In this document: one piece after another, positions 1 to 64,000 of the stretch | Numbering within the stretch: the stretch's first letter is position 1 | Layout of the letters: each line of letters begins with the position of its first letter | Assembly: GCA_964548275.1 (NCBI GenBank) | Contig: CAZJQI010000004.1 | Location: forward strand, 13,149 to 77,148 | Length of the DNA stretch: 64,000 nt | Source: an uncultured Gemmatimonadales bacterium | GTDB lineage: Bacteria; Gemmatimonadota; Glassbacteria; GWA2-58-10 | Direction of reading: 5' to 3' | Notes under the pieces: model-generated | Databases searched by the model: none | What the model was told of the DNA's origin: nothing | What the model saw: the letters and a program-made list of their open reading frames with translations, nothing else | Program-made: the position numbers and the translations under genes

Positions 1-1005
1 GAGTATCTGGTAGCCGGCTCTTTTCTCGCGCTGGACAGGAATTTTAACGCCGAGATCCGGGTTTACGATTTGGGTTTGGAAGATCTGGTATTTTTGAAGA
101 ACTATAACGTTGATTTAAACCATTACCGCCGGGTGGCTCACGGCATCTCGGACGATATCGTTCTCAATGTCACCGGAGACATGGGAGTCGCCTCTACCCT
201 TATCTCCTTTACCAGGAAAACTTCCAGCCAGACGAGCGAAGTTTTTGTCTTCGATTACGACGGGTACAATATGGTCCAGGTGACTAACGATAGTTCTGTA
301 ACCAAGCTGCCCTCCTGGAACCCGGACGGCACTAAAATCGCCTATACTTCCTATAAAGGGAACGTGGATCTTTATACCGTGGAGCTGGAAACCGGATTAA
401 CCCGGGCTCTCCAGGCCGCCCGGGGTGTGGACATGGCAGCGAGCTGGTGCCGGCGCAACGGGTTTCTGGCTTTTTCAAGCGGTTTCAGCGGCAACCAGGA
501 GATATATTTTCTGCGCCCCGGCGAGGCCAAACTTCAGCGGCTCACTTTCAGCTATGCCACCGACACGGAACCCTCATGGTCCCCTAACGGCGAGGAAATC
601 GCCTTCTGGAGCGACCGGGCAGGCAACCCCCACGTATTTGTCATGGGCGCCGACGGCCTCAACGTGCGAAGGCTCACTTTTGAAAGCCGCAATACTACCC
701 CACGCTGGAGGCCCCTGCCTTACGGGGACAAAATCCTGATGACCAGCGAAATCATGGGGGTGTTCCAGATCGCCATTATCGATACCAACGGCGACAACTT
801 TATTCAGCTCACCACTGAAGGTGAGAACCGCCACACTTGCTGGAGCCCGGACGGATTGCATATTGTGTTCGCCTCCAACCGGCGCGGCGGCTACGGGAAT
901 TTCGAAATCTATACAATGGACTGGGACGGCAATTCTCAAAGGCCGCTGAGCCAAATATTTCGTCACGGAAAAGAACCTTCCTGGTCGCCTTTTCTCAACA
1001 GGTGA
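1..1005 (+). CDS. tolB: TolB beta-propeller protein, 5'-truncated at window edge
   Basis: The reading frame is open from position 1. The protein has repeated WD40-like propeller motifs (SWNPDG, SWSPNG, CWSPDG). It is followed by pal and ybgF, the canonical Tol-Pal order. Confidence 0.8.
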   Translation, partial: EYLVAGSFLALDRNFNAEIRVYDLGLEDLVFLKNYNVDLNHYRRVAHGISDDIVLNVTGDMGVASTLISFTRKTSSQTSEVFVFDYDGYNMVQVTNDSSVTKLPSWNPDGTKIAYTSYKGNVDLYTVELETGLTRALQAARGVDMAASWCRRNGFLAFSSGFSGNQEIYFLRPGEAKLQRLTFSYATDTEPSWSPNGEEIAFWSDRAGNPHVFVMGADGLNVRRLTFESRNTTPRWRPLPYGDKILMTSEIMGVFQIAIIDTNGDNFIQLTTEGENRHTCWSPDGLHIVFASNRRGGYGNFEIYTMDWDGNSQRPLSQIFRHGKEPSWSPFLNR

Positions 1006-1089
1006 TCAGCCACAGTCCACCTTAAGATGGATCAATGCATAAATTCTTTTGTAAAAAAGTGTTTGATTTTTTTTAAAGGCCATTGTATC

Positions 1090-1117
1090 TTGACAAAAGC
1101 TGATATTAGTGTATAAT
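1090..1117 (+). promoter_or_regulatory. Near-consensus sigma70 promoter (TTGACA-16 nt-TATAAT) in the tolB-pal intergenic region
   Basis: ttgaca lies at 1090-1095 and tataat at 1112-1117, a perfect match to both hexamers. This would be an internal promoter for pal. Confidence 0.5.
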
Positions 1118-1235
1118 CATATGTACGTTTCACGGACATTTCCTTTTAATTCAACAGTTCCAGCATGGGTAATTAATTCTGGAATAATTTTCCGTTTACC
1201 GTTTCTGCCAAACCTCTAATTTATGGGGGTGTTCT

Positions 1236-1769
1236 GTGAAGAAGAACTTTATGGTTTTTCCGCTTGCAGTATTTGTTCTGGTGATAATTGCCCTTGGTTG
1301 TCACAAAAAGGAAGCACCACCCCCTCCGCCGCCTCCGCCCCCTGTTGTGGAAAAGAAACCGGAGCCGCCCAAGGTCGACAGCACGGCGATCTGGGCACGG
1401 CAGCGTGCTGAGAAACTTGCAAAAGCCAAGAGTGAAATTGAAGCTAAGAGGATCCATTTCGATTTCGATAAAAGCAATATCAAACTCGAATTCCGTTCGG
1501 TTCTGATGGAAATCACCAGCACGATGAAAGAATTTTCCGAAATCAGAATCAGAATCGAGGGACATTGCGACGAAAGGGGCACCGAAGCTTATAACATGGC
1601 TCTCGGTGAACGCCGGTCGAATTCGGCCAGGCAGTTCCTGATCGATTCGGGTATATCCGGAGACCGGGTTGATACCAAGAGCTGGGGCGAGGTAAGGCCT
1701 GCGGCCATGGCGCATAACGAGGAAGCCTGGTCAAAGAACAGAAGAGACGAGTTTATCGTTACGAATTAG
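1236..1769 (+). CDS. pal: Peptidoglycan-associated lipoprotein Pal (OmpA-like C-terminal domain)
   Basis: It has a signal peptide with lipobox IALGC and a poly-Pro linker (P9). The OmpA-family motif EGHCDERGTxxYNxALGERR is present. It lies downstream of tolB. Confidence 0.85.
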   Translation: MKKNFMVFPLAVFVLVIIALGCHKKEAPPPPPPPPPVVEKKPEPPKVDSTAIWARQRAEKLAKAKSEIEAKRIHFDFDKSNIKLEFRSVLMEITSTMKEFSEIRIRIEGHCDERGTEAYNMALGERRSNSARQFLIDSGISGDRVDTKSWGEVRPAAMAHNEEAWSKNRRDEFIVTN

Positions 1770-1960
1770 CTCCGGGTCGGGTTTGATTTAGTTTCTTGCT
1801 CCAGAAGAGAACCTCGGCGAAAGAGGCAGCTCTAGTATCCGATGCCTCTTTCGCTGTTTCCTCTCTACGGTGGGTTTAGCCGTGTAATCCACCATCCGTT
1901 TCAGCCTCGATTGGGCGCCGGAACATTGGCGCCCAATACTTCTATTAGGGCTGGATATCC

Positions 1961-2752
1961 ATGCAAAAGCCAATCATTAAAAAGCCGGGTTGGCTCAGGG
2001 GAATTAATTTTTGCGTGGGCCTTTGCGCGCCTGTGTTGCTTTTCGGCCTGGCAGTCTCCATTTCCGGCTGCGGAGGAGCCTCAGCCGAACAGATAGAACT
2101 TCTGCGTGCCGAGGTTTTCTCCCTCAAGCAGGACCAGCGCCAGCTAAAACACCAGATTATCGTGCTCGACAGCCTGATTGGCCAGAAAGTCCAGGCGCTG
2201 GACAATTTCAGCGCCGATTTTGGCACGGATGTGCGCTCATTGAGCCAGCGCCTGTCAGTGATCGAGCAGCGATTGGCTGATACAGAGGGACTTCTCTTAC
2301 GTTTACAAGGCAGGGTGTCTGCGGCAACTCTGGCGCCCCCGGGCGGTGGGCAGACTCAGCCCGAAAAGGCTCAGCCGCAAAAAATCAGCGCCACGGAAAT
2401 ATTTGACATCGCCTATAAGGACTTTAACTCCTCCAAACACCAGTTGGCTATCGAGGGATTCAGCGATTTTATCGAGCGTTTTCCCGATAACCCCATGGCC
2501 GCGGAAGCTTACTTTTATATCGGCAGCAGCTATCAGGCGCTGAAAAAGTACGAGAAGGCGATAGAAAGTTATAAGACAATAGCCGAAAGGTTTCCGGATT
2601 TACAGCAGCACCCTGATGCACTGGTCAGGATCGGAGACTGCTTGATAAAGCTCGGTGAAAAATCCAGAGCAGAGTTTTACTACGAGTCGGTGATTCAAAG
2701 GTTTCCCGATTCTGATGCCGCCTCTCATGCCCGCGCCAGATTGAACCCGTAA
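1961..2752 (+). CDS. cpoB: Tol-Pal system protein YbgF/CpoB (coiled coil plus TPR repeats)
   Basis: It has an N-terminal signal or TM segment, a coiled coil, and C-terminal TPR-like repeats (AEAYFYIGSSYQALKKYEKAIESY). Its position after pal supports the call. Confidence 0.65.
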   Translation: MQKPIIKKPGWLRGINFCVGLCAPVLLFGLAVSISGCGGASAEQIELLRAEVFSLKQDQRQLKHQIIVLDSLIGQKVQALDNFSADFGTDVRSLSQRLSVIEQRLADTEGLLLRLQGRVSAATLAPPGGGQTQPEKAQPQKISATEIFDIAYKDFNSSKHQLAIEGFSDFIERFPDNPMAAEAYFYIGSSYQALKKYEKAIESYKTIAERFPDLQQHPDALVRIGDCLIKLGEKSRAEFYYESVIQRFPDSDAASHARARLNP

Positions 2753-2754
2753 AG

Positions 2755-3219
2755 ATGATATGTCCATACTGTAGTCGTCTTGATAGTAGAGTTGTTGACT
2801 CACGCTCGGTGAAAGATGGTTTGCTGATCCGGCGCCGGCGGGAGTGCGCAAGCTGCAAAAGGCGGTTCACCACCTACGAATACGTGGAAAAAACCCCCCT
2901 CATGGTGGTCAAGAACGACGGGCGCCGGGAACCGTACAACCGGGAAAAGCTCAAGATGGGCTTGATTACCGCCTGCAAAAAACGTCCCGTTCGGATGGAT
3001 GATATTGACAGTTTGATTCTTTCGGTTGAAAAGGCAATCGACAGCTTGAATGCAAACGAGATACCCAGCAAGTTTCTGGGCGAAGAGGTAGTCAAACACC
3101 TCAAAGAACTTGACCCGGTTGCCTATGTGCGTTTCGCCTCCGTTTATTACCGGTTTGAAGCTGTCTCTGAGTTCGAGAAAAAAATAAAAGAACTGGTTCC
3201 GGAAGAGGATAAAAAGTAG
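2755..3219 (+). CDS. nrdR: Transcriptional repressor NrdR
   Basis: It begins MICPYCS...SRVVDSR with a CxxC...CxxC zinc ribbon. An ATP-cone follows. Confidence 0.9.
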   Translation: MICPYCSRLDSRVVDSRSVKDGLLIRRRRECASCKRRFTTYEYVEKTPLMVVKNDGRREPYNREKLKMGLITACKKRPVRMDDIDSLILSVEKAIDSLNANEIPSKFLGEEVVKHLKELDPVAYVRFASVYYRFEAVSEFEKKIKELVPEEDKK

Positions 3220-3231
3220 AAGCAGGATCGA

Positions 3232-4563
3232 ATGTTTAAAGAAGCAACTTTCAAGGGCGGAGTGTATCCGCCCGAGTCCAAAGCAGCAACTTCTGATAAG
3301 CCGATCAAAACCCTGGGATTACCTGACAACGTAATCCTTCCCCTTCAGCAGCATATCGGTGCTCCGCTGGAAGTCGCCATCGAACCCGGAGACAAGGTTA
3401 AGGTTGGCTCAGTGATCGCAAAACCTACCGGGTTTGTCAGCGTCCCCCTTCATTCATCTGTTTCCGGCGAGGTCAAATCGATCTCCGATCAGATGCATCC
3501 AACCGGTGTCAGAATGCAAGCTGTCACAATCGAAAGCGACGGAGAGGACGCCTGGGAAGAGCTGAAGATTGATAGCCGGACGCATTACGAACTGTCTGTT
3601 GACGAACTCAAGCAGAGAATCCAGGATGCAGGTATCGTGGGCCTGGGTGGAGCTGCCTTTCCCACTCATGTCAAGCTTTCCCCTCCGGCTGGAAAGCCAA
3701 TCGATACTTTTATTCTTAACGGCGCCGAGTGCGAGCCCTATCTCACCGCAGACCACCGACAGATGCTCGAGCGAAAAAAAGAACTGATCGAGGGTGTCAA
3801 GATGATCGTGCGGATATTGGGCAACGAAAGGACGATTGTCGCGATCGAGCGCAACAAGCCTGACGCAATAGAGGTTCTCGAGGAGTTCTGCCGCAAGGAG
3901 GGCAATTTCGAAGTGGTCGGGCTGAAAACCAAATATCCCCAGGGCGGCGAAAAACAGCTTATCGAGGCCCTCACCGGCAGGGAGGTGCCAAGCGGGGGCC
4001 TGCCCATGGATGTAGGCTGCCTGGTGCAGAACGTTTCCACAGTGCTTGCTGTTTACGAAGCAGTCATAGAAGGAAGGCCGCTGATTGAAAAGGTGGTTAC
4101 ACTCACCGGTTCCGCGGTAACCAATCCCGGCAACTACAAGGTTCGGGTGGGCACCCTGGTAGAGGAGGTGATCAAACAGGTCGAGGGGGAGGTGTCCGGG
4201 AACCTGGGTAAGGCGATTATGGGAGGCCCGATGATGGGCATTGCGCTGCCCTCGCTGGATGTCCCCATCATTAAAGGAACGAACGGCCTGGTGCTGTTAT
4301 CCGATCCGGTTCCGGTGGCCCTTCACCAGCCCTGCATCCGTTGCGGCAGCTGTGTGGATACCTGCCCGGTGCGGTTGATACCATGCGAACTGGCTCTTTT
4401 TGCCGAAAACGAACGCTGGGATAAATGCCGTGAGTACTTTGTCAAGGATTGTATCGAGTGCGGCGCCTGCGGATACACCTGTCCGGCTGGGCGCAACCTT
4501 GTACAATTGATAAGATATGGCAAGTATACGGTGATCAGTGAGGATCAAAAGAAAAATAAATGA
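3232..4563 (+). CDS. rnfC: Rnf electron transport complex subunit C
   Basis: RnfC/NqrA-like N-terminus. The C-terminal part carries two 4Fe-4S ferredoxin motifs (CIRCGSCVDTCP, CIECGACGYTCP). Confidence 0.85.
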   Translation: MFKEATFKGGVYPPESKAATSDKPIKTLGLPDNVILPLQQHIGAPLEVAIEPGDKVKVGSVIAKPTGFVSVPLHSSVSGEVKSISDQMHPTGVRMQAVTIESDGEDAWEELKIDSRTHYELSVDELKQRIQDAGIVGLGGAAFPTHVKLSPPAGKPIDTFILNGAECEPYLTADHRQMLERKKELIEGVKMIVRILGNERTIVAIERNKPDAIEVLEEFCRKEGNFEVVGLKTKYPQGGEKQLIEALTGREVPSGGLPMDVGCLVQNVSTVLAVYEAVIEGRPLIEKVVTLTGSAVTNPGNYKVRVGTLVEEVIKQVEGEVSGNLGKAIMGGPMMGIALPSLDVPIIKGTNGLVLLSDPVPVALHQPCIRCGSCVDTCPVRLIPCELALFAENERWDKCREYFVKDCIECGACGYTCPAGRNLVQLIRYGKYTVISEDQKKNK

Positions 4564-4667
4564 TCCAGCAATTTTTTTCCTGCGTTTGCTTAAAATATAA
4601 GATTTAAGATAATTGAAGGAACAGGGAATGCCCCGCTCTGCTTTAACTTCAGCCTGATTTAAAGGCG

Positions 4668-5708
4668 ATGATATTAAAAGTTTCCAGTTCGCCGCATATT
4701 TTCACCAGCGAATCTATCCCAAAGATTATGCTGGCAGTGGTGATTTCACTGGTTCCGGCCGCTGTCGGCGCGGTTTATTTTTTCGGAGCTCACGCGCTTG
4801 TTTTGATCGTTCTGGCAGTGGCCTCAGCAGTGGGAACCGAGGCATTATGCCAGAAATTGAGAGGTATCCCGGTTACAGTAAACAACTGTTCGGCCTTTGT
4901 GACCGGGATCCTGCTGGCTTTCAATCTCCCGGCGAATGCTCCCTGGTGGATGGCCGTTCTGGGCAGCGCCTTCGCCATTGCCATTGTCAAGGAGCTTTTC
5001 GGCGGGATCGGTTACAATATCTGGAACCCGGCACTTGCCGCCCGGGCCTTTCTGCTTGCTTCCTGGCCCACGACAATGATCTCGAGCACAGAATTTCCCG
5101 CGCCTCGTGGAGGAAGCTTGAGCGGCGTGGAGCTTGAGGGTATCACCCAGGCTACCCCACTTCAGCTTATCAAGAATACCATCACCCCCATATTCGAAAG
5201 GGCGGAGTCGGTTTCGGCGGCCCAGGTGGAAAATACCCGCCGCGTGCTCGAACAGATGGCGAGCGCCGATTATTACGGAGCGCTTTTTTGGGGCAGGGTC
5301 GGCGGGGTGATCGGTGAAACTTCGGCTGCGCTGCTGATCCTCGGCGGAATTTTCCTGCTGGCCAGGGGTTATATCGACTGGCGGGTGCCGGTGGGCTATA
5401 TCGGTACCGTGGCAGTGCTGGCGTGGGTTTTCGGTGGGCCGGAGGGCTATTTTACCGGTAACGTGGGCTTTCACATTTTAAGCGGCGGCCTACTGCTTGG
5501 CGCATTTTTCATGGCCACTGACATGGTCACCTCACCGATTACATGCAAGGGGAAATGGATTTTCGCAGTGGGCTGCGGGGTTTTTACCATGTTGATTCGG
5601 CTCAAGGGAGGCTATCCTGAGGGAGTGTCATACGCGATCCTGCTGATGAACACCGCCACGCCTCTGATCGATATCTACACCAAGCCGAAGATTTACGGAG
5701 GAAACTGA
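4668..5708 (+). CDS. rnfD: Rnf complex subunit D (NqrB/RnfD family membrane protein)
   Basis: Polytopic membrane protein placed between rnfC and rnfG. RnfD-like TSP motif region (MATDMVTSP). Confidence 0.85.
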   Translation: MILKVSSSPHIFTSESIPKIMLAVVISLVPAAVGAVYFFGAHALVLIVLAVASAVGTEALCQKLRGIPVTVNNCSAFVTGILLAFNLPANAPWWMAVLGSAFAIAIVKELFGGIGYNIWNPALAARAFLLASWPTTMISSTEFPAPRGGSLSGVELEGITQATPLQLIKNTITPIFERAESVSAAQVENTRRVLEQMASADYYGALFWGRVGGVIGETSAALLILGGIFLLARGYIDWRVPVGYIGTVAVLAWVFGGPEGYFTGNVGFHILSGGLLLGAFFMATDMVTSPITCKGKWIFAVGCGVFTMLIRLKGGYPEGVSYAILLMNTATPLIDIYTKPKIYGGN

Positions 5709-5710
5709 CT

Positions 5711-6280
5711 GTGAGCGAGATTTTCAAACTGGCAGGAATGCTCACCCTGATTACCGGGATTGCGGCTACAGCGCTTTCCAATGTCTACATGCTCACTCGT
5801 GACAGGATCGCCCAGGTGGAGAGCGCACTGGAGGCAGCGGCCAGACGTACCGCCCTGCCGGAAGCGGTCGTTTTTACAGCCGATACCACTGCAGACGGAT
5901 TCGTTTTCTACCATGGCTGGGCGGACAGTTCCGCCAGCGGAGAACCGGTAGGCTATATCGCCCTGGCTCTCGGCAAGGGGTATTCGAGCAGGATCCGCAC
6001 GATGGTCGGTGTGGACAGCGAGATGAATATAACCGGTATCAAGATCGCTTTTCAGCAGGAAACCCCGGGTCTGGGCACCCGGATCGAAGAGGTGAGGAAA
6101 GGGGATGACGCCCCCTGGTTCCAGGAGCAGTTCAGAGGCAAGATCCTGGAATATCTCGAGGTCGTCCGCACAGCCGACCCAGAGAGGATCGAGGCGATTA
6201 CCGGTGCCACGATCAGTTCGGAAGCAGTGACAAACTCGGTGCGCGAAGCAGTCGAAAAACTTCAGAAAGTTATCCAATAA
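5711..6280 (+). CDS. rnfG: Rnf complex subunit G (FMN-binding)
   Basis: N-terminal TM segment plus FMN_bind motif ITGATISS. Correct position in the cluster. Confidence 0.8.
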   Translation: MSEIFKLAGMLTLITGIAATALSNVYMLTRDRIAQVESALEAAARRTALPEAVVFTADTTADGFVFYHGWADSSASGEPVGYIALALGKGYSSRIRTMVGVDSEMNITGIKIAFQQETPGLGTRIEEVRKGDDAPWFQEQFRGKILEYLEVVRTADPERIEAITGATISSEAVTNSVREAVEKLQKVIQ

Positions 6281-6299
6281 ACCAGCAGGGAGCTCTATC

Positions 6300-6899
6300 T
6301 TGTCGGCCTGGAAAATATTTGTTCGCGGTTTATGGGAGGATGTCCCGCTGTTCAGGCTGGTACTCGGCCTGTGCCCGGCGCTGGCAGTGACGACTTCTCT
6401 GAGAAACGGGTTGGGGATGGGCCTGGCCACCATGAGCGTTCTTCTGGGCTCCAACTTCGTGGTTTCCCTGGTTCGCAAAGCTATACCGGCAAAGATCCGC
6501 ATCCCCTCTTTTATCGTGGTTATCGCCAGTTTTGTTACTATTGTGGACCTGGTGATGCATGGTTTTACCCCTGAGTTGCACAAGGCGCTGGGAATTTTTA
6601 TCCCGCTTATCGTGGTAAATTGCCTTATTCTGGGAAGGGCGGAGGCTTTTGCCAGCAAGAACAGCCTCGGTAGATCGCTTCTGGATGCCGCAGGCATGGG
6701 ACTTGGCTTCACCCTGGCGCTCTGCATTCTCGGCTCCGTGCGCGAGATTCTCGGCTCTGGTACAATCGGCGGGTTTGTTCTAACTCCTGAAAGCTATCGC
6801 CCCGTTCTGCTCCTTATCCTGCCGCCCGGAGGTTTTATCGTCTACGGCCTGTTGATTGCATGGTTTAATCTTCTGGATTCGAAAAGAGGCGGGAGATGA
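6300..6899 (+). CDS. rnfE: Rnf complex subunit E
   Basis: RnfA/RnfE/NqrDE family membrane protein. It overlaps the rnfA start by 4 nt. Confidence 0.8.
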   Translation: MSAWKIFVRGLWEDVPLFRLVLGLCPALAVTTSLRNGLGMGLATMSVLLGSNFVVSLVRKAIPAKIRIPSFIVVIASFVTIVDLVMHGFTPELHKALGIFIPLIVVNCLILGRAEAFASKNSLGRSLLDAAGMGLGFTLALCILGSVREILGSGTIGGFVLTPESYRPVLLLILPPGGFIVYGLLIAWFNLLDSKRGGR

Positions 6900-7483
6900 A
6901 TATCGATTCGCTGTTTGTGATAGTAATCAGTACGATTTTTGTTAATAATTTCGTGCTCTCACGCTTTCTGGGTCTCTGCCCGTTTCTGGGGGTGAGCCGG
7001 AACCTCAACAGCTCTTTCGGCATGGGCATGGCGGTGATTTTCGTGATGACCATCGCTTCCTTTGTCACCTGGCCGATCTACCAGTTGGTACTCGTTCCCT
7101 ACGGCATTACCTACCTTCGCACGATAGTCTTTATCCTCGTCATCGCCGGCCTGGTGCAGTTTGTCGAGATGGTGATGAACAAAACTGCTCCGGCGCTCTA
7201 CCAGGCGCTCGGCATATTTCTGCCGCTGATCACCACCAACTGCGCCATTCTGGGTGTGGCGGTGCTCAATATCGAGGATGAACTGACATTGATCGAGTCC
7301 CTGGTGCAGGGTCTCTCAGCCGGGATCGGTTTTACCCTGGCCCTGGTTTTGATGGCCGGGATCAGGGAACGGCTGGAACTGGGACAGGTCCCCGAAAGCT
7401 TGCGCGGGGTACCGATTGCCCTGATATGTGCGGGGTTGATGTCGATCGCTTTCCTGGGTTTCGCAGGCTTTTCGATTAAGTGA
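6896..7483 (+). CDS. rnfA: Rnf complex subunit A
   Basis: RnfA/NqrE-family polytopic membrane protein that is paralogous to the preceding gene. Confidence 0.85.
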   Translation: MNIDSLFVIVISTIFVNNFVLSRFLGLCPFLGVSRNLNSSFGMGMAVIFVMTIASFVTWPIYQLVLVPYGITYLRTIVFILVIAGLVQFVEMVMNKTAPALYQALGIFLPLITTNCAILGVAVLNIEDELTLIESLVQGLSAGIGFTLALVLMAGIRERLELGQVPESLRGVPIALICAGLMSIAFLGFAGFSIK

Positions 7484-7499
7484 CCGGGATGATACAATA

Positions 7500-7778
7500 A
7501 TGGCCGACAAAGATAAAAATAATCACGTGCCGATGGAACCTTCTTTCCTGACTGTTGTAATGATGTTAAGCGGCAGTGCGGCGGGCTATCTTGAGGCAGC
7601 CGGAAACGAGGAGTTAGAGGACAAAAGGACTGAAAACCTCGAATTGGCCCGCTTCACGATTGACCTTCTCGGCGTGCTCGAAACCAAAACCAAGGGCAAC
7701 CTGAGCGAGGAAGAAAACCAGGTGCTCCAGAAATCCCTGGCCGATTTACGATTGCTTTACGTGAAAGCCACAGGGTGA
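7500..7778 (+). CDS. Small conserved protein, DUF1844-like (recalled from memory)
   Basis: The 92 aa protein has the motifs PSFLTVVMML...LELARFTIDLLGVLETKTKGNLSEEE...LRLLYV. These resemble the DUF1844 family. It is the last gene of the rnf operon. Confidence 0.45.
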   Translation: MADKDKNNHVPMEPSFLTVVMMLSGSAAGYLEAAGNEELEDKRTENLELARFTIDLLGVLETKTKGNLSEEENQVLQKSLADLRLLYVKATG

Positions 7779-7896
7779 TATACTCAAGTCTCTCCCGTAA
7801 CAGGAAAGGTTCATTGATAATAACTGCTTAATCTTTTCTATTTTAGATTTCTTTATTATATTAATATTTGTTTTACAGATATCTTGTTCTGTTACG

Positions 7897-7930
7897 GTTC
7901 CTCCTTTCCATTTGAGGAGGAATTTTTTTA
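7897..7930 (+). terminator. Putative rho-independent terminator closing the rnf operon
   Basis: Stem ttcctcc/ggaggaa followed by a T7 run. Its exact register is uncertain. Confidence 0.4.
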
Positions 7931-9198
7931 ATCTTCCTTGCAGGGTAAGATTCTTGTCTGAATTGAAATTCAAAAAGAACTACAGAGTGCATAACTTCAT
8001 TAAATCCATATACTTGCCGGTATTTTTTCTCTCCTTTATTCTATCGCTATTATCCGGTTGCACGGAAACTACCCGGAACACCTCAGGGTTCGTTCTGCTC
8101 CCCGAGAATATTGTCGGCGGACTGCCGGAAGAGAAAGAATTCCACCAGGCTCTTGAAATAACAGAGGTAGCCAGCGCACCGCTCAATAAAGGCGAAATGA
8201 CCCGGATTTTCGTAGGCGGCAGGGGTGATTTTCTGATGCGTTCCGCTCTCGATTTCCGCATCGACCTGCCAGAGGATGCAGAAATTGTCTCTGGAATCCT
8301 TCACCTTTACGTTTTGGGCGTAAGTGGAGAGTTGCCGATAAATCTCTCGGTGCACCTGTTGGAGGAGAATTTCGAAGAAACCGAGGTGACATACCAACGC
8401 GCTTCGGATGACCAGCTCTGGAGTACTCCCGGCGGTGATTTCAGCAGCGAGCCGATCGGTCAAGCCTCTTTCGAGGGCAACTATAGCGATACCCTCGTCG
8501 TGGAGCTGGACAAGAATGCCTTGAACGATTACATCTCCACTGGCGCGATAGACCTGCCGTTTATTATCCTCGCCGACAATCGGAATTCCTACCTGGGCCT
8601 TGTCGCCAGGGAGTCGATCCCGACCCAGCCCGTGGCCTCGCGACTGGATCTGATCTACAAGCTGAGCGGTGGGACCACTCAGAGCCTGCTCGAGCGCAGG
8701 GCATTAAAGGACGCCACGATTGCCCAGTACGACGGGACGATCAATGGGGATGAGTATCTGATAGTCGGAGAACTTCCCTCAAGCCAGGTCTTTTTCGCCT
8801 ATGATCTGAGCGCTTTACCGTCCCTGGCCACGGTAAACCAGGCACAGCTACACCTCTGGATAGCCGGCAGGGCGATTGTGGACAGCTTCCATGTGGCTGT
8901 ACATACGGCCCATGAATTATCTTTCGTTCCACCAGAGGAGCTTTTCCTCGGCCAGGCTCAAGGGGTAGGCATGGCTGATTCTTCCATTATTATGGATGTC
9001 ACCCTGGCCTTTCAGAGATTGATCCTGGAAGGGCCTGGACACACTGGTCCAAATTATATTGTCGTTTCGAGTTTCAGCAGAACCAATATCGCCGGTTTCC
9101 TGGAAATTTATCCGCCTGGGGGGGAAGATATCCAGCGGCGGCCGTATTTTAAACTGATCTATTCGGATGCACCGGAAGCTGCGAAACCGCGAAAATAA
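7912..9198 (+). CDS. Hypothetical secreted lipoprotein; the biological start is probably further downstream
   Basis: The signal peptide KFKKNYRVHNFIKSIYLPVFFLSFILSLLSGC carries a lipobox. The track start lies inside the putative terminator, so the true start is probably the TTG near 7963 or the GTG near 7984. No recognisable domain was found. Confidence 0.5.
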   Translation: MRRNFFNLPCRVRFLSELKFKKNYRVHNFIKSIYLPVFFLSFILSLLSGCTETTRNTSGFVLLPENIVGGLPEEKEFHQALEITEVASAPLNKGEMTRIFVGGRGDFLMRSALDFRIDLPEDAEIVSGILHLYVLGVSGELPINLSVHLLEENFEETEVTYQRASDDQLWSTPGGDFSSEPIGQASFEGNYSDTLVVELDKNALNDYISTGAIDLPFIILADNRNSYLGLVARESIPTQPVASRLDLIYKLSGGTTQSLLERRALKDATIAQYDGTINGDEYLIVGELPSSQVFFAYDLSALPSLATVNQAQLHLWIAGRAIVDSFHVAVHTAHELSFVPPEELFLGQAQGVGMADSSIIMDVTLAFQRLILEGPGHTGPNYIVVSSFSRTNIAGFLEIYPPGGEDIQRRPYFKLIYSDAPEAAKPRK

Positions 9199-9226
9199 AA
9201 GTCGCCTCAAAAGCTGGTAGGTAGTA

Positions 9227-10471
9227 ATGTTGAAACTTTTCAAGCACATGCTTCTCTGCATTTCTGAACACGGAATGGCCTGGCCACTGGCTGTTTTTCT
9301 GGTTTGTTTGAGTTCAACTGCCGGTTCCCTTCATGCGGATTCCATGTTTGCCGCGCCTCATCTGGGTATTCCGGTAGCTCCGGGGGACGCCAGAAGCCGC
9401 GCGCTGGGAGGCATTAGTGCGGCGATTCCCGGGGAGGATTTCACAATCAGCAATCCGGCCCGCACGGTGAATTTCTGGCGCGCAGGTTTCAATGGTGTTA
9501 TCGCACAGGATTACCGTTCATTGAAAGGCCCCGGCGGAAATCTTAATCTCCGCTCCACAGAGTTCCTCTCATTCCGGGGGATATTCCCAAGCTACAAGAA
9601 ATTTGTCCTCTCCTGGGGAGTCTGCCAGCGGAGGGATCTCACCTGGGAGTATTCCGACCGCCTTAATCTCGACTTTTTTCCAGGTGAAATCAGCCGCACA
9701 CTTTCTTCTGACGGCGGCCTTTATGTCAGCAGGTTCACTATCGCCCGCACTGTGAGTAATAACCTGGCTTTTGGCCTGGGGCTCGACTGGATGTTCGGCA
9801 GAGCCAAAAGAGAGAGGCTGTTTGATTTCTCGAATGCAAACCTGGTCAACAACCAGGAGAGCTATGAAACTCGGTATTCATTTGTCAGGCCCACGTTCGG
9901 GGTGTTGACCTCTATCAGGGGAACCAACGTGGGTTTCTCGATTACGATTCCGAAAACAGCCGATGTGGAATTGAAAAGTAAATTTCTCAGCGGTTATTCG
10001 TATGAGGAAACATACAGATTCAAGTATCCGCTTTCCTGGAGGCTGGGCTTTTCAAAGCGGATAACGCAGCACAGCCTGATCGGGGCCGACATAGAGTACG
10101 AGGGCTGGAAAGGCAGCGACCTGGATCTCGAGCAGCCGGCAACGGCTGCCAATCAGTGGAGATACTGTATCGGCTACGAGTTTTTACCGGCAGCCGTGGA
10201 AAACCCTCCGCTGTACCGTAAATTCCCCCTCCGGCTGGGCTTTTCCCAGGCGACTTACCCTTACAAAATCTCTGGCTCAAGTATAACCGAAACCTCGTTC
10301 AGTTTCGGCACCGGCAGGTATTTTGCCAACAGGAACGGGCTGGTAGACATAGCATTCGAGTATCTAAAGCGCAGAACTGAGCTGGAGAATTATCCGGAGG
10401 AGAGAGTTTTCAGGGTGGTGTTTTCTCTTTCGGCATTTGAGAGATGGGTTACTCCTCCACGCAGAAGGTGA
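9227..10471 (+). CDS. Outer-membrane beta-barrel protein, FadL/OmpP1-like or PorP/SprF-like
   Basis: Signal peptide. The N-terminal motif is GDARSRALGGISAAIPGEDFTISNPA. The protein is 414 aa with alternating beta-strand character. Confidence 0.4.
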   Translation: MLKLFKHMLLCISEHGMAWPLAVFLVCLSSTAGSLHADSMFAAPHLGIPVAPGDARSRALGGISAAIPGEDFTISNPARTVNFWRAGFNGVIAQDYRSLKGPGGNLNLRSTEFLSFRGIFPSYKKFVLSWGVCQRRDLTWEYSDRLNLDFFPGEISRTLSSDGGLYVSRFTIARTVSNNLAFGLGLDWMFGRAKRERLFDFSNANLVNNQESYETRYSFVRPTFGVLTSIRGTNVGFSITIPKTADVELKSKFLSGYSYEETYRFKYPLSWRLGFSKRITQHSLIGADIEYEGWKGSDLDLEQPATAANQWRYCIGYEFLPAAVENPPLYRKFPLRLGFSQATYPYKISGSSITETSFSFGTGRYFANRNGLVDIAFEYLKRRTELENYPEERVFRVVFSLSAFERWVTPPRRR

Positions 10472-10645
10472 GAAACGATTTAGAATAATATTGACAATAA
10501 CTTTATTAATTATTAGCTTTTTAAATCTTTTTCAGATGCCGGAAATTTGTAGAGTTTTATCCCTGGGGCATTTGCGCAATTTTCCCGTAAATGATCGGTT
10601 AATGAAATACAGAAAAAAGGCTTTTGGGGCCTGGGTGGTAATCAG

Positions 10646-11074
10646 ATGCAAACTTATGCGACAAAAAGTAAGCATATCGAAAGAAAATGGTACGTGGTTG
10701 ATGCCACGGATAGGATTCTGGGACGTCTGGCCTCGGAGATCGCCCGGCTGCTGATGGGTAAGCACAAGCCATATGTTAGCCGGCACCTCGATGTGGGCGA
10801 TTTCGTAATCGTGATTAACGCGGAAAAAGTTCGCCTGACAGGCAAGAAACTTGAGCAAAAGTATTATTTCCGTCACACAGGTTATCTCGGAGGTGTCAAG
10901 ACAGTTCGCCTGGACAAGATGCTTTCCGAAAAACCGGAAAAAGTGATCCGGCATGCAGTCCGGGGCATGCTGTCGCACAATAGTCTGGGTCGCCACCAGT
11001 TGAAAAAGATGAAAGTATATGCCGGACCTGATCACCCCCACGAAGCGCAGAAACCGGAACCATTGGAGATTTAA
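10646..11074 (+). CDS. rplM: 50S ribosomal protein L13
   Basis: Diagnostic L13 N-terminus [17 protein letters not shown]. Confidence 0.95.
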
Positions 11075-11139
11075 AGACAGAACGGGTCCGTCCTGAAAGC
11101 AAAACCGTTCATTGGGCAGCCCGTTAAGGAGGATACGAG

Positions 11140-11538
11140 TTGGAAAAGGAAAGCAAAACAGTCCATACAGTTGGCCGGCGCAAGACCAGTGTTGCACGGG
11201 TTTATCTTTCACGCGGGAAGGGCGAATGGGAAGTCAACGGCCAGAACCTGAATGAATATTTTTGCCGGGGTAGTCACGTCCAGCTTGTGGAACAGCCATT
11301 CGTTGCGACCGAGACTCTCGGCCACTACAAGGTTAAAGTAAATGTCAAGGGCGGAGGGCATTCCGGCCAGGCCGGTGCTATTAGACTCGCCGTAGCCCGG
11401 GCTCTGGTTGCCATGGATGAATCTCATCGCCTATCCTTGCGCAGAATGGGCCTGTTGACACGCGATCCGCGCATGGTTGAACGCAAAAAGTACGGGCAGC
11501 CCAAGGCGCGAAAGCGTTTCCAGTTCTCGAAACGCTAA
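11140..11538 (+). CDS. rpsI: 30S ribosomal protein S9
   Basis: S9 signature. It ends in the C-terminal KRFQFSKR. Confidence 0.95.
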
Positions 11539-11632
11539 TCTGCACGCGTTTATTTTGCAGCCGATTGGTTCGAATTCAGATATCGCATTTATCATTAGTT
11601 TGTGGGAATTAATATTTCCTGAAGGAGCTTAG

Positions 11633-12838
11633 ATGGCATTTCCAACCATCCAGAATTTACTGGAATCCGGTGTGCATTTCGGTCACCAGACTCGGCGCTG
11701 GAACCCGAAAATGAAGAAGTTTATTTTCGCCGAGCGCAATGGTATCCATATCATAGACCTGAAAAAAACTTTGAACCACTTGAAAAAAGCCTCAGACAAG
11801 GTACGGGAGATTGCGGAAAAGGGCGGGAATATCCTTTTTGTCGGCACCAAAAAACAATTGCGTGATATTATCAGGGATGAGGCTGTCCGTTGCGGGATGT
11901 ATTACGTGAACGAACGCTGGCTGGGGGGAATGATCACCAACTTCCAGACTATCAAGAAGAACATCCGCAGGCTCAGAGAACTGGAAAGGATGAGGGACGA
12001 AGGTGAATTCGAGTTGAGGGCAAAAAAAGAAGCCCTCTCGCTCCAAAGAGAACTGCAGAAACTCCGGAAGACATTGGACGGGATCAAACTGCTCGGCGAT
12101 GTCCCCGATGCGATGTTTGTTGTCGATACGCAAAAAGAGAAAATTGCCGTGGCCGAGGCGAACAAGCTGAAGATACCGCTTATTGCCCTGATTGATACCA
12201 ACGCCGATCCCGAGCAAATCACCTACCCTGTGGCAGGAAACGATGATGCCATCCGCTCGGTTAAGATGATTACTCAGGCTATCGCTGATGCAGTGCTTGA
12301 GGGCAAAGCGAAGATAACTGAAAGAATTGAAATGGAGAAAGAGGCTGAGGGTGAGGAAGTCAAAGTGGGAATCCGGGAGCAGAGAGAACGGGAACAGCCG
12401 AGACGTCCCCGTCCCAGACGCCGTCAGCGCAGAAAAAGGCCTGCTGAGGAAATAGCCGCAAAGAGTGCTGTAAAGGAAGCCAGGGAAGAAGGCGAAAAAA
12501 GGAAGGCCGAGCCTGCCGGTGAGAAGAAAAAAGAAGCCGCTGGTAAGGTAAAAAAGGCCTTCGGAGTTCCCAGGAAGGCTGGCGAAGAAACCAAGAAGTC
12601 AGAGGAAAAAGCCAGGAAGCCTGCCAGGGAAACGGAAAAAGCCGTTGCTGAAAAGAAAGCCGCCGGCAAGGAAACTGAACCTGCCGGTGCGGAAAAACAG
12701 GAAGCTGTCAAAGGAAAAAAACATGCGGGCGCAACCAGAAAGAAATACACTGGCAAAGCTGAAAAGGCCTCAGCGTCGGCAAAGAAGAAAGAAACAGCGG
12801 AGAATAAGCAATCAGATCGACCAGCCCGCGGAAACTAA
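11633..12838 (+). CDS. rpsB: 30S ribosomal protein S2 with a roughly 150 aa Lys/Glu/Ala-rich C-terminal extension
   Basis: The S2 core (VHFGHQTRRWNPKM...) runs to about residue 250. A low-complexity tail rich in K, E and A follows. Confidence 0.9.
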   Translation: MAFPTIQNLLESGVHFGHQTRRWNPKMKKFIFAERNGIHIIDLKKTLNHLKKASDKVREIAEKGGNILFVGTKKQLRDIIRDEAVRCGMYYVNERWLGGMITNFQTIKKNIRRLRELERMRDEGEFELRAKKEALSLQRELQKLRKTLDGIKLLGDVPDAMFVVDTQKEKIAVAEANKLKIPLIALIDTNADPEQITYPVAGNDDAIRSVKMITQAIADAVLEGKAKITERIEMEKEAEGEEVKVGIREQREREQPRRPRPRRRQRRKRPAEEIAAKSAVKEAREEGEKRKAEPAGEKKKEAAGKVKKAFGVPRKAGEETKKSEEKARKPARETEKAVAEKKAAGKETEPAGAEKQEAVKGKKHAGATRKKYTGKAEKASASAKKKETAENKQSDRPARGN

Positions 12839-12954
12839 AATTGGTTCCCAGCAAAAAGCTCTATTCCCTGCTATTGGATTAATCCGGTTAGCTGGTTAGC
12901 CATTCGAATTGGATAAAAGGTTACAGGTATCAAGATCGCTTATAAGGAATAATA

Positions 12955-13548
12955 ATGGAGATTACTGCGGCCAGTGTACAGGCCCTGCGTAAAGCCACCG
13001 GTGTCGGCATGATGGATTGCAAAAGGGCTCTTACCGAAGCGAAAGGAGATGCGGAAAAAGCCACTGAGATTCTTCGCAAAAAGGGAGCGATGAGGGCTGC
13101 CAAGCGGCAGGACCGAGAAACCCGCGAGGGTCTTATCCATTCTTATATTCACACAGGCGGCAAGATTGGTGCGCTGGTGGAACTTAACTGCGAAACGGAT
13201 TTCGTAGCCCGGACCGATGAATTCCAGCAGCTGGCCAAGGATATAGCCATGCATATCGCAGCCACTAATCCGGATTTTATCAGCCGTAAAGAAGTTCCGG
13301 CTGATTTAGTCGAAAAGGAAAAGGAGATTTACAGTGAGCAGGTTGCCCAGAGTGGCAAACCGGAGAAAGTACTGGACAAAATAGTTAAGGGACGCCTGGA
13401 GAAATACTATCAGGAAGTTTGCCTGCTGGAGCAAGCCTTTATCAAAAATCCCGATACCTCGGTCGGCCAGTTAGTGCAGGAGACGGCGGCAAAAGTCGGT
13501 GAGAATATTCAAGTCCGCCGTTTTGCCCGATTCCAACTGGGTCAGTAG
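12955..13548 (+). CDS. tsf: Elongation factor Ts (short form)
   Basis: N-terminal UBA-like motif VQALRKATGVGMMDCKRAL. It sits between rpsB and pyrH. Confidence 0.9.
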   Translation: MEITAASVQALRKATGVGMMDCKRALTEAKGDAEKATEILRKKGAMRAAKRQDRETREGLIHSYIHTGGKIGALVELNCETDFVARTDEFQQLAKDIAMHIAATNPDFISRKEVPADLVEKEKEIYSEQVAQSGKPEKVLDKIVKGRLEKYYQEVCLLEQAFIKNPDTSVGQLVQETAAKVGENIQVRRFARFQLGQ

Positions 13549-13616
13549 CTTTCTTTCCTTTATCTGGGCAGGAACCCCGCACTGCCCTGATTCCAACTGG
13601 AGCCAGATAATATCCG

Positions 13617-14339
13617 ATGTCCGTTATAAAGTACACCAGAGTTCTTCTCAAGCTGAGCGGCGAAACCTTTGCTGGCGAGGGAAGCCCGGATATCACCCCC
13701 TCCTGCCTTAACCCTCTGATTGATGATATCTACAAGGTGCATAAAATGAGTGTCCAGCTCGGACTGGTTATCGGCGGCGGAAATATTATCCGCGGCACAC
13801 TCGCCACTGAGCAGGGGATCGACAGGGTGTCGGCCGATTATATGGGCATGCTGGCCACTGTGATCAATGCCCTCGCCGTGCAAAACATTCTTGAAAGCCG
13901 CGGCCTCGCTACGCGGGTAATGACCGCTATCCGAATGGAACAGCTCGCCGAGCCCTACATTCGCCGCCGCGCGATCAGACACCTGGAAAAAGGCAGGGTG
14001 GTTATCTTCGCCGGCGGTACCGGCAATCCATACTTTTCTACCGATACTGCGGCTGTTTTGCGGGCAATCGAAACCGAAAGCCAGATAATTCTTAAAGCTA
14101 CCAAAGTCAACGGAATTTACACCGCCGATCCTACTGTCGAGAAACAAGCCAAGTTTATCCCCAGATTGACCTACCTTGAAGTTCTCCAGAAAGGAATCAA
14201 AGTCATGGATACCACGGCAATTACCCTCTGTATGGATAACAAATTGCCGATTCTGGTATTTAACATGGGAAAGAAAAACGCTCTTTCCAGAATAATTGCC
14301 GGTGAAACCATTGGTACTATTGTGGAGGCGACATCATGA
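13617..14339 (+). CDS. pyrH: UMP kinase
   Basis: Amino-acid kinase family. N-terminal motifs KYTRVLLKLSGE and GGGNIIRG. Confidence 0.95.
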   Translation: MSVIKYTRVLLKLSGETFAGEGSPDITPSCLNPLIDDIYKVHKMSVQLGLVIGGGNIIRGTLATEQGIDRVSADYMGMLATVINALAVQNILESRGLATRVMTAIRMEQLAEPYIRRRAIRHLEKGRVVIFAGGTGNPYFSTDTAAVLRAIETESQIILKATKVNGIYTADPTVEKQAKFIPRLTYLEVLQKGIKVMDTTAITLCMDNKLPILVFNMGKKNALSRIIAGETIGTIVEATS

Positions 14340-14893
14340 TCGAGGGAGTCTTGAAAACGACCACCCAGAAGATGGAACAGGCAATTGAAGGGATTCATCA
14401 CGAATTGGCAGGTATCCGCACTGGCAAGGCATCTCCGACCCTGATTGAAAACCTCCAGATCGAGGCTTACGGGTCCAAAATGCCGCTGAACCAGTTGGCC
14501 ACGATCACTTCGCCTGAACCCAGGCTCCTGATGATTCAGCCCTGGGATAAGTCCATAGTCGGATCGATCATGAAAGCGATCCAGAGTTCAGACCTCGGCC
14601 TTACTCCCTCGCATGAAGGTAACATTATCCGGGTACCGATCCCCCCGCTTAACGAGGAACGACGCAGAGAACTGGTCCGCCTTGCACATAAAATCGCCGA
14701 AAACGGCCGGATCTCGATCAGGCACTCCCGCAAAGAGGCCAACGATCAGGCGAAAAAAGCCGAAAAAGAACATCAGATCTCAGAGGATGAGGCACACCGT
14801 GGGATGGATGAAGTGCAAAAACTGACAGATAAGTACATAGAAAAAATAGATGTGCTGCTGAAAGCCAAAGAAGACGAGATTATGGAGATTTGA
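14336..14893 (+). CDS. frr: Ribosome recycling factor
   Basis: Ribosome recycling factor family. The gene overlaps the pyrH stop. Confidence 0.95.
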   Translation: MIEGVLKTTTQKMEQAIEGIHHELAGIRTGKASPTLIENLQIEAYGSKMPLNQLATITSPEPRLLMIQPWDKSIVGSIMKAIQSSDLGLTPSHEGNIIRVPIPPLNEERRRELVRLAHKIAENGRISIRHSRKEANDQAKKAEKEHQISEDEAHRGMDEVQKLTDKYIEKIDVLLKAKEDEIMEI

Positions 14894-14943
14894 ACCTGAT
14901 ACCGTCGGTGACTGAATTAAGCGATCTAATTATCGAGAACGGG

Positions 14944-14976
14944 CCCCGGAAATGAACTTTCCGGGGATTTTTTTAA
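14944..14976 (+). terminator. Rho-independent terminator after frr
   Basis: Hairpin ccccggaaa/tttccgggg followed by a T7 run. Confidence 0.7.
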
Positions 14977-15090
14977 GCTGCGAAAACCCTACCAAGACTT
15001 TAACTATTGCCATCATAACGCTTTAATTATAACTTTATTATGTGAGAAGTGATTCTGTTTCCAGGATAATCCCCCATTGGTAAACCGGAA

Positions 15091-15840
15091 ATGACCGAAT
15101 CCGAACTCAAAGCGCTGATTATCGAAAACGGTAACATACCCAGACACATTGCAATAATCATGGACGGCAACGGCAGATGGGCCGAAATGCGCGGAAGACC
15201 CCGGGTATTCGGACACCAGCACGGTATGGATGCGGTCCGGGCGGTGGTCAAGGGCTGCCGTGAACTGGGTTGCGAAGCCCTTACACTATACGCTTTCAGC
15301 GAGGAAAACTGGGAGCGCCCCCTGGGTGAGATTAATGTCCTGATGCGCCTGCTGCGCAAATACATAGAAAAAGAACAGGATAACCTCAAGAAAAACGGGA
15401 TCAAGCTCAGGTGTCTGGGCCGGCTAGGTAAAATCGATCCGGAACCGCTAAAGGTCCTGGAAGAAGCGGAGGCCTATACCGCGGACTGCAACGACATGGT
15501 ATTGAATCTGGCAATCAGCTATGGCAGCCGGAGTGAAATAGTCGATGCGGCCCGCTATCTCTGCCGTCAAGCCGCCGCAGGTCGGCTGGATCCGGAAAGC
15601 GTGGATGAATATACTGTTGCCGGAGCTCTTTACACCGCCGGTCTCCCCGATCCGGATCTGTTGATCCGCACCAGCGGTGAAATGAGGATCAGCAATTTCC
15701 TCCTCTGGCAGATCGCCTATTCTGAAATCTATATTACCCCTATACTCTGGCCGGATTTTACCAAAAAGGATCTTTTCGAGGCAATTGGTGAATTCCAGAA
15801 GCGCGATCGGCGGTTCGGCAGGGTGAAAAGCAAAGAATAG
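15091..15840 (+). CDS. uppS: Undecaprenyl-diphosphate synthase
   Basis: Motifs HIAIIMDGNGRWA and RTSGEMRISNFLLWQ. Confidence 0.95.
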   Translation: MTESELKALIIENGNIPRHIAIIMDGNGRWAEMRGRPRVFGHQHGMDAVRAVVKGCRELGCEALTLYAFSEENWERPLGEINVLMRLLRKYIEKEQDNLKKNGIKLRCLGRLGKIDPEPLKVLEEAEAYTADCNDMVLNLAISYGSRSEIVDAARYLCRQAAAGRLDPESVDEYTVAGALYTAGLPDPDLLIRTSGEMRISNFLLWQIAYSEIYITPILWPDFTKKDLFEAIGEFQKRDRRFGRVKSKE

Positions 15841-15885
15841 TTCAACTCAGGTGAATCCATTGAAAGTAAAAGGATTGAGGAGGAA

Positions 15886-16734
15886 GTGGAGGAGGGTTGT
15901 CTGATGAACCTGCTTCAACGATGTCTGGTCGCCGCAGTGGGCGTACCGGCAATCTATCTGCTTATCCGCCTCGGTTCGTGGTATGTCTTGTTGCTTGTGG
16001 CAGTTCAGGCTGGCCTGGCCGCCCGTGAGTTCTATTCGATGGCCCGGCAAAAGGGATTGAGACCCATAGCAGGCCTGGGGACCCTTCTGGCTGCTGCTTT
16101 GCCTTTCTCTGTTTTCCTGGCTCTGACAATTCAAAGCTCGATCTGGATTTCCTCTTCGGTTTCCCTTGCGCTCATGGCAGTTGCTGTGGCTGCGCTAATC
16201 GGGTCGCAGGGAGTCCAGGGCGCCATTGCCCGCATCTCGGTAACAGCTTTCGGAATACTTTATTTCGGCGGCCTGTTTTCCACCCAACTGCTGCTGCGTC
16301 TCGATCCGGGTTATCCTGATATGGCTGGAGTGAACTGGCTTTTCCTGGCTTATCTGGGTACCTGGGCAGTTGATACTGGAAGCTACGCCAGCGGCAGATT
16401 ATTCGGTCGCCGCAAGCTAAGCCCGGTCTTAAGTCCCGGCAAGACCTATGAGGGAGCTATCGGCGGCATGTTGCTTGGCATTGCGGTATCCTATTTCCTG
16501 GGCTCTGTCTGGATGGGACTTTTCGGTTGGGTCCAGGCCCTGGTTTACGGACTCCTGATCGGAATTGCCGCTCAAGCAGGCGATCTTGTCGTTTCTGTTT
16601 TCAAAAGGGACTCCGGGGTTAAGGATTCCTCCAGACTGATCCCGGGACACGGAGGGGTGCTCGACCGTTTCGATAGCCTTCTTTTTACCGTGCCGGTGAG
16701 CGTTATTTTCCGTTACTTTATTAGTCCGGTGTAG
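15886..16734 (+). CDS. cdsA: Phosphatidate cytidylyltransferase
   Basis: Polytopic membrane protein with the C-terminal CTP_transf_1 motif VFKRDSGVKDSSRLIPGHGGVLDRFDS. It follows uppS. Confidence 0.8.
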   Translation: MEEGCLMNLLQRCLVAAVGVPAIYLLIRLGSWYVLLLVAVQAGLAAREFYSMARQKGLRPIAGLGTLLAAALPFSVFLALTIQSSIWISSSVSLALMAVAVAALIGSQGVQGAIARISVTAFGILYFGGLFSTQLLLRLDPGYPDMAGVNWLFLAYLGTWAVDTGSYASGRLFGRRKLSPVLSPGKTYEGAIGGMLLGIAVSYFLGSVWMGLFGWVQALVYGLLIGIAAQAGDLVVSVFKRDSGVKDSSRLIPGHGGVLDRFDSLLFTVPVSVIFRYFISPV

Positions 16735-16739
16735 TCTAC

Positions 16740-17894
16740 ATGCCCCAGAACGTTTGCATACTTGGGGCCACGGGTTCTATTGGTGAGAACTGTCTCGCTG
16801 TGCTTAACGAACTGGCCCCCCGTTTCAGAGTGGTGTCTCTGGCAGCACACAGAAATGTCCACCGTCTGCTTGAGTCCGCAAGGGCGTTCGGGGCCGCCAG
16901 AATCTGTCTGGCCGATTGCAGCGTGGCCGAGGAGATCGACAGACAGAGTCTCGGCGCTATCGAACTGGGCTGCGGCCAGGAATCACTGGTCGAGCTTGCC
17001 ACAGACCCTGAGGTGGATATTGTTGTCAATGCCATGGTCGGCTCGGCTGGCCTGGCCCCCTCGGTGGCGGCACTCAAGGCAGGTAAGCGGCTCGCCCTGG
17101 CCAATAAAGAATCTCTGGTAATGGCGGGCGCACACTTGATACGGCTGGCCGGGGAGAAGCCGGGTGCCGAGATCATTCCTGTGGACAGCGAGCACAGCGC
17201 TCTTTTCCAGCTTATTGACTTGCACGAATCCCGAAGTGCCCTGGAGAAGGTTATAATTACAGCTTCCGGCGGCCCGTTTCGAGGAAGCGACAGGGCGCGG
17301 CTGGAAAAGGTCACTTTCGCCGAGAGCCTGAATCACCCAACCTGGAAGATGGGGCCGAAAATCACGATCGATTCGGCCAGCCTGGCGAACAAGGGACTGG
17401 AGATCATCGAAGCGCACTTTCTTTTCGGACTGGAGTATGAGAACATAGAGGTTCTGGTGCACCCGCAGTCCATAGTCCACGGGATGGCGGTATTCCACGA
17501 TGGCACCGTGCTGGCACATATAGGTGTTCCGGACATGCGGATTCCTATCCAATATGCGCTGACCTATCCGGATCGTGTGCAGAGCAGTATCAGGCCTCCG
17601 GATTTAGCCGCTATTGGCGAGTTGACATTCGAGTCGGTGGACGGGAAAAATTTTCCCTGCCTGGCGCTTGCTTACGAAGCAGGCAGGAAAGGGGGCGTTG
17701 CCACCGCGGTGTTCAATGCAGCTAACGAGGCTGCTGTGAAGCTTTTCAGCAAGGGCTTGATCGTCTTCACGCAGATACCCGATATAATAGAGAAGACTCT
17801 GGCCGAGGTTCGCGCAGGAGGCGAGCCCTCGCTGGAGGAGATTTTTCAGGCAGACAGTTGGGCCAGGGATTTTGCAGTGCAGCTGATTGCTTAG
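16740..17894 (+). CDS. dxr: 1-deoxy-D-xylulose 5-phosphate reductoisomerase
   Basis: NADPH-binding motif ILGATGSIGEN. DXR family with a DXP_redisom_C-type C-terminus. Confidence 0.95.
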   Translation: MPQNVCILGATGSIGENCLAVLNELAPRFRVVSLAAHRNVHRLLESARAFGAARICLADCSVAEEIDRQSLGAIELGCGQESLVELATDPEVDIVVNAMVGSAGLAPSVAALKAGKRLALANKESLVMAGAHLIRLAGEKPGAEIIPVDSEHSALFQLIDLHESRSALEKVIITASGGPFRGSDRARLEKVTFAESLNHPTWKMGPKITIDSASLANKGLEIIEAHFLFGLEYENIEVLVHPQSIVHGMAVFHDGTVLAHIGVPDMRIPIQYALTYPDRVQSSIRPPDLAAIGELTFESVDGKNFPCLALAYEAGRKGGVATAVFNAANEAAVKLFSKGLIVFTQIPDIIEKTLAEVRAGGEPSLEEIFQADSWARDFAVQLIA

Positions 17895-17963
17895 AAAAAG
17901 CCGCTGGATACCTTGAAGGGATAATCTCTGGAGAAGTTCTACCGGTGATTTAAGGAACTTCGA

Positions 17964-17992
17964 GGGCGAGGAATGCCTTGCCCTTTTTGTTT
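17964..17992 (+). terminator. Hairpin gggcgagg-aatg-ccttgccc plus T-run after dxr
   Basis: It has an 8 bp stem with one G-T wobble and the tail tttttgttt. The same core element recurs at 35079. Confidence 0.5.
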
Positions 17993-18159
17993 CAGGTTAA
18001 GCCGGCATTTTAGCTCGAAATAAAAGTACGGCCGGAATAAGCGATCTGAATAATAACTTGAGAAACTTGCACTGGAGCCCAAAGGGCAATAAATTGATAG
18101 TGAGTCCATCCCAACCCGATATACACTTATGGGAGGGCTTAACGAAAAAAAGCGGAGTA

Positions 18160-19533
18160 ATGATGGCCTTTACCGTATTGGTAGCAATTTTTGTTCTCGG
18201 AGTGCTGATATTTGTCCACGAACTGGGGCATTTCCTGGTGGCCAAACTCGTGGACATTCAGGTGCTGCGATTTTCGATTGGGTTTGGCAAGCCGATTGTT
18301 ACCCGCACCTGGGGCGAGACCGAATACTCTCTGTCCTGTATCCCGTTCGGCGGTTACGTGAAAATGGCCGGAGACGATCCGGCAGAGGGGATTGAAGGTA
18401 CCGTTGACCCGGAAAAAGTGTCCACGGATCCGGCACGTCATTTCGAAAATAAGGGTGTCTTCCAGCGATTCCTTGTGATTTCCGCAGGTCCGGTGGCGAA
18501 TTTTCTGCTCGCCATGATACTCTACCAGGGAATTATCTTTTTCCAGGGAGTTGATACCTTCTCAACCACAACTGTTGAGACCCTGGAACAGGAGATGATC
18601 CTTCCGGGAATGGAAAAAATCCGGGACCGGTCAGAAATCTTGAAAGTTAACGGTATCGAGGTATCCAACTGGGACGGGGTAATCGATGAGGTGCTCGGTG
18701 GCTCTGGCAGGGCCACCGGTTTTTTCCTTCTGGATCAGCAGAGTAGCGAACAATATTCCGTTTCGATTTCCACTGCCAATGATTCGCTCCGCCAGCAACT
18801 GGTAACAGCCCTTGTTCCTTTTTCACTGCCCCGTGTCGGCACCGTTATCCCGGGTAAACCGGCACAGAAAGCGGGCCTGGAGCGTGGCGATCTGATACTT
18901 GGGATAAACGGGGAGCCGGTACGGAGCTGGCGCGAAATGACTGAGAAAATCTATGCCAGCGCAGGAGTTCCTCTCACGCTATTCGTGGAGCGAGGCGCCG
19001 AAAGGATTCAGATCGAGGCAACACCGGAGAAAAGAAGTGTTTCCCGGGGTGACGGTTCTTTCGAGGAAAGGGGTCTAATCGGTATCGGCCCGTATTTTGA
19101 CCGGGTCCCGCTGCCTCTTACCGAATCTATTATAGCCGGGGCAAAGAATACGGTCCATATGACTGTGTTCATCACGGAAAGCCTTACAAACCTTTTTATA
19201 GGCTTGATTACCAGACGTATCTCCCTGGGAGAGGCGAAAGATGTTTTCGGCGGACCGGTGCTGATCGGACAGTTGGCCGGGGAGTCGGCGCGGTCGGGAT
19301 ACCTGTGGAGTTTCATGGCGATCTTGAGTATCAATCTTGCGATTCTCAACCTCCTGCCGATCCCGGTTCTCGATGGAGGACACCTCTTGTTTCTGCTGAT
19401 CGAGGTGGTCCGTTTCGGCAGGCCGCTTTCTTCAGCCCAGAGGATGCGGCTGATTCAGGTGGGCCTTTTAATAGTGTTCGCTCTGATGCTGCTGGCAACA
19501 GCCAACGACCTGAGGAGGGTTTTCGGTCTTTAG
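18160..19533 (+). CDS. rseP: RIP metalloprotease RseP (site-2 protease, M50 family, PDZ domains)
   Basis: HELGHFLVAK is the HExxH motif inside TM1. The C-terminal motif is LNLLPIPVLDGGH. The start is taken at the tandem ATG after the ggag RBS. The track ORF starts upstream at 18058. Confidence 0.85.
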   Translation: MMAFTVLVAIFVLGVLIFVHELGHFLVAKLVDIQVLRFSIGFGKPIVTRTWGETEYSLSCIPFGGYVKMAGDDPAEGIEGTVDPEKVSTDPARHFENKGVFQRFLVISAGPVANFLLAMILYQGIIFFQGVDTFSTTTVETLEQEMILPGMEKIRDRSEILKVNGIEVSNWDGVIDEVLGGSGRATGFFLLDQQSSEQYSVSISTANDSLRQQLVTALVPFSLPRVGTVIPGKPAQKAGLERGDLILGINGEPVRSWREMTEKIYASAGVPLTLFVERGAERIQIEATPEKRSVSRGDGSFEERGLIGIGPYFDRVPLPLTESIIAGAKNTVHMTVFITESLTNLFIGLITRRISLGEAKDVFGGPVLIGQLAGESARSGYLWSFMAILSINLAILNLLPIPVLDGGHLLFLLIEVVRFGRPLSSAQRMRLIQVGLLIVFALMLLATANDLRRVFGL

Positions 19534-19566
19534 TACAGGAATGAAAATTATGATGTTATTCGGTTT

Positions 19567-20478
19567 TTAATCCAGTTCCTCGATCACGAACTTGGTCGGG
19601 TCAGCTGCTTTATTGTTAATTTCGATCTGGTAATGAAGATGCGGGCCGGTGGTGCGTCCGCTCATTCCGATCAGGGCGATCAAATCACCCCTGCCAACCT
19701 TGTCCCCGCGCCTGACTTTTATCTCGCTCAGGTGGCCGTACTTGCTGACAATCCCGTCCCGATGTTCGATAAATATCACGTTGCCCCAGTAAACCTCTTT
19801 CCCGGCTAAAATAACCCTGCCTGCGGCTGTAGCCTTGACCGGCGTACCTATCTTGTTAACTAAGTCAATACCTCTGTGGAAATGTCGTTTTCCGGTGAAC
19901 GGCGACATTCGCCAGCCGAACCTGCTGGTCATATACCCCTGAGCAGGCAGGATCGATGGCGTGTAATCAAGGCGCTTTTTCTCCTGCAAGGCGAGATCGG
20001 CGAGCTCTTCGAGCCTTTTTTTCAAACGCTTGACTCGCTCATCAGTTTTCTCGTTTTCGTGACTAATGGACGGAAACTCATAACTATTCTCTTCCACCAT
20101 GGATTCAAGACCGTCTGCTGAAATAGTTTCCAATTCTTCGCCACCGCCTATTCCTCCCTTGTAGCTCACTTTGGAAGCCAAATTATCATTCTCAGGCAGC
20201 ACGCCCAGAAAGAAGGATATTTTCTCTTCGAAATTCTCTAACTCGACAAGGCGCTTTTTGACATTTTGCTGTTCAATCGTCAGATTCTGCATTGTTTGGG
20301 TATAAGAACTCCTTACGCTTCTGAGAATGTAGAAATTATAAGCAATTACCGTTGACCCGACAAAAAAAGCGATTGACAGCAGCAGAAGGGTCACTTTTAT
20401 AGTGGAGATTAAATCCAACCCGAGAGTGCGAGAACGCCCATCGGCAAAAAATATCATCAAATACATTTTATTTTTCAT
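19567..20478 (-). CDS. M23 family (LytM-type) peptidase with N-terminal TM and coiled coil
   Basis: C-terminal Peptidase_M23 motifs HRGIDL and GPHLHYQIEINN. It has an EnvC-like architecture. Confidence 0.8.
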   Translation of the reverse strand: MKNKMYLMIFFADGRSRTLGLDLISTIKVTLLLLSIAFFVGSTVIAYNFYILRSVRSSYTQTMQNLTIEQQNVKKRLVELENFEEKISFFLGVLPENDNLASKVSYKGGIGGGEELETISADGLESMVEENSYEFPSISHENEKTDERVKRLKKRLEELADLALQEKKRLDYTPSILPAQGYMTSRFGWRMSPFTGKRHFHRGIDLVNKIGTPVKATAAGRVILAGKEVYWGNVIFIEHRDGIVSKYGHLSEIKVRRGDKVGRGDLIALIGMSGRTTGPHLHYQIEINNKAADPTKFVIEELD

Positions 20479-20782
20479 CAGTAGCTTTCCCAGTATTGAA
20501 ATGCAAAAGACGAGAGATCTCTTCTTTGTTCGTCAGGCAGATATTCAGGTCGCTTTCAAGTTGTGTCTGTTCTTGGTTGATTCGTGTAAGCTGCTCCTGA
20601 ATCTGATTTTTTTCCCTGATCAGCCGCTGATTGTAGATAACACATTGGCTTGCAATGAAAGTAATTGCAGCGAAACAAACTATTGCGACAACGGATACTA
20701 AAGTGGGGTTCAACTTGCGAAGTTTCCCGCTGGTAGTCACGAGAAAATATGATGTCTTGGCTTTGATTCTGGATCGACTCAT
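20468..20782 (-). CDS. Small membrane-anchored coiled-coil protein
   Basis: 104 aa with one TM helix (LVSVVAIVCFAAITFIA) followed by a coiled coil. It overlaps the M23 gene by 11 nt. Confidence 0.4.
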   Translation of the reverse strand: MSRSRIKAKTSYFLVTTSGKLRKLNPTLVSVVAIVCFAAITFIASQCVIYNQRLIREKNQIQEQLTRINQEQTQLESDLNICLTNKEEISRLLHFNTGKATDEK

Positions 20783-21002
20783 TTTCGAATTCCCTGGCTT
20801 GTCAATGGCTGGAAATGCAATTTAATTCTCTCCAGAGGCGGCAATTTCCGGATAGAAAAATCATAGCAGAGCTATAACTTCCCTATCTATTTAAGTTATA
20901 ACGGATAATTAAAATTTTACTTTAATTATTGTTTTCCCCAACAGCGAGAAATAGTGCGCAAATTGTTTGAATCCGAAGCTTATTAGAATCCGAAGCTTAT
21001 TA

Positions 21003-21036
21003 GAAAAAAAGGATTTACCGCCAAAGCGGTAAATCC
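21003..21036 (-). terminator. Rho-independent terminator of the tRNA-Met transcript
   Basis: Perfect 11 bp stem ggatttaccgc/gcggtaaatcc with loop caaa. On the minus strand it is followed by T7. Confidence 0.65.
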
Positions 21037-21045
21037 CTGATATAA

Positions 21046-21122
<77 letters not shown>

Positions 21123-21209
21123 ACAATTGTCTAAAGGATAATTCTAAAGCTATTATACCTTAAACACTTTATTATGTCAAGTATTTTGGCCTTTTTGCGC
21201 AAAAATACA

Positions 21210-21542
21210 TTATTTGCCTGGTTTTAACGAATCGGCTGCACTATCCGGACCTTCGGGCAGGATTCGATATATAGTTTCTCCCTTGCCGGCCATTCCCAGA
21301 TTTTCCCGGGCCACCTTTTCGATGGCCTGTGGGTCTTCCCTGAACACCCTGATCTGGTCGGCGAGTATCTGGTTATGGATCCGGAGCTGCTCCACGTGCT
21401 CAGAAAGAGCTTTTTTCTTCTGGTAAAGTTTCCAGATGGAGACGAAATTATAGTCTCCTCCGAACAAGGCCAGGATAAGCAGGCCGCCAAACAGGGTCAG
21501 CAGTACAAGTTTTGGCCGTTTTTTCCAGGACAGGACCGGCAT
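21210..21542 (-). CDS. ftsB: Septum formation initiator FtsB/DivIC
   Basis: Start taken at the internal Met (MPVLSWKKRPK). It has a single TM plus a coiled coil (LSEHVEQLRIHNQILADQIRVF). It lies downstream of eno, a conserved neighbourhood. Confidence 0.7.
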   Translation of the reverse strand: MPVLSWKKRPKLVLLTLFGGLLILALFGGDYNFVSIWKLYQKKKALSEHVEQLRIHNQILADQIRVFREDPQAIEKVARENLGMAGKGETIYRILPEGPDSAADSLKPGK

Positions 21543-21576
21543 GGTAATTATCGATTTAAAGTTATCCGTGCAAAGC

Positions 21577-23894
<2,318 letters not shown>

Positions 23895-23931
23895 GGTTGC
23901 AATACTCCTTTTGGACGGTGAAAGGGCAAGT

Positions 23932-25179
23932 TCAGAAAGCTGACTTGACCAGGGAGGATTTACGCTGTTCGATCAGCTGGATGAACCGGCGGAAAAGGTA
24001 CCAGCTGTCGTGGGGCCCCGCACTCGATTCCGGGTGATGCTGCACGGAGAAAACAGGCCTCTTCTTGTGCCGGAAACCCTCGATTGTCTGGTCGTTGAGG
24101 TTTATGTGGGTCACCTCGAGATCAGCACACCCGTCGATCTGCCATTGCCCGTTCTCATCCTTGCTCCCCTTGATACAAAATCCATGGTTTTGAGTGGTAA
24201 TCTCTATTTTGCCAGTAGCGAGATTCATCACCGGGTGGTTGGCCCCGCGGTGACCGAATTTCAGCTTGAAACTCTCACCCCCGAAAGCAAGGCCAAGAAT
24301 CTGGTGTCCAAGGCATATGCCGAAAATCGGAAGATCGGGCAGCTGCTCGACTATATCCTTGACTGTCTGTTTGAGATAGGGCACCCCCTCCGGGTCTCCC
24401 GGACCGTTGGAGAGAAAGAGCCCGTCAGGGTTGAGGCTCAGAATTTCGGCGCTGCTGTAAGAAGCCGGAACCACAATTATCTTGCAGTCGAAATAAGAGA
24501 GGATCCGCAGTATGTTGAATTTGATTCCGCAGTCGATAGCCACCACGTAGTGTTTTCCGCTGTTGCCGCCCGGCTCCCGGGTCATGAGATCCTCGGGCCT
24601 GTCAGCAGTATAGATATAATAGTCTGCGGGCGATTCAGGTTCGGTGCCAGGACGGAAAATGTAACTTTTCTCGATAGTGACATTTTTTACCAGGTCCCGG
24701 CCGATAAGCCCCGGGTACTTGTAAAGCTTGTTCATCAATGATTCGTAGTTAAAATCGGCGGTGGAGATAATACCTTTCATTGCGCCCTTTTCCCTGATAT
24801 GAAGGGTGAGCGCCCGCGTATCGATTCTCTCGATTCCAACAACCCCTGCCTCACGAAGATATTCATCCAGGCTTTGGGTTGCCCGCCAGTTGGAGTGGTG
24901 GGCAGCATTCTCCCGCACGATAAATCCCTCGACCTGGATTCTCGAGCTTTCGATATCAGTCGGATTGATCCCCGTGTTGCCGATATGCGGGTAGGTCATT
25001 GTAACAATTTGACCATTGTAGGACGGATCGCAGAGTATCTCCTGGTAGCCGGTCATACTGGTATTGAAAACCACTTCGCCGATAGCCTCGCCCTCAGCCC
25101 CGAAAGAGTTGCCCTGGAACGTACGGCCGTCCTCGATAACAAGCACGGCGCGCTTCCCTTGTCTCTTGCCTCTAGACAT
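23932..25179 (-). CDS. carA: Carbamoyl-phosphate synthase small (glutaminase) subunit
   Basis: CPSase small-chain N-domain joined to a class I glutamine amidotransferase domain (GICLGHQ). Confidence 0.95.
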   Translation of the reverse strand: MSRGKRQGKRAVLVIEDGRTFQGNSFGAEGEAIGEVVFNTSMTGYQEILCDPSYNGQIVTMTYPHIGNTGINPTDIESSRIQVEGFIVRENAAHHSNWRATQSLDEYLREAGVVGIERIDTRALTLHIREKGAMKGIISTADFNYESLMNKLYKYPGLIGRDLVKNVTIEKSYIFRPGTEPESPADYYIYTADRPEDLMTREPGGNSGKHYVVAIDCGIKFNILRILSYFDCKIIVVPASYSSAEILSLNPDGLFLSNGPGDPEGVPYLKQTVKDIVEQLPDLPIFGICLGHQILGLAFGGESFKLKFGHRGANHPVMNLATGKIEITTQNHGFCIKGSKDENGQWQIDGCADLEVTHINLNDQTIEGFRHKKRPVFSVQHHPESSAGPHDSWYLFRRFIQLIEQRKSSLVKSAF

Positions 25180-25542
25180 AAATTATCGTTTTGTCCTAAA
25201 ATCGGGCCTTTGAGTTAACAGATGAGAAGAAAATTTAAATTCAAAAAAATATAAGTAGTTAAATGCTTGCGGTCAATATCTTTAAACGCTACAAAAAGTG
25301 CTAAGATCCAGTAACTTATTAATTTAAAGGATACTAAACAACTAAGCTTTTGATTGCTTTCTTGATATGGCCCAGAAGCGATTTGGTCTAGTATTGGTAA
25401 AGATGAGCGCAGCGTTTTGTAAGTATCTAAATTAGAGATGATAAGCCATACATCGGGGCAAGGCCACTGGAAACTAATAGCGGCGCTTTCAAGCTGTTTT
25501 ACTGCCGGAGGCGCTATTCGTAAGAATGTCTTTAAGTTTTTC

Positions 25543-25571
25543 TTGACAATGCCTTTGTATATCTATATAGT
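25543..25571 (+). promoter_or_regulatory. Candidate sigma70 promoter (TTGACA-17-TATAGT) about 540 nt upstream of ilvB
   Basis: ttgaca at 25543-25548, a 17 nt spacer, and tatagt at 25566-25571. Confidence 0.4.
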
Positions 25572-25633
25572 AAAAAACTCAATAAACACTCTGAGTCGGC
25601 AGCAGCTTTCGTTTATTCGAGGATTATGGCAGA

Positions 25634-25801
25634 ATGATTTATAACCTCTTACAGCTATCCTCTCCACACGCCTTACTCCGGCGCTTCAGCCTGATGCAGA
25701 GTACACGTCTATCTACTGCTTTGATTCTTTTGAGCATTTTGATTATTCTTCCCGTATCTTTGGGGGAAGGCTCCGGCTTGATTATAATAGGCCTACAATA
25801 G
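25634..25801 (+). promoter_or_regulatory. Candidate ilv leader-peptide ORF (55 aa, Leu/Ile-rich), possible attenuator
   Basis: Hand-translated sequence: MIYNLLQLSSPHALLRRFSLMQSTRLSTALILLSILIILPVSLGEGSGLIIIGLQ. It has 13 Leu, 8 Ile and 1 Val. A GAGG lies 14 nt upstream of the start. It sits in the long leader upstream of ilvB. Confidence 0.25.
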
Positions 25802-26112
25802 CCGCGAGCCCGTTCCCCCGATCAGCTTTAAATTTCTGAATCAATATATGCTTAGTCTGGGGAACTGGCCGGCCCGGTGCGGCTCTTGGTGCATTCATTT
25901 TGCGTTTTGAGGTAAAAATAGATTGAGAGATTAATATAGACGCAATGATTAATAACATTAAATTTATACATGACTTCACCATGTAAATATTAGCCTGCTG
26001 ATACTGGAATTTTTCCCGTCGGTGAATTTCAACCGTTCGGAGAACAGAAGGGAAACCGGTTCTCATGGCGGAGCCGCCGGCTTAATACCAACCATATACT
26101 GGAGATAGGGCT

Positions 26113-27837
26113 ATGCAGATAGTCAAGGAAAAGGAATCAGGCGCGAAAGTGAAAGCCGGAAAAAAAGAGCGGCTTTCTGGCTCTGAGATACTTATACGCT
26201 CCCTGATAAAAGAGAATGTCGACCACGTTTTTGGCTATCCTGGAGGTGTGGTAATCCCTGTTTTCGATAAGCTGTACAACTGCCCCAGGCCTAAGATCGT
26301 GCTCTGCCGACACGAGCAAGGCGCCCAGCATATGGCGGACGGCTACGCGCGAGCCTCCGGCAAAACAGGTGTTTGCCTTGTAACTTCAGGACCTGGAGCC
26401 ACCAACCTGGTTACCGGCATTGCCACCTCTTTCATGGACTCGATACCTGTAGTGTGTATCACCGGCCAGGTGGCCAGGGCCGCTATCGGCAATGATGCAT
26501 TCCAGGAGGTGGATATTGCCGGCATTACCCGTCCAATCACCAAGCACAGCTACCTGGTTCGGGATGTCGCGGATCTGGCCAGCACAGTCAAGGAGGCTTT
26601 CTTCATCGCTTCCACCGGTAGACCGGGCCCAGTGCTGATTGATATTCCCAAGGATGTGTTCCTTTCGGAATCGGTTTTCGAGTACCCTGATACTGTTGAC
26701 GTCCCGGGTTACAAACCTACAGAGCACGGGCACATTCAGCAGATCAAAAAGGCGGCAGAGGCGATAGCACAGGCTAAAAGGCCGGTTCTCTATGTTGGTG
26801 GGGGATGTATTTCTTCGAATTCCTCAGCCGAGCTGACTGAACTCGCTTACAAGGCCGGGATACCGGTCACAACCACCTTGCTCGGGCTCGGTGCTTTCCC
26901 GGAGGATGATCCGCTCTCTCTGGGGATGCTTGGGATGCACGGCACCTGGTATGCGAATATGGCGGTCAACGAAAGCGACCTGCTGATTGCTGTGGGCTCC
27001 CGTTTCGATGACCGGGTTACCGGCAAGCTCGATGCGTTCGCCCCAAAAGCCAGTGTGATCCATATAGATGTGGACCCGGCCTCGATCAGTAAGAATATCA
27101 AGGTGGACTATCCAATCGTGGGTGACTGTAAAAAAGTGCTAAAAACACTTCTGCCCTTGACAAAAAAGGCAGATACAGCAGACTGGCTCAGCATGATCCA
27201 CCACTGGAAAAAAACTCACCCTCTCAAGTACAATAAAAGCGAGAGTATCAAACCGCAGTATGTTATCGAGTCAATCCACAAGGTTTGCGGTGATGATACA
27301 GTTGTTTCAACTGATGTCGGCCAGCACCAGATGTGGGTCGCTCTGCACTATAAGTTTCTCAAACCGCGCACTCTTATGACCTCAGGCGGGCTGGGAACCA
27401 TGGGCTTCGGTTTTCCGGCGGCAATCGGCGCGGCCCTGGCTTCACCGGACAGAAAAGTGGTTGCCATAGTTGGTGACGGCGGCTTCCAGATGACCGTGCA
27501 GGAGGTTGCCACAGCCGTATCCGAGCGGCTCAACGTGATTGTGGCAATATTAAACAACGGATTCCTAGGCATGGTCCGACAGTGGCAGGAACTGTTTTTC
27601 GGCAAGCGCTATAGCCATACCTGCCTCGAATTTACGAACCCTGATTTTGTCAAGCTGGTCGAAGCTTATGGGGCAAAGGGAATGAGAGTCGAAAAACACG
27701 ACAAGGTGGTTCCGGTGCTCGAAAAGGCTATGAAAGTGAAAAATTGCCCGGTATTCATCGACTTTCACATTGACCGCCATGAAAACGTTTACCCGATGAT
27801 TCCGCCCGGTAAAATGGCCACGGATATTATCGAATAA
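26113..27837 (+). CDS. ilvB: Acetolactate synthase large subunit (ThDP-dependent)
   Basis: Three TPP_enzyme domains. It has a GDG...NN ThDP motif region. It is followed by a small ACT-domain subunit. Confidence 0.95.
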   Translation: MQIVKEKESGAKVKAGKKERLSGSEILIRSLIKENVDHVFGYPGGVVIPVFDKLYNCPRPKIVLCRHEQGAQHMADGYARASGKTGVCLVTSGPGATNLVTGIATSFMDSIPVVCITGQVARAAIGNDAFQEVDIAGITRPITKHSYLVRDVADLASTVKEAFFIASTGRPGPVLIDIPKDVFLSESVFEYPDTVDVPGYKPTEHGHIQQIKKAAEAIAQAKRPVLYVGGGCISSNSSAELTELAYKAGIPVTTTLLGLGAFPEDDPLSLGMLGMHGTWYANMAVNESDLLIAVGSRFDDRVTGKLDAFAPKASVIHIDVDPASISKNIKVDYPIVGDCKKVLKTLLPLTKKADTADWLSMIHHWKKTHPLKYNKSESIKPQYVIESIHKVCGDDTVVSTDVGQHQMWVALHYKFLKPRTLMTSGGLGTMGFGFPAAIGAALASPDRKVVAIVGDGGFQMTVQEVATAVSERLNVIVAILNNGFLGMVRQWQELFFGKRYSHTCLEFTNPDFVKLVEAYGAKGMRVEKHDKVVPVLEKAMKVKNCPVFIDFHIDRHENVYPMIPPGKMATDIIE

Positions 27838-27869
27838 AAACCTTATATATCCGACAACGGAGACAGCAG

Positions 27870-28388
27870 ATGCAACACACTATTTCTCTACTGGTGGAGA
27901 ACAAGTTCGGGGTCTTGGCTCGAATCTCCAATCTGTTTAGCGGCAAAGGTTTTAACATGGACTGTATCTGCGTGGGAGAGACAGAAAACCCCGAACTGAG
28001 CCGCATGACAATTGTCACCCACGGTGACGACATGGTTATCGAACAGATAATCAAACAGCTCAACCGGCTGATCAATGTAATCAAGGTGGTCGATCTTACC
28101 TTCGAGGAACATATCAACCGGGAACTTGCGCTGATCAAGCTCAGCTGCACTGCCTCGACACGCAACTCGATAGCACAGATCGCCGACATCTTCCAGGCCA
28201 AAATTGTGGATATCTCGCCCAAGACTCTGACTATCGAGGTTACAGGCGGCAACAAGAAGGTTCAGGCATGTATTAATATGCTCCAGCCATTCGGGATCAA
28301 GGAAATGGCCCGCACCGGTATAGTAGCTCTAAAGCGCGAGTATACAGGCAAAAGCCCTGACTGGTCCTCGAGCAAAATGCCGGCCTGA
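27870..28388 (+). CDS. ilvN: Acetolactate synthase small (regulatory) subunit
   Basis: N-terminal ACT domain (ISLLVENKFGVLARISNLFSGKGFN) plus an ALS_ss_C domain. Confidence 0.9.
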   Translation: MQHTISLLVENKFGVLARISNLFSGKGFNMDCICVGETENPELSRMTIVTHGDDMVIEQIIKQLNRLINVIKVVDLTFEEHINRELALIKLSCTASTRNSIAQIADIFQAKIVDISPKTLTIEVTGGNKKVQACINMLQPFGIKEMARTGIVALKREYTGKSPDWSSSKMPA

Positions 28389-28589
28389 TTGAGCATACGC
28401 CGAAACCAGTATGATTTTCGCAAGCAGCCGGGCATGTCTCGCCCGGTTGAAGATTATTTCGAATCAAATAGATATCGTTTATTTTGTGGTTACGCGTGTG
28501 CGGCCGGTTCGGTGCGCCGGATCAGGTCTGAATTTCCGAATAATCGAAAGGCGATATTTCCAACATGTCCAATAAAGTGGAGGCGCTAA

Positions 28590-29579
28590 ATGAAAATTTA
28601 CTACGAAAAAGACGCTAAGCCTGCTGTTTTAAAGAAACGCAAGATCGCCATTATCGGTTACGGCAGCCAGGGTCACGCCCAGGCGCAGAATCTGAGGGAC
28701 AGCGGTTTCGATGTGATCGTGAGTGAACTGAAAGGCACGGCCAACTACAAGCAGGCTCTCAAGGATGGTTTCAAGCCGCTTACAGCGGCCGAAGCCGCTA
28801 AGAGTGCAGATGTGATCCAGATCCTTCTTCCGGATCAGATCCAGGCCGATGTCTACTGTTCCGATATCGACCAGCACATGAAAAAGGGCAAGGCACTGGT
28901 TTTCAGCCACGGTTTCAATATCCATTTCGGCCAGATAGTGCCTCCTGCCGAGGCGGATGTATTCATGGTCGCTCCCAAGGGCCCCGGTCACCTTGTACGG
29001 CGTATCTATACTGAAGGGGGTGGAGTACCCTGCCTGATCGCCCTCCAGCAGGATGCCACCGGCAAGGCCCACGAGTTGGCCCTGGCCTTCGCCTGCGGAA
29101 TCGGGGCTGGAAGGGCCGGAATCATTGAGACAACTTTCGCTGAGGAAACCGAAACCGATCTTTTCGGCGAGCAGGTCGTGCTCTGCGGTGGACTCACCGA
29201 GCTTATGCGCGCCGGATTCGATACCCTGGTTGAGGCTGGCTACCAGCCAGAGATCGCCTATTTCGAGTGCCTGCACGAGGTGAAACTGATCGTGGACCTG
29301 ATTTACGAAGGCGGTATCGCAAACATGCGCAACTCCATTTCCGATACCGCCGAGTACGGCGATCTGGTGACCGGCAAGCGAATTATTAACGAGCAGGTGC
29401 GCCAGGAGATGAAAAAAGTGCTTTCCGAGATTCAGGACGGCTCCTTTGCCCGCCAGTGGCTTTTGGAAAACAAGGTCGGCCGTCCGGTTTACAACGCCCG
29501 TAAGCGCCAGGACGCCGAGCACATGGTCGAAAAGGTTGGCGCTAAATTGCGTAAAATGATGACCTGGATGAAAAAGTAG
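28590..29579 (+). CDS. ilvC: Ketol-acid reductoisomerase
   Basis: NAD(P)-binding motif [15 protein letters not shown]. Class I KARI family. Confidence 0.95.
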
Positions 29580-29590
29580 GAGTTCTGCCA

Positions 29591-31165
29591 ATGGCAACTA
29601 TTGAAGTCTATGATACAACCCTGCGCGATGGGACACAGGCCGAGGATATCTCCTTTACCCTCGAGGATAAAATGCGGATCGCCCATATTCTCGACGAAAT
29701 GGGCTTCCACTACATCGAGGGCGGGTATCCGGGTTCCAATCCCAAGGACGCGCTCTTTTTCGAGGAAGTCAAGAAGTCGCCGCTCAAAAAGGCCAAACCC
29801 ACGGCTTTCGGTATGACCCGCAGGGTCGGCGGCCAGGTGGAGAGTGACTCGATAATCAACAGCCTGCTCAGCGCGGAAACCGAGGTGGTAACCGTGGTAG
29901 GCAAGAGCTGGGACCTCCATGTCCGGGATGCCCTGCGTACGAAACTGGATGAAAATCTCAGGGCCATCTACGAATCTCTGGATTACCTGAAAAAGCGCGA
30001 CAGGATGGTGATTTACGATGCGGAACACCTGTTCGACGGTTACCGGGCAAATCCCGAGTATTGCCTCAAGACTCTCAAGGCCGCAGAGGATGCCGGGGCG
30101 GACAGGATAGTGCTCTGCGACACCAATGGCGGCAGCCTGCCCTCGTTTGTCAGCGAAGTGGTGAAAAAGGTCGCCGAAACAATTAATGTACCGCTCGGGA
30201 TCCACACCCATAACGATTCGGAACTGGCAGTGGCCAATACTCTCGTCGCAGTAGAGGCGGGTGCGATGCATGTACAGGGCACGATCAACGGCTACGGCGA
30301 GCGCTGCGGCAATGCAAACCTGGTCTCGATCATCCCGGACATAATGCTTAAAATGGGCTATGACGCGATCCCGAGCCGACATCTCAAGCGGCTTCGCGAG
30401 CTTGCCCGCTTTGTCAACGAACTGGCAAATATGCCGGATAACAAGCGCCAGGCCTTTGTCGGTGAGAGCGCTTTCGCCCACAAGGGCGGCATGCATGTCT
30501 CTGCCGTGGTGCGCAACCCGGAAACCTATGAACATATCGATCCCGAATTTGTCGGCAATCACCGCAGGGTGCTGGTCAGCGACCTGAGCGGCAGGAGCAA
30601 TATCCTTTACAAGGCCCAGGAATTCGGCATCGATATAGATAGCAAAGACCCGGTGGTGAGGGAGATCCTTGATAAGCTCAAGACCCTCGAATACGAAGGG
30701 TTCCAGTACGAGGGCGCCGAAGCCAGTTTCGAACTGTTGATCAAACGCGCCCAAGGGAAGCTGCCCGAGTTTTTCGAGTTATTAGGCTTTCGCGTGACCG
30801 ACCAGAAAAGCTTCGACACGGAGGTTCCCTCCTCCGAGGCGACGATCATGGTCAAGGTGGACGGCCAGACAGAACACACCGCCGCAGTTGGCAACGGGCC
30901 GGTTAACGCTATTGACAATGCCCTGCGCAAGGCGCTGGAGAAATTCTACCCCGAGCTCAAGGAAGTCAAACTTCTCGATTACAAGGTGCGCGTATTGCCC
31001 ATGGGCGCGGGCACTGCCTCGATGGTGCGCGTGCTGATCGAATCCGGCGATAATAAAAACAAATGGGGCACGGTGGGCGTTTCCTTTAATATCGTGGATG
31101 CCAGTTGGCAGGCCCTTACCGACAGTGTTATTTACAAGCTTCTCAATTCCAGGGGAGCTAAGTAA
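29591..31165 (+). CDS. cimA: LeuA-family synthase, probably (R)-citramalate synthase CimA-type (524 aa, LeuA_dimer C-terminus)
   Basis: HMGL-like TIM barrel ([12 protein letters not shown]) plus a C-terminal regulatory domain. Its length and operon context resemble the Geobacter/Leptospira CimA rather than a canonical LeuA. A phylogenetic tree is needed to distinguish them. Confidence 0.75.
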
Positions 31166-31396
31166 ATTCCCCTCGAATGTTGGTTTACCGGTAAGTTGCA
31201 GGGTTATGGCACGCTTTACCCTGTGGGTGCTGTATTTCTGAACAAATTAACTTGTTTTGCAAATTCATCGCCACTGTCCCGGACAGGGAAAGCTCGGAAT
31301 CCGCCACGAAAAAATTATTGTTCTTCCGGCAGAGATTTCTTCCCCCTGGCGGATGGTTTTCGCTGCACTCTATCTCAATCGCGAGGGCTTTTGTTT

Positions 31397-32275
31397 ATGG
31401 AACCCAAGGTTTATATCGATGGTACTCTCTATCCCAAGAGCGAGGCGAAAATAAACGTTTTCGACCACGGACTTCTTTACGGCGACGGTGTATTCGAGGG
31501 AATCAGAGTTTACTCCGGCCGGATATTCCGGTTTGCCGAGCACATGGAGCGTCTCTACGAAGGCGCTGAGGTTATCAGGCTCCAGATTCCTCTCAGCCGC
31601 CAAAAGCTGGAACAGGCGGTAGTCGATACTGTGAAAGCCAACGGCATGAGGGATGCATACATCCGCCTGGTGGTCACCAGGGGAGAAGGAGACCTGGGGA
31701 TCGACCCGAAAAAGTGTTCCAGAAGCTCGATAATTATTATTGTCGATAAAATTCAGCTTTATGATGAAAAGCTCTACAAGGAGGGAATACCGATCATAAC
31801 CGCCTCGACCCGCCGCATATCTCCCGATATGATCAGCCAGCGCGTTAAAAGTCTCAACTATCTCAATAACATAATAGCAAAAATGGAAGCAAACCTGGCC
31901 GGTGTGCCGGAAAGCTTGATGCTCAGCGCAGACGGCTATGTATGCGAATGCAGCGCTGACAACATTTTCATTGTTAAACGCGGGGAACTTCTCACTCCTT
32001 CGCCCGAGTTCCCGATCCTTCTCGGTGTTACGCGCGCAGTGGTGATGGAGATTGCAGTCAGAAAGGGTGTCCCTGTGCGCGAGCTGCCACTGACACTTCA
32101 CGATGTCTATGTGGCAGATGAATGTTTTCTCACCGGTACAGGCGCTGAGCTGATTCCGGTGATTTCCATCGACAGGCGTAAAATCGGTAGCGGCAAGCCG
32201 GGCCCTGTGACCGGAATGCTTCTCGAAGAATTCCAATCTCTGCGCAACAGCGAGGGAACCAACCTCTTTGCCTGA
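31397..32275 (+). CDS. ilvE: Branched-chain amino acid aminotransferase (class IV)
   Basis: Start at MEPKVYIDGTLYPKSEAKINVFDHGLLYGDGVFEGIRVY. Fold-type IV PLP enzyme. The track ORF starts upstream (31196) in noncoding sequence. Confidence 0.85.
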   Translation: MEPKVYIDGTLYPKSEAKINVFDHGLLYGDGVFEGIRVYSGRIFRFAEHMERLYEGAEVIRLQIPLSRQKLEQAVVDTVKANGMRDAYIRLVVTRGEGDLGIDPKKCSRSSIIIIVDKIQLYDEKLYKEGIPIITASTRRISPDMISQRVKSLNYLNNIIAKMEANLAGVPESLMLSADGYVCECSADNIFIVKRGELLTPSPEFPILLGVTRAVVMEIAVRKGVPVRELPLTLHDVYVADECFLTGTGAELIPVISIDRRKIGSGKPGPVTGMLLEEFQSLRNSEGTNLFA

Positions 32276-32437
32276 GAGCTCAGGTTGGCCTGTCGCAGCA
32301 GTTGATACGACCCGGGAGCCATTTTTTTTGCGTCTTGTCTTTCATCATTGTATTTTATTCCCTTCGAAGTTTGAACTCCTTTTGAAATCCTCCATCTGGA
32401 TGACAGAAAATTTCTGCACGCGGAGGTTCGGCCTGCG

Positions 32438-33646
32438 GTGAACAGGACAGAAAAAATAATTCGCGATGAAGCGCGTTACATACTGGGTACTTACAGCCGG
32501 CCCGAATTTGTAATCGAACAGGGAAAAGGCTGCTACCTTTATGACACCAACGGCAAACGTTACCTGGACATGGTCAGCGGCATCGCGGTGAACGCTCTGG
32601 GCTATGGGAATAAGCAATTTAGCCGGGTGATTGCCACCCAGGCTGAAAAGCTTGTCCACTGTTCCAACCTTTACTATACCGCTCCTCAGGTGGAACTTGC
32701 CGAACTGCTGGTGAAAAATTCGTTTGCAGGTAAAGTGTTTTTCTGCAACAGCGGAGCCGAGGCAATCGAGGGCGCAATGAAACTGGCGCGCCGGTGGGCG
32801 CATAAAAATCCGGGTCGTGACCGCTCGGGATTTGTTTCCTTTACCGGCTCTTTCCACGGCAGAACTTTCGGCGCCCTGGCGCTGACAGACCGCGAGAAAT
32901 ACCGCATGCCGTTCGAGCCGCTGGTACCTGGAGTAAAGTTCGCTCGTTTCGGTGATGCTGAAGATGCGGAGTCTAAAATCGGGGTGGATACCTGCGCGGT
33001 GATTGTCGAGCCGGTACAGGGAGAGGGTGGAGTGAACCTGGCGACCCGGGATTTTCTCATGAATCTGGCCGAGGTCTGCAAGCGCCGCAATGTCCTTCTC
33101 ATATTCGATGAAATCCAGTGCGGCCTGGGCCGCACCGGAAAGCTTTTTGCCTACGAGCATTTTGGCGTGAAACCGGATATCCTCACTCTGGCCAAACCCT
33201 TGGCCGGGGGCTTTCCCATGGGCGCGGTGCTTGCCTCCGAGCGGCTTAGTGAAGCGATCGAGCGCGGAGACCACGCCACGACTTTCGGCGGCGGGCTGGT
33301 AATCAGTGTGGCGGCAATCGAGGTTTTCAAAAGGCTCAAACGGCCCTCCTTCCTGATATCGGTATCAGAAAAGGGCCGGTATCTGATAAAAAAACTTCAA
33401 TCCCTGGAAAAAGCCAATTCGGACTTGGTTCAGGAGGTGAGAGGCTTGGGGTTATTGGTCGGGGTGGAGCTAAAAATAAACGCCGAGAAACTCTTACCCC
33501 TGTTCTATGAACGCGGCGTTCTGGTCTGCACAGCCAGTGAAAAAGTAATCCGCGCCGTTCCTCCGTTGATTATCGCGCAGCGCCAGATTGACACGTTTGT
33601 CGATATATTCGCGGATATTCTAAACGAAGTGCGAAAGAAAAAATAG
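32438..33646 (+). CDS. argD: Acetylornithine aminotransferase (class III PLP aminotransferase)
   Basis: Aminotran_3 family (DEIQCGLGRTGKLFA). It is adjacent to argJ. Confidence 0.8.
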   Translation: MNRTEKIIRDEARYILGTYSRPEFVIEQGKGCYLYDTNGKRYLDMVSGIAVNALGYGNKQFSRVIATQAEKLVHCSNLYYTAPQVELAELLVKNSFAGKVFFCNSGAEAIEGAMKLARRWAHKNPGRDRSGFVSFTGSFHGRTFGALALTDREKYRMPFEPLVPGVKFARFGDAEDAESKIGVDTCAVIVEPVQGEGGVNLATRDFLMNLAEVCKRRNVLLIFDEIQCGLGRTGKLFAYEHFGVKPDILTLAKPLAGGFPMGAVLASERLSEAIERGDHATTFGGGLVISVAAIEVFKRLKRPSFLISVSEKGRYLIKKLQSLEKANSDLVQEVRGLGLLVGVELKINAEKLLPLFYERGVLVCTASEKVIRAVPPLIIAQRQIDTFVDIFADILNEVRKKK

Positions 33647-33720
33647 GCTTTAATTGCCGCTCGAGCTTTTCTGTCTTTAAGAGGCTTCATCTGTCCAGAG
33701 ATCCACATTCGCAAAGAAAA

Positions 33721-34935
33721 ATGAAGATAATTGAAACAGGCTCTGTTGATTCGGTACCGGGTTTTCGCGCTCTCGGTGTAAGCTGCGGGATCAAGCAAAG
33801 CGGTGAGCCGGACCTGGGAGTTTTGCTTTGTGAACGTCCCTGTAACGCAGCAGGTGTGTTTACCACCAACCGAGTGCAGGCTGCCCCGGTACTGGTCAGT
33901 AAAAAAATCCTGGAGCGCAGCTCCGGCCACATCCAAGGCGTTGTAGTCAACAGCGGTAACGCCAACGCCTGTACAGGCAAGCAGGGAATTCGCGACGCAG
34001 GCGGAATGGCTGCTGAAGCCGAGCGGATATTCGGACTCGAGGAGTCAACGATGCTTGTCATGTCCACCGGGCTGATCGGCAAACCGCTGCTCATGGACAG
34101 GATCAAAGCCGGGCTTCTCAAGGTTAGAGAGGGGTTCAATGCGCAGAAAGGCGGCTCGTTCGCCAGGGCGCTGATGACTACAGATACGAAAGAAAAATTT
34201 CTGGCAGTAAGATTCGATATCCAGGGAGTGCCGGTCACAATCGGTGCAGCGGCCAAGGGTTCGGGTATGATTCACCCGAACATGGCGACCATGCTCGCTT
34301 TATTTACTACGGATGCCGCGGTGAGCCCCGCTTGCCTGAATCTTGCACTCAGGCGGGTTACCGAACGCACGTTCAACATGATCAGTGTCGATGGAGACTG
34401 CAGTCCCAACGACATCGTATTTATCCTGGCATCCGCAGCCTGTGGCGCTCCCTTGATTGAGAACGAGGAAAGCCCGGGTTACAAGCCCTTTTACTCCGCT
34501 CTGCTCGCTGCTGCTACCGAACTCGCCCGGGCGATTGTTGCCGACGGCGAAGGCGCGACCAAGCTCGTGGAGATCAGGGTCAAAGGAGCCGATTCGTTCA
34601 ACTCGGCCTCAAAGGTGGCAAGAGCGGTGGCCAATTCGCCACTGGTCAAAACCGCTCTTTTCGGTGGGGATCCAAACTGGGGAAGGATAGTCTGCGCGAT
34701 TGGATACAGCGGGGTCCCGGTCGATCCGGATAAAATCGATATCTTTTTCGGAGACATTCAGGCGGTAAAGCAAGGCGCTCCTTCAGGAGTCTCAGATGAA
34801 GAGTGTGCTTCCAGACTGAAAGAGAGAGAAATAGTTCTGACAATCGGTCTCAATCAGGGGGGCTGCGAGTGCAGTTTCTGGACCTGCGATTTTTCATACG
34901 ACTATGTGCGAATCAATGCCGAATACCACACCTGA
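33721..34935 (+). CDS. argJ: Bifunctional glutamate N-acetyltransferase/amino-acid acetyltransferase ArgJ
   Basis: ArgJ family with the autoproteolysis site ATML (ATMLALFTTDA). Confidence 0.9.
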   Translation: MKIIETGSVDSVPGFRALGVSCGIKQSGEPDLGVLLCERPCNAAGVFTTNRVQAAPVLVSKKILERSSGHIQGVVVNSGNANACTGKQGIRDAGGMAAEAERIFGLEESTMLVMSTGLIGKPLLMDRIKAGLLKVREGFNAQKGGSFARALMTTDTKEKFLAVRFDIQGVPVTIGAAAKGSGMIHPNMATMLALFTTDAAVSPACLNLALRRVTERTFNMISVDGDCSPNDIVFILASAACGAPLIENEESPGYKPFYSALLAAATELARAIVADGEGATKLVEIRVKGADSFNSASKVARAVANSPLVKTALFGGDPNWGRIVCAIGYSGVPVDPDKIDIFFGDIQAVKQGAPSGVSDEECASRLKEREIVLTIGLNQGGCECSFWTCDFSYDYVRINAEYHT

Positions 34936-35078
34936 GACTTGGCGCGTCTGGGGGAATGGAACCCTTTCCACTTTTAAAAGCTTGCAAAAAAATTGATCGA
35001 TACAAATCGATCTTCTAAGTATATGAATTCATAAATAGTGTAGCGTATATTTCTAAACCAATCCACAAATTTAGAACA

Positions 35079-35150
35079 GGGCGAGGTATGCCTTGCCATG
35101 TTCGGGCGACCGGCCGGTCGCCCGGCCGGTCGCCCGGCCGGTCGCCCGAA
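35079..35150. repeat. Composite GC-rich palindromic (REP-like) element
   Basis: It begins with the hairpin core gggcgagg-tatg-ccttgcc, also found at 17964. A 20 bp perfect palindrome gggcgaccggccggtcgccc follows, then three tandem copies of the 12-mer ggccggtcgccc. The outer inverted repeat ttcgggcgacc/ggtcgcccgaa encloses the whole element. Confidence 0.6.
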
Positions 35151-35240
35151 CGGGCTCGTTCAGCGTTTCTGGAAAAAATACGTAACCGAACTTTCGAACT
35201 ATGGCACTAAGTGTCTTCCATTTTTCAGGAGATCTTATCA

Positions 35241-36314
35241 ATGGCCGCACACCGCAAATTGTTTATCCCCGGCCCGACCGAGGTAGCCCCGGAGGTACTG
35301 GCTGAACTCAGCCGGCCGATGATCGGGCACCGCTTTCCGGAGTGTTCCGAGCTGATTGCCTCGATCGTGCCGAAAGTCCAGGAAATGCTCTACACCGAGA
35401 ACATGATTTTCCTTGCTACCTGCAGCGGTACGGGCCTGATGGAGGCCGCTGTGCGCAACTGCGTGCGCGAATCCTGTGTCTCTTTTATCAACGGAGCTTT
35501 CAGCAAACGTTTCTACCAGATCGCCACCTCCAACGGCAAAAAGGCCATTCCGGTGGAGATTCCCCTGGGACACGGTTTCAACGCTGATCTTGTCGATGAG
35601 GCATTGAGCCAGCACAAGGTGGACGCCGTGACCCTGGTGCACAACGAGACTTCCAACGCTGCGATGAGCGATATTTACGGTATCGCCGAGCTGATGAAAG
35701 AAAAATATCCTGATATCAGCCTGCTGGTGGATATGGTTAGCTCGATGGGTGGTGTGAAACTCGAAATAGACAGGCTGGGAGTTGATGTGGCTCTGGCAAG
35801 CGGCCAGAAAGCCCTGGCCCTGCCGCCGGGGATCGCGGTTGCGGCAATCAGCCAGAAAGCGATGGAAAAAGCCGGCACTGTGGAAAACCGCGGCTTTTAT
35901 TTCGACTTTTTCAATTTCCAGAAAAATTACGCCAAGAACCAGACTCATATCACACCCTCGATTCCGCACCTCTACGCGATGAAAAAGCAGATGGAAATCA
36001 TTATCGAGGAAGGACTGGAAAACCGCTGGAGGCGCCATCTCGAAATGGCCGAAAGGGTTCGCGCCTGGGCCGGGGAGCATTTCAGGATTTTCACTCAGGA
36101 AGGATACCACTCGAACACGCTGACCTGCGTGGAGAATACCCGGGGCATTAATATCTCCGATTTGAACAAGAAACTCGCCGAACGCAACATGGTTATCTCC
36201 AACGGCTACGGCGAGCTCAAAAACAAGACTTTCCGTATTGCTCACATGGGAGAACTGACCATGAGCGATATTGACGAGGTTCTCGGCGCGATCGATGAGA
36301 TCCTGAGTTTTTAG
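35241..36314 (+). CDS. Class V aminotransferase (serine-pyruvate/alanine-glyoxylate/SerC-like)
   Basis: Start at MAAHRKLFIPGPTEV after an aggag RBS. Aminotran_5 fold. Substrate specificity cannot be read from the sequence. Confidence 0.8.
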   Translation: MAAHRKLFIPGPTEVAPEVLAELSRPMIGHRFPECSELIASIVPKVQEMLYTENMIFLATCSGTGLMEAAVRNCVRESCVSFINGAFSKRFYQIATSNGKKAIPVEIPLGHGFNADLVDEALSQHKVDAVTLVHNETSNAAMSDIYGIAELMKEKYPDISLLVDMVSSMGGVKLEIDRLGVDVALASGQKALALPPGIAVAAISQKAMEKAGTVENRGFYFDFFNFQKNYAKNQTHITPSIPHLYAMKKQMEIIIEEGLENRWRRHLEMAERVRAWAGEHFRIFTQEGYHSNTLTCVENTRGINISDLNKKLAERNMVISNGYGELKNKTFRIAHMGELTMSDIDEVLGAIDEILSF

Positions 36315-36322
36315 CTTGGGCA

Positions 36323-36342
36323 GGGCACGGCGCGCCGTGCCC
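36323..36342. repeat. 20 bp perfect GC-rich palindrome gggcacggcgcgccgtgccc immediately after the aminotransferase stop
   Basis: It is its own reverse complement and has no T-run. It is REP-like or a terminator-like hairpin. Confidence 0.55.
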
Positions 36343-36463
36343 TTACACAAGTGATCGTTTCTTGAACAGTTTCAATTCAACCCGGACATTGTTTCGTTTT
36401 CTACAAAAGGAAATCGATGAAATTTCAACACCCTTCTAAAGATTAAATTGATATCTGTCTGAA

Positions 36464-36485
36464 GGGGCGGCCGGCCGGTCGCCCC
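36464..36485. repeat. Near-palindrome ggggcggccggccggtcgcccc related to the 35104 element
   Basis: 21 of 22 positions are self-complementary. It shares the core ccggccggtcgccc with the 35104-35147 repeats. Confidence 0.5.
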
Positions 36486-36594
36486 TAAAGTGTTTTCATG
36501 CATATATCACAGCAGTCGAGAGATTTACAAATATTTTTGCAAAAAATCAATGTATGGTATAAAATAGATGGAATCTCCGAGGCAGGGATCACAA

Positions 36595-37410
36595 ATGATA
36601 AAAATCGAAAAGATCGGCTTTATCGGAGCCGGCAAGATGGGCTCTGCCCTTCTGGCAGGAGTCCTGAAGGCGAAAATAGTGTCGGCCGGAAAGGTCTTGA
36701 TTTCCGAGATCGACAAGGCCAGGCGCGAGGAGATCTGCAAGAAGCACAGAGTCAGGGCGGCCGACCTGGACGAGCTTGCCCGCTCGTGTGGAACAATCCT
36801 CCTCTGTGTCAAACCAAATGTCGTTGCGCCTGTTCTGAGAAAAATCCGCGAATTTGTGGGTGAAGAGAAGCTGGTAGTTTCGATTGCCGCAGGGATTACT
36901 ACCGCTAGTATCGAGACCGAACTTAAGCCAGGCGTTCCAGTAGTGCGGGCGATGCCTAATATTGCTGCAACTGTGGGTGAGTCCGCCACCGCACTGGCTG
37001 CCGGGAAAGTGGCGGGAGCAGAGCACATTGAGCTTGCCAGGAGCATTCTCGGCTCAGTCGGCAATGTGGTTGAGCTTCCAGAGAAACTTATCGATGCGGT
37101 GACAGGGCTATCCGGCAGCGGGCCGGCGTATGTTTTTCTCTTCGCCGAAGCCCTGCTGAGCGGAGCACTCAAGGTCGGCCTGCCGGGAAAAGAAGCCAGA
37201 GAGCTGGTGGTGATGACAATCAAGGGCGCGGCTGCAATGCTGGAGGCCGATAAGGGATCGCATCCGGCGGTTTTACGCGATGCAGTGACCACTCCCGGAG
37301 GGACGACTATTGCGGGTCTCCACGAGCTCGAGAGTAAGGGTTTCCGCGATGCGGTAATCAGAGCTGTCGAGGCTGCTACGGAGAGATCGCAGGAGCTTGG
37401 GAAAAGCTAG
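36595..37410 (+). CDS. proC: Pyrroline-5-carboxylate reductase
   Basis: Start at MIKIEKIGFIGAGKMG, a Rossmann GxGxxG motif. P5CR family with a dimerisation C-terminus. Confidence 0.9.
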   Translation: MIKIEKIGFIGAGKMGSALLAGVLKAKIVSAGKVLISEIDKARREEICKKHRVRAADLDELARSCGTILLCVKPNVVAPVLRKIREFVGEEKLVVSIAAGITTASIETELKPGVPVVRAMPNIAATVGESATALAAGKVAGAEHIELARSILGSVGNVVELPEKLIDAVTGLSGSGPAYVFLFAEALLSGALKVGLPGKEARELVVMTIKGAAAMLEADKGSHPAVLRDAVTTPGGTTIAGLHELESKGFRDAVIRAVEAATERSQELGKS

Positions 37411-37555
37411 CTCCGAAGGGGGGGTGGGGGGGGACAGGGGGATGTCTGGATGTGTTCGCCCTCGGGTGGAATAAGATCGATCAAAATTTTCATTGTGATA
37501 CTTCGCGGCTTGCCGAGGGGTAGTTCATTTGGAGAAGGGTTTTAAAGGAGGATAA

Positions 37556-38839
37556 ATGGCTGAAAAGCTCAGGGTGGGCCTTTTGGGCTATGGAACTATC
37601 GGTTCGGGAGTAATCAAGCTTCTCACTCAGTCGGGGCTTGATATCGAAAAGTACGTTCAACTTGTTAAAGTCGCAGATACCGATCTGGAACGCCCCAGGG
37701 AGGTAAAAGTGGATCCGGCACTGCTCAGTTCGGATACCGAGGCAGTGGTGCGGGATCCCGATATCGATGTAATAGTGGAGCTGATTGGGGGAGTAGAAGC
37801 AGCGAAAAAATTTGTCGAGATGGCCCTGGATGAAGGCAAAGATGTGGTGACCGCCAACAAGTACCTGATATCCCTTTACGGAGACGATTTGTTCGAGCGC
37901 GCGGCCAAGACCGGTGCCCGCCTTCTGTTTGAGGCGAGTGTCGCGGGCGGGGTGCCGATTATCCAGACTCTGAGAGAGGGGCTGGCTTCCGACCGGATCC
38001 TCTCGATTAACGCTATACTCAATGGAACCTGCAACTACATTCTTACCCGGATGGAACAGAAACCGGGTATGGATTACGAAGAGGCGGTTGCCGAGGCACA
38101 GGCCAGGGGATTTGCCGAGGCGGACCCCAGCCTGGATATCAGCGGCATGGACACCGCCCAGAAAATCTCGATTCTGATCCGCAAGGCTTTCAGGACACGC
38201 ATTCTTCCTGAGGAAATCGACATTCAGGGCATTATGGGTGTGAGTAATGTCGATGTCCAGTCAGCAATGGAGATGGGTTACCGGATCAAGCTTCTGGCCC
38301 GGGTAAGCCGTGAGGGAGATAACCTTGAGGTCTGGGTCGGACCGGCGCTGATTCCTGCTGAGTCGATCCTGGCCCGGGTGAAAAACGAGTTCAACGCCAT
38401 CTCGATCGACAGTGAGGCCCATCACTTGCAGACCTATATAGGTAAAGGCGCCGGGATGTTGCCCACTGCGGGTGCAGTTGTCGGTGATCTGTTTACTCTG
38501 CTTAGTCACCGCAATGTCCCCTCCATTTTCGCCGAAAAACGGCTTGACCTTCCGGCTCTCGACCGGAATGATATCAGGTGCCGCTACTACCTTCGCATTA
38601 TTGTCAGGGATCAGCCGGGGGTGCTGGCCAGGATAAGCAATGCGCTGGCCGAAAAAAATATCAGCATCGCCTCGGTCGTGCAGAGAGAGGACTCGCCGGA
38701 CCCGGAGCGCGGGGTTCCGCTGGTAATTATCACCCATGAGACGACAGTCGGCGCGATCGCCCAGGCAGTCCTGGTTATTAACCAGGAACAGGTTGTCCTG
38801 GAGCCGGCCCACACGATCCGGATCATGGATGCGCTCTGA
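37556..38839 (+). CDS. hom: Homoserine dehydrogenase with C-terminal ACT domain
   Basis: NAD_binding_3 domain (LGYGTIGSGV) plus Homoserine_dh plus ACT. Confidence 0.9.
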   Translation: MAEKLRVGLLGYGTIGSGVIKLLTQSGLDIEKYVQLVKVADTDLERPREVKVDPALLSSDTEAVVRDPDIDVIVELIGGVEAAKKFVEMALDEGKDVVTANKYLISLYGDDLFERAAKTGARLLFEASVAGGVPIIQTLREGLASDRILSINAILNGTCNYILTRMEQKPGMDYEEAVAEAQARGFAEADPSLDISGMDTAQKISILIRKAFRTRILPEEIDIQGIMGVSNVDVQSAMEMGYRIKLLARVSREGDNLEVWVGPALIPAESILARVKNEFNAISIDSEAHHLQTYIGKGAGMLPTAGAVVGDLFTLLSHRNVPSIFAEKRLDLPALDRNDIRCRYYLRIIVRDQPGVLARISNALAEKNISIASVVQREDSPDPERGVPLVIITHETTVGAIAQAVLVINQEQVVLEPAHTIRIMDAL

Positions 38840-38967
38840 GGGCTATGATCTTTTTAAAGTCAAGTGTTGCAGGCAGATCTGAATCGTGAAAATTACTCGA
38901 AATTGTTATTAGATGCGACCCATCGGCTCGGCTGGATAGAGTTTATTCAGTTATCGGAGGATGAAGG

Positions 38968-40287
38968 ATGGAAAACGAAGATAAGTACATAAAAAACATC
39001 GAACAGTATATCCGCAGCAGGGAACCTGCGAACCGGTCGGGTCTACTGCTGTGCGAAAGTGCCAAAAGGCTTGACATATCGATTTCCGACCTGCGACAAA
39101 TAGAAAAGCCCTATACCTTTATTTACCAGAGACTGCCGGTTGAAGTCGAGGGAGAAATCCTCAACTTCAGTTCAGGCATAGTCTTGCACAACAGAGCGCG
39201 GGGCCCATACAAGGGAGGCATCCGCATTGATCCGGACGTAGATATATGGGAAACCACAGAGCTGGCCCGCCTGATGACTATCAAAACCGCCCTGGCAAAC
39301 TTAGAGCTCGGCGGGGGTAAAACAGGAATCAAGGTCGATTTTGAAAAGATCTACAAGGGGCTTAAAGGAAAAAAGAACTTCGATCAGGATTTTTACCAGT
39401 TCTGCGACATGCTCAAAACCAATATCATGAAAGAATTTGTCGATCATTTCGTGGAGCGGGGGCTGGTGCGGATCTATATCCCGGCACCGGATATGGGCAG
39501 TTCCAGCCGTGAGATGATGTTTTTCTACAATCGCACTCACGACCCGGCCTCGGTTAGCGCCAAGCCGGATGGTATCGAGGGCTGGCTTCCGGGCAGGAAA
39601 GAAGCCACAGGCTTCGGTACAGCCTATGCAACTCTGAAATATCTGGATCAGATCGGGAAGGACCCCTCAAAAGTCACTGTCGCAATTCAGGGATTCGGCA
39701 ATGTGGGAAGTAATGCCGCCCATTACCTTTATAAGGCCGGCTGCAAGATAGTCGCTGTGACCGACCTGTACGGCGGAGTACACCATCGGTCCGGAATCGA
39801 TATCCCGGCATTGAAGGAGTATACGGAGGAAAACCGCACCGTGAAAGGTTTTGATGAAAAAAATGTTATCGATAACGAGGAACTGTTCAAGTTGCCGGTG
39901 GATATATTGATCCCAGCAGCAAGCGGCCACGTGATCAACCGTAAAAACTGCGATACCCTGGGGGTCAGGCTTGTGCTGGTCGAGGCTGCCAATATGCCGG
40001 TTTCCTACGAAGCTTTCGAACGGATCAGGGAAAAAGGAATCGAACTTCTGCCAGATAACTATGTCAACTCCGGAGGCGTTATCGCTTCTGACCTCGAATT
40101 CAGACAGGGTGTGGGTAGAGTACGCTACAACCGCGAGCAGGTGTTTGAACACTTGGAAAAAAGATTCGACGAAATGTTTGACGAAATGACAGAGAGGAAA
40201 GCTGCAGCAGGAAGTTTAACCCACGCCGCATACGATATTGCTGTGGAGCGTATTTATAACGCCATGAAAGCCAGAAGTCTTATTTAG
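38968..40287 (+). CDS. Glu/Leu/Phe/Val dehydrogenase family protein (glutamate dehydrogenase-like)
   Basis: ELFV_dehydrog N-terminal region (LELGGGKTGIKVD) and an NAD-binding Rossmann motif (GFGNVGSNAA). Confidence 0.7.
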   Translation: MENEDKYIKNIEQYIRSREPANRSGLLLCESAKRLDISISDLRQIEKPYTFIYQRLPVEVEGEILNFSSGIVLHNRARGPYKGGIRIDPDVDIWETTELARLMTIKTALANLELGGGKTGIKVDFEKIYKGLKGKKNFDQDFYQFCDMLKTNIMKEFVDHFVERGLVRIYIPAPDMGSSSREMMFFYNRTHDPASVSAKPDGIEGWLPGRKEATGFGTAYATLKYLDQIGKDPSKVTVAIQGFGNVGSNAAHYLYKAGCKIVAVTDLYGGVHHRSGIDIPALKEYTEENRTVKGFDEKNVIDNEELFKLPVDILIPAASGHVINRKNCDTLGVRLVLVEAANMPVSYEAFERIREKGIELLPDNYVNSGGVIASDLEFRQGVGRVRYNREQVFEHLEKRFDEMFDEMTERKAAAGSLTHAAYDIAVERIYNAMKARSLI

Positions 40288-40302
40288 TAATAAATCTACC
40301 TT

Positions 40303-40341
40303 AAAAAAAGCCCGCCTGAATTTCCCAGGCGGGCTTTTTTT
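40303..40341. terminator. Bidirectional rho-independent terminator
   Basis: A7, then stem gcccgcctg/caggcgggc, then T7. It sits between convergent genes. Confidence 0.8.
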
Positions 40342-40361
40342 ATCCAAAAGCAGGATTTCCG

Positions 40362-40772
40362 CTATTTCCCGCAGGTTTCCCGGATAAAACGTTCCAGTGC
40401 GGTTTCCATTTCTTCCTTTTTTAAATACGTCAAACCCACCAGAATCTCTCCCACCTTCATCCTCAGTTTTTCCTGGTTCTGAAGGAGCTTGCCGAGTTGA
40501 ACCTTATCTATCAGGTGTAAATGCTTGGCAGCCTCACCAAACTTTTCCCCGGATTCTTTCTGATATTCGAGGACATCAAAAATCTGGCCAATGGTGATAA
40601 TTTCCTGCATGTTTGCCAGTATACCCAGACGAAGGTTGATAGCATTCTGGATTGCAAGCGCATCGTCACGCTCTTCTGCGGATATCAACCTTTTTTCGAC
40701 CAGGAATTCGCCAAAACGCCGGATCCTGGCGGAAGTTTTTTCATCTGAAAAATCCTTATTTTCCTTGGACAT
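40362..40772 (-). CDS. Small protein with GspE/MshE N-terminal-like (T2SSE_N) repeats
   Basis: It has three repeats of the motif xGExLVExxLIxxEEL(D/E)xAL: FGEFLVEKRLISAEERDDALAIQ, FGEAAKHLHLIDKVQLGKLLQNQ and VGEILVGLTYLKKEEMETALERF. In MshE/PilB this domain binds c-di-GMP. Confidence 0.4.
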   Translation of the reverse strand: MSKENKDFSDEKTSARIRRFGEFLVEKRLISAEERDDALAIQNAINLRLGILANMQEIITIGQIFDVLEYQKESGEKFGEAAKHLHLIDKVQLGKLLQNQEKLRMKVGEILVGLTYLKKEEMETALERFIRETCGK

Positions 40773-40801
40773 CAGAAATTCCCTCCTAAGAATTACTTCG
40801 C

Positions 40802-41404
40802 TTAAGCCTTATCTTCGGGGCTCTTTTCCTTACCAGAGTTCTTTTCCTCAGTCGGGGGTTTTTCCTTGCTATCAGATTTTTTCTCTATATCAGCCTTTTG
40901 TTCGGTTTCGCCTTTTTTCTCGGCAGGAGTCTCTTGCTCAGCAGGAGCTTTTTCCTCGACTGGAGCTTCCGTCTGGGCTGCCGCCTTTTGCTCAGCAGGA
41001 GCCTGCTCTTTACTGACCACTTTCTCTTCAGCCGGTGTCTTTTCCTCAGTCGGGGTTTTTCCCTCGACTGGAGCTTCCGTCTGGGCTGCCGCCTTTTGCT
41101 CAGCAGGAGCCGGTTCCTTGCTAGCGGCTTTCTCTTCAACTGGAACCTGTTCCTCAACCGGAGCCTTCACCTCTTCTGCAACCCTGGTTTCGACCCGGAC
41201 TTTTTTCTTGCCTTTGGCGGCCGGGGCGGCAAGACGTTCCTCGTTCCTCACCAGAGAAACCAGTTTGCGTTGCACCCTTTTCAAACGCTTGTGAAACATG
41301 CGCAGCCTCGCCCTGTCAACTTCTTTTTCCTGAGCAAGCTGGGCTGTTTCTTCCTTGTATTTGGTAATTGTCTTTTCCAAAGTCTGCCTGGTTACCAAGT
41401 CCAC
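40802..41404 (-). CDS. Hypothetical protein with N-terminal coiled coil and Lys/Glu/Ala/Pro-rich repetitive tail
   Basis: The N-terminus is basic and helical. It carries a 36 aa tandem repeat (SKE[PQ]APAEQKAAAQTEAPVE...), encoded by a 108 bp DNA repeat. Confidence 0.5.
   Translation of the reverse strand: MDLVTRQTLEKTITKYKEETAQLAQEKEVDRARLRMFHKRLKRVQRKLVSLVRNEERLAAPAAKGKKKVRVETRVAEEVKAPVEEQVPVEEKAASKEPAPAEQKAAAQTEAPVEGKTPTEEKTPAEEKVVSKEQAPAEQKAAAQTEAPVEEKAPAEQETPAEKKGETEQKADIEKKSDSKEKPPTEEKNSGKEKSPEDKA
40950..41110. repeat. 108 bp-period tandem repeat inside the 40802-41404 coding sequence
   Basis: cctcgactggagcttccgtctgggctgccgccttttgctcagcaggagc occurs at about 40954 and again at about 41062. 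Confidence 0.6.
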
Positions 41405-41527
41405 CTCCTTAAGGGTCTATCCGTACACAGCGAATCATGTGTCTGGAATGTATATACAGATAGGCGGTTTTATCAAGCGAAATTTTCAACAGGCAGGAAT
41501 TTTGTTGCAAAAAAAACTGTTTTTCCC

Positions 41528-41556
41528 TTGACTTTCGCTTTTTTTTCGCTTATAGT
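41528..41556 (+). promoter_or_regulatory. Candidate sigma70 promoter (TTGACT-17-TATAGT) upstream of lexA
   Basis: ttgact at 41528-41533 and tatagt at 41551-41556. The spacer and surroundings repeat TTTTCGC four times. Confidence 0.45.
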
Positions 41557-41730
41557 AAGGCAGATTTTCGCTAAATTTTCGCCTTAAGGCTGGCAGATAG
41601 AGAGCGGCTTTATCGAGATAATAACTTTTGTGGGTGATCTGATCCCCGAAATTTAATACAACCTGCTTGATACATTGTCCGAACCTTTTGCTGAAGGAGG
41701 GATCATGTACCTGTTGCTGGAGGAGGGATC

Positions 41731-42339
41731 ATGTACCTGACCCGGCGTCAGAAAGAGATTCTCGACTTCATCGAAAATCACATCGAGAATGTCGGCTACG
41801 CGCCCAGCATCGAGGATATCTGCTCACAGTTCGGCCTGAGTTCAACCGCCACAGTGCACAAGCATCTGTCAAATCTGGAACAGAAAGGGCTTATCCGCCG
41901 CTTCCCCAACCGCAGCCGCGCGATTGAACTCTGCCGCATAGAGAGAGTTCCGTATGGCGCGGTGGTCTCTGCGCCTCTGCTGGGCCGGATAGCCGCGGGC
42001 AGGCCGATCGAGGTGGTTGAGGTGCCCGAGAGTATCGAGTTGCCGGAGAGCATGGTGGGCAAGCGGCCCACTTTCGTGCTCAAGGTTGAGGGAGACTCGA
42101 TGATTGATGAGCAGATCCGCGACGGGGACTACGTGATTATGGAGCAGAGCGCCACAGCCGAGGACGGCCAGATCGTGGTGGCCCTGATCGGTGGGGAAGA
42201 GGCCACGCTCAAGCGCTTTTACCGTGAGAAAGACGGTGTGCGTCTTCAGCCGGCCAATGTCAATATGTCACCGGTTATCCTGAAAGACGGCGAGTTCCAG
42301 ATCCAGGGCGTGGTTATCGGTGTGCTGCGCAAGTACTAG
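41731..42339 (+). CDS. lexA: LexA repressor (S24 peptidase)
   Basis: N-terminal winged HTH. The S24 domain has catalytic Ser in GDSMID. An Ala-Gly cleavage region is present (RIAAGRPI). Confidence 0.95.
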   Translation: MYLTRRQKEILDFIENHIENVGYAPSIEDICSQFGLSSTATVHKHLSNLEQKGLIRRFPNRSRAIELCRIERVPYGAVVSAPLLGRIAAGRPIEVVEVPESIELPESMVGKRPTFVLKVEGDSMIDEQIRDGDYVIMEQSATAEDGQIVVALIGGEEATLKRFYREKDGVRLQPANVNMSPVILKDGEFQIQGVVIGVLRKY

Positions 42340-42679
42340 ATGTTTGAATGAAGATACCCTGAGATTTTCAACGTTATTTTTTTGCTAACTCATCATGGTA
42401 ATTGTCACGGCACTTCAAGCGGCCGTAGGCCGCACCCGGGGCCGCTTGTCTGAGCCGGGCAAGAGGAGCGTGTAGTTGACAAGCAATTTCCATCGGTGTA
42501 TCCGCGAAGCTGCTGAAGGCAGGCGAGTTGCGGCCTCGAAGAGATTTTTGCTACTTTTGATCGCTTGCAAAAGTAGAAGAAGCTTTTGATGAATATATCT
42601 TGGATTTTCATGCTTCGTTGTGTCAGAAAGCAGACATGAGGGTTTACGACTCTTACACTCAGAGTTCGGAGGAAAAAGA

Positions 42680-42848
42680 GATGAAAAGCAGACTCGTCGC
42701 CTACGGCAGGATTCAGAAAGGCCGCCCGGGCAGATGCCAACTGGTGCTGCTCGATGACCGTCTCTGCCCGGAGGGCAGCGGGCTAGCCGCTTTGCTCCAG
42801 AGATGGCGCAAGGCTTTCCGTACCCGGGTGAGCCTGGTCAGGCGCTGA
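42680..42848 (+). CDS. Small basic ORF (55 aa) between lexA and dinB with a strong RBS
   Basis: ggagg lies 8 nt upstream of the ATG. Sequence: MKSRLVAYGRIQKGRPGRCQLVLLDDRLCPEGSG... It stops 15 nt before dinB. No family was recognised. Confidence 0.3.
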
Positions 42849-42863
42849 AAGGGAGTACTGTAG

Positions 42864-44072
42864 ATGGACAGGCATATCGTGCATATCGACATGGATGCCT
42901 TTTTCGTTTCTGTGGAGCGCTCGCGCGACCCCTCGCTGATCGGCCGCCCGGTGGTGGTCGGGGCTGTGGAGGGCAGCCGGGGCGTGGTGGCCTCGGCCTC
43001 CTACGAGGCCCGGCGCTACGGGATACGCTCGGCAATGCCCGTAGCCCAGGCGCGCAAACTCTGCATGCACGCCGTGTTCCTGCCCGGGAACATGGGGCTC
43101 TATGTCAAGGTCTCCCGCGCCATCCGCGAGATCCTCCAGTCGTGGACTCCGCTGGTGCAGATGAGTTCGATAGACGAGGCCTACCTTGATCTCACCGGGT
43201 TCGACCGCTGCTACGGACCCATTCTCGGCACGGTGGATCGCATCCTGCGCCAGGTCCGCGACACTCTCGGCCTTGAGCTTTCAGCCGGGGTTGCCGCCAA
43301 CAAGCTGGTGGCCAAAATCGCCTCGAAAACTGCCAAGCCCTCCGGGCTGTTGTGGGTACTTCCGGGACGCGAGAAGCAGTTTATGGCGCCCCTGCCTCTG
43401 GAGGAGGTGCCAGGGGTGGGCGAGGCTTTGAGCAAACGCCTCTGTGGCCTGGACCTGACTACAGTAGGCGAGTTGAGGAGGCTCGAACTGGGGCTTCTGG
43501 TCCGGGTTTTCGGTGTTGCAGGCGAGTGGCTCTACGACATGGCCCGGGGCCGGGGAAGCCTGAGAGTAGAGTCCGAAAGGCCCCCGGTCAAGTCCGTGGG
43601 CAATTCGGTCACTTTCAGCGAGGATACTGTGAACCGCCGCTTTCTGGAAGGAGTGCTCTATCACCTGGCCGAAAAGGTGGGCGCCAGGACACGCCGCAAG
43701 GGCTTTGTCGGACGCACGGTGAGTTTGCGCCTGAGATATTCGGATTTCAAGACAGTCACCCGCTCGATCTCCGCCGGGGTCGGTACGAACTGTGATACGG
43801 AAATATTCGAGCAGGCGCGCCGGCTGATGATCCCGTTGTTAGAGCGCAGGGTCAGGGTGCGCCTGCTGGGAGTCACTCTTTCCAACCTCCGGCCCGCAGA
43901 CAGCCAGCTCGACCTTTTTACCTCAGGTCTCCAGATGCGAAGCCTGCGCTTTTACCGCACAGTGGACAGCCTGAGGGAAAAATACGGTTTCGACTCTGTG
44001 CGCAAGGGGCGCGCTCTCTGGCTCGATAATTTTCGCCGCCCGCCCGAGTACGCCCGGCGCAAGGCAGGGTGA
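42864..44072 (+). CDS. dinB: Y-family DNA polymerase IV (DinB-like, catalytic residues intact)
   Basis: DMDAFFVSVE and SIDEAYLDLTG carry the catalytic Asp and Glu. IMS family. It lies downstream of lexA. Confidence 0.9.
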   Translation: MDRHIVHIDMDAFFVSVERSRDPSLIGRPVVVGAVEGSRGVVASASYEARRYGIRSAMPVAQARKLCMHAVFLPGNMGLYVKVSRAIREILQSWTPLVQMSSIDEAYLDLTGFDRCYGPILGTVDRILRQVRDTLGLELSAGVAANKLVAKIASKTAKPSGLLWVLPGREKQFMAPLPLEEVPGVGEALSKRLCGLDLTTVGELRRLELGLLVRVFGVAGEWLYDMARGRGSLRVESERPPVKSVGNSVTFSEDTVNRRFLEGVLYHLAEKVGARTRRKGFVGRTVSLRLRYSDFKTVTRSISAGVGTNCDTEIFEQARRLMIPLLERRVRVRLLGVTLSNLRPADSQLDLFTSGLQMRSLRFYRTVDSLREKYGFDSVRKGRALWLDNFRRPPEYARRKAG

Positions 44073-44246
44073 GGGGGATAAACAAGATAAATTTTGACAA
44101 AACAAATTTTTTGGGGTAGTCTCAATATAGATGTTTAATTTGTAATGACAATGCTGATATAAAATTATAGAGAATACTAAATCGGCGGCATAAGTCGATA
44201 GATAGTTTTATTTAGCAACTTAAATTTTGTATCGGAGAATAGCAGA

Positions 44247-45359
44247 ATGACTATCCCTAAAGAGATAACATGGCCAATAGACCCTCATACCAAAGCAAAA
44301 CATGAAATTCTAAGACGTTATCTTGAAGCTTGGTTTCCCATACTTAATAAATATCACAGTCGTCTTGTTTATATTGATGGATTTTGTGGCCCAGGGCGCT
44401 ATGAGGGGGGAGAACTTGGTTCACCTATCATTGCTTTAAGAACTGCTATAGACCATACGAGAAAAATGCAAGGTAAACTTATTTTCAGGTTTACTGACAG
44501 AGATGAACAAAGGGTGGAACATCTTCGAAACGAATTAAATAAATTAGAAAATCAAATGCCGAGTAACTTCGATGTCCGAGTAAATTGTTGTGAGTTTGCT
44601 GATAAACTCGAAGAAATTTTATTTTATGTAGAAAAGCAGAATATCGAACTACCGCCGACTTTTGCGTTTATAGATCCTTTTGGTTTTTCAGGAATACCTT
44701 TCGATTTAATAAAGCGATTATTGAGCCATCGAAGTTGTGAAGTGCTCATAACTCTTATGGTTGATGCTATTAATAGGTTTGTAGAGCACCCCAGAGACAG
44801 GCTAACAAGGCATATCGTTGAGGCCTTTGGGACAGAAGAAAGTATTTGTATTGCTGAAAAAGTTGATAAAGAGGGTAAGGACAGAATTACTGAGCTAAGA
44901 ATGCTGTATCAAAAACAATTGAACCAAGTGGCTGCTTTCGTTCGCTATTTTGAGATGCGAGACTGTGACAACAAAACTATATATTATTTGTTTTTTGCTA
45001 CAAACCATAGAAGAGGACATTTAAAGATGAAAGAAGCTATGTGGAAGGTAGATCCTGGTGGTGATTTCGTATATTCTGATGCAACAGACCCAAATCAGAG
45101 AACGCTTTTTAAAGACGAGTGTATCGTACCCGATCTCTCGGCTATTCTTGAGGGAAAATTTAAAGGCCAAAAAAATGTCAAAGGGGAGATTATAAGGCTG
45201 TTTGTAGAGGATGACACCGCATTTCTAAATAAACATAAGAAGACAGTGCTTGAAAAAATGGAGTCATTACATAAAATTGAAGTCTGTCCAGAAAAATTAC
45301 TTGGTGGAAAGAGGGCACCAAACACTTACCCGGATAAAGCGCTTATAACATTCTTTTAA
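44247..45359 (+). CDS. TcmP-like partner protein (SAM-methyltransferase-like fold?), low GC
   Basis: 370 aa. YIDGFCGPG resembles SAM-methyltransferase motif I (FxGxG). Its start is reminiscent of the 'three-Cys-motif partner protein TcmP' family as I recall it, which I cannot verify. GC is about 38% against about 58% in the flanks. It is tightly linked to the radical SAM gene, with a 10 nt gap. Confidence 0.55.
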   Translation: MTIPKEITWPIDPHTKAKHEILRRYLEAWFPILNKYHSRLVYIDGFCGPGRYEGGELGSPIIALRTAIDHTRKMQGKLIFRFTDRDEQRVEHLRNELNKLENQMPSNFDVRVNCCEFADKLEEILFYVEKQNIELPPTFAFIDPFGFSGIPFDLIKRLLSHRSCEVLITLMVDAINRFVEHPRDRLTRHIVEAFGTEESICIAEKVDKEGKDRITELRMLYQKQLNQVAAFVRYFEMRDCDNKTIYYLFFATNHRRGHLKMKEAMWKVDPGGDFVYSDATDPNQRTLFKDECIVPDLSAILEGKFKGQKNVKGEIIRLFVEDDTAFLNKHKKTVLEKMESLHKIEVCPEKLLGGKRAPNTYPDKALITFF

Positions 45360-45369
45360 TTGGATAATC

Positions 45370-46416
45370 ATGGGCAACCAAGTGACATTTAAATGCTCGA
45401 AAGCTGTTAAATCAGAAACTGTCCGTGGTATCCCCACCGTACACCGCGGATCGTTCATAAAGCAGTTTGGCGGACCGGGAGACGATACTAGCATAGTGTG
45501 TTTCAAGTTCTGGGAGCTTGTGGTTGCCGCGGGCTGTCCTTTCTCGTGTTCTTATTGTTTCCTTCAAGCCACGCCTTCTTATGTATTCGGGCACTATCCG
45601 ATAAAAGGAGCGATATTTGAAAATTGGCAGGATATGGTTGCAGAGGTTGAGAAATGGCTGAAGCACCCGACCCCTCGCATGCTTGTAATTGGTGAGTTGC
45701 AAGACGGCCTGGCTTTTGATTCTGCTTACAGGAAAGTTGCGGGTAAGGCTCTTACTGAAATGCTCATACCACTATTTGCACGGCAAAAGAAACACAGACT
45801 CCTTTTTTTAACAAAATCAACAGTTATTAAGAACGCTTTAAAGCTTACCCCGACAGAACAAGTGATTTTTTCCTGGTCTGTTAATGCAGAGGAGGTTTCT
45901 CGCCGCTGGGAGAAAGGTGCGCCTTCGCCAAAAAGGCGTATTGAAGCCGCGCACAGAATGAAAGAGGCAGGTTGGCCGGTCAGATTCCGTCTCGATCCGA
46001 TGGTGCCATTTGATGGATGGCAGGAGGGTTATGGAGAAATTATAGAGCAACTCAATGAGCTGAATCCTGAAATGATTACAATAGGGGCGTTGCGCGCATC
46101 AAATACCTTGAAAGCACACGCAAAACGGAATGGCCGGGACGCTTCTATATTTAATATGCTTTCGGTAAAAGACCCGAGTGGTTTTAAATGGCGTCTTCCT
46201 CATGAAATACAGGTCGAGCTATTTCGCTTTGCCTACCAGAATATCGACAAGAGTAAAATTATCCCTGCTCTTTGCAAGGAAGATTTATCGATTTGGAAAG
46301 AGGTTGATATGGAATTCAAAGGCTGCCACTGCTTGATCGGGGAAAGTGATGAAATTGTGAAGGAACGTAAAAAGAGTTTCACGCGTCGGATTAGTGGTGG
46401 CAGGCCCACGGAGTAA
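45370..46416 (+). CDS. Radical SAM protein of the spore-photoproduct-lyase-like (SplB/COG1533 'DNA repair photolyase') family
   Basis: AAGCPFSCSYCF is a CxxxCxxC iron-sulfur motif in the GCxFxCxYC context typical of SplB-like enzymes. 348 aa. Reduced GC, about 47%. Confidence 0.75.
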   Translation: MGNQVTFKCSKAVKSETVRGIPTVHRGSFIKQFGGPGDDTSIVCFKFWELVVAAGCPFSCSYCFLQATPSYVFGHYPIKGAIFENWQDMVAEVEKWLKHPTPRMLVIGELQDGLAFDSAYRKVAGKALTEMLIPLFARQKKHRLLFLTKSTVIKNALKLTPTEQVIFSWSVNAEEVSRRWEKGAPSPKRRIEAAHRMKEAGWPVRFRLDPMVPFDGWQEGYGEIIEQLNELNPEMITIGALRASNTLKAHAKRNGRDASIFNMLSVKDPSGFKWRLPHEIQVELFRFAYQNIDKSKIIPALCKEDLSIWKEVDMEFKGCHCLIGESDEIVKERKKSFTRRISGGRPTE

Positions 46417-46538
46417 TGCCTATGATTTCTTCCAACTAATTCTATTATCTTAACTTATTCTCCAAGAACATCTTTGGTTGTTAAACGCCGGTAGCCTTAT
46501 GCTCCCGACGCAAAGGATATTTTTGTCTAAAAAAGGTC

Positions 46539-46850
46539 ATGGGTTTGGATTTCGTTCATCTCAGATGCCACAACAATTTTTCGCTCCTTGAGGGCGCCGC
46601 CACTGCTCAGCAGCTTCTCGAGGCTGCCAGGGCACGCGGTTTCCGCGCCTTGGCGCTCACAGACACCAACGGGCTCTATGCAGCGGTCACTTTCGCCAAA
46701 AAAGCGCAAGAATTGGGGATCAAGCCGATCTTTGGCGCCGACCAGGGGGGGGGCGTTCTCCGGAGTATCGAAAGCGGCCTTGTCAGCCGGGAGGTGAACG
46801 GCCGGAAAGTTACCTGTGGATGGTTTCGTATTTGCGCTTTTCGTGGATAA
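46539..46850 (+). pseudogene. dnaE2: 5' remnant of error-prone DNA polymerase DnaE2/ImuC (PHP domain), truncated
   Basis: FVHLRCHNNFSLLEGAATAQQLLEAARARGFRALALTDTNGLYAAVTFAKKAQELGIKPIFGAD matches the DnaE2 N-terminal PHP domain. Similarity stops at a G9 homopolymer near 46745. The frame then runs into the convergent yihY gene, so only about 70 of about 1000 codons remain. Confidence 0.6.
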
Positions 46851-47652
46851 AGGCGATCTCTGCTGCTACCACATAGACCAGCGAGGAGATGTAAAACCAG
46901 AAAATCATCACCACGAAAGCGCCCAGCGTCCCGTAAATCCGGTTAAAATCAGGGTACATGTGAAGGAAAAGTATATAGAGTTGCTTGGTGATTTCAATAA
47001 CCACTGCCGCGATTGAGGTAGCGATCAGGCAGGTTTGGTTCCTCATGCTTTTCGAAGGGAAGAATTTGTAGCTGATAAACAGCAGAGCCACGGTTAGCAG
47101 AAAGGTGAGAATGATTCCGATAAGATGGCTTTCGAGTACCTGCAGAAGAGAGAATACTTTATTGTTGAAAAGAATGCTTTCTCTGAAAAGTCTGGGCAGG
47201 AAAATGATAGTCAGGTTGGCCACGATCATCATGATTCCCAGCAGAAGAAGCAACATGAAATCGAACACCTTGCCATGAATTATCCCGCGCGTATGTTTGG
47301 CCTCGAAAACGATATCCAGCACTGTTCTCAGGCTGGCGAACAACCTTGTCGCCGTGAAAGCGAATATCCCCAGACCGATAATTCCGATCCAGGTACGGTC
47401 CTGGATCAATCTCTGAGTGTTGGTAATAATACTTTCGCTCGAAACCGGAATCAGGCTCTGGATATAAACAACGGTCTTATCCCAGAGTTCGGCTGAACTG
47501 CTGAACGCGAAACCCGCGATAGAAAAAAGTATCAGGATCAACGGAATGGTGGTGATCACCACGTTGAAGGCTATCCCTGAGGCGAGAAACAGGGTGTCAT
47601 CCTTGATTAACTTGAACCAGAGGTTTTTGATATAGTACCAGAGCAAGTACAT
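46810..47652 (-). CDS. yihY: YihY/BrkB-family inner-membrane protein
   Basis: Virul_fac_BrkB family signature GIAFNVVITTIPLILILFS. Polytopic. Confidence 0.8.
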   Translation of the reverse strand: MYLLWYYIKNLWFKLIKDDTLFLASGIAFNVVITTIPLILILFSIAGFAFSSSAELWDKTVVYIQSLIPVSSESIITNTQRLIQDRTWIGIIGLGIFAFTATRLFASLRTVLDIVFEAKHTRGIIHGKVFDFMLLLLLGIMMIVANLTIIFLPRLFRESILFNNKVFSLLQVLESHLIGIILTFLLTVALLFISYKFFPSKSMRNQTCLIATSIAAVVIEITKQLYILFLHMYPDFNRIYGTLGAFVVMIFWFYISSLVYVVAAEIAFIHEKRKYETIHR

Positions 47653-47744
47653 TTAATTGCCTGGGTGCAGGTTCTGTTTTAGCTTATCAATAAGAAAATC
47701 AAACAGCATAGAATTTAGAATTAGTGCTCACGGAAGTCAAATAA

Positions 47745-48386
47745 ATGAGAATAACGTGTGTTTCGGCTTTTAAAATGGAAGCTGCATGGCTTTTGTCCAG
47801 GCTCACGGATACCCGGAAGTTCAAAATTGATAGAATACGTGCCTGGACCGGCAGGGTTGGAGAACACGAGGTAAGTTTTCTGATCTGTGGGGTGGGTCCG
47901 GATAAGGCCAGGCAGAGCCTGGAAAGGTATGGCTTGCTTCAGGAAGCGGAACGTATCTTTCACCTGGGTGTCTGTGGAGCACTTCACACGGGTCTTTCAC
48001 GATATAAAACATTAATAGCTGAAACGGTAGCAGCCACTTACAAACCAGAGAGCTGCCCGATCCGGCTGAGCGATCTGGATGACCAGTTATTAGCAGGCCT
48101 CGAAGCCGGTCAAGTTCCTGTCAAAGGGAAAATCCTCACTCATCCGTGGCCTGTTTTCTCCAGCCGATTGCGCAATAACCTTCACAGACGATTCGGCGCT
48201 GATTGTGTAGATATGGAGGCCTGGGAGGTAGCATCATACTGCCGGCGAAGAGATATTCCCCTTACCCTGGTCAAGGCAGTCAGTGATTTCGCAGATGAGA
48301 AATCCGCTGTCAGCTTTCCTTTCCATGCCCGAAAAGCAGCCCAGGCAGCAGGGCAGATTGTGCTTGCCATGCTGAGAGCTTTATGA
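47745..48386 (+). CDS. PNP_UDP_1-family nucleosidase (MTA/SAH nucleosidase or futalosine hydrolase-like)
   Basis: Motifs ICGVGPDKA, DMEAWEVA and KAVSDFAD. The 213 aa length fits MqnB/MtnN. Confidence 0.6.
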   Translation: MRITCVSAFKMEAAWLLSRLTDTRKFKIDRIRAWTGRVGEHEVSFLICGVGPDKARQSLERYGLLQEAERIFHLGVCGALHTGLSRYKTLIAETVAATYKPESCPIRLSDLDDQLLAGLEAGQVPVKGKILTHPWPVFSSRLRNNLHRRFGADCVDMEAWEVASYCRRRDIPLTLVKAVSDFADEKSAVSFPFHARKAAQAAGQIVLAMLRAL

Positions 48387-48576
48387 GCTTGACGTTAAAC
48401 TTGGCAGGCCTGGGAGTGAAGCCGCTTGCCTGGGAAACAGGAGAAGTTTAACTTATAGAAAATAAAAACAGCCTGTCCGATCCAACTGCCGAACATTATT
48501 CAGCCTGTAAAGGCAGCCTGGAGGATAATCCTCCAGCGGAATAATCCCGGTTAATTTTTTCTTTGCGTGCGAAAAT

Positions 48577-49563
48577 ATGAAAGCATTGGTCCTTGCGGCT
48601 GGTTTCGGAACCCGGCTTCTTCCACTGACAGCGGCTAAATCCAAAGTCACTTTTTCACTGGCCGGAATACCTGTGCTGGTGCGGGTGTTGAAATTTCTCC
48701 GCGCATCAGGAGTGGATGATTTCGTGGTCAACCTTCACCATGCCCAGGAATCCGTGCGCGATTGCCTCAACGAGGCGCGAGAGCGGGTGACCTATTCATT
48801 CGAGCCGGAAATACTCGGTACGGCTGGAGCTTTGCTGGGCGCAAAAAAACATCTGGAGGATGAAACCTTTCTTCTGGTTAACGGCGACAGCTACTACGCA
48901 GATTTGGATTTTTCCTCTGCACTGGATTTTCACAGGAAAAAGGGCTCTTTGGCGACCATGATACTTATCGATCAACCCTCGGTCAGTCAGTACAGGGCGG
49001 TGGAGATCAGCGAGGAGGGACGGCTGGTCCGCATTGCCGGAAAGCCCGAAAGCTCGATACAAAATACCGCGGCCTGCCTCCATTTTCCCGGAATCCATAT
49101 CCTCGAACCTGAGTTCCTTTCCTGGATCGAACCGGGCTTTTCCGATATAAACAGCGGTGTGTACCCGCGGCTTATCCTCAAGGATGCTCCGGTTTATGGA
49201 TACCACACAGAATTTCGCTGGTTTGATCTCGGAACCCCAGGAGGTTTCCTTTATGCTGCCTGTGAATTGCTCGCCGAGGCCAAAGAAGGCGCAAGGGAAT
49301 CTGCTATACTGGTGGGAAGTCAAAGCAATATCAGTGCCGAAAGCATTCTTGAGGGACCGCTCGAGATCGGCAGTGATGCTGAGATCGCTCCCGGATGCAG
49401 CCTTCGCCGGTCGGTTCTGGCCGATAATGTCATACTCGAGCCGGGCGTGGTTGTGGAGGATTCGCTGGTCGGCGACAACGTGCGTCTCAAAGCCGGCAGT
49501 GTGCTGAAACATTACCTGGCCGCAAACGAGGGCGGTGAGGTTAGAACAATTCGATGGGATTGA
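48577..49563 (+). CDS. Sugar-phosphate nucleotidyltransferase with C-terminal left-handed beta-helix
   Basis: N-terminal NTP_transferase motif LAAGFGTRLLPLT. C-terminal hexapeptide-repeat region. Confidence 0.7.
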   Translation: MKALVLAAGFGTRLLPLTAAKSKVTFSLAGIPVLVRVLKFLRASGVDDFVVNLHHAQESVRDCLNEARERVTYSFEPEILGTAGALLGAKKHLEDETFLLVNGDSYYADLDFSSALDFHRKKGSLATMILIDQPSVSQYRAVEISEEGRLVRIAGKPESSIQNTAACLHFPGIHILEPEFLSWIEPGFSDINSGVYPRLILKDAPVYGYHTEFRWFDLGTPGGFLYAACELLAEAKEGARESAILVGSQSNISAESILEGPLEIGSDAEIAPGCSLRRSVLADNVILEPGVVVEDSLVGDNVRLKAGSVLKHYLAANEGGEVRTIRWD

Positions 49564-49795
49564 TTCTGCTGCTGAGTTGATCGGCTTGGGCAACCTGAAC
49601 TAACATAATTCTAACTTGCCTAAAAGTGCCTTCGAACAAAAATATATGTAACATATACTACTAATTTCCGGTTTGAATAAATATTATATACTTGTGTTTA
49701 CAGCGGAATTGAATTAAAATAAATTATTGATAAGGCCATATTCAGCAAAACAGCAAAAATCACTTTATATATAATTCCCAACAGGAGTTAAAAGG

Positions 49796-50599
49796 ATGAG
49801 AGCTAAGAAAATATTTCCTGCAATCCTGACTGCTGTCTTTTTCTGCTATGCAGTGGCGTTCGGGCAGGATAATGCCCCCGCAGTGTCCCCTGGAAATGCG
49901 ACAGACCAGGAAGCAACGGTTAAGGCCACCACGAACGACCCAACGGTGGATACGGCAGAAAACGGCTCAGAAGGAAACCTGCTCTGGATCCAGGATGCTT
50001 CAGGTGCTGCCGGCGGGGTGACCACAGTCAAGGTGCTCCTTACAGTTGATCAGGATATCTACGGCGCCATGTTCGATCTGATATTTGACCAGAGCAACCT
50101 CCAGATCAAGCCCCTGGCCGAGAATGGAGTCAAAGTCGGTGCTGATGCCGGCGGGCTTCTTGAACTTGTGCTGGATGATGATTTTATTGCAGTGGCAAAC
50201 AGCGAAGGAAAGCTTGTGGTGGCGCTGCTGGACACAACCCTGGCAACACCGATGACTGTCGGCGCGGAAAAGGAATTGCTCAGCGTTATGTTTGCAGTGG
50301 ATGAGGATGCCGAACTCGGGGATGTTCCGATAACTCTTGCAAATGTCTCCTTTGGAACGGTTTTAGACACAATCGGAGTTGATATCGTGGTTAACACGCA
50401 GGATGGAAAAGTTACGATAGTCGAGTTCCAGAAAGGCGATGTTAGTGGAGACGGCAACGTGAACATTTTCGACCTGCTGGACCTTCTTAAAGTTCTGAGT
50501 GGTAGTGGGACAGCCGGAGGGGCGGTTGATGTCAATGGCGATGGGAAGACAAACATTTTCGACCTCCTCGAACTGCTGAAAGTTCTATCCGGCAGATAG
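49796..50599 (+). CDS. Secreted protein with C-terminal tandem dockerin-type (Ca-binding) repeats
   Basis: Signal peptide. Two repeats: GDVSGDGNVNIFDLLDLLKVLSG and VDVNGDGKTNIFDLLELLKVLSG. The N-terminal roughly 200 aa domain may be cohesin-like. Confidence 0.6.
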   Translation: MRAKKIFPAILTAVFFCYAVAFGQDNAPAVSPGNATDQEATVKATTNDPTVDTAENGSEGNLLWIQDASGAAGGVTTVKVLLTVDQDIYGAMFDLIFDQSNLQIKPLAENGVKVGADAGGLLELVLDDDFIAVANSEGKLVVALLDTTLATPMTVGAEKELLSVMFAVDEDAELGDVPITLANVSFGTVLDTIGVDIVVNTQDGKVTIVEFQKGDVSGDGNVNIFDLLDLLKVLSGSGTAGGAVDVNGDGKTNIFDLLELLKVLSGR

Positions 50600-50675
50600 A
50601 CCTGGTTTCTGCAGATAGGAGTAGAGGTAGCTGAATACTGAAGGTTTTTTACTATTTGAAAAAGGGAATTTTCAA

Positions 50676-50716
50676 GGCCTGTCCGATAGCTTATGGGGGA
50701 TGGACAGGCCTTTTTA
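50676..50716 (+). terminator. Rho-independent terminator after the dockerin-repeat gene
   Basis: Stem ggcctgtcc/ggacaggcc plus a T5 run. Confidence 0.65.
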
Positions 50717-51077
50717 TTGTAAAAAGGGAGCGAATTTTTCAAGATTGATTTGTGATTACAATCACCCGGTATTCTGGATAAATACCATTCCGGAGAATGT
50801 TTGCTTAATGAATTAAACAATGTCTATTTTCCCGACTTTGAAATCAGAGATTTGGCAGGTAAAGTTTGCGTATTCGTAACTTCTTTTGATTTCAATAAAT
50901 TATAGTTTTGTGTAATCAGAAATCAAATAGTCGATGTGCCATTTAGCATGGTAAGAAATGTTCTCATTGATAAATAATAAAGTTGGAACAGATTATCATA
51001 GTTGAAGATAAAAATTGACAAACGTGAGTTTAGCATTAGATTTAAAGCGTTCAATTTAGACTAAAAACAGTTTGTGC

Positions 51078-51154
51078 GGGGTCGTAGTTCAGATGGTTAG
51101 AACGCCGGCCTGTCAAGCCGGAGGTCGCGAGTTCGAGTCTCGTCGGCCCCGCCA
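51078..51154 (+). tRNA. tRNA-Asp (anticodon GUC)
   Basis: Cloverleaf with anticodon loop CTGTCAA. It is highly similar to E. coli tRNA-Asp. CCA is encoded. Confidence 0.9.
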
Positions 51155-52050
51155 TTAATATCAAGGGTTTGCTGGAAACGGCAGGCCCTTTTTTATTTTA
51201 AATAATCTTTATCCCCAACACTATCCCCAACAGATTTTATGGATTCTGAGGTAAAAACAGGGGAAAAATCTTTTCCACTTTTGGACTTTTTTACTCACTA
51301 TACCAGAATGCAAGACGAGAAAACTGTAGCAAAATAATCCTGCTACGATGAAAGTTTAAAAGTGGTACCATCGGCACTGGTTTTAGTTATTTACATGAAC
51401 GATCCCCAGAAGTCCTCTCCGTAAAGAAGGACATGTCCAGGCAACTTTCTTATATGGCTCTTCATGTGGATATGGTGACAAGAGGTTCCTAAAACGAGGA
51501 TGATGTCCTGTTGGTCGAACGCAGCAATCCTAAGGTCAGGCTGCTGCGCTTTGCCTTGAGGCGAGCCAAGTAGAACCGGCAAGCGAAGGATGAACCGCTT
51601 TCAACCTCTTTTTAAGGTTTCTTGATTTATCGGTAAAATGCATTAAGTTTAAAACTGATGCATCTATTCTTCCAAGTACGTAGCCGCACGAGACTGGTAT
51701 TGCACTTAATGAAACCGACATCCGCTGCAACTGATTGATCTGGTTATAAACGCCACAGGCTGAAAGTTTTAAAACAGAGGTGCGGAAAAAAGATTGGCTA
51801 CCTCTGGAAATTATGTAAGGAAAAAATCAACGAATGATTAAAAACAGCGTTTCAAGGAGACCTTTGGAAATTCAGGGAAAAAGAAGTTTATGAATGGATA
51901 AAGTCGGACGGGGCCGAAGATTTAGGTAACATGGATTCATAGAACAATTGAAGGGCCAGTAAGATGGCACAAAAAAGTCAGATCTGACACAGACAAAGAC
52001 TCAGGGAGCGTTTCCTTCGAGCAGATGATTCTTCCCGTTCGGAAATTGCA

Positions 52051-52302
52051 TTGCTTGAGCTGCTCTTGACTTATTCAATACCTCAGAAAGATGTAGAACC
52101 CCTCGCAAGGCATTTAATTTCCGAGTTTGGAAGCCTCTCAGCCGTCTTGGAGACACCCTATGAAACACTCTGCAAAGTCGAGGGAATCAAGTTAAATAGC
52201 GCAGTTCTTCTCAAACTTGTAAACTGTGTATCCCTTCAGAACATGTTGGACACTTTTAGCCCTTTAACTAAGAGACAGTTTATCCGGATGAGATCAGACT
52301 GA
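52051..52302 (+). pseudogene. radC: RadC N-terminal (HhH) fragment, lacking the JAB/MPN domain
   Basis: SEIALLELLLTYSIPQKDVEPLARHLISEFGSLSAVLETPYETLCKVEGIKLNSAVLLKLV matches the RadC N-terminal region. There is no in-frame ATG (TTG start). It stops after about 83 codons. Confidence 0.5.
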
Positions 52303-52566
52303 TAACCTACGTTCGGCTACGCCTTCACTCCGGTTATCAGTCTGGGCATGGCTCCAGGATACAGTGTAAAAGGCCTTGCCCTGCCGGCCGCCGTAGTGAA
52401 GAAGCTTTACTATGAGAATGCCCTCCGGTGGTTTCCGGGGCTATTGCGGTGAGGCGACTTCAAAGAAGATTCAAACCGTTTATCGCTGCTCTGTTTCAGA
52501 TATCAAATGTTGGTTCTGAAATAATACATCATATCCTTGAACGTTAACCTGATTGGGAGGTTGGTA

Positions 52567-53820
52567 ATGGGAGTTCTGGCGATTACAGGCGGCAAGCCTC
52601 TGTCGAAAAATGGATATAAAATCAAATGGCCAATTGTAACTGAAGCGGACGTAAAGGCGGCGGAGCGTGTGGCCAGAAGTGGCGCATGGTGGCGTTATGA
52701 TGGTAAGGAAGTTGAGAAGTTCGAACAGGAGTTCGCCAGGTACCATGACGCCCGTTACGCCCTCGGCGTATCCAACGGCACGGTGGCAATTGAAATTGCC
52801 CTTCGCGCCTGCGGGATCGAAGCTGGAGACGAGGTGATCGTGCCCGCTGTAACTTTCATCGCCTCGGCCTCGGCGGTACTGATGACCCAGGCGATCCCGG
52901 TTTTCGCCGATATCTTGGAAGACACCTGCCAGATCGACCCGGCGGATATCGAAAGCAAGATAACTCCGCGGACGAAAGCGATAGTGATGGTTCACTACGG
53001 CGGTTACCCGGTGGACATGGATGCCATCATGAAGATTGCGCGCAAACACAAGATCAGAGTCATCGAAGACTGTGCACACGCCCAGGGGTCTGAATGGAAA
53101 GGACGAAAAGTAGGAGCTATCGGTGATATCGGTACATTCAGCTTTCAGCAATCGAAATCGCTTACCTGCGGAGAAGGGGGCGCAGTAGTTACGAACTCCG
53201 AGGAACTGTACAACAAGGCTTACGCCTACCATCACATCGGCCGATCCCTGGGCAGCGAAAAATACGAGCACACGATCGTGGGGCCCAATTATAGGATTAC
53301 CGAGTTTCAGGGGGCGATCCTAAGGACTCAGCTGCGCAAACACTCGGCTCAAACCGAAAGACGGATGCGTAACGGCGATATCCTTTCCCGTCAAATAGAA
53401 GATATCCCGGGACTCTATCCTCTGAAGAAAGACGCCAGGGTCACCCGGCGCGGTTACTATTTTTATATCTTGCGTTTCAAGGAGCAGGAGTTCGGTATCA
53501 GCCGCGAGCTTTTTCTGGCGGCGATAGCAGCCGAGGGCGCTCCTCTGGTAAAAGGTTACGATATGCCTGTCTATCAGTTGCCGGCTTTCAGGGAGATGAG
53601 TTTCGGGCGTACGGGCTGCCCTCTGACCTGTGGCCATTACGGCGGGGATATGAATTACGCTGAAGTCGTTTGTCCGATCGCCGAAGAAGTCAGCCGGAAA
53701 CAACATATAACTATTCTCAACGATATTCTCCTGCAGGAAAGCAACATTCGCCTGATCGCCAGTGCAGCGCAAAAAGTATACGCTAACCGTACTGAACTGG
53801 CTGCGTTCGATAATCAGTAA
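52567..53820 (+). CDS. DegT/DnrJ/EryC1/StrS-family PLP-dependent sugar aminotransferase
   Basis: Start at MGVLAITGG after a gggagg RBS. Characteristic motifs ALGVSNGTVAIEIAL and FSFQQSKSLTCGEGG. Confidence 0.85.
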   Translation: MGVLAITGGKPLSKNGYKIKWPIVTEADVKAAERVARSGAWWRYDGKEVEKFEQEFARYHDARYALGVSNGTVAIEIALRACGIEAGDEVIVPAVTFIASASAVLMTQAIPVFADILEDTCQIDPADIESKITPRTKAIVMVHYGGYPVDMDAIMKIARKHKIRVIEDCAHAQGSEWKGRKVGAIGDIGTFSFQQSKSLTCGEGGAVVTNSEELYNKAYAYHHIGRSLGSEKYEHTIVGPNYRITEFQGAILRTQLRKHSAQTERRMRNGDILSRQIEDIPGLYPLKKDARVTRRGYYFYILRFKEQEFGISRELFLAAIAAEGAPLVKGYDMPVYQLPAFREMSFGRTGCPLTCGHYGGDMNYAEVVCPIAEEVSRKQHITILNDILLQESNIRLIASAAQKVYANRTELAAFDNQ

Positions 53821-53830
53821 ATAAGGAGAT

Positions 53831-54091
53831 ATGATGAATAGTATCCGGAGAAGGCAATTTGTGGCTGGTTCTCTCAGCTTAGGAACTGCCCTTACCGGGA
53901 CACAGTTGTTGGGGCAAAATAGTACTGAGAAAGCTTTGCCGAATTCGACAACTGGAAAGAATGACAAATGGTTTACCCGTGGGATGGAGAAAATGACCAG
54001 CCGCGAGGTTGAATTTTATCTGAAAGATGGAGGCGGCCTTGTCTTTATTCCCTTCGGGCCGGTAAGCGGCCATGGTGCATTCATCCATTAG
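53831..54091 (+). pseudogene. Short ORF with a twin-arginine signal plus a creatininase-family N-terminal motif, probably a gene fragment
   Basis: RRRQFVAGSLSLG is a Tat motif. VFIPFGPVSGHGAFIH resembles the creatininase/MftE motif (hhlPhGs.EqHGpHLP). Stop after 86 aa. Confidence 0.3.
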
Positions 54092-54153
54092 TTTGAATAG
54101 AAAATAATTATGTCGTCCCCTGAGTCACATTCAACCTTTAATCCGAGGCGTAT

Positions 54154-55005
54154 ATGAGAAAATCGAAATTTGCCCCCCTTGTTCTGTGCCTTGCGTTCCT
54201 GGGCATGGCTTCATTCCGGCCGGTGCAGGCGGCGGACGAAGGAGTTTTCCACTGGCCCGGCTCCGCCAGGGCGGCGGTCTGCATAACCTACGATGACGCG
54301 ATCGACCAGCATCTGGACAACGCAGCACCCGATCTCGAAAGCGTGGGCCTGCGAGGCACATTCTACGTGCAGGGGTCTTCCTCCAGCCTGGCGGCGCGCA
54401 TCGAAGACTGGCGTGCTCTGGCCGCTCGGGGCCACGAACTTGGCAACCACTCGCTGTTCCATCCCTGTATCCGGCAGCGTGCCGACGGCACCGAGTACGA
54501 TTGGGTACTTCCCGAATATGACATGGGCTTGTACTCCGTCCGCCAGATGATCGCGGAGATTCGTGTTTGCAACACGCTTCTTACCGCGGTGGACGGCCGC
54601 ACCAGGCGCACTTACGGCGCCCCCTGCGGCGATTGCGAGGCGGGCGGGATCTCGTACATAGACAGCCTGCCCAAGCTCTTCACCGCGCTCCGCATCGGCG
54701 GGGGCAAGGCGCCGGAAAACATGCGCAGCGTGGAACTTGGCTGCGTGACGGTGCCGGTGCAGTCCGCCACCGGCAAGAACTTGCAGCAGCTTATACAGAT
54801 CGTCGAGGATGCCGCCGCAAAAGGGACCATAGCGGTGCTGTGTTTCCACGGCGTGGGAGGCGGCCACGCCACCAACACGCCGCGTGAGGTCCATCGTGGG
54901 CTGATCGAATACCTGAACGCGCATCGCGACCGCTTCTGGACGGACACATTCATTAATGTGACCGACCACATCCGCGCCGAGCGTAAACGTCTTGGCTGGG
55001 ATTAG
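54154..55005 (+). CDS. Secreted polysaccharide deacetylase (NodB homology, CE4)
   Basis: Signal peptide. Motifs CITYDDA, HEL and LFHPC. GC about 62%. Confidence 0.7.
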   Translation: MRKSKFAPLVLCLAFLGMASFRPVQAADEGVFHWPGSARAAVCITYDDAIDQHLDNAAPDLESVGLRGTFYVQGSSSSLAARIEDWRALAARGHELGNHSLFHPCIRQRADGTEYDWVLPEYDMGLYSVRQMIAEIRVCNTLLTAVDGRTRRTYGAPCGDCEAGGISYIDSLPKLFTALRIGGGKAPENMRSVELGCVTVPVQSATGKNLQQLIQIVEDAAAKGTIAVLCFHGVGGGHATNTPREVHRGLIEYLNAHRDRFWTDTFINVTDHIRAERKRLGWD

Positions 55006-55190
55006 CCAGGCCGCCCTGACAACCCCGGCGTGACACAAGAAAGCGGGCACGGAGTACGAAAGCTCCCGGATTAATCGGACTCCTGAATTCTGCTTGCCAG
55101 ACGGTTTGTTTTGCGCAATTACATTCTTGATTTTCGTATAATAATAACTTTCAAACGCCCTTTTTCACCCGTTAACCAGAGGAGTCCTGA

Positions 55191-56966
55191 ATGTTATCAC
55201 GCAAGATGCTTTCTGCAATTCTTGCCGCAGTGGTTCTTACCTTCTCTCTCTGTTTCGGCCAGGACCCGTTTTTTATCAAGGACGGGGACGAGGTCCTCGT
55301 CTGGGGCAACAGCATCACCGATGACGGTATCTACCCCCGCCTCATTGAAAATTACGTGCTCACCCACTACCCGGATTGGAAAGTAACCTTTTTCAACCTT
55401 GGCTGGGGTGGAGACCAAACTAGAAATGTCGGCCGCCTGCGCCGGGATATCCAGCTCTGCAAGCCGACCAAGGTCGCCGTGATGCTGGGCATGAACGACG
55501 GCGAGTACAAGCCTTTCGACCAGAAAATGCTGGAGGTTTACCTCCAGGGCATGAAAGACGAGATAGAGCTGATGCAGGCGCACTCCAACCCCCAGGTCAT
55601 GCTCATCTCGGCCACACCCTGGGAGTTCAGGTGCACTCCGCAGATTCCTGCGGGCAAGGTCGATGATTTCTCCGAGTTCAAGCTGCTTTTCTACCCCCAG
55701 ACCCTGCGCCGGCTCTCCTCCGAGCTGGGCAGTTTCGCCGACCGCGAGGGGCACAAGTTCTGCGATCTCAACATGGCCTCGCAGGTGACGATTGACGCGA
55801 TCGATGAATACGACGGAAATTTCATGTTCACCGCGGAGGGAGTGCATCCCAATATTGATGGCCAACTGCAGCTGGGACTCAAGATTCTGGAGAGCATGCA
55901 GGCCCCGAGCCTGGTTGCCGAGCTGGAGATATGCGCTAAAAGCGGCAAAGTCCTCTCCCAGCAAGACTGCTCCGTGGAGGGCGTTTCCAAGACAGCCGCC
56001 GGTATCGTTTTCAACAGGAAAGCCGCCCGGCTGCCTCTGCCTATTTATCCCTCCACGAGGAAGCTCATGAAAGAGGTGCTGGGCTACCCGGACAACTGGG
56101 ACCGTGACATGATCACGGTGAAAAACCTGGAGCCGGGCTGGTACAAGCTGGCTATCGACGGGAAGGAGATAGACATCCTGAGCCACAGCCAGTTTGCCCA
56201 GGGAGTGAATCTTTCCCGCTATGCCAAAACGCCGCAGATGATCCAGGCCTACCAGGTTTTCGAGCAGACGGAGATCCGCCAGGACGCTTTTTACGCCAAA
56301 TGGCGCCGGGTACTCCTGGGGGGAGTGCCTCGCCGTCTCCCCAGCGATTTTACTCCATTTAAGACGGACGTGTCCACGGATTCTCTGGAGCGCGTGGAAA
56401 AGAGAGCATTCGAGGCCCAGCACAAGCTGAACAAGCCCCGGGCACACCGCTACGAAATAAGTCAGGTTCAGAATCCGGCCCAGGAAACCGGGCAAAAAAT
56501 TAGGGCTGACAAGTTCCTGGAGAACATGATCCGGGTCTCGGTCAGCGTGGACTCCCGCACTCTGCCAGTTTTTGAGCCGCCACTCTGCATTCGCGGCAAT
56601 TTCACCTACTCCCCCCAGTACAGGTGGGGGATTATCGAATTCAAGCGCTATTATACGGATATCCCGGTAGTGCTCTATGATGACGGTACTCACGGGGATG
56701 CGCTGGCCGGGGACGGGGTCTGGTCGGTGGAGATGTTTTTCAGGAAGGATGCGGGGAGGCTCCGTTTCATCGTACGTGACGGCAGCTTTTTAAAGGGCTA
56801 CTGGAATCAACTCCACCCGGAGTCTTTCAACAACTCCTGGTGTGAGTCGCTTACCAAAGCCTGGGGCGAGATTCAGGGTGTCTCCCTGGACAAAGACATC
56901 GAGCTTAAATGGGACATGAAGATGTTCGAGAAAGCCCTGGCCGCCGGGAAAATCTACCAACCGTGA
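55191..56966 (+). CDS. Secreted SGNH/GDSL hydrolase with a large C-terminal extension
   Basis: Signal peptide. VWGNSITDDG is block I with catalytic Ser, followed by GWGGD and a DxxH region. 591 aa. Confidence 0.7.
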   Translation: MLSRKMLSAILAAVVLTFSLCFGQDPFFIKDGDEVLVWGNSITDDGIYPRLIENYVLTHYPDWKVTFFNLGWGGDQTRNVGRLRRDIQLCKPTKVAVMLGMNDGEYKPFDQKMLEVYLQGMKDEIELMQAHSNPQVMLISATPWEFRCTPQIPAGKVDDFSEFKLLFYPQTLRRLSSELGSFADREGHKFCDLNMASQVTIDAIDEYDGNFMFTAEGVHPNIDGQLQLGLKILESMQAPSLVAELEICAKSGKVLSQQDCSVEGVSKTAAGIVFNRKAARLPLPIYPSTRKLMKEVLGYPDNWDRDMITVKNLEPGWYKLAIDGKEIDILSHSQFAQGVNLSRYAKTPQMIQAYQVFEQTEIRQDAFYAKWRRVLLGGVPRRLPSDFTPFKTDVSTDSLERVEKRAFEAQHKLNKPRAHRYEISQVQNPAQETGQKIRADKFLENMIRVSVSVDSRTLPVFEPPLCIRGNFTYSPQYRWGIIEFKRYYTDIPVVLYDDGTHGDALAGDGVWSVEMFFRKDAGRLRFIVRDGSFLKGYWNQLHPESFNNSWCESLTKAWGEIQGVSLDKDIELKWDMKMFEKALAAGKIYQP

Positions 56967-57141
56967 ATCTTGTTGGAGTTATCGAGAGGAGGGGGCTGCA
57001 AAGCCCCCTCCTCTCACACTACTGTATGTACGGTTCCGCATGCGGCGGTTCGTGAATACGGGTTAATATTTCATCAAGCGGATAGTGCCTATCCAGTTAC
57101 AACGGTGCGTTTTCTGTTTCACTGCCTTGGGAGGAATAGCA

Positions 57142-58512
57142 ATGCGTTTCTTGATAATCTTTGTCTTCTTGATGGCTATCATAAATAACAAATCCCTTTG
57201 GGCCCTCGAAGCCGGAGCCGCCAGGATGGAAATCACTCCGGAGGTCGGTTTGCACATGATGGGATTCGGGGGGAGGATTGCCCGGGATGTACTGGATCCG
57301 CTAAACGTCCGGACCGTGGTTTTCCGGTCATCCGGCGGGAGTGTTGCCCTGGTGGTTTACGACCTGCTGTTCCCGTTCGAGGAACAAATCGGCGGGAAGA
57401 TCAGTCAGCTTATCCGGGAACGGACAGGCGTGGAGCAGGTTATTTTTAGCGCTACTCATACCCACTCCGGTCCGGAGATACATTGGGATACCCCGCTGGC
57501 TGAGGGTGAAGATTTGAGCGATCTGCCGGAGTTCGAGCAGAAGATTATTGCTAAAACAGTTGAGACGGTTGCCATGGCTTGCGGCAGATTGCAGCCGGTT
57601 AAACTGGGCGCAGGTTGGGGAAAGGCGGACGTTTCCTACAACAGGCTGGAGAAGTTGACCGATGGCGGCGTTAGCATGAAATGGGCCAACCACGAAAAGA
57701 TTCCCATGGGCCCTGTGGACCAGACACTCGGAGTGATCCGGATCGATGATCTGAACGGGCAACCGCTGGCGATCCTGGTCAATTATGCCTGCCACCCCGT
57801 CATCCACGGCAAACCGGATGCAAATCTGATGTATTCGGCGGATTTTCCAGGGGTGCTTTGCCAAAAGGTGAACGAGCGTCTGCCGGGAGGCCCGGAATGC
57901 ATCTTTTTCAATGGCGCCTGTGGAAATATCAACCCTTACTATGCACACTCGGTGGATAACCCGAAGCCTCGCCTGGAAGAGGTCGGAGGAGTACTGGCTG
58001 ATGAAGTGGAGAGGGTGGCAAATGGGATAGCGACCAGGGCATATCCGGATGCCCGGGTACAGAGCAGGATTGAACATCTCGCCACCACCGGCAGATGGGA
58101 CGCCGGGAAGCTGGTGGACGTGAGCGAGGATACTGTGCAGGCAAAAACAAGAGCCGCGCGGATCGAAAAAAGGCAACGAGATCTGAACCTGCCGCTCAGT
58201 ATCGTTCTGATAACTCCCGAAATAGGTTTTGTCGGTCTCCCCGGAGAGTTCTTCTGGGAGTTCCAGAATCGGCTCCGTACCCAGGCCCCGGTCGATTTCC
58301 TGTTCGTTACCGGCTACTCCAACGGAAGCCACGGTTACTTCCCCACCATCGAAGCTGGGGCGACAGGCGGCTATGGAGCCAACGACGAGGCTGTCTACAC
58401 CGCGGCTGGCGCTGGAGAACATCTTGTGGTCGAAGCGCTCGTGGGTTTGAACGAAATGCTCGGCAAGCTCAGGGATGTACCTTCCAGTGGCGATTTTGAT
58501 TACATGCGCTGA
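57142..58512 (+). CDS. Neutral/alkaline ceramidase-like hydrolase
   Basis: Start at MRFLIIFVFL after ggagg. ARMEITPEVGLHMMGFGGRIARDVLDPLNVRTVVF resembles the Ceramidase_alk N-terminus. Confidence 0.6.
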   Translation: MRFLIIFVFLMAIINNKSLWALEAGAARMEITPEVGLHMMGFGGRIARDVLDPLNVRTVVFRSSGGSVALVVYDLLFPFEEQIGGKISQLIRERTGVEQVIFSATHTHSGPEIHWDTPLAEGEDLSDLPEFEQKIIAKTVETVAMACGRLQPVKLGAGWGKADVSYNRLEKLTDGGVSMKWANHEKIPMGPVDQTLGVIRIDDLNGQPLAILVNYACHPVIHGKPDANLMYSADFPGVLCQKVNERLPGGPECIFFNGACGNINPYYAHSVDNPKPRLEEVGGVLADEVERVANGIATRAYPDARVQSRIEHLATTGRWDAGKLVDVSEDTVQAKTRAARIEKRQRDLNLPLSIVLITPEIGFVGLPGEFFWEFQNRLRTQAPVDFLFVTGYSNGSHGYFPTIEAGATGGYGANDEAVYTAAGAGEHLVVEALVGLNEMLGKLRDVPSSGDFDYMR

Positions 58513-58549
58513 ACGAGCTGTTTTTTACAATATCAGCCGGGATCATTAA

Positions 58550-60892
58550 ATGCTAAAACAGAAAATGCCATCTCCATTGATAGTTTCCGCCGCTGCATCG
58601 CTGTTATTCGTCGCATCTCTTTGCGGCAGCGCTGTATCAGGGGAGCCGCTATATCTTGATCCTGAACAGCCGGTTGAAAACAGAGTGGAAGATTTGCTGG
58701 GCAGGATGACGTTGGAAGAAAAAGTAGGGCAGCTGAACTGGCCCTGCGTGTACGTTGGAGAACTCGGAAAAAGCATCGAAGATAAAATGCAGGGTTGCCG
58801 GAAATTTGTCGAGGGCAGTCTCGTCTCCGGCCTTGGCCCAGGCGGAGGTTTTTTCACCCTTGCCAACACAGTTCTCCATCAGGGGGCCAGACAACAGGCC
58901 GAATTCTTTAATGAACTACAGCGCATAGCGCTTGAAAAGACCCGGCTGAGAATACCTCTGATGCAGGTTGAGGAAGGCACCCACGGTTTGATGTGCTCCG
59001 GCGGCACGATTTTCCCCGAAGGGCTTGCCCTGGGCAGCACATGGAACATGGAGCTGGTGGAAAACATCTATGCCGCCGCCGCCAGTGAGGCCAGGGCCGT
59101 GGGCATCCATCAGCTGTTTACTCTCGTAGTCGAACCGAACATCGATCCCCGACTGGGCCGCAATCAGGAGGGTTACAGCGAGGACCCGTTCCTGTGCTCT
59201 GCCATTGCAGGTGCGATAGTCAGGGGTGCTCAGGGCGAGGGCGTTCCGGCCGACGGCAAGGTTGTGGCCGGGCTCTGCCACTATCCGGGACAGAGCGAGC
59301 CGGTAAGCGGGATGGAGCAGGGCGCGATGGAGATTTCCGAGCGCCGCCTTCGCGAGGTTTTTCTGCCACCCTGGGAGACTGGAATCAAGCGTTACGGAGC
59401 CCTGGGCGTTATGGCAACCTACCCCTCTATCGACGGTGTTCCGGTACATGCGTCCAGATTTCTGCTCACCGATATTCTGAGAAATGAGTTGGGATTCGAG
59501 GGGCTGGTGCTCAGCGAGGGTAATGGATTTGAAACATTAATCGTCCGTAGGGTGGCCGCCAACCAGAAACAGGCGGGAGCCCTGGCGATCATGGCCGGCG
59601 TGGATGTGGGTATCACTTTCGAGGATGCCTACATGCTGCCTCTGATCGAAAACGTGAAGGAAAATAAAGTGGCGCTCGAGGACTTGGATCGCTCTGTGAG
59701 GAGAGTCCTGCGCCTCAAGTTCGAGATGGGACTGTTCGAAAACCCGTTCGTCGATCCCGATACGGCAGAGGCTGTATCGCACAACCCCGGTCACAGGCAA
59801 CTGGCGCTGCAGGCCGCGCGCGAAGGGATAGTGCTGCTCAAAAACGAGGGGGGGCTGCTTCCTCTGAGTAAGGAGATAACATCCATTGCTGTTATCGGAC
59901 CCAATGCCGATGATGGCAGAAACCAGCTTGGCGACTACACCTCCCGCGTGATCCTCCAGGAGATAGTCACCGTAATCGAGGGGATAAAAAGGAAAGCTCC
60001 CGGCGCCGAAATCAGCTACGTCAAGGGCGTTGACGTGGTTGATCGCGGGTTGGACGAGATCGACCGGGCTGTCGAAGCGGCCCGCCGGGCCGAGGTGGCG
60101 ATAGTGGTTCTCGGAGAAAACGAGCGCTTCAAACCCGGAGGACTGGGCACCAACGGTGAGCATAAGGACGTAGCCAGCCTCGATCTGTCCGGCAGACAAC
60201 AGGAACTCGTCCGGGCGGTCCAAGCCACCGGTACTCCGACCGTAGTGGTGCTGATAAACGGCAGGCCCCTGTCGATCCGCTGGATTGCCGAGCACGTGCC
60301 GGCAATTGTCGAGCCTTGGATCTGTGGAGAAGAAGGCGGGAATGCCGTGGCCGACGTTCTGTTCGGCGACTATAACCCCAGCGGGTGCCTGCCGATTACG
60401 ATTCCTCGTAACGTGGGCCAGCTTCCGGCCTATTACAATTATAAACCATCGAAAGCCTGGAGCATTAAACAAAGGGGCTATGTGGACATGAGTTCCGAGC
60501 CGCTGTTCGAGTTCGGATTCGGACTCAGCTACACCAGTTTCGAATACAGCCACCTCGAGATCACCCCGCCTGTAACGAGCCCGGAGGGCAGTGTCAGGGT
60601 AAGCGTGAATGTAACAAACACCGGCCGCCTGAAAGGTGCGGAAGTTGTCCAGCTTTACTTGAATGACGCCATAAGTACCCTGGAGAGGCCGGTCAAGGAA
60701 CTCAAGGGCTTTAAGAAAGTAATCCTCGAGCCCGGCGAGGAAAAAGTGGTTTCGTTCGAACTGTCGCCCTATGATTTGTCCTTGATAAACGGCGACATGC
60801 AGCGGGTGGTCGAACCGGGGACTTTCAAGGTCATGGTCGGCTGCTCATCCAAGGACATCCGGCTGACAGGCAGTTTCGACGTTGAAGAATGA
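58550..60892 (+). CDS. bglX: Glycoside hydrolase family 3 beta-glucosidase (BglX-like, periplasmic)
   Basis: Signal peptide. GH3 N-domain with catalytic Asp (GLVLSEGNG), GH3 C-domain and a Fn3-like C-terminus. Confidence 0.9.
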   Translation: MLKQKMPSPLIVSAAASLLFVASLCGSAVSGEPLYLDPEQPVENRVEDLLGRMTLEEKVGQLNWPCVYVGELGKSIEDKMQGCRKFVEGSLVSGLGPGGGFFTLANTVLHQGARQQAEFFNELQRIALEKTRLRIPLMQVEEGTHGLMCSGGTIFPEGLALGSTWNMELVENIYAAAASEARAVGIHQLFTLVVEPNIDPRLGRNQEGYSEDPFLCSAIAGAIVRGAQGEGVPADGKVVAGLCHYPGQSEPVSGMEQGAMEISERRLREVFLPPWETGIKRYGALGVMATYPSIDGVPVHASRFLLTDILRNELGFEGLVLSEGNGFETLIVRRVAANQKQAGALAIMAGVDVGITFEDAYMLPLIENVKENKVALEDLDRSVRRVLRLKFEMGLFENPFVDPDTAEAVSHNPGHRQLALQAAREGIVLLKNEGGLLPLSKEITSIAVIGPNADDGRNQLGDYTSRVILQEIVTVIEGIKRKAPGAEISYVKGVDVVDRGLDEIDRAVEAARRAEVAIVVLGENERFKPGGLGTNGEHKDVASLDLSGRQQELVRAVQATGTPTVVVLINGRPLSIRWIAEHVPAIVEPWICGEEGGNAVADVLFGDYNPSGCLPITIPRNVGQLPAYYNYKPSKAWSIKQRGYVDMSSEPLFEFGFGLSYTSFEYSHLEITPPVTSPEGSVRVSVNVTNTGRLKGAEVVQLYLNDAISTLERPVKELKGFKKVILEPGEEKVVSFELSPYDLSLINGDMQRVVEPGTFKVMVGCSSKDIRLTGSFDVEE

Positions 60893-61048
60893 TATTCACG
60901 CAGCAGACCGGGTTCGATTTCTTGGAGGCGGTTGCAGGCCGGTATTGATGGGCTTTTTCCCCTGGATTTTAAAAACTCTGATTTATCCGGCCGAGTCTCA
61001 TTATCGAAAAAATCAGAAGTGCGACCATTTTACCGCGAGACAGCGACA

Positions 61049-62440
61049 ATGCATGAGAACTTATCGAACGAAAAAGTAAAACTTCAACGCGTTCTTTCCC
61101 TGAGCGATCTGGTTATTTATGGCATTATTCTGATCCAGCCTGTTGCAGCACTCCCCCTGTTCGGACTGGCAAACAGGGATTCACAGGGCCATGCGGTTAC
61201 TACGATTCTGATTGCAATGGTTGCCATGATCTTTACCGCTGTCAGCTACGGCCGCATGGCGAATCGCCATCCCGCCGCAGGTTCGGCATATACTTATGTG
61301 GGCAAAGGGCTGAACCCGCATCTCGGTTTTATCGCCGGCTTCACAATGTTCATGGATTACATAATCATCCCCATTCTATGCACCATCTATACAAGCATCG
61401 CCGCAAACCACATGATGCCTGTTATCCCGACTCGCGTCTGGTTCATAATAGTTGCCGGGGGATTCACCTATTTGAACCTCAGAGGGATCAGGGCTACCAA
61501 CCGAGCAAATTGGGTCCTGATGATCGTTATGAGCGTTGTTGTATTCTGGTTTATGACAGCCGCCGTACGGTATGCCTTGATAAAAGAGGGATTGGGTGGG
61601 TTGTTTACCTTGGAACCTTTTTTTCATAAGGATACGTTTTCCTGGTCTGTTATAGGCAGGGGGACAGCCTTGGCGGCATTGACATACATTGGATTTGACG
61701 GCTTGACCACACTTTCGGAAGAGGTGAAAAATCCGAGACGTAACGTGCTGCTCGCAACAGTGATTACCTGCCTGATAACAGGTATCTGGAGCGGTTCACA
61801 GATATATCTTGCCCAGGCATCGGTGTCATGGGCGGAATGGCCGGCTTTCCTTCAGGATATGACTACCAAATTCGGAGCGGAAAGCGCCCTCGAAAAAGCT
61901 ATTATCGGTGTCGCCAACCTGGTCGGAGGGGGTGCACTGGAAGTGACCCTGGCTTTTATCCTGATGGTAGGAAGCATCGGCTCCGGCGTGACCGGAATGG
62001 CCGGAGCGTCGCGCGTGATGTTCGGAATGGGAAGGGATAAAATGCTCCCACACAAATTTTTCGGCCATTTGAGTAAAAAACATGCGGTCCCTTCCTACAA
62101 CATAATTCTCATCGGATCGATCGCCCTTGTCGGAGCAAATGTTCTGACCTATGACAAATGCGCCCACCTCATCAATTACGGCGCTTTTCTGGCTTTCATG
62201 CTGGTCAACGCGGCCTCCATACGCGAGTATTTTTATAAAGGCGAACAAAAAAATATCAAGTCATTCCTGAAGAACTTTCTCCCGCCGGCGACAGGAATCG
62301 TTGCCTGTTTCGCCATCTGGCAGAGTCTGCCTCGGCTGACGTTTATCATCGGCGGGGCGTGGACACTGATCGGGATTATTTACCTTGCTATCCGTACCAG
62401 GGGATTCCGCAAAACAGTGCAGGTTCAGGATGTTTTCTGA
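61049..62440 (+). CDS. APC-superfamily amino acid permease
   Basis: Start at MHENLSNEK. Twelve predicted TM segments and AA_permease_2-like motifs. Confidence 0.8.
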   Translation: MHENLSNEKVKLQRVLSLSDLVIYGIILIQPVAALPLFGLANRDSQGHAVTTILIAMVAMIFTAVSYGRMANRHPAAGSAYTYVGKGLNPHLGFIAGFTMFMDYIIIPILCTIYTSIAANHMMPVIPTRVWFIIVAGGFTYLNLRGIRATNRANWVLMIVMSVVVFWFMTAAVRYALIKEGLGGLFTLEPFFHKDTFSWSVIGRGTALAALTYIGFDGLTTLSEEVKNPRRNVLLATVITCLITGIWSGSQIYLAQASVSWAEWPAFLQDMTTKFGAESALEKAIIGVANLVGGGALEVTLAFILMVGSIGSGVTGMAGASRVMFGMGRDKMLPHKFFGHLSKKHAVPSYNIILIGSIALVGANVLTYDKCAHLINYGAFLAFMLVNAASIREYFYKGEQKNIKSFLKNFLPPATGIVACFAIWQSLPRLTFIIGGAWTLIGIIYLAIRTRGFRKTVQVQDVF

Positions 62441-62675
62441 TTTGATTGAATAATTTCCCGGATCTTGGCACTTGCTCCGGTATTACTGTAGTTGGTTATT
62501 GCATTTGAATATTCCTGTGGCATGAGGTGCCAGGAATTTTGTTTAATCCACATTCACCATATTAAGATTGAAAGTGGTTTTCGAAACCGGCCTAAGGTGT
62601 TAAAATTATATTCTGTTCGGTATCTAAATATCCTTTCCAGGCCTGACCTGGTATGCCGGTATTATTTAAGGAGTA

Positions 62676-63365
62676 TTGATGGATTCACTGAAAGAGATTA
62701 AAAGTCAGATCATTCATGTCTGCCGTCGAATTTACCAGCGGGAGATGGTAGCCTCCAATGACGGCAATGTGACTGTAAGAGCAGGGGAAGACCGGGTCGT
62801 GGCTACGCCCTCGGGTATGAGCAAGGGTTTTCTGCGGGAGGAGGACCTGGTGCTGACAGACATGGATGGCAATATTATCGAGGGGAAAGACCGGTCAGTG
62901 ACCAGCGAGATAAAGATTTACTGCAATATCTACAGGAACAGGCCGGATGTCAAAGCAGCCGTGCACGCGCATCCCCTTCACGCAACCGCCTATGCCGCCG
63001 CCGGAAAGACAGTCGATTCAAAGGTGCTTCCCGAGTCCGTGCTTTCCCTGGGCGAGGTTCCGCTTGTACCCTACGGCACTCCGGGGACCGATGAACTGGC
63101 CGGTCAGGTCGAAAAGTATCTTGACCGTCACGAGGTTTTCCTGCTGGCAAATCACGGGGCGCTTGCCTTGGGAAGAAATGTGATCGAGGCTTATCACCGG
63201 ATGGAGTGCCTGGAACATACGGCCAGAATCGTTTTCCTGGCCGAAACCCTGGGTGGCGCGATACAACTGACTCCTGAGCAGATTGCCGGCATATTCGAAG
63301 TGCATGGCAGCAAGACTACACAGAGAATTCAGCAGGCCGGCAGGGAAATGAGCGGGCTGGAGTGA
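62676..63365 (+). CDS. Class II aldolase/adducin-family protein (fuculose-1-P aldolase or ribulose-5-P epimerase-like)
   Basis: N-terminal motif REMVASNDGNVTVR with metal-binding His residues (HAHP). Confidence 0.85.
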   Translation: MMDSLKEIKSQIIHVCRRIYQREMVASNDGNVTVRAGEDRVVATPSGMSKGFLREEDLVLTDMDGNIIEGKDRSVTSEIKIYCNIYRNRPDVKAAVHAHPLHATAYAAAGKTVDSKVLPESVLSLGEVPLVPYGTPGTDELAGQVEKYLDRHEVFLLANHGALALGRNVIEAYHRMECLEHTARIVFLAETLGGAIQLTPEQIAGIFEVHGSKTTQRIQQAGREMSGLE

Positions 63366-63573
63366 TAATCCCTGCTTGTTTAGCTGAAGATCAACTGAAA
63401 GACTGCTCTTTTCGATTATAAATGACCTGCGGTGATTAATATTCTATGTTAAAAGCATAGTTTATTATCGCTGGAATACGGTACCACCGGTTGATATCAA
63501 TTTCCGGAATCTTGTCCCAGAAAAAAACTCCTCCCGGGGGCTTGATTAATTGAGATCGGGAAAAAGAGCGAGC

Positions 63574-64000
63574 TTGACTGAAAGGCTGGACTCTCTTTAC
63601 GAGTTCGACCGCGAACCGGTGAAAGAACAGAGCCTGCAGGGGATCGGGAATTTTATCGGGATGTACGCTGGTGAGCACGTGGCCGGGACCGAATTCGTGA
63701 TCGGCCCGCTGTTTGTGGTGCACGGGGTCACTGCCGGAGACCTGTTCCTGGGCCTGATCGTCGGTAACCTTCTCGCCGTGTTGAGCTGGGCTTTCCTCTG
63801 CGCTCCTGTCGCCTTAAAAACCCGCCTGACTCTTTACTGGCAGCTCAGAAAAATCTGCGGCCCTTACCTGACTGCAATCTACAGTATTGTCAACGCCCTG
63901 ATGTTCTGTTTTCTGGCAGGCGCGATGATCGCGGTCTCTGCCACCGCTGTCGGGCTGCCGTTCAATATGCCCATGCCCGGCCTGACAGATATTTATCCGA
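63574..64000 (+). CDS. NCS1-like nucleobase:cation symporter (cytosine/purine/uracil/allantoin permease family), 3'-truncated at window edge
   Basis: Hand-translated open frame: ...YEFDREPVKEQSLQGIGNFIGMYAGEHVAGTEFVIGPLFVVHGVTAGDLFLGLIVGNLLAVLSW... It resembles NCS1/CodB N-termini. It is not in the track because it lacks a stop. The start is uncertain. Confidence 0.45.
   Translation, partial: MTERLDSLYEFDREPVKEQSLQGIGNFIGMYAGEHVAGTEFVIGPLFVVHGVTAGDLFLGLIVGNLLAVLSWAFLCAPVALKTRLTLYWQLRKICGPYLTAIYSIVNALMFCFLAGAMIAVSATAVGLPFNMPMPGLTDIYP

Follow-up and report, generated by a model that had tools for sequence, protein, structure and literature searches.

In Proteobacteria, branched-chain amino acid operons are textbook examples of leader-peptide attenuation, and the mechanism has also been documented in Actinobacteria and Firmicutes. 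In E. coli and Salmonella, the leaders of ilvGMEDA (ilvL) and ilvBN (ivbL) carry a short open reading frame of 32 codons, dense in Leu, Ile and Val codons; several hairpins that exclude one another follow, and the frame overlaps the first of them. The ilvL peptide, MTALLRVISLVVISVVVIIIPPCGAALGRGKA, displays a hydrophobic run followed by Pro and Gly. The E. coli trp attenuator shows three exclusive pairings with segment 1 in the leader open reading frame, regulatory codons a few codons before the stop codon, and a stop codon whose position lets a terminating ribosome occlude segment 2. In tnaC, mgtL/mgtA and corL/corA, translation of an upstream open reading frame (uORF) picks between leader RNA structures for Rho-dependent termination, and no intrinsic terminator is needed.

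In Actinobacteria, comparative genomics shows a conserved uORF with runs of Ile, Val and Leu codons upstream of ilvBNC (PMC1262725, PMC10272879, PMC11857589). These leaders include the Corynebacterium ilvB-II motif/uORF and candidate leader peptides of Mycobacterium and Streptomyces. Mutation of the candidate regulatory codons in S. coelicolor was without effect (PMC1262725), thus such a layout alone is no proof of mechanism.

The sequence described here lies in the window, which is the whole 64-kb stretch of Glassbacteria DNA that was analysed. As in ilvL and ivbL, an open reading frame dense in Leu, Ile and Val codons is found in the leader of a branched-chain operon, it overlaps the first of serial mutually exclusive hairpins, and the peptide is similar in character to that of ilvL. 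However, there is no sequence homology (no Pfam and no Rfam match), the open reading frame has 48–57 codons, its stop codon comes after segment 1 and abuts segment 2, the loop of the 2:3 hairpin is 35–45 nt, the terminator in the window is non-canonical, and 311 nt more precede ilvB. The actinobacterial ilvB leaders are alike in arrangement but belong to another phylum and have unrelated sequences. All the features of the trp attenuator given above have a counterpart here; the differences are the amino acids, a much longer open reading frame, a large extra codon run upstream of segment 1, and a 3:4 hairpin that is not directly followed by the U-tract.

The locus is read here as a putative ribosome-mediated leader-peptide transcription attenuator, which would control ilvBNC-leuA by charged Leu, Ile and Val tRNA. 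The probability of this reading is put at about 70%.

A search of positions 24000–27500 against Rfam (cmscan, E-value mode) gave three chance-level matches (E of 2.6 or more) and no leader family, in keeping with the earlier note, which saw no T-box signature. The window peptide matches neither the Pfam IlvB_leader and IlvGEDA_leader families nor the NCBIfam leader peptides, and profiles from both libraries show only chance-level matches to the leader peptides of relatives.

The carA/ilvB spacer and its conserved cassette

The features of the locus are collected in Table 1. The earlier note described positions 25180–26112 as a 930-bp leader. This segment is the whole of the 933-bp spacer that separates ilvB from the divergent carA, which starts at 25179 on the minus strand, and the ilv leader proper takes up only about 535 nt. 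The ~360 bp nearest carA precede the ilv promoter and include a promoter-like site for carA, both hexamers of which are kept in an alignment with the related locus L168.

Table 1. Positions of features in and around the carA/ilvB spacer (window coordinates).
Feature	Position	Strand	Sequence and remarks
carA promoter-like site	25248–25276	-	TTGACC-17-TATATT; 10/12 consensus positions; not in ilv leader
ilv leader promoter	25543–25571	+	TTGACA-17-TATAGT; 11/12 consensus positions; predicted transcription start near 25578
Shine-Dalgarno-like sequence	25619–25623	+	GAGGA; 10 nt before uORF ATG
Leader peptide ORF	25634–25801	+	55 codons, MIYNLLQLSSPHALLRRFSLMQSTRLSTALILLSILIILPVSLGEGSGLIIIGLQ; conserved as 48–57-codon ORF in ten lineages
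Main Leu/Ile run	25721–25762	+	codons 30–43, LILLSILIILPVSL; contains TTGATTATT, conserved at nucleotide level
Segment 0	25748–25753	+	CTTCCC; inside main Leu/Ile run; can pair with segment A
Segment A (segment 1)	25761–25777	+	GGGGGAAGGCTCCGGCT; inside ORF, codons L43–G48; pairs with B
Second Leu/Ile patch	25778–25795	+	LIIIGL; 2–7 codons ahead of stop
Segment B (segment 2)	25800–25819	+	AGCCGCGAGCCCGTTCCCCC; starts within stop codon; pairs with A or C
Segment C (segment 3)	25857–25875	+	CTGGGGAACTGGCCGGCCC; pairs with B (candidate antiterminator) or D
Hairpin C:D (3:4)	25864–25878	+	ACTGG-CCGGC-CCGGT; mutually exclusive with B:C
Weak hairpin and U-rich tract	25879–25909	+	TGCGGCTCTTGGTGCA, then TTCATTTTGCGTTTTG (25894–25909); presumed termination zone
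Conserved structured stretch	26019–26090	+	just upstream of ilvB ribosome-binding site; GTCGGT...GCCGGC closing helix
ilvB (acetolactate synthase large subunit)	26113–27837	+	first gene of ilvB-ilvN-ilvC-leuA/cimA

The locus was compared with a set of ten Glassbacteria-like lineages, in which IlvB is 73–97% identical. The order common to all ten is CTTGACA-17-TATAxT, an open reading frame of 48–57 codons, the hairpins, and the ilv operon. This cassette is situated directly upstream of the operon and co-oriented with it, with either ilvB or ilvD as the first gene, and it stays in place when the upstream neighbour carA is replaced by an MNT/HepT pair. The lack of a conserved uORF or of alternative structures in relatives had been named beforehand as grounds against attenuation; both are retained in ten of ten lineages. 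Loci with identical IlvB (L081–L086) carry the same leader save for one mismatch in L084 and are uninformative. Scans of public genome and metagenome contigs with IlvB gave, among the matches listed, only relatives of 60% identity or less, and neither blastn nor a motif search found a leader-like sequence among those 166 loci. Because none of the listed loci resembles the leader, the element appears to be restricted to the Glassbacteria-like clade.

The promoter reported earlier at 25543–25571 is present. CTTGACA, the TATA of the −10 hexamer and the 17-nt spacing are invariant in all ten related lineages, and the flanks vary. A promoter scan taken alone is not significant: chance would give 2.4 promoter-like sites in the region, and three were found.

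Between the uORF stop codon and ilvB there are 311 nt, as against the ~310 nt previously estimated. For the structured stretch in this spacer RNAalifold (four sequences) predicts 22 pairs, five of which have changes on both sides. By blastn, the spacer has no homology with the ilvD-ilvB spacers found in relatives; the ilvB ribosome-binding region is all that looks similar by eye. A CodY-box or palindromic operator considered at 26010–26040 was dropped as unsupported.

Codon content and selection in the leader open reading frame

The 55-codon open reading frame with GAGG upstream is located as the earlier note had it, and the start codon is 62 nt past the −10 hexamer, close to the ~60 nt given there. 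An (A/G)AGGA sequence is found about 4–13 nt upstream of the start codon in all ten lineages, 10–13 nt in most. The Shine-Dalgarno spacing of carA is similarly long. Two other open reading frames in the region were rejected: a 68-aa frame over the promoter (25438–25644) is not conserved, and a minus-strand 94-aa frame (25782–26066), a gene call in L168, shifts frame between the window and L168 and is absent in the other lineages.

The window peptide contains 15 Leu, 8 Ile and 1 Val, i.e. 24 of 55 codons. The earlier count of 8 Ile is correct, that of 13 Leu is two short, and the runs LILLSILIIL and LIIIGL are both present. Leu, Ile and Val make up 44% of the peptide, a share that is 24% in the window's genes and 20 ± 7% across 177 small open reading frames taken from all six frames. 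The leader is the sole ATG open reading frame of 20–80 aa in the 64 kb with at least 40% of these amino acids.

The main Leu/Ile run, in which 11 of 14 codons specify Leu, Ile or Val, is the best-conserved part of the peptide, and the most conserved Leu/Ile stretch is that of codons 30–39. All lineages share the core S-x-L-[IV]-x-L-x-[IL]-L-I-I-[LIV]. Most lineages have a Leu/Ile/Val-rich equivalent of the second patch, though in L175 and L179 it is weaker. The window uORF contains few Val codons; in those of L170, L174 and L181 they are frequent.

Synonymous change is strongly suppressed in the 3′ half of the uORF. Between the window and L172 or L168, pS of codons 29–54 is 0.09–0.12, compared with 0.45–0.48 for codons 2–28 and 0.37–0.41 for ilvB in the same pairs. 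The rate is thus about four times lower than in ilvB, which indicates constraint at the RNA or codon level. Codon choice is also biased: TTG accounts for 40% of Leu codons in the uORFs and 8% in ilvB (Fisher p = 4e-14), and ATT for 60% and 26% of Ile codons (p = 9e-9). These p-values overstate independence, the ten lineages being kin, yet every lineage shows the bias. The preference for rare TTG and ATT is held even in GC-rich lineages.

The N-terminal half is heavily diverged, yet the frame is open in all ten lineages. Between close pairs, pN/pS is about 0.4–0.6 for the frame as a whole and 0.2–0.6 for this half; the latter value is below 1 and denotes weak purifying selection, and the sequence Q-S-T-R-[IL]-S is shared by the window and L174/L181 although the codons differ synonymously. 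Both observations, with the conserved hydrophobic core, would suit a small, functional hydrophobic (membrane) protein transcribed together with the ilv operon; the hairpins would then be ordinary mRNA structure or the terminator of the small gene. The frame is longer than those of classical leader peptides, and gene callers predicted it as a gene in four cases. Such a protein, or a type I toxin-like peptide, should have a hydrophobic helix long enough to cross the membrane, selection on the protein alone, and occurrence not tied to one downstream operon. Here, however, the hydrophobic run has only ~15 residues and is broken by Pro and Gly-Glu-Gly, a profile search run exhaustively over 1.84 billion proteins yields only four small relatives in addition to the lack of family matches, and every copy of the frame directly precedes the ilv operon. 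The membrane-protein reading, which the earlier note set as an objection to attenuation, appears to fit less well than an attenuator because of the 3′-half synonymous constraint, the conserved preference for rare codons, and the Gly-x-Gly residues, which coincide with segment A and vary as it does (GEGS, GNGN, GIG). This reading is quite unlikely.

Exclusive pairings and the U-rich tract

Folding of the leader for alternative terminator and antiterminator hairpins, as proposed in the earlier note, yields the alternatives A:B, B:C and C:D, but the terminator of the window is weak. The three pairings share nucleotides and are thus mutually exclusive, and their geometry is fixed in all ten lineages. 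In the window the A:B duplex has −30.6 kcal/mol, a value reached by none of 200 shuffles, and the B:C duplex −25.2 kcal/mol, reached by one of 200. Across the lineages A:B ranges from −17 to −31 kcal/mol and B:C from −20 to −28 kcal/mol, with no more than 10 and 2 of 200 shuffles, respectively, reaching the value in any lineage. Segment A is the best partner of B among 200 upstream windows in the window sequence (runner-up −11.5) and, with about 200 upstream windows each, in nine of ten lineages; downstream, B pairs best with C in all ten. Eight of ten lineages have exactly 50 nt from A to B. The position of the stop codon is fixed relative to B, with the TCCC of B 8–15 nt past it.

Complementarity is kept through sequence change, e.g. 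GGCTC:GAGCC in the window, GGCTTG:CAAGCC in L177 and CGGTA:TACCG in L179. An equivalent of C:D, a hairpin of 4–8 bp, is found in all lineages and overlaps C in most, and one of its positions displays C-G, U-A and U.G variants. The only consensus hairpin given by RNAalifold is B:C, the core of which is invariant, with no compensatory pairs. By eye, A:B, C:D and the flanks of B:C show compensatory differences, among about six independent lineages, too few for a covariation statistic.

The whole 553-nt leader does not fold with unusual stability (z = −1.0), and the region is T-rich (AT skew −0.23 to −0.26), which favours Leu, Ile and Phe codons. An open reading frame and hairpins incidental to an AT-rich, T-skewed spacer would leave a DNA-binding protein acting at the promoter as the sole regulator of ilv. 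Against this stand the frame kept open despite divergence, its stop codon fixed relative to B, A:B and B:C as the best pairings in nearly every lineage, and a Leu, Ile and Val content that is unique in the window; the GC-rich L175, L177 and L180 also retain the peptide core and its codons. An incidental origin is therefore extremely improbable.

The U-tract lies 83–104 nt past the uORF stop in six lineages. In the window, the best hairpin before the tract at 25894–25909 has only −4.3 kcal/mol, and neither inspection nor a consensus scan gives a convincing canonical intrinsic terminator there, although such terminators occur elsewhere in the genome. L170 is the sole canonical case, with an extended C:D hairpin followed by UUUUUU (−14.7 kcal/mol). 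L177, L172 and L179 come near to this, with hairpins of −12 to −15 kcal/mol which include C and whose closing end adjoins a U-tract. In L174, L181 and L180 no terminator is evident; the terminator thus differs between lineages. In the clade of the window, a small D:E hairpin (GGTGC...GCATT) overlaps the 3′ arm of D and precedes the U-tract, and L168 displays one compensatory change in it (GGTGT...ACATC). It is very weak and was seen only in that clade.

The lack of a canonical terminator in the window leads to a reading in which the uORF still senses Leu, Ile and Val, but classical intrinsic termination is replaced as the output by Rho-dependent termination, RNA processing, or the D:E hairpin beside the U-tract. 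The productive stall would then be at codons 30–39, acting through a relay 0:A, A:B, B:C, C:D, D:E. Leader peptides that lack an obvious terminator are described in Actinobacteria, and Rho is the mechanism proposed there (PMC1262725). In the leader sequences inspected here by eye, however, there is no candidate Rho-loading (rut) site, C-rich and G-poor, and the locus differs from tnaC, mgtL/mgtA and corL/corA in this respect. The position of the best-conserved run and the 0:A hairpin, which forms in unconstrained folds of most lineages, would suit the relay. On the other hand, 0:A energies are no different from those of shuffles, D:E is weak and local to one clade, and L170, L177, L179 and L172 pair the arm adjacent to the U-tract with the C region, which fits a four-segment scheme. 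Such an output with a five-segment relay is unlikely.

Proposed regulation and its significance

The attenuator reading proposed in the earlier note thus gains support from the relatives. A translatable open reading frame with a ribosome-binding site lies in the operon leader past the promoter, its codon runs are those of the amino acids made by the operon, and exclusive hairpins corresponding to 1:2, 2:3 and 3:4 place segment 1 in or next to the regulatory codons (A covers codons 43–48). The conserved promoter, the open reading frame with its codon bias, the suppressed synonymous rate, the three exclusive pairings and their fixed spacing are observed; the productive stall sites, termination as the output, and a response to branched-chain amino acids are inferred.

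Transcription would start at the conserved promoter, near 25578, and a ribosome would then translate the leader, the 3′ half of which combines segment A with dense Leu and Ile codons, mostly the rare TTG and ATT. When Leu, Ile and Val are scarce, the ribosome would linger on the codons flanking A (L43, L49–I52, L54), cover A and free B; a stall at the LIIIGL patch should have this effect, judged from the standard ribosome footprint. B:C, the predicted antiterminator, could then form and RNA polymerase would read into ilvB. With plentiful amino acids the ribosome would reach the stop codon and occlude the 5′ half of B, so that C:D forms and transcription ends at the U-rich tract about 90–100 nt past the stop. 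If there is no translation, A:B would form, and C:D again. Folds with the ribosome footprint masked give near-degenerate alternatives and do not separate productive stall sites.

Several features count against this scheme. The most conserved run, codons 30–39, is upstream of A, thus in a simple four-segment model a stall there would free A and favour termination; the 0:A hairpin or a role in pausing may resolve this. The leader peptide exceeds classical ones two- to fourfold in length, its N-terminal half is under weak purifying selection, and the long spacer with its conserved structured stretch lies between the putative attenuator and ilvB. A tentative extension of the attenuator, possible though improbable, is a longer relay (0:A, A:B, B:C, C:D, perhaps D:E) read by the unusually long peptide with its two Leu/Ile/Val patches. 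Its output would be non-canonical or Rho-dependent, and the peptide may have a second role as a small membrane peptide or nascent-chain effector.

No current view is overturned, and the element is most likely an ordinary ribosome-sensed attenuator in kind. It gives a cis-regulatory annotation to an 'empty' 933-bp spacer and accounts for the occasional calls of 54–55-aa hypothetical proteins. As a long leader peptide with two codon patches, it offers a case in which to study how sensitivity is tuned by the number and placement of regulatory codons. At the strength given above, it would extend leader-peptide attenuation of branched-chain operons to Glassbacteria, a poorly studied, uncultivated candidate phylum, by means of an unrelated sequence that is absent from the RNA and protein family libraries.

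The leader cassette in the window and in related loci

The carA/ilvB spacer has a G+C content of ~40% versus ~53% in the flanking genes. Downstream of ilvB come ilvN, ilvC and a leuA/cimA-type gene, and in protein searches the closest named IlvB relatives come from Candidatus Glassbacteria. An earlier note took the spacer as a 930 bp leader; the ilv leader can occupy no more than the ~535 nt lying 3′ of the promoter. The ~360 bp ahead of that promoter form the divergent carA side, where both hexamers of a carA promoter-like site found by promoter scan are kept in L168, a related locus. The other elements described are found in the sequence: the TTGACA-17-TATAGT promoter (11 of 12 consensus positions matched), a GAGG, a 55-codon ATG open reading frame (the uORF) carrying the runs LILLSILIIL and LIIIGL, and a further leader of ~310 nt, which measures 311 nt from stop codon to ilvB. 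The count of 8 Ile is correct; the peptide has 15 Leu rather than 13, and 1 Val. A permissive Rfam search of 24000-27500 gives no relevant match and agrees with the reported lack of a T-box.

Features of the carA/ilvB spacer and other sites in the window
Feature	Position	Strand	Remarks
Consensus promoter	1090-1117	plus	TTGACA-16-TATAAT, perfect
tRNA-Met (CAT)	21046-21122	minus
carA	start 25179	minus	carbamoyl-phosphate synthase small subunit
carA/ilvB spacer	25180-26112		933 bp
carA promoter-like site	25276-25248	minus	TTGACC-17-TATATT
ilv promoter	25543-25571	plus	TTGACA-17-TATAGT
Shine-Dalgarno-like site	25619-25623	plus	GAGGA
uORF	25634-25801	plus	55 codons
Segment 0	25748-25753	plus	CTTCCC, in uORF
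Segment A	25761-25777	plus	GGGGGAAGGCTCCGGCT, in uORF, codons 43-48
Antisense ORF	25782-26066	minus	94 aa
Segment B	25800-25819	plus	AGCCGCGAGCCCGTTCCCCC, begins at stop codon
Segment C	25857-25875	plus	CTGGGGAACTGGCCGGCCC, 45-51 nt beyond B
C:D hairpin	25864-25878	plus	ACTGG-CCGGC-CCGGT, short, GC-rich
U-rich tract	25894-25909	plus
Structured stretch	26019-26090	plus	~25 nt upstream of ilvB Shine-Dalgarno, window clade
ilvB	26113-27837	plus
tRNA-Asp (GTC)	51078-51154	plus

The promoter scan by itself is not significant (3 sites versus 2.4 expected). The composition of the uORF is: Leu, Ile and Val make up 44% of its residues, while their share is 24% across 30 gene-like ORFs from the window and 20 ± 7% across 177 small ORFs of a six-frame translation. 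The uORF is the sole ATG ORF of 20-80 aa with ≥40% of these residues in the 64 kb. The antisense ORF is probably no gene, as its reading frame is not the same in the window and L168, and other lineages lack it. It is open in close relatives and is called as a 90 aa gene in L168 (2580-2852).

IlvB scans of genome and metagenome collections gave relatives all at ≤60% identity, whose flanks do not resemble the leader. A protein search gave IlvB relatives graded from 97% down to 73% identity, and the fetched contigs represent ten lineages: the window with L167 (one lineage), L172, L168, L170, L174, L181, L175, L179, L177 and L180. All ten display the promoter CTTGACA-17-TATA(C/G/T)T, in which the given bases are invariant and the flanks variable, (A/G)AGGA upstream of the ATG (gap mostly 10-13 nt, 4 nt in L175), and a uORF of 48-57 codons. 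The comparison of orthologous ilvB upstream regions proposed earlier thus shows a conserved uORF, and this conservation rules out that the ORF arose by chance in T-rich DNA. The N-terminal halves of the peptides have strongly diverged. A core common to all, S-x-L-[IV]-x-L-x-[IL]-L-I-I-[LIV], is followed by a Gly-x-Gly stretch, a second Leu/Ile/Val patch (LIIIGL, LILLG, IIVGI, VVAV or LLGLIL; weaker in L175 and L179) and the stop codon.

The cassette is situated directly upstream of the ilv operon, in the same orientation, in every lineage. ilvB comes first, 193-318 nt after the leader, in the window clade and L177/L180. In L170, L174, L175, L179 and L181 the order is leader, ilvD, ilvB, ilvN, ilvC, leuA, ilvE; since the order differs between lineages, ilvD was gained or lost at the leader/ilvB junction. 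The ilvB ribosome-binding region, CCA(C)CATA..TGGRGAT, appears similar across lineages by eye, and the rest of the spacer (window 25801-26112 versus the ilvD-first lineages) shows no homology by blastn. In L181/L182, an MNT/HepT toxin-antitoxin pair replaces carA as upstream neighbour (L181 1-300) and an inserted 76 aa PD-(D/E)XK gene (PF13366) separates the leader hairpins from ilvD (L181 1097-1327). In the GC-rich L177/L178, a predicted 229 aa protein with no Pfam match (L177 2779-3468) spans promoter, uORF and hairpins, and seems to be an erroneous gene prediction covering the leader. The L170/L171 IlvB (P0008), 81% identical to that of the window, is labelled as from an 'archaeon' MAG by NCBI; the locus carries a bacterial sigma-70-type promoter and a leader as in Glassbacteria loci, and the archaeal assignment probably reflects an error in binning or labelling.

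Alternative pairings in the leader RNA

Segments A, B and C recur in fixed geometry across lineages. In eight of ten, A and B are spaced exactly 50 nt apart, and the TCCC in B is found 8-15 nt past the stop. Duplex energies range from -17 to -31 kcal/mol for A:B and from -20 to -28 kcal/mol for B:C, values reached in any lineage by at most 10 and at most 2 of 200 shuffles, respectively. When a 19-nt window was slid across the entire transcribed leader, the best upstream partner of B was A in 9/10 lineages (-30.6 in the window versus -11.5 for the runner-up) and the best downstream partner was C in 10/10. Complementarity survives sequence change, e.g. as GGCTC:GAGCC (window), GGCTTG:CAAGCC (L177), CGGTA:TACCG (L179) and an extended CTCGGTC...GGCCGAG (L174). 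RNAalifold recovers the B:C core alone, which is invariant and so gives no formal covariation. The C:D hairpin, in which C pairs with segment D just after it, has C-G, U-A and U.G variants at one position between lineages and overlaps the B:C helix nucleotides in most of them. Because the helices share segments, A:B, B:C and C:D are mutually exclusive. The topology is that of attenuator segments 1:2, 2:3 and 3:4, with segment 1 lying within the ORF and segment 2 directly adjoining the stop codon.

Selection on the uORF

In comparisons of the window with L172 or L168, ilvB shows a pS (synonymous change) of 0.37-0.41 and a pN (nonsynonymous change) of 0.05. For uORF codons 2-28, pS is 0.45-0.48 and pN ~0.20, thus the 5′ half evolves as a weakly constrained translated sequence. 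For codons 29-54, pS is merely 0.09-0.12, which points to constraint on RNA structure or codon identity. TTG forms 40% of Leu codons in the ten uORFs versus 8% in the neighbouring ilvB (Fisher p = 4e-14), and ATT 60% versus 26% of Ile codons (p = 9e-9), p-values that are inflated because the lineages are related. The bias is present in each lineage, even L175 (63% G+C), whose ilvB has no TTG. Judged from these sequences, uORF codon choice is under selection; a bias towards certain codons in the regulatory run is a known property of attenuators.

A peptide length of 48-57 aa, a pN/pS below 1 and a Q-S-T-R-[IL]-S motif retained through synonymous changes would also suit a functional small membrane protein. 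This is unlikely, as the hydrophobic run is ~15 residues and interrupted, the Gly-x-Gly residues follow RNA segment A, synonymous sites show constraint and the uORF is never found apart from the ilv operon. The peptide has no Pfam or NCBIfam match, and a profile search run exhaustively over 1.84 billion proteins gave just four small relatives, all sharing an ILII..SLVG.GSG core.

Termination and the proposed mechanism

The attenuation reading of the earlier note is supported by the uORF kept in ten lineages and by the three exclusive pairings; we give a probability of about 0.7 to a leader-peptide attenuator that senses branched-chain amino acids. The trp, ilv and leu attenuators are the models for the mechanism. 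A ribosome slowed at the Leu/Ile/Val codons beside A (L43, L49-I52, L54) would cover A and free B; B would then pair with C, prevent C:D and allow read-through. A ribosome at the stop codon would block B over its 5′ half, so that C:D could form and transcription would stop in the U-rich tract.

Six lineages have a U-rich tract 83-104 nt past the stop. In L170, a longer C:D hairpin, CTCGGGGAACTGGGCAGGCCCAGTCAACGGG, precedes AG and TTTTTT (-14.7 kcal/mol), and the attenuator design is complete. L177, L172 and L179 show C-containing hairpins of -12 to -15 kcal/mol whose closing end adjoins a U-tract. The window hairpin before the U-tract is weak (-4.3 kcal/mol) and a consensus scan finds no terminator at this tract; canonical terminators are present elsewhere in the genome (e.g. 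window 14944-14966 and 17962-17985). The best-conserved Leu/Ile run (codons 30-39) is upstream of A, and a stall there would leave A free, favouring termination in a simple model. A segment 0:A hairpin appears in unconstrained folds with an energy indistinguishable from shuffles, and could be a pause hairpin or an extra relay step. A variant with non-canonical or Rho-dependent output is unlikely. The weak window terminator, the run upstream of A and the downstream leader account for the weight given to each reading.

The 311 nt between attenuator and ilvB in the window clade include the conserved structured stretch at 26019-26090. Its closing helix, GTCGGT...GCCGGC, shows A-U/G-C swaps in L172 and L168, and RNAalifold on four sequences gives 22 pairs, five with changes on both sides (compensatory). 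The stretch may be a second regulatory element.

By analogy, the element would function in the manner of the ilvL and ivbL attenuators of enterobacteria and the ilvB uORFs of actinobacteria (PMC1262725, PMC10272879, PMC11857589). In Rfam, Pfam and NCBIfam searches the element belongs to no described leader family by sequence. It differs from known leaders in several respects: its peptide is two to four times as long and carries two codon patches, the loop of the 2:3 hairpin spans 35-45 nt, the terminator varies by lineage and there is extra leader downstream. In S. coelicolor, mutation of candidate regulatory codons had no effect (PMC1262725), thus layout is not proof. The cassette would represent a known kind of regulator, now in an uncultivated phylum (Glassbacteria).

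Follow-up and report, generated by a model that had tools for sequence, protein, structure and literature searches.

The window, by which we mean the whole 64-kb stretch of DNA that was analysed, carries on its + strand the gene string argD, argJ, class V aminotransferase and proC. Annotation and sequence agree with an earlier note that a GC-rich island lies in the AT-rich spacer between argJ and the aminotransferase gene, both of which are read on the + strand (Table 1). The island consists of R1, R2 and H3 in series. Named relatives of ArgJ share at most 61% identity with the protein encoded here, and a neighbouring protein gives a faint Por_Secre_tail match, a hint of the FCB group.

Table 1. 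Genes, hairpins and related features of the argJ-aminotransferase region, with the more distant twin of R1.
Feature	Sequence or content	Positions	Strand	Basis
R1 twin	AGGGCGAGGAATGCCTTGCCCT (AGGGCGAGG-AATG-CCTTGCCCT), then TTTTTGTTT	17963-17984	+	hairpin scan, 20-mer match
argJ, upstream gene		33721-34935	+	NCBIfam NF003802, E = 8e-146
Left block edge	CTAAGTA	35015-35021		
Block, ~192 nt	R1, R2 and H3 with AT-rich flanks	~35022-35213 (boundaries approximate)	+	alignments
R1 hairpin	GAACA-G-GGCGAGG-TATG-CCTTGCC-A-TGTTC	35074-35103	+	sequence, RNA fold
R1 inner hairpin	GGCGAGG-TATG-CCTTGCC	35080-35097		
R2 REP-derived palindrome	GTTC-GGGCGACC-(GGCC-GGTCGCCC)x3-GAAC	35100-35151		sequence, family consensus
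Outer inverted repeat	GTTCGGGCGACC...GGTCGCCCGAAC	35100-35151		
Perfect 20-bp palindrome	GGGCGACCGGCCGGTCGCCC	35104-35123		
Tandem array, 12-nt unit	GGCCGGTCGCCC, three exact copies	35112-35147	+	Tandem Repeats Finder, strain alleles
H3 small hairpin	GAACGGGCTCGTTC (GAACG-GGCT-CGTTC)	35148-35161	+	sequence, folds
Right block edge	CTAAGTG	35207-35213		
Class V aminotransferase gene, bracketed by R2 and R4		35241-36314	+	NCBIfam/Pfam Aminotran_5
R3 palindrome	GCAGGGCACGGCGCGCCGTGCCCTTAC (GCAG-GGCACGGCG-CGCCGTGCC-CTTAC)	36320-36346	+	hairpin scan, fold
R4 second REP copy	GAAG-GGGCGGCC-GGCC-GGTCGCCC-CTAA	36461-36488	+	palindrome match, terminator scan, fold
R4 core	GGGCGGCCGGCCGGTCGCCC	36465-36484		
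Promoter-like motif, 5' of proC and 3' of R4	TTGCAA-17-TAAAAT	36537-36565	+	sequence, L217 comparison

The inner hairpin of R1 contains one G.T pair, which is compatible with pairing on the + strand only, and is extended outward by GAACA...TGTTC. R2 lies 165 nt past the argJ stop and 90 nt ahead of the next start codon. Its 12-nt unit corresponds to the loop and right arm of the R2 REP, and Tandem Repeats Finder reports the array with a period of 12, 3.2 copies and 100% matches. H3 and R2 have a GAAC arm in common. The hairpin core, the 20-bp palindrome, the threefold 12-mer and the enclosing inverted repeat had all been described in the earlier note; each is present, and they go far beyond chance. 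The 12-mer has six matches in the window at up to one mismatch, as against 0.54 expected from dinucleotide shuffles, and the palindrome has four at up to three mismatches, as against 0.01; neither count was reached by any shuffle. RNA folding, which had been proposed as a check, bears out the structure: positions 35070-35175, spanning R1, R2 and H3, fold at -66.5 kcal/mol (z = -6.0 against shuffles). An Rfam scan of 34700-36800 (E <= 10) placed no family near its gathering score, the best values being 34.7 bits for mir-341 (threshold 90) and 16.5 bits for Chloroflexi-1 (threshold 80).

Several structures went unmentioned in the earlier note, namely H3, R3, the core of R4 and the R1 twin. R4 lies in the intergenic region after the aminotransferase gene and is followed by AAAGTGTTTTC; its core is identical to the R2 palindrome at 19 of 20 positions, 1.34 kb downstream. 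The A-to-G change in R4 retains a G.U pair on the + strand only, and the hairpin accordingly folds at -22.1 kcal/mol on that strand versus -17.8 on the other, with a z-score of -3 for the R4 region. R3 begins 6 nt past the aminotransferase stop codon and is of a different sequence type, yet has the same AGGGC...GCCCT shape; R3-like palindromes adjoin the REP at two loci in other genomes. The R1 twin differs from R1 solely in its loop and is terminator-like, 69 nt past the stop of the gene at 16740-17894; the R1 20-mer AGGGCGAGGWATGCCTTGCC has exactly one further copy in the window, with none expected. A systematic hairpin scan of the 64-kb window and 8 kb upstream found no more GC-rich palindromes of the R1-R4 kind. 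Five such hairpins thus occur in 64 kb plus a flank of ~8 kb (two of the GGGCGRCCGGCCGGYCGCCC type, two of the R1 type and one of the R3 type), and four of them cluster around one gene.

The earlier note had regarded uniqueness of the motif to this locus as the mark of a simple local terminator. The motif is not unique: besides the 19/20 copy 1.3 kb away, a scan with the query GGGCGRCCGGCCGGTCGCCC against one genome per species (GTDB representatives) found the exact 20-mer palindrome in at least 120 loci of other genomes. The matches listed come from well over ten phyla, with labels that include Chloroflexota, delta-proteobacterial/Desulfobacterota lineages, Latescibacterota, Binatia, Gemmatimonadota, Methylobacter, Nitrospira, Acidobacteria, Planctomycetota, Spirochaetota, Lentisphaeria and Ignavibacteriales, among others; some of these MAGs have several palindrome-bearing contigs, and some copies lie at contig ends. 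Among the same matches the flanks give the consensus GTAG-GGGCGACCGGCCGGTCGCCC-CTAC, a 28-nt perfect palindrome (GTAGGGGCGACCGGCCGGTCGCCCCTAC). GTAG accounts for 144 of 262 feet, with GCAG, GTCG and GTAA as minor variants, and the two feet complement each other fully in 63 of 131 copies. By a crude GC3-based gene call, 72 of 91 copies (~80%) among the matches listed are intergenic, 43 between tandem, 17 between convergent and 12 between divergent genes.

At two of these loci, L080 and L105, the palindrome stands beside a candidate transposase gene. In L080 it is found a short way 5' of an ORF carrying an HLHGIV (HuH) motif, and in L105 it adjoins a fragment whose last part reads ...WQRNDYDHAIRN...YIADNP. 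The two ORFs give matches to NCBIfam NF047646, 'REP-associated tyrosine transposase', at E = 1.9e-8 and 1e-5 respectively, with scores under the curated cut-off because both are partial. A tblastn search of the window and the fetched loci with E. coli RayT had given weak leads only, of which these two were later found real by NCBIfam; Pfam returned nothing on partial fragments of this type, and a PDB sequence search returned noise. The L080 protein has 1017 homologs of ~180-196 aa, many with PF01797 recorded and several named RayT at source, and those listed carry NH[LIFV]H, WQ and YIxNNP-type motifs. In 20 of 120 listed homologs the palindrome is encoded in a variable loop of the protein, and at the DNA level a RAYT gene at a further locus contains the exact 28-mer; conservation of the palindrome inside RAYT genes is that of DNA, not of peptide. 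With L080 homologs as tblastn queries, RAYT fragments were found beside or over the palindrome at six loci, L080 and L105 included. ORFs between paired palindromes at five loci were ordinary genes, none of them a RAYT.

These features correspond to a described group of elements. For TnpA-Y1 subclass 2.4, Quentin et al. (2018, BMC Genomics 19:475, PMC6006769) give NH[IFV]H, WQ and YIxNNP motifs, a length of ~194 aa, and 'double foot' REPs with a 5' GT[AG]G, a 3' C[TC]AC and three G-C pairs at the stem bottom; they also report REPs inserted within the gene, between HuH and Y, and an occurrence in Cyanobacteria, Bacteroidetes and various other phyla. RAYT group 4, which is the same as subclass 2.4, spans 17 bacterial classes and has flanking 16-mers that occur only ~14 times per replicon, according to Bertels et al. 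(2017, PMC5581495). The GTAG-GGGCGACCGGCCGGTCGCCC-CTAC family of other genomes matches this published description as the cognate repeat of a RAYT (Y1/HUH) of subclass 2.4 / group 4. R2 is identical to the cross-phylum consensus at all 20 core positions and R4 at 25 of 28, which speaks strongly against convergence. We therefore consider it likely that the island is a cluster of decayed double-foot REP hairpins of the subclass 2.4 / group 4 family, with a 12-mer array that arose by slippage and a role as RNA stem-loops.

Like the double-foot REPs, R2 and R4 are short GC-rich palindromes with three G-C pairs at the stem bottom, and their core recurs elsewhere with 5' GT[AG]G and 3' C[TC]AC feet, scattered over many phyla; the per-genome copy number published for such REPs is low to moderate. 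Both window copies are extragenic, lying between annotated + strand genes, and they differ from the double-foot REPs in that their feet are lost: R2 has GTTC...GAAC and R4 GAAG...CTAA, the latter agreeing at three of four positions on each side. Reduced to one 12-mer unit, R2 would be GTTCGGGCGACCGGCCGGTCGCCCGAAC, itself a 28-nt perfect palindrome whose only departures from the consensus are in the feet, at positions 3 and 4 and, as their mirror images, at 25 and 26. This foot change is compensatory and symmetric: the palindrome is kept and GTAG is destroyed. REPs of RAYTs are non-autonomous single-strand hairpins moved in trans by a transposase that reads the hairpin together with its 5' GTAG foot. 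As the feet of R2 and R4 are mutated, the local copies are probably no longer mobile. A tblastn search with 40 RAYTs at E <= 1e-3, plus E. coli RayT, found no RAYT gene in the 64-kb window. We also compared the island with other palindromic elements: an attC site was rejected on misfit to the R''/R' consensus, and a CRISPR repeat on the absence of spacers. We take it to be chance that a 9-bp stem, CGGGCGACC/GGTCGCCCG, coincides with an AAV2 ITR arm.

E. coli BIMEs are mosaics of alternating REPs with fixed linkers. The island resembles them in having several REP-type hairpins in series in one intergenic region. It differs in lacking both alternating Y/Z orientation classes and conserved linker motifs: R2 is symmetric, the search for a repeated linker came up empty, and the hairpins are of unrelated sequence types, two of which share 4-nt arms. 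Of the REP/BIME-like character proposed by the earlier note, the REP part is supported, by the recurrence of the palindrome in at least 120 loci, its GTAG...CTAC flanks and the RAYT association, and the BIME part, in the E. coli sense, is not borne out. Nor is R2 a REPIN, since its units repeat one arm in direct orientation, R1 has a different sequence from R2, and R2 and R4 stand 1.3 kb apart. There are also likenesses to the GTAG-tagged REPs of E. coli, Pseudomonas and Stenotrophomonas (SMAGs), a super-family reviewed by Di Nocera et al. (2013, BMC Genomics 14:522, PMC3733652), which are extragenic and mostly downstream of genes, have stem G.T pairs that suggest an RNA function, form clusters, and coexist as several sequence types in one genome. 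The tag of classical GTAG REPs is unpaired and at one end only, whereas the present family is a symmetric palindrome with paired feet; its sequence is absent from the main text of PMC3733652.

The island is not fixed in the species. The block that holds R1, R2 and H3 is missing from a 'short' 111-nt argJ-aminotransferase spacer in some strains of the same species, where a single CTAAACA takes the place of the two edge heptamers. The short spacer occurs in NCBI GCA_030665985.1 and Logan SRR26080958, where BLASTP scores the ArgJ protein (P0122) as 100% identical to that of the window. In relatives whose ArgJ is 91% and 86% identical, the spacer measures 109-111 nt and contains no REP, and there is no REP at more distant orthologous loci whose aminotransferase is 76-82% identical. 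That some strains and relatives lack the block fits an insertion, as opposed to a regulatory site kept by conservation. Either the R1/R2 block is younger or it is dispensable. R4 is old, as its ortholog is present in L217, the relative with 86% ArgJ identity, in the degenerate form AAAAGGGGCGGCC-TCAG-GGTCGCCTC followed by the T-run TTGTTTTTT. The stretch ahead of proC that carries the promoter-like motif is almost unchanged in L217.

We infer a history in which a RAYT inserted the REP, R4 arriving before the species split and R2 later, or as a copy of R4, possibly together with the ~190-nt block; mutation of the feet would then have cost the copies their mobility. A point against transposition is that R2 could have been copied locally from R4.

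The block could also be read as a single event, R1, R2 and H3 having come in as one composite insertion of ~185-190 nt (MITE-like, transposed or recombined) in which the REP hairpins are passengers or internal structures. Short and long alleles align at both ends and the long one has a single contiguous extra block, and the near-identical heptamers CTAAGTA and CTAAGTG, as against the single CTAAACA, resemble a target-site duplication. However, inspection by eye revealed no terminal inverted repeats, and by BLAST the parts outside the REPs have no second copy in the window or across the ~1.5 Mb of loci fetched, chance 11-14-mers aside. The remainder of the spacer has diverged by 35-40% between alleles, which leaves the boundaries and the 'duplication' uncertain, and Y1 transposition of the RAYT/IS200 type produces no target duplications. 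We regard a composite insertion of this sort as unlikely.

As decayed REPs, the hairpins would be co-transcribed with the amino-acid biosynthesis genes of the + strand, and the RNA would fold into highly stable stem-loops that might act as barriers to 3'-to-5' exonucleases or as partial terminators between cistrons. Asymmetric stem positions in R1 and R4 give G.U on the + strand and A.C on the other, and T-runs follow the R4 ortholog and the R1 twin. By analogy with enterobacterial REPs, for which 3'-end barrier and terminator roles are established (PMC3733652), hairpins of the R4 and R1-twin type are probably 3'-end barriers or terminators. In their GC-rich stems 3' of genes, and in the T-rich tracts after R4, its ortholog and the R1 twin, the hairpins resemble Rho-independent terminators; the ortholog of R4 in the related species has the look of an ordinary intrinsic terminator. 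R2 differs: it is followed by GAACGGGCTCGTTCAGCG, has no U-tract, and is missing from the terminator scan, in which R4 is weakly reported. As R2 lacks a U-tract and is absent in some strains, any role that it plays is modulatory at most.

The same features invite a simpler view, that these hairpins are local terminators or attenuators of argJ-aminotransferase-proC without mobile ancestry, their REP likeness being convergent. It can draw on R4, terminator-like by scan, on the GC stem followed by TTGTTTTTT in L217 and by TTTTTGTTT in the R1 twin at 17963, on the placement of R3 6 nt past a stop codon, and on the G.U asymmetry, which favours the sense strand. Still, the match of R4 and of the R2 core to a consensus of at least 120 loci in unrelated genomes is too close for convergence, R2 has no U-tract and goes unreported in the terminator scan, and the R1/R2 block is dispensable, being absent where the ArgJ protein is identical. 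We find an origin purely as terminators quite unlikely; a terminator function as such is compatible with the REP reading, and REPs often serve as terminators.

The earlier note had suggested that the 12-mer array could vary in copy number, and it does: allele alignments and array counts give 0, 1, 2 or 3 units in near-identical strains from other metagenomes, all called from short-read assemblies through a very strong hairpin. Three units are found in the window, JGI 3300008516, and Logan SRR3085435 and SRR3085416; two in ENA ERZ27251135; one, the canonical single palindrome, in JGI 3300009136 (L226); and none, reading GTTCGGGCGACCGAAC, in Logan SRR26215678 (L003), JGI Ga0114922 (L126) and ENA ERZ25073496, two of these last three records possibly coming from one sequencing project. 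Some 30 SNPs in 5.7 kb separate L126 from the window, L226 shows several further differences in the spacer, and such changes near the array mark them as distinct strains. L003 combines zero units with a gene haplotype identical to the window's, so that contraction may be recurrent, or an artefact in L003 alone. Some short-read contigs of the organism end at or near the element.

The array behaves as a VNTR, its identical units lying head to tail and differing in number between strains. Within it CCG recurs every 12 nt (GGGCGA-CCG-GCCGGTCGC-CCG-A), and the palindrome offers several pairing registers, a combination that would favour gains and losses by slippage. Slipped-strand mispairing during replication probably adds or removes 12-mer units and so produced the array. 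One CCG microhomology may mediate both the expansion from one unit to two and the loss from one to none, and from two units on, the 12-nt direct repeats and alternative hairpin registers would favour more slippage. Among the matches listed, none of the ~130 other palindrome copies has an exact tandem 12-mer array, and three loci have half-arm duplications in other registers. A tandem array of loop and one arm such as that of R2 likewise goes undescribed in the accessible portions of PMC6006769 and PMC5581495.

A perfect head-to-tail 12-nt array present in 0-3 copies is reminiscent of VNTR and microsatellite contingency repeats. Here, however, the unit is half a palindrome, and added units alter hairpin geometry, not reading frame or promoter spacing. 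If the array were a hairpin-length switch and not neutral stutter, in effect a domesticated REP turned contingency locus, alleles with 0-3 units or no block would range from about -27 to -66 kcal/mol in local fold, and stem stability would set argJ-aminotransferase read-through and mRNA stability. We know of no phenotypic switch tied to the array, and hold such a role to be distinctly improbable.

The copy-number differences might instead have arisen during sequencing or assembly at a strong GC hairpin, the true allele being single. The stem is indeed very stable, several Logan contigs break off at the element or close to it, the zero-unit junction falls at the CCG microhomology, where a polymerase could skip, and L003 has that allele on a haplotype identical to the window's. 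Yet the four states come from different samples and pipelines (JGI, ENA and Logan), three units are seen three times beyond the window and zero units three times, and the zero- and one-unit alleles of L126 and L226 carry many nearby SNPs that mark distinct strains. Moreover, the 39-nt periodic stretch contains no repeated 31-mers, so that collapse in a de Bruijn graph at k = 31 is not expected, assuming assembler settings of that kind. An artefact therefore seems highly improbable, and slippage in a REP-derived palindrome remains our preferred account. That the two near-identical 20-bp palindromes flanking one gene 1.34 kb apart are operators for a dimeric regulator of the aminotransferase gene is a negligible prospect, since the same palindrome stands beside unrelated genes in many phyla, natural alleles destroy it (zero units), multiply one half or lose it altogether, it is GC-rich and hairpin-prone like REPs, and no regulator gene is adjacent.

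The locus represents a known phenomenon, with no new mechanism or kind of element; tandem stutter of a half palindrome is unusual but mechanistically ordinary. What the decayed double-foot REPs add is a genuine REP relic that can be linked with a defined RAYT subclass; its host is an uncultured sediment bacterium, a setting in which elements of this sort have hardly been catalogued. The allelic series of zero, one, two and three units, together with strains that lack the block, forms a clean natural example of REP decay, stutter and loss, and in practical terms the element can be used as a strain marker.

Two deeply diverged haplotypes of the argJ–aminotransferase spacer occur within one species, as seen on comparing 34936-35240 with the same-species contigs L225 (3216-3326) and L228. 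They measure 111 nt and 269-305 nt, the longer form showing ~35-40% divergence in the part common to both, and lie beside near-identical ArgJ proteins. The short haplotype is nearly identical to the spacer of a relative with 91% ArgJ identity, a likeness that suggests recombination across lineages. In the long allele, a ~192-nt block containing R1 (the hairpin at 35074-35103) and R2 (the REP-derived palindrome with its 12-mer array, 35100-35151) is edged by the heptamers CTAAGTA and CTAAGTG, and a single CTAAACA stands in the short allele where the long one has this pair. The pair looks like a target-site duplication. The block displays no terminal inverted repeats by eye, and a BLAST search of its non-REP parts against the window and the fetched loci found no other copies.

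Other copies of the same REP carry a duplicated left arm and foot at a spacing of 18-25 nt, for example GTAGGGGCGACCGGCC-TTCCGTGCA-GTAGGGGCGACCGGCCGGTCGCCCCTAC. Such duplications in three loci from other assemblies indicate that half-REP duplication recurs within this family, with registers that differ from 12 nt.

Features in the window and in fetched loci (L-numbers)
Feature	Coordinates	Remarks
Hairpin ATTGGGCGCC-GGAACA-TTGGCGCCCAAT	1910-1937	strong, intergenic; sequence unrelated
Perfect 17-nt tandem repeat GAATCCGAAGCTTATTA	20969-21036	2.2 copies, then A-run and hairpin
Heptamer CTAAGTA	35015-35021	edge of ~192-nt R1/R2 block
Heptamer CTAAGTG	35207-35213	edge of ~192-nt R1/R2 block
Nested 18/54/108-nt tandem repeat	40859-41156	within - strand ORF 40802-41404
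26-nt tandem duplication	41683-41739	2.2 copies, 93% identity
lexA	41731-42339	Pfam LexA_DNA_bind and Peptidase_S24
Hairpin GAGAGGAGGGGGCT-GCAA-AGCCCCCTCCTCTC	56984-57015	strong, intergenic; sequence unrelated
Half-REP duplication	L017:3258-3313	
Half-REP duplication	L031:7422-7470	
Half-REP duplication	L051:7458-7510	
RAYT gene/REP locus	L213:10001-10591	NCBI GCA_040961345.1

The two other strong hairpins in the window are probably ordinary terminators. Among its tandem repeats, the 26-nt duplication copies lexA's ribosome-binding site together with its start codon, creating an extra upstream ATG with a short frame of 11 codons. The ORF holding the nested repeat has no Pfam match and may encode a repetitive low-complexity protein. 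The 17-nt repeat and the 11-bp hairpin that follows it and the A-run (GGATTTACCGC-CAAA-GCGGTAAATCC) are intergenic, flanked by genes for a Peptidase_M23 protein and for enolase. Upstream of proC, AAATATTTTTGCAAAAAATCAATGTATGGTRTAAAATAGAT (36520-36580) is almost invariant in comparison with L217, from a species at 86% ArgJ identity, and the motif TTGCAAAAAA recurs at 34982, upstream of the aminotransferase gene; a role as promoter or operator is probable.

Seven stretches on six contigs of the IMG/VR viral collection (L206-L212) also contain an exact match to the 28-nt palindrome GTAGGGGCGACCGGCCGGTCGCCCCTAC; these may be genuine phages or else prophages with flanking host DNA. The RAYT gene P0001 lies within a type I restriction-modification operon (L213:4121-12042), with hsdR/hsdS and small ORFs on one side and hsdM on the other, an arrangement common to four assemblies.

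Some RAYT genes themselves contain the REP: 20 of the 120 homologs listed (P0001-P0120) encode the exact palindrome, using three different reading frames (VGATGRSPL, RGDRPVAPT and GRPAGRP), and many others among those listed encode sister palindromes such as VGAHGRAPL and VGANGRSPL. Quentin et al. (2018, PMC6006769) had already reported RAYT-internal REPs in general terms. Carriage of the REP within the RAYT gene may be the source of one identical 28-mer across many phyla.

Follow-up and report, generated by a model that had tools for sequence, protein, structure and literature searches.

The window analyzed here, i.e., the whole stretch of 64,000 nucleotides, contains a low-GC gene pair in the order lexA-dinB-[pair]-truncated dnaE2, with the pair downstream of lexA-dinB and on the same strand (Table 1). 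An earlier note had described this arrangement, and HMM matches confirmed both the lexA-dinB genes upstream and the truncated dnaE2 downstream. The two ORFs of the pair were recovered as the note had called them, with a 10-bp gap, and the motifs quoted for their products, YIDGFCGPG and GCPFSCSYCF, lie at residues 42–50 of gene 1 and 55–64 of gene 2. Among the neighbors, LexA scored 217.8 bits for TIGR00498 (cut-off 111) and also matched PF01726 and PF00717, while DinB reached 316.8 bits for NF002677 (cut-off 256) and keeps the catalytic motifs DMDAFF and SIDEAYLD. The small ORF between them is found in all related contigs (55–89 aa) and had no match in a Pfam search. Downstream of the pair, only the first 68 codons of the 103-aa dnaE2 ORF are authentic, and residues 7–69 correspond to the PHP domain found in DnaE-type polymerases. 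Known SOS mutagenesis cassettes comprise lexA-imuA-imuB-dnaE2 and dinB-dnaE2 operons (Erill lab, PMC4951493, PMC8565304). The host operon, lexA-orf-dinB-dnaE2, is of this kind and is kept whole around the pair in relatives, but in the window it has a whole dinB without an intact DnaE2. The literature found on these cassettes describes no methyltransferase-like and radical SAM pair inside them.

Table 1 Features of the lexA-dinB-dnaE2 locus, with positions given in the 64-kb window
Feature	Position	Strand	Basis
lexA promoter-like region with TTCGC-N6-TTCGC direct repeats	41523..41582	+	Promoter scan, pattern search
lexA, 202 aa, first in same-strand gene string	41731..42339	+	TIGR00498, PF01726, PF00717
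Small conserved ORF, ~70 aa, between lexA and dinB	42636..42848	+	Present in every related contig
dinB, DNA polymerase IV, 402 aa	42864..44072	+	NF002677, IMS, IMS_C, HHH domains
5' non-coding leader of the pair	44098..44246	+	Alignment with L078, L076, L080
tcmP (gene 1), 370 aa	44247..45359	+	TIGR04474
Hypervariable patch: TcmP winged helix and ~first 100 rSAM residues	45069..45668	+	Window vs L080
SPL-family radical SAM (rSAM) gene (gene 2), 348 aa	45370..46416	+	PF20903, TIGR04070, Foldseek
3' non-coding end of inserted segment	46417..46544	+	Homology to empty site; right junction exactly at dnaE2 start
dnaE2 remnant, 103-aa ORF	46539..46850	+	PHP domain match, deletion vs L071

Next, we evaluated the base composition of the island. 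The low GC content noted earlier was confirmed (gene 1, 0.372; gene 2, 0.461; whole window, 0.514), and the contrast persisted when GC was computed in windows along the 64 kb: no other 1.1-kb stretch is as low in GC as gene 1, which lies 3.7 SD under the mean, and the island has a GC content of 0.405 over 2447 bp, compared to a minimum of 0.427 for any other 2447-bp stretch. Gene 2 by itself lies only at the 8th percentile of the window. Flanks of 58–60% GC had also been described, which holds for the SOS genes (lexA, 0.583; dinB, 0.625) but not for the rest of the window (~0.51), which is GC-poorer than these genes.

A contig 95% identical to the window (L071) carries lexA-orf-dinB-dnaE2 with an intact dnaE2 (1056 aa), i.e., an empty site. 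There, 108 bp of intergenic DNA stand in place of window positions 44098–46544, and homology to the empty site stops at 44097 and restarts at 46545. Relative to L071, the window has also lost 2911 bp of dnaE2 (L071 positions 9539–12449) at an 8-bp microhomology, GGCGCCGA, with the junction at 46734–46741. dnaE2 is intact in L071 and in two more distant relatives, L076 and L078; in the source strain it has since been lost, with the pair left whole. The 108-bp spacer resembles neither end of the island, so that a simple deletion could not be demonstrated, and the empty site may equally reflect loss or allelic replacement as recent gain. Horizontal acquisition had been proposed earlier, and a strain-level presence/absence polymorphism exists, but low GC does not prove a recent arrival: in L076 and L078 (DinB 74% amino acid identity), the pair occupies this very position, beside an intact dnaE2 and with equally low GC, making low GC a lasting property of the pair. 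No integrase, transposase, or terminal repeats were found in or beside the island.

Candidate control elements were found ahead of lexA and of the pair itself. A promoter scan identified TTGACT-17-TATAGT at 41528–41556, ahead of lexA, and exact copies of TTCGC-N6-TTCGC at 41534 and 41567 are the sole exact matches in 64 kb. These repeats are a candidate operator for the whole operon, including the pair. The leader of the pair is conserved with distant relatives through a block, GTAATGAnAATnCnGATATAAnATT, and a ribosome-binding site, with an invariant TTGACA just upstream at 44092–44097. A LexA operator directly upstream of 44247 had been suggested as a check, and none was found: around 44073–44246, both the TTCGC-N6-TTCGC repeat and the CCAC-N8-GTGG palindrome seen in related operons are absent. 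The terminator scan of the dinB-tcmP gap returned nothing convincing, only a weak hairpin (6-bp stem, 44181–44199), and an Rfam scan of 41300–47100 matched the leader to neither a riboswitch nor any other known RNA.

Gene 1 had been likened to the TcmP family, and this assignment was verified at 223.5 bits for TIGR04474 (cut-off 53), with a match spanning profile positions 1–262 of 263. The CxxxCxxC protein that should adjoin a TcmP is gene 2, which begins 10 bp downstream (C56-x3-C60-x2-C63). Because a sequence search against PDB chains returned nothing meaningful (best E 0.023), fold comparison was required: residues 1–280 are predicted to form an RlmJ-like class I SAM-methyltransferase fold, with motifs K18, D44-G-F-x-G-P-G, and D143-P-F-G, and residues 281–370 form a C-terminal winged helix. 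The best structural matches are the rRNA/tRNA methyltransferases RlmJ and Trm1. RlmJ is the 23S rRNA m6A2030 methyltransferase (PDB 6QE5, 2OO3). Unlike RlmJ, TcmP has no Pfam or NCBIfam RlmJ match, carries the added winged helix, occurs in DNA-related contexts, and has a DP(F/Y/T)G motif IV where RlmJ-type enzymes have DPPY.

Gene 2 had been described as a SplB-like radical SAM enzyme. Membership in the spore photoproduct lyase (SPL) family was supported by PF20903 (76.4 bits, cut-off 27), a PDB profile match to SPL (E 2.5e-15), and the fold, with PF04055 just under its cut-off (28.0 vs 29.5), but the protein is not a SplB ortholog: it scored 83 bits against a cut-off of 400 for TIGR04070, and 42 bits against 437 for TIGR03886. 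The structural comparison with SPL proposed in the earlier note was done on an AF2 model (pLDDT 87.5), for which the best Foldseek match was 4rh0 (E 4e-13, TM 0.60). The top six matches were all SPL (E 4e-13 to 2e-12, TM 0.59–0.63), the next family reached 1.7e-5, and Elp3 was the second-best fold group. The enzyme shares with SplB (TIGR04070; PDB 4FHC, 4RH0), its best sequence and fold match and itself DNA-acting, the radical SAM core and the CxxxCxxC motif, whose three cysteines are invariant across the family. It differs in its overall sequence (19% identity), its N- and C-terminal regions, its obligate methyltransferase-like partner, its hosts beyond spore formers, and four further invariant cysteines (C44, C302, C319, and C321), which may coordinate a second metal or Fe-S cluster. 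In HMMER alignments to 4K9R and 4FHC (G. thermodenitrificans numbering), the hydrogen-donor Cys140 of SPL aligns with L114, a leucine in 61 of 62 family members, and Tyr98 aligns with F64, a phenylalanine in 55 of 62; Tyr96, retained as the invariant Y62, is the sole residue of the three to be kept.

The “SplB-like” genes of COG1533 are classic SOS members (PMC4951493, PMC3765255). Gene 2 shares with them the broad superfamily branch and the LexA linkage, but matches the models of these families weakly (NF033668, PA0069: 25.8 bits vs 360; NF038135, Rv2578c: 33.7 vs 430). The work on these genes (PMC4951493, PMC8565304, PMC3765255) mentions no TcmP partner. A phage origin was not supported, with just three weak-to-moderate radical SAM matches among 2.9 million viral contigs.

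The conservation of the two genes as neighbors, on which their reading as a system depended, was evaluated across 60 species-level loci, mostly from Acidobacteriota, Planctomycetota, Proteobacteria, and archaea. A TcmP-like ORF directly adjoined the radical SAM gene in the same orientation in 45 of these loci, in either gene order, in hosts that include bacteria and three archaeal lineages. The two also occur as natural single-protein fusions (P0439, P0441, P0421, and P0413), one of which (P0439) is present on two independent contigs, while in other members of the radical SAM family the fusion partner is ParB_N/HTH_ParB or the target-recognition domain of HsdS, and inteins also occur. Sequence divergence is much more rapid in TcmP than in its partner (47–50% vs 74–77% amino acid identity). 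Between the window and a close relative (L080), the loci are ~100% identical on either side of the hypervariable patch and 53–83% identical within it, with 47 non-synonymous and 28 synonymous codon differences in TcmP residues 281–370 compared to one difference in residues 1–280. The TcmP winged helix and the radical SAM N-terminus have thus been swapped together between near-identical strains. The pair is one conserved, mobile, two-protein enzyme module, and its link to DNA is strong but indirect, coming from a fold like that of SPL, from fusions to DNA-binding partners, and from the genes nearby.

At least four separate lineages of the pair lie with SOS genes. An acidobacterial clade is arranged as dinB>tcmP>rSAM>dnaE2 (~17–18 loci), a cross-phylum clade as lexA>rSAM>tcmP with overlapping genes, a third lineage consists of the window, L076, and L078, and the fourth (L090) reads rSAM>tcmP>imuA-imuB-dnaE2. 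The count of SOS-linked loci, 26 of 60, overstates their independence since the acidobacterial loci are largely one vertical lineage; nevertheless, SOS coupling arose several times independently. In the cross-phylum clade, the lexA gene encodes a dedicated, self-cleaving LexA paralog with a conserved putative operator, a CCACWCA..TGWGTGG-type palindrome found before lexA in 9 of 13 clade loci. The putative clade-2 LexA target sequence is CCACTCATATGAGTGG. The Y-family genes of ~450–540 aa beside the acidobacterial pairs were considered as inactive ImuB and rejected, as they score as DNA polymerase IV. An insertion into the SOS locus by chance was not borne out, because the pair occupies the same site in L076 and L078, and in other phyla, too, unrelated lineages of the pair are coupled to lexA, dinB, imuAB, or dnaE2.

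Other relatives lie in defense loci, within Hma (L007-10 and L089), Type III restriction-modification (R-M; L012, L084, and L085), or a Type I-like locus of a defense island (L086-88). The link to defense suggested earlier holds for related pairs in that they lie inside such systems, but the pair in the window is not nested in a defense system, its host operon being SOS. Embedding in defense systems is also how the PADLOC candidates PDC-M30 and PDC-M41 were found (Payne et al. 2024, bioRxiv 10.1101/2024.01.29.577857). TcmP matches PDC-M30A (E 5.4e-53), and PDC-M30 is modeled as two genes, A>>B (FAM_02577>>FAM_00989; 10.1101/2024.01.29.577857). At E ≤ 0.1, none of the PADLOC models matched gene 2, so that the pair falls short of the full PDC-M30 model. 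As in PDC-M30/PDC-M41 and TIGR04474 pairs, a full-length TcmP stands beside a CxxxCxxC protein and relatives occur in Hma and R-M loci; unlike in PDC-M30/PDC-M41, the partner is an SPL-family radical SAM enzyme and hence not their “B” protein. Ophion, a radical SAM defense system, was considered as a relative and rejected as viperin-like. Literature searches returned no paper describing a TcmP-radical SAM pair, incidental table mentions only for TcmP, TIGR04474, PDC-M30, and GMT-wHTH, and no mention of the pair's SOS/translesion-operon context or dedicated LexA.

Given that the pair recurs in SOS polymerase operons and in restriction-type defense systems, it is a real candidate for a widespread DNA-acting module rather than a stray insertion. 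In our preferred reading, to which we assign a probability of roughly 0.4, the two enzymes would form a mobile module that modifies DNA bases, probably in a sequence-directed manner, and whose expression is tied to SOS. Specifically, TcmP would bind DNA via its variable winged helix, and its RlmJ-like domain would flip the target base and probably methylate an exocyclic nitrogen. The radical SAM enzyme would make a 5'-deoxyadenosyl radical using its CxxxCxxC [4Fe-4S]/SAM site and a putative second Cys4 metal site, and this radical would abstract hydrogen either from the newly added methyl group or from the nucleotide itself as presented by TcmP. The outcome would be a covalently altered base, so that the module would be a “writer” that places a modification or lesion in DNA, and not a housekeeping repair enzyme. 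It would act as a conflict/defense cassette whose specificity can be exchanged between strains, and would be tightly controlled, either nested in restriction-type systems or, here, in a LexA-controlled dinB-dnaE2 operon. In this SOS setting, the module would be made only upon DNA damage, together with translesion polymerases able to replicate past the altered bases.

We infer the direction of the reaction, i.e., writer versus eraser, from context only, and several points go against the preferred reading: a constitutive self-marking modification fits poorly with LexA repression, SPL, the closest characterized homolog, is a repair enzyme, COG1533 “SplB-like” genes are established SOS members, gene 2 lacks a PADLOC match, and no LexA-type operator adjoins the pair in the window. 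As the main rival, the pair may erase lesions in an SOS-induced repair needing neither light nor oxygen, where TcmP would recognize a base that is damaged or alkylated and flip it, and its radical SAM partner would directly reverse the damage, as SPL does for the spore photoproduct, complementing the translesion polymerases. SPL is the nearest homolog and the nearest fold, the pair recurs in operons with lexA, dinB, imuAB, and dnaE2 and has its own self-cleaving LexA and operator in one clade, LexA regulates related COG1533 radical SAM genes across many phyla (PMC4951493, PMC8565304, PMC3765255), and the family is rare in viral contigs. However, the replacement of Cys140 and Tyr98 in most members and the scores far under the SplB, PA0069, and Rv2578c cut-offs argue against this reading, an obligate partner with intact SAM-methyltransferase motifs serves no obvious need of a repair lyase, and repair genes do not typically show HsdS fusions, R-M/Hma embedding, a specificity patch that is hypervariable, or a distribution that is patchy and varies between strains. 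Overall, we consider an eraser somewhat unlikely. An RNA-modifying pair acting on rRNA or tRNA instead of DNA would fit the structural matches of TcmP to RlmJ and Trm1 and the Elp3 group among the radical SAM folds, but is very improbable: all informative contexts and fusions are DNA-related (LexA, translesion polymerases, R-M, HsdS, and ParB), and a patchy distribution that varies between strains is unsuited to a function in the translation apparatus.

An autonomous anti-phage/anti-plasmid cassette would have no functional SOS tie and would nest in any operon that is inducible or expressed well, with R-M, Hma, and SOS operons as mere landing pads. This is consistent with embedding in defense systems, the discovery principle of PDC-M30 and PDC-M41 (10.1101/2024.01.29.577857), with the match of TcmP to PDC-M30A, with mobility, low GC, and the empty site, and with a conserved 5' leader and TTGACA box of the pair's own. 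We nonetheless regard it as unlikely, since four independent SOS captures are hard to put down to chance with one to a few such loci per genome, and one of them includes a dedicated LexA paralog with a conserved operator. The pair may also be a helper of programmed mutagenesis. TcmP would select the sites at which lesions that miscode or block are written, and the co-transcribed, error-prone DinB and DnaE2/ImuC would copy these lesions, leading to an SOS-induced, site-biased hypermutation. The pair lies between or directly upstream of both polymerase genes in three independent lineages and under LexA in a fourth, and TcmP has a swappable putative DNA-recognition domain; yet numerous pairs lack a neighboring polymerase and are located in R-M or Hma loci, the pair in the window is intact despite the deletion in dnaE2, and the reading is purely contextual, so that we give it low odds.

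We hold out similarly low odds for a programmable DNA-lesion writer that would apply radical chemistry at sites picked by a swappable domain, acting as a non-nucleolytic “restriction” effector in R-M/Hma loci and as the lesion-making half of SOS-induced, site-biased hypermutation in lexA-dinB-dnaE2 and imuAB-dnaE2 operons. If true, it would be a prokaryotic counterpart of a deaminase combined with an error-prone polymerase. Two leads follow from the comparisons across loci, namely a candidate new LexA-paralog operator of the CCAC-N8-GTGG type, and a natural specificity-swap experiment between the window and L080. The pair also provides a handle on an old question, the role of LexA-regulated “SplB-like” radical SAM proteins in non-sporulating bacteria. 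If it modifies DNA, it would represent a new type of DNA chemistry, based on radical SAM and exchangeable in its target specificity, and the first enzymatic accessory within the widespread dinB/imuB-dnaE2 mutagenesis cassettes, and the SOS response, translesion synthesis, and restriction-type defense would be joined by one module.

The two genes are co-oriented, 10 bp apart, and contain the motifs YIDGFCGPG (gene 1) and GCPFSCSYCF (gene 2) quoted earlier. Gene 1 was likened in the earlier note to TcmP, so named as the partner of a three-Cys-motif protein, and is a full-length match to TIGR04474 (223.5 bits, cut-off 53); it also matches the PADLOC defence candidate PDC-M30A (5e-53), and a PDB sequence search detected no relative. 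The placement of gene 2 in the spore photoproduct lyase (SPL)/“DNA repair photolyase” group stood at the level of the family (PF20903, 76 bits), but the protein is not SplB itself (83 bits vs an equivalog cut-off of 400), and its scores with two SOS-associated families, PA0069 and Rv2578c, were only 26–34 bits. Among proteins of solved structure, SPL is the closest to it both in sequence profile (2.5e-15) and in fold (E 4e-13, TM 0.60; next family 1.7e-5). From the SPL radical relay, gene 2 retains Tyr96 alone (as Y62): Tyr98 is replaced by Phe, and in 61/62 members of the radical SAM (rSAM) family Leu stands in place of the H-donor Cys140. Beyond the three cluster cysteines, bacterial and archaeal members alike have C44, C302, C319, and C321 without exception, and we read these as a putative second metal or Fe–S site.

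Next, we evaluated the pair across genomes. Scanning a single genome for each species, we found 60 loci, spread over many bacterial phyla and three lineages of archaea. The rSAM family as a whole has 278 representatives at 50% identity (E ≤ 1e-30). The claimed pairing held up: an iterated HMM placed a TcmP-like ORF immediately beside the rSAM gene and in the same orientation in 45 of the 60 loci, in either gene order, and in two further loci an IS element or small ORFs separated the two. Single-polypeptide TcmP–rSAM fusions also occur (P0439, on two independent contigs, P0441, P0421, and P0413), i.e., the pair is a conserved two-enzyme module that is sometimes fused. In five other members the rSAM is fused to ParB_N/HTH_ParB, and in one to an HsdS target-recognition domain, partners that all bind DNA. 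Since a TcmP gene still follows the HsdS-fused rSAM, TcmP is more than a targeting subunit. Three family members carry inteins (P0388, P0436, and P0463, with intein and LAGLIDADG insertions), as does the intein-containing Rv2578c family. Viral contigs almost lack the family (3 matches). At some loci the genes are bordered by tyrosine recombinases or an IS3 element; variants of the module include solo rSAM genes in Myxococcota with tyrosine recombinases immediately upstream (L044 and L046), as well as the HNH and dCTP deaminase loci tabulated below.

The recognition part of the module is hypervariable. Between the window and the related locus L080, the region from dinB to dnaE2 was about 100% identical except for one patch (53–83%), in which 90 TcmP codons displayed 47 nonsynonymous and 28 synonymous codon differences; TcmP codons 1–280 displayed one difference. 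By analogy with hsdS, the patch looks like a specificity cassette swapped by recombination, which implies that the exchanged TcmP and rSAM parts act together.

Coordinates of the pair and of associated features in the window and in related loci (L numbers)
Feature	Sequence	Position	Strand	Remarks
Gene 1 (TcmP)	window	44247-45359	+	370 aa
Gene 2 (rSAM)	window	45370-46416	+	348 aa
Hypervariable patch	window	45069-45668		TcmP winged helix and roughly rSAM residues 1-100
Island replacing empty-site sequence	window	44098-46544		2447 bp; ends at exact dnaE2 start
dnaE2 deletion between two GGCGCCGA copies	window	46734-46750
dnaE2 deletion between two GGCGCCGA copies	L071	9531-9538 and 12451-12458
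Second low-GC stretch	window	about 50600-51700		GC 0.34-0.40; downstream of cohesin/dockerin gene
TTCGC-N6-TTCGC tandem repeats	window	41523-41582		11-bp period; overlap and follow predicted lexA promoter
18-bp direct duplication GGAGGGATCATGTACCTG	window	41696-41713 and 41722-41739		over lexA RBS and start codon
Small ORF between lexA and dinB	window; L076	42636-42848; 232-501		55-89 aa, conserved in all relatives
Lys/Glu/Pro/Ala-rich protein	window	40802-41404	-	internal repeats (…APAEQKAAAQTEAPVE…), divergent from lexA
16-bp palindrome	L030; L042; L043; L053; L054	7230; 5598; 250; 7281; 7288
16-bp palindrome	L057; L037; L049 and L056	190; 298; 7344
HNH protein	L026	7178-7942		in TcmP's place; weak Type IV restriction match
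dCTP deaminase	L056	9554-10168		downstream of solo rSAM
Unannotated ~300-aa protein	L084; L086	6015-6911; 6066-7004		between N6-methyltransferase and rSAM fusion gene

Windowed GC upheld the compositional contrast claimed for the pair, while the “58–60% flanks” apply to the SOS genes only, which are GC-richer than the remaining window. Specifically, GC was 0.372 for gene 1 and 0.461 for gene 2, compared to 0.583 for lexA, 0.625 for dinB, and a window-wide value of 0.514. No 1.1-kb stretch of the 64 kb has a lower GC than gene 1 (3.7 SD under the mean), and the 2447-bp island is lower than every other window stretch of equal length; gene 2 on its own is unremarkable (8th percentile). The second low-GC stretch is the sole window region approaching the GC of the TcmP gene.

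Judged by IlvB (78–80% similarity to named MAGs), the window comes from an uncultured bacterium close to Candidatus Glassbacteria. Two contigs with 95% sequence identity to the window (L071 and L072) display an empty site, lexA-orf-dinB-dnaE2 (1056 aa)-brkB, where the island stands in for 108 unrelated bp; neither recombinase nor repeats were found at the insertion in this comparison. Separately, a deletion at the microhomology GGCGCCGA removed 2911 bp of dnaE2; the 103-aa ORF downstream of the pair has the PHP start of a DnaE-type polymerase as its residues 1–68. The G-run after the deletion junction has 9 G in the window vs 7 G in L071. In the distant relatives L076 and L078 (DinB 74%, DnaE2 71–75% amino acid identity), synteny is the same and the pair occupies the same site beside an intact dnaE2, with the same contrast in GC (TcmP 0.37–0.39, rSAM 0.47–0.50, polymerases 0.62–0.67). 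It follows that the pair has resided in this clade for a long time and that low GC is a lasting trait of it; instead of being ancestral, the empty site may have arisen by loss or by allelic replacement. Divergence of the rSAM (74–77% identity) is about equal to that of DinB, and that of TcmP (47–50% identity) much greater.

LexA targets are known to include COG1533 “SplB-like” genes, and dinB-dnaE2 operons are SOS units (PMC4951493, PMC8565304, PMC3765255). Upstream of the pair, the window encodes LexA (TIGR00498, 218 bits) and an apparently active DNA polymerase IV (NF002677, 317 bits vs a cut-off of 256). A LexA-type operator, raised in the earlier note, was not found beside the pair in this window; the sole candidate is the set of TTCGC-N6-TTCGC direct repeats at the lexA promoter (two exact copies, no others in 64 kb), which may serve LexA as its operator in this lineage, with a direct repeat instead of a palindromic box. 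This leaves damage induction of the pair here plausible but unproven. The 5′ leader of the pair is conserved, with an invariant TTGACA and no Rfam match. Around lexA, the GGAGGGATCATGTACCTG duplication yields two RBS–ATG units 26 bp apart and mutually out of frame, the divergent Lys/Glu/Pro/Ala-rich protein differs in length by strain (192–206 aa in L001, L002, L071, and L073), and the small lexA–dinB ORF, without a Pfam match, might be a stand-alone ImuB-C-like accessory such as those reported in PMC3765255.

SOS linkage extends beyond the window's own clade. About 17–18 acidobacterial loci, taken as one event in our count of SOS captures, display a tight dinB>tcmP>rSAM>dnaE2 operon; an ImuB identity for their Y-family genes was rejected, as these score as Pol IV. 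In a second rSAM clade (Deltaproteobacteria, Gammaproteobacteria, Thermoanaerobaculia, Vicinamibacterales, and others), the first gene is a distinct LexA paralogue overlapping or ≤56 bp from rSAM>tcmP, with an N-terminal motif PPPSYRxLCxEFGWSSTGTARDHLRALxRKGY; with its AG cleavage site, GDSM, and TLKR motifs all present, it is predicted to be self-cleaving. The palindrome CCAC(T/A)CA..TG(A/T)GTGG precedes this lexA in 9 of 13 clade loci (background of CCAC-N8-GTGG, 0.033 per kb) and is a candidate new LexA-binding motif. At L090, imuA-imuB-dnaE2 lies directly downstream of rSAM>tcmP. Since SOS-linked pairs fall in separate lineages of a neighbour-joining rSAM tree, the SOS link arose at least four times.

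The suggested association with defence islands was borne out by relatives in Hma, Type III, and HsdS-fused loci. The closest non-syntenic relatives of the window are in Hma, between SNF2-DUF1156 and DUF499 in a Bacillota MAG (L007-10; L089 is similar). In Type III systems, the pair sits between mod and res genes (L012), likewise in fused form (L084 and L085), and the HsdS-fused form adjoins an Eco57I-like N6-methyltransferase, the surrounding island also encoding AbiEii, HEPN/MNT, and Fic. The ~300-aa proteins of the Type III-embedded L084 and the HsdS-fused L086 displayed no detectable similarity by BLASTP. TcmP-like PDC-M30 and PDC-M41 are putative embedded defence candidates (Payne et al. 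2024, 10.1101/2024.01.29.577857). In the searchable literature we found no description of an SPL-family enzyme paired with TcmP, of such a pair nested within mutagenesis cassettes, of a LexA and operator dedicated to it, or of the fusions and the hypervariable patch.

We tentatively favour, at a probability of about 0.4, a conflict-type module that writes DNA modifications under LexA or R-M control. TcmP would bind DNA, flip a base, and probably N-methylate it; the rSAM would then perform 5′-deoxyadenosyl-radical chemistry on the flipped nucleotide, yielding an altered base whose tolerance co-expressed DinB and DnaE2 would serve. We favour such a writer because the methyltransferase motifs are intact, HsdS and ParB fusions exist, relatives are embedded in defence loci, specificity appears fast-evolving and swappable, and the repair-specific residues of SPL are lost. 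The main rival is a lesion-reversal enzyme independent of light and oxygen, for which SPL homology and SOS wiring speak but which we consider unlikely.

A defence cassette merely landing in SOS operons is a rather doubtful account, we give little credence to a lesion writer feeding programmed mutagenesis, and an RNA modifier is highly improbable. All relatives and partners of the module point to DNA. Taken together, we regard the pair as a real but uncharacterised system that has repeatedly become linked with LexA and translesion polymerases or, alternatively, with R-M-type systems.

Follow-up and report, generated by a model that had tools for sequence, protein, structure and literature searches.

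The stretch of DNA analysed here, a window of 64,000 nucleotides, carries on its forward strand at 46539..46850 an ORF of 103 amino acids that opens like a DnaE-family DNA polymerase and closes inside a neighbouring gene. This raises the question of whether the ORF is a small gene in its own right, one part of a polymerase gene whose remainder lies elsewhere, an assembly error, or what is left of a polymerase that once belonged to a DNA damage cassette. We consider it highly probable that the ORF no longer functions and is what remains of an accessory polymerase gene of the DnaE family, which would have stood in an ancestral cassette that was then altered by an insertion, a deletion and a change in a G tract. 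The structure of the ORF, the deletion junction, the ancestral synteny and the reproducibility of the locus across assemblies are established directly, while the course of events and the class of the lost enzyme have to be argued from them.

Structure of the reading frame and its deletion junction

As called, the ORF is a chimeric pseudogene reading frame made of the two ends of one gene. Its residues 7-69 match the Pfam PHP domain (PF02811, 63.4 bits with the cutoff at 26.4, E=4.2e-17), and several DnaE models of NCBIfam align by their N-terminus with its residues 4-68 (positions 5-69 in the case of NF004226), which agrees with the preliminary description of this locus, where the first ~70 codons were taken for a PHP-domain N-terminus. 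This 5' remnant of dnaE (46545..46741, + strand, ORF codons 3-68) is 93.4% identical on the DNA level to positions 1124-1320 of contig L001, which comes from a relative with 93% DNA identity. The 3'-terminal remnant of dnaE (46734..46797, + strand) comprises the 20 final codons together with a TGA at 46795-46797 that was once the stop, is 96% identical to a 97% relative, L006, and is now read in the wrong frame. What the window keeps of dnaE is therefore codons 1-68 and the last 20, the latter frameshifted. Next to it lies the intact gene for a YihY/BrkB-family membrane protein of 280 amino acids (46810..47652, - strand; Pfam Virul_fac_BrkB, E=1.6e-41), which is the ancestral convergent neighbour of dnaE. 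That the ORF runs into yihY had been noticed before, and the overlap measures 41 nt, from the yihY stop codon at 46810-46812 to the ORF stop at 46848-46850.

Compared with the full-length orthologue in L007, 972 of the 1056 codons of dnaE are gone from the window, a loss of ~92% that bears out the earlier estimate of about 90%. Searching the 64-kb window by tblastn with seven full or partial DnaE relatives revealed no further DnaE-like sequence in any frame, and nowhere in it do a complete PHP, Pol3 core, fingers, HhH and OB stand together in one frame. A full-length dnaE continuing behind a sequencing-error frameshift, which the preliminary description had named as the finding that would speak against its reading, is thus absent from every frame of the window.

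Alignment to related genomes, which had been proposed as a way to define the boundaries, placed them to the base. Homology between the window and L001 is confined to 43048-44097 and 46545-46741, whereas homology to L006 begins at 46734 and continues through yihY at 96.4% identity. The two overlap in 46734..46741, where an 8-bp microhomology, GGCGCCGA, marks the deletion junction. The octamer is present as a single copy in the window and at two sites in the relatives: the 5' site in L001 and L011 encodes Gly-Ala-Glu (TTTGGCGCCGAG), this copy spanning codons G-A-E/D 66-68, and the 3' site in L006 encodes Gly-Ala-Asp, 20 codons ahead of the stop. The two copies share their codon phase, which keeps the deletion in frame; it comprises ~2916 bp, or codons 64 to 1036 of the L007 DnaE. 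Deletions between short direct repeats generate bacterial pseudogenes via replication slippage or illegitimate recombination. The present case resembles them in keeping one copy of the 8-bp repeat exactly at the junction and in lacking the 2.9 kb that lay between the copies, and nothing about it is unusual in this respect. Features of its own are that the loss is in frame and that an adjacent G tract gained one nucleotide, either after the deletion or before it.

This G tract, a G9 homopolymer at 46745..46753 inside gaccagggggggggcg, lies 3 nt downstream of the junction. The preliminary description had taken it for the breakpoint and had let the similarity to DnaE end there. Neither point can be maintained, as the junction is GGCGCCGA at 46734-46741, a G tract is already present in the relative (G6TT in L006), and the sequence beyond the junction is the frameshifted last 20 codons and stop of the same gene. 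At the place of G9, L006 has G6TT and L007 has G3AATTT; the tract is longer by 1 nt net in the window, where GGGGGGGGGC corresponds to GGGGGGTTC of L006 and GGGAATTTC of L007. In frame 0 the L006 DnaE C-terminus reads ...GADQGGSFAGVSKAALSAGR followed by the stop. The additional nucleotide puts the retained tail of the window out of frame, where it is read as QGGGVLRSIESGLVSREVNGRKVTCGWFRICAFRG and continues past the old stop into yihY, and residues 66-103 of the window ORF match L006 at 82% in a non-coding frame because of this frameshifted tail. From these alignments, G9 is best read as a derived expansion of a G-rich tract that was already there at the 3' end of the intact gene.

The deletion is carried by six assemblies that stem from different samples and assemblers, namely the window itself, L002 (ENA ERZ25073474; 99.7% identical to the window), L005 (JGI Ga0114922; 99.8%), and L095 (JGI 3300008516), L096 (JGI 3300028837) and L097 (Logan SRR3085435), each of which is 100% identical over the cassette. 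All six agree base for base at the junction and in G9, which excludes an assembly error. A phase-variable G9 was also considered and was rejected, as the tract shows no length polymorphism among the six assemblies.

The ancestral locus in relatives and the low-GC island

Used as a protein query, the 72-aa stub of the gene gave only short fragments, so full-length genes were sought by context look-ups. Closer relatives came from a metagenome scan with the YihY protein of the window and a genome scan with its DinB; in the latter, 78 of 80 loci were generic dinB since the pattern HIDMDAFF is universal to Pol IV, and L011 and L033 were the useful ones. The relatives are labelled as Candidatus Glassbacteria, Gemmatimonadota or 'archaeon' MAGs. 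In two of them, L003 from a MAG with the label Candidatus Glassbacteria and L004 with the label Gemmatimonadota, a long dnaE is succeeded by a 55-aa ORF, then by a convergent BrkB/yihY and a PNP_UDP gene, the last being the same as in the window.

The complete locus is found in L007, L010 and L011, where a c-di-GMP-binding gene, lexA, orf55, polY, dnaE, convergent yihY and PNP follow one another in this order. Identity to the window is 85% for the YihY of L007, 70% for the YihY of L010 and 79% for the DinB of L011. An uninterrupted dnaE ORF codes for 1056 aa in L007 and for 1055 aa in L010, and in L011 the gene gives a single continuous match over DnaE residues 1-1035. L033 also has lexA, polY and dnaE, at lower identity (DnaE 47%). 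Of the two relatives nearest to the window on the DNA level, L001 contains polY, a 108-bp spacer and a dnaE of >548 aa that runs to the contig end, and L006 contains an intact 3' end of dnaE that abuts yihY. Immediate succession of dnaE by yihY recurs in L006, L007, L008, L009, L010 and L011, and polY is directly followed by dnaE, across a spacer of ~110-470 bp, in L007, L010, L011, L033 and, in partial form, L001. The ancestral locus in the relatives thus upholds the central proposal of the preliminary description, that the ORF is a truncated remnant of an accessory dnaE from a damage cassette with lexA and a Y-family polymerase.

Upstream of the remnant the genes of this cassette are still in place. 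The first cassette gene, lexA (41731..42339, + strand), encodes a protein of 202 aa that scores 217.8 bits on TIGR00498 (cutoff 111) and contains the Pfam domains LexA_DNA_bind and Peptidase_S24, and it is syntenic in L007, L010, L011 and L033. An alignment of the upstream regions showed no conserved palindrome assignable as a LexA operator. The second gene, orf55 (42681..42848, + strand), is a conserved ORF of 55 aa located 15 nt upstream of the Y-family polymerase gene. Its protein is conserved at the same position in L007 (88%), L011 (61%) and L010 (51%), and ~20 homologues were found, all of them unannotated and none with a Pfam match. An Rfam scan of 40000-48000 yielded nothing relevant, with sub-threshold terminator-like matches at 40271-40398 only.

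The Y-family DNA polymerase (PolY; 42864..44072, + strand, 402 aa) is intact and of the Pol IV/DinB type, with Pfam IMS and IMS_C domains and a score of 316.8 on the NCBIfam Pol IV model NF002677 (cutoff 256). It has the catalytic motifs HIDMDAFF and SIDEAYLD and the clamp motif QLDLF, features by which it can be classed as a catalytically intact Pol IV-type enzyme and not as ImuB. Its C-terminal VDSLREKYGFDSVRKG aligns with the motif of the published DnaE2B PolY partners ADV50500 and AKQ45465. Moreover, all PolYs of the cassette share a conserved ..VDxLRxKYGFxSVxKG.. after QLDLF that aligns to the RecA N-terminus in MAFFT, a likeness that is at the motif level only, given that BLASTP finds no match between the PolY C-terminus and the N-terminus of E. 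coli RecA. The surviving polY probably still works as a translesion polymerase of the PolY-RecA type.

Between polY and the dnaE remnant, a low-GC island (44098..46544) has been inserted in place of the ancestral polY-dnaE spacer, the homology to L001 breaking at 44097/46545. Its GC content is 34-49% compared to 59-67% in polY, and it reaches the TTG start codon of dnaE. L001 has just 108 bp between the points that correspond to 44097 and 46545 of the window, and the island is absent from L007, L010 and L011. We considered 46470-46544 as a diverged original spacer; it is ~60% similar, against 93% for the flanking coding DNA, and was therefore counted within the replacement. The island contains a TcmP gene (44247-45359), whose product reaches 223.5 bits on TIGR04474 (cutoff 53) and matches the PADLOC candidate defence model PDC-M30A with E=5e-53, and a gene (45370-46416) for an SPL-like radical SAM protein, related to spore-photoproduct lyase, with a CxxxCxxC motif. 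With TcmP above its cutoff and a radical SAM partner adjacent to it, the pair can be put forward as a candidate phage-defence module. No PADLOC model matched the radical SAM protein, and neither flanking repeats, target-site duplications nor terminal inverted repeats were found at the island.

It had been suggested that a foreign island sits here in the place of imuA and imuB. Its nature as a foreign insertion of low GC content is confirmed. Its supposed place is not: imuA and imuB are absent from the window and from every relative, including L007, L010, L011 and L033, and the relatives have only a spacer at this position, so the island displaced the spacer and not imuA/imuB. As a separate observation, the locus is a local rearrangement hot spot: a duplication lies at the start of lexA, one sample has a deletion in the 5' part of lexA, and insertions have added ~300 bp in one case and the defence island in another.

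Class of the lost polymerase and comparison with known cassettes

The kind of DnaE that was lost can be judged from the full-length protein of L007. It contains the domains PHP, pol3_alpha, finger, HHH_6 and OB and ends ~30 aa past the OB fold, with its match to the DnaE1 model stopping at 1062/1146. It thus has no C-terminal (tau-binding) domain, the mark of an accessory DnaE2; in a 2013 survey this domain was present in no DnaE2 (PMC3919608). The C-terminal SRDF[H/R] motif that ~77% of DnaE2 proteins carry (PMC3919608) is absent from the C-termini here, which read ...SKADLSAGR in L007 and ...SKAALSAGR in L006. In NCBIfam, the L007 protein reaches 848 of the 1002 bits that the DnaE1 equivalog requires and 710.5 of the 939 bits required by the error-prone model NF004225; it exceeds the cutoff of the superfamily model only. 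The name dnaE2 (imuC) used in the preliminary description is too specific for a gene whose orthologue falls below the error-prone cutoff and fits the DnaE1 model slightly better.

To calibrate these scores, N-terminal fragments of ~400 aa were run as controls on the error-prone and the DnaE1 model, with the DnaE2B sequences of Cellulophaga and Rufibacter taken from supplementary file 5 of PMC12926913. The M. tuberculosis DnaE2A gave 429 bits on the error-prone model and 221 bits on the DnaE1 model, and the E. coli DnaE1 gave 240 and 594 bits, respectively. On the same two models, Cellulophaga DnaE2B scored 195 and 237 bits, Rufibacter DnaE2B 207 and 208 bits, and the L007 DnaE 314 and 346 bits. 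DnaE2A and DnaE1 each strongly favour their own model, whereas DnaE2B and the L007 DnaE are near-equal on both.

The slightly better fit to DnaE1 could mean that the ancestral gene encoded a second DnaE1-like polymerase with a non-mutagenic role and not a translesion polymerase of the DnaE2 type. The best PDB sequence matches of the L007 DnaE are replicative DnaE1s, in a search that returned only DnaE1/PolC structures, and BLASTP of its N-terminal 400 aa gives 35% identity to E. coli DnaE1 compared to 31-32% for DnaE2B and 30-33% for DnaE2A. However, its DnaE1 score stays under the cutoff for that family, the ambiguous HMM pattern is the same in published DnaE2B, and the protein is without the C-terminal domain that all surveyed DnaE2 also lack (PMC3919608). 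Furthermore, in every relative the gene shares an operon with lexA and an active PolY. It also appears to be dispensable in nature, given that a lineage lacking 92% of it persists in six samples; such dispensability would fit an accessory polymerase, and a separate replicative polymerase gene (dnaE or polC) presumably lies elsewhere in the genome. We therefore regard a DnaE1-like, non-mutagenic enzyme as distinctly unlikely. The lost gene instead seems to behave like the published PolY-linked DnaE2B class and not like canonical ImuC, an assignment to DnaE2 that is based on architecture, context and dispensability, not on phylogeny.

Modules that have neither ImuA nor ImuB and couple DnaE2 to an active PolY bearing a RecA-NT motif, frequently with lexA alongside, have been described (PMC6511836; PMC12926913), as have SOS operons of Bacteroidetes in which DinB and a Pol III alpha gene are partners (PMC8565304). 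With the PolY-DnaE2B-RecA module the present cassette shares an active PolY directly upstream of a DnaE that has no C-terminal domain (the two are adjacent in L001, L007, L010, L011 and L033), the absence of imuA and imuB, a lexA that is often in the operon, a RecA-NT-like PolY C-terminus (VDSLREKYGFDSVRKG in the window, MDHIRKKYGEKSIMRA in Cellulophaga) and the equally ambiguous NCBIfam score pattern. It differs in that the N-terminal 400 aa of its DnaE have only 31-32% identity to the DnaE2B representatives of Bacteroidetes, that its carriers are labelled Candidatus Glassbacteria, Gemmatimonadota or 'archaeon', that an extra 55-aa ORF stands between lexA and polY and that, in the window, the DnaE partner is destroyed.

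The ImuA-ImuB-DnaE2 (ImuC) cassette of Mycobacterium tuberculosis, Pseudomonas and Caulobacter is likewise LexA-linked and combines a Y-family protein with a second DnaE, which is non-essential and has no C-terminal domain. In contrast to that cassette, there is no ImuA here, the Y-family member is intact and not a dead ImuB with an ImuB-C domain, and the DnaE fails the error-prone HMM cutoff (710 vs 939) and is without SRDF[H/R]. Among 72,556 plasmids the best match to the L007 DnaE is that of the mobilizable Desulfosarcina ovata plasmid Do28_1 (NZ_AP021877.1), at 41% identity over the full length. Its cassette of lexA, DUF72, polY and PolIII-alpha has the same order of lexA, Y-family polymerase and DnaE; it differs in being plasmid-borne and in having a DUF72 gene where orf55 stands here, and its PolY is annotated as hypothetical with a called start that leaves out the first catalytic motif.

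Whether the intact relatives encode a distinct mutasome, made up of lexA, a lineage-specific 55-aa protein, an active PolY with RecA-NT and a DnaE that has no C-terminal domain and is nearer in sequence to DnaE1 than to DnaE2A or the DnaE2B of Bacteroidetes, is a question that we would answer in the affirmative only as an outside chance. If so, its carriers would be uncultured lineages under the labels Glassbacteria or Gemmatimonadota, the 55-aa protein might serve it as a small regulatory subunit, and the window would be a natural knock-out of the DnaE component, allowing mutation spectra with and without the polymerase to be compared. The window itself shows a gene that decayed in the ordinary way, within a type of cassette that was described recently. 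ImuA/ImuB-less PolY-DnaE cassettes are known mainly from Bacteroidetes and Actinobacteria, and the present data extend them to other uncultured lineages and to the Desulfosarcina plasmid. That a PolY-linked DnaE can be dispensed with in nature would also support an accessory, translesion function of this DnaE clade, which is poorly classified.

Proposed history and alternative readings

The history that best accommodates these data would start from an SOS-type cassette composed of lexA, orf55, an active Pol IV-like polY and a dnaE of ~1056 aa, followed by convergent yihY. The ancestral DnaE would have had PHP, Pol3 core, HhH and OB and no C-terminal tau-binding domain, and it may have acted in translesion synthesis together with PolY and RecA. 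A 2.45-kb low-GC segment with TcmP and the radical SAM protein replaced the polY-dnaE spacer up to the dnaE start codon; this would have cut dnaE off from the lexA/polY promoter and may have relaxed selection on it before the deletion. Some 2.9 kb of dnaE was lost between the in-phase copies of GGCGCCGA, probably by slippage or illegitimate recombination at this short direct repeat, joining codon 65 to the last 20 codons. The change from G6TT to G9, +1 nt, put the retained tail out of frame. As a result, the cassette may have been reduced from a translesion system of the PolY-DnaE-RecA type to one of the PolY-RecA type. The order in which the steps are given here is a proposed one: the island, the deletion and G9 occur together in each of the six assemblies that bear the deletion, and none of the sufficiently close relatives combines a full-length dnaE with the island.

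One could imagine that the 103-aa ORF, or the original in-frame fusion of 85 aa, is a maintained small protein, for example a PHP peptide that binds the Y-family polymerase. In favour of this are the in-frame deletion, the ATG of the ORF, its conservation in six assemblies, and the role of the PHP domain as an interaction surface in modelled ImuB-DnaE2 complexes (PMC12926913). However, the six assemblies are near clonal (99.7-100%), which makes their conservation uninformative, a PHP domain is more than twice as long as the 65 residues that remain, and the tail is out-of-frame read-through overlapping yihY. Promoter-like and terminator-like signals around the island and the ORF are not above shuffled expectation. 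In addition, the window and L002 differ at 16 positions over 5.5 kb, five of them within the 312-bp ORF, and four of these five are clustered and together make one amino-acid change. This is compatible with relaxed constraint, the numbers being too small for proof. Taken together, we hold a maintained protein to be very improbable.

Somewhat less credible still is a split or rearranged gene, with the missing body of dnaE at another place in the genome, for example on the opposite strand as in the split Bacteroidota homologues, and with function in both parts. Homologues from Bacteroidota and Ignavibacteria are indeed naturally split near residue 540, into two convergent ORFs. The gene in the window, though, is broken inside the PHP fold, at residue 65, and not where these homologues are split. 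Its first 65 codons are joined straight to its last 20, a pattern left by an internal deletion and not by a translocation. The closest relatives have a single ORF of 1055-1056 aa, and the C-terminal half is absent from the 64-kb window. In one of the split Bacteroidota homologues we considered an inverton, an idea that was dropped because no inverted repeats flank the inverted C-terminal half.

The least credible reading, that a full-length dnaE exists and G9 caused a mis-assembly or a false frameshift, can point to the error-prone nature of homopolymers and to apparent frameshifts in polY and dnaE of the related contig L001, and is dismissed because the same junction and G9 recur in six assemblies from different samples and assemblers, yihY starts 13 nt past the old dnaE stop and leaves no room for 2.9 kb, and there is no DnaE similarity elsewhere or in other frames of the window.

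On the preferred reading, a non-functional remnant of an accessory dnaE, the ORF should be annotated as a pseudogene and not as the 103-aa 'PHP domain protein' that gene callers emit in several public assemblies. The locus offers a cleanly resolved case of a short-repeat deletion and then homopolymer drift. The deletion and a gene-retaining relative apparently come from the same JGI metagenome series (ids 3300028837, 3300028897).

The start of lexA and an ORF upstream of it

The start region of lexA in the window carries a 26-bp tandem duplication (41688-41739; copies TTGCTGAAGGAGGGATCATGTACCTG and TTGCTGGAGGAGGGATCATGTACCTG) by which the gene's ribosome-binding site, ATG and first three codons are present twice. 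An 11-codon upstream ORF arises from this duplication and overlaps the true lexA start at 41731. The duplication is present in the window and in L095 and L097, two of the assemblies that share the dnaE deletion, and is missing from L007, L010 and L011, the relatives with a complete locus. The L096 assembly (JGI 3300028837) is identical apart from a 138-bp deletion that corresponds to window positions ~41691-41828, by which the lexA ribosome-binding site, the start codon and approximately the first 32 codons are lost, and its lexA is called as 161 aa. The L096 allele may be a lexA-defective variant within the population.

Upstream of lexA, on the minus strand, lies a 200-aa ORF (40802-41404) with a high content of Lys, Glu, Ala and Pro and with internal repeats (KEQAPAEQKAAAQTEAPVE...). 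Since its counterpart in L095 is called as 192 aa, compared to 200 aa in the window, variation in repeat number is suggested.

Between lexA and polY, and the inserted gene pair

The interval between the lexA stop codon and orf55 holds approximately 300 bp of extra sequence in the window (42342-42650), whereas the same interval measures 40-100 bp in relatives. Two hairpins are found in the extra segment (42416-42448 and 42546-42581), which has no Rfam match and no second copy within the 64-kb window. The conserved 55-aa orf55 itself (42681-42848) follows the pattern MKSRLVAYGRIQKGRP..C..VLLD.R.C....L.Q.W and is located in the lexA-polY interval of the window, L007, L010 and L011. None of its approximately 20 homologues is annotated or belongs to a Pfam family. 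The orf55 product could serve the cassette as a small subunit or as a regulator.

For the inserted TcmP/SPL-like radical SAM pair (44247-46416), the match to the PADLOC candidate defence system PDC-M30A comes from TcmP alone. As SplB-type radical SAM genes have been reported to belong to the SOS regulon in Bacteroidetes (PMC8565304), the location of this pair next to an SOS cassette may be no coincidence.

PolY-linked DnaE homologues in other genomes

In the Bacteroidetes MAG GCA_018829205.1 (records L091/L092, 6001-9437), the PolY-linked homologue of DnaE is divided near residue 540 into an N-half of 559 aa on the plus strand, comprising PHP and palm, and a C-half of 564 aa on the minus strand, comprising fingers, HhH and OB, the two being convergent and 62 bp apart. 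Many of the best protein-search matches are 530-610-aa N-halves of such split DnaE proteins, located on long Bacteroidota/Ignavibacteria contigs. The arrangement in L091/L092 is not an obvious inverton, because flanking inverted repeats were looked for and not found there. A perfect 14+14 palindrome lies at the start of the C-half (L091 9423-9452).

The 136-kb mobilizable plasmid of Desulfosarcina ovata (NZ_AP021877.1, 59962-65737) carries a cassette of lexA, DUF72, a Y-family polymerase (a hypothetical protein in the annotation) and Pol III alpha; DUF72 also adjoins the PolY-DnaE pair in L091.

In L001, the 93% relative in which dnaE is still present, polY and dnaE each contain one apparent frameshift (27-991 and ~1430) over a stretch of 2.8 kb. 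Either the assembly is of low quality or the cassette has decayed independently in the L001 lineage. L011 (DATKXY010000130.1) comes from a MAG titled 'archaeon isolate SMAG_U14205'; its lexA, polY, dnaE and yihY locus is typically bacterial and syntenic with the window, and the 'archaeon' label is probably wrong.
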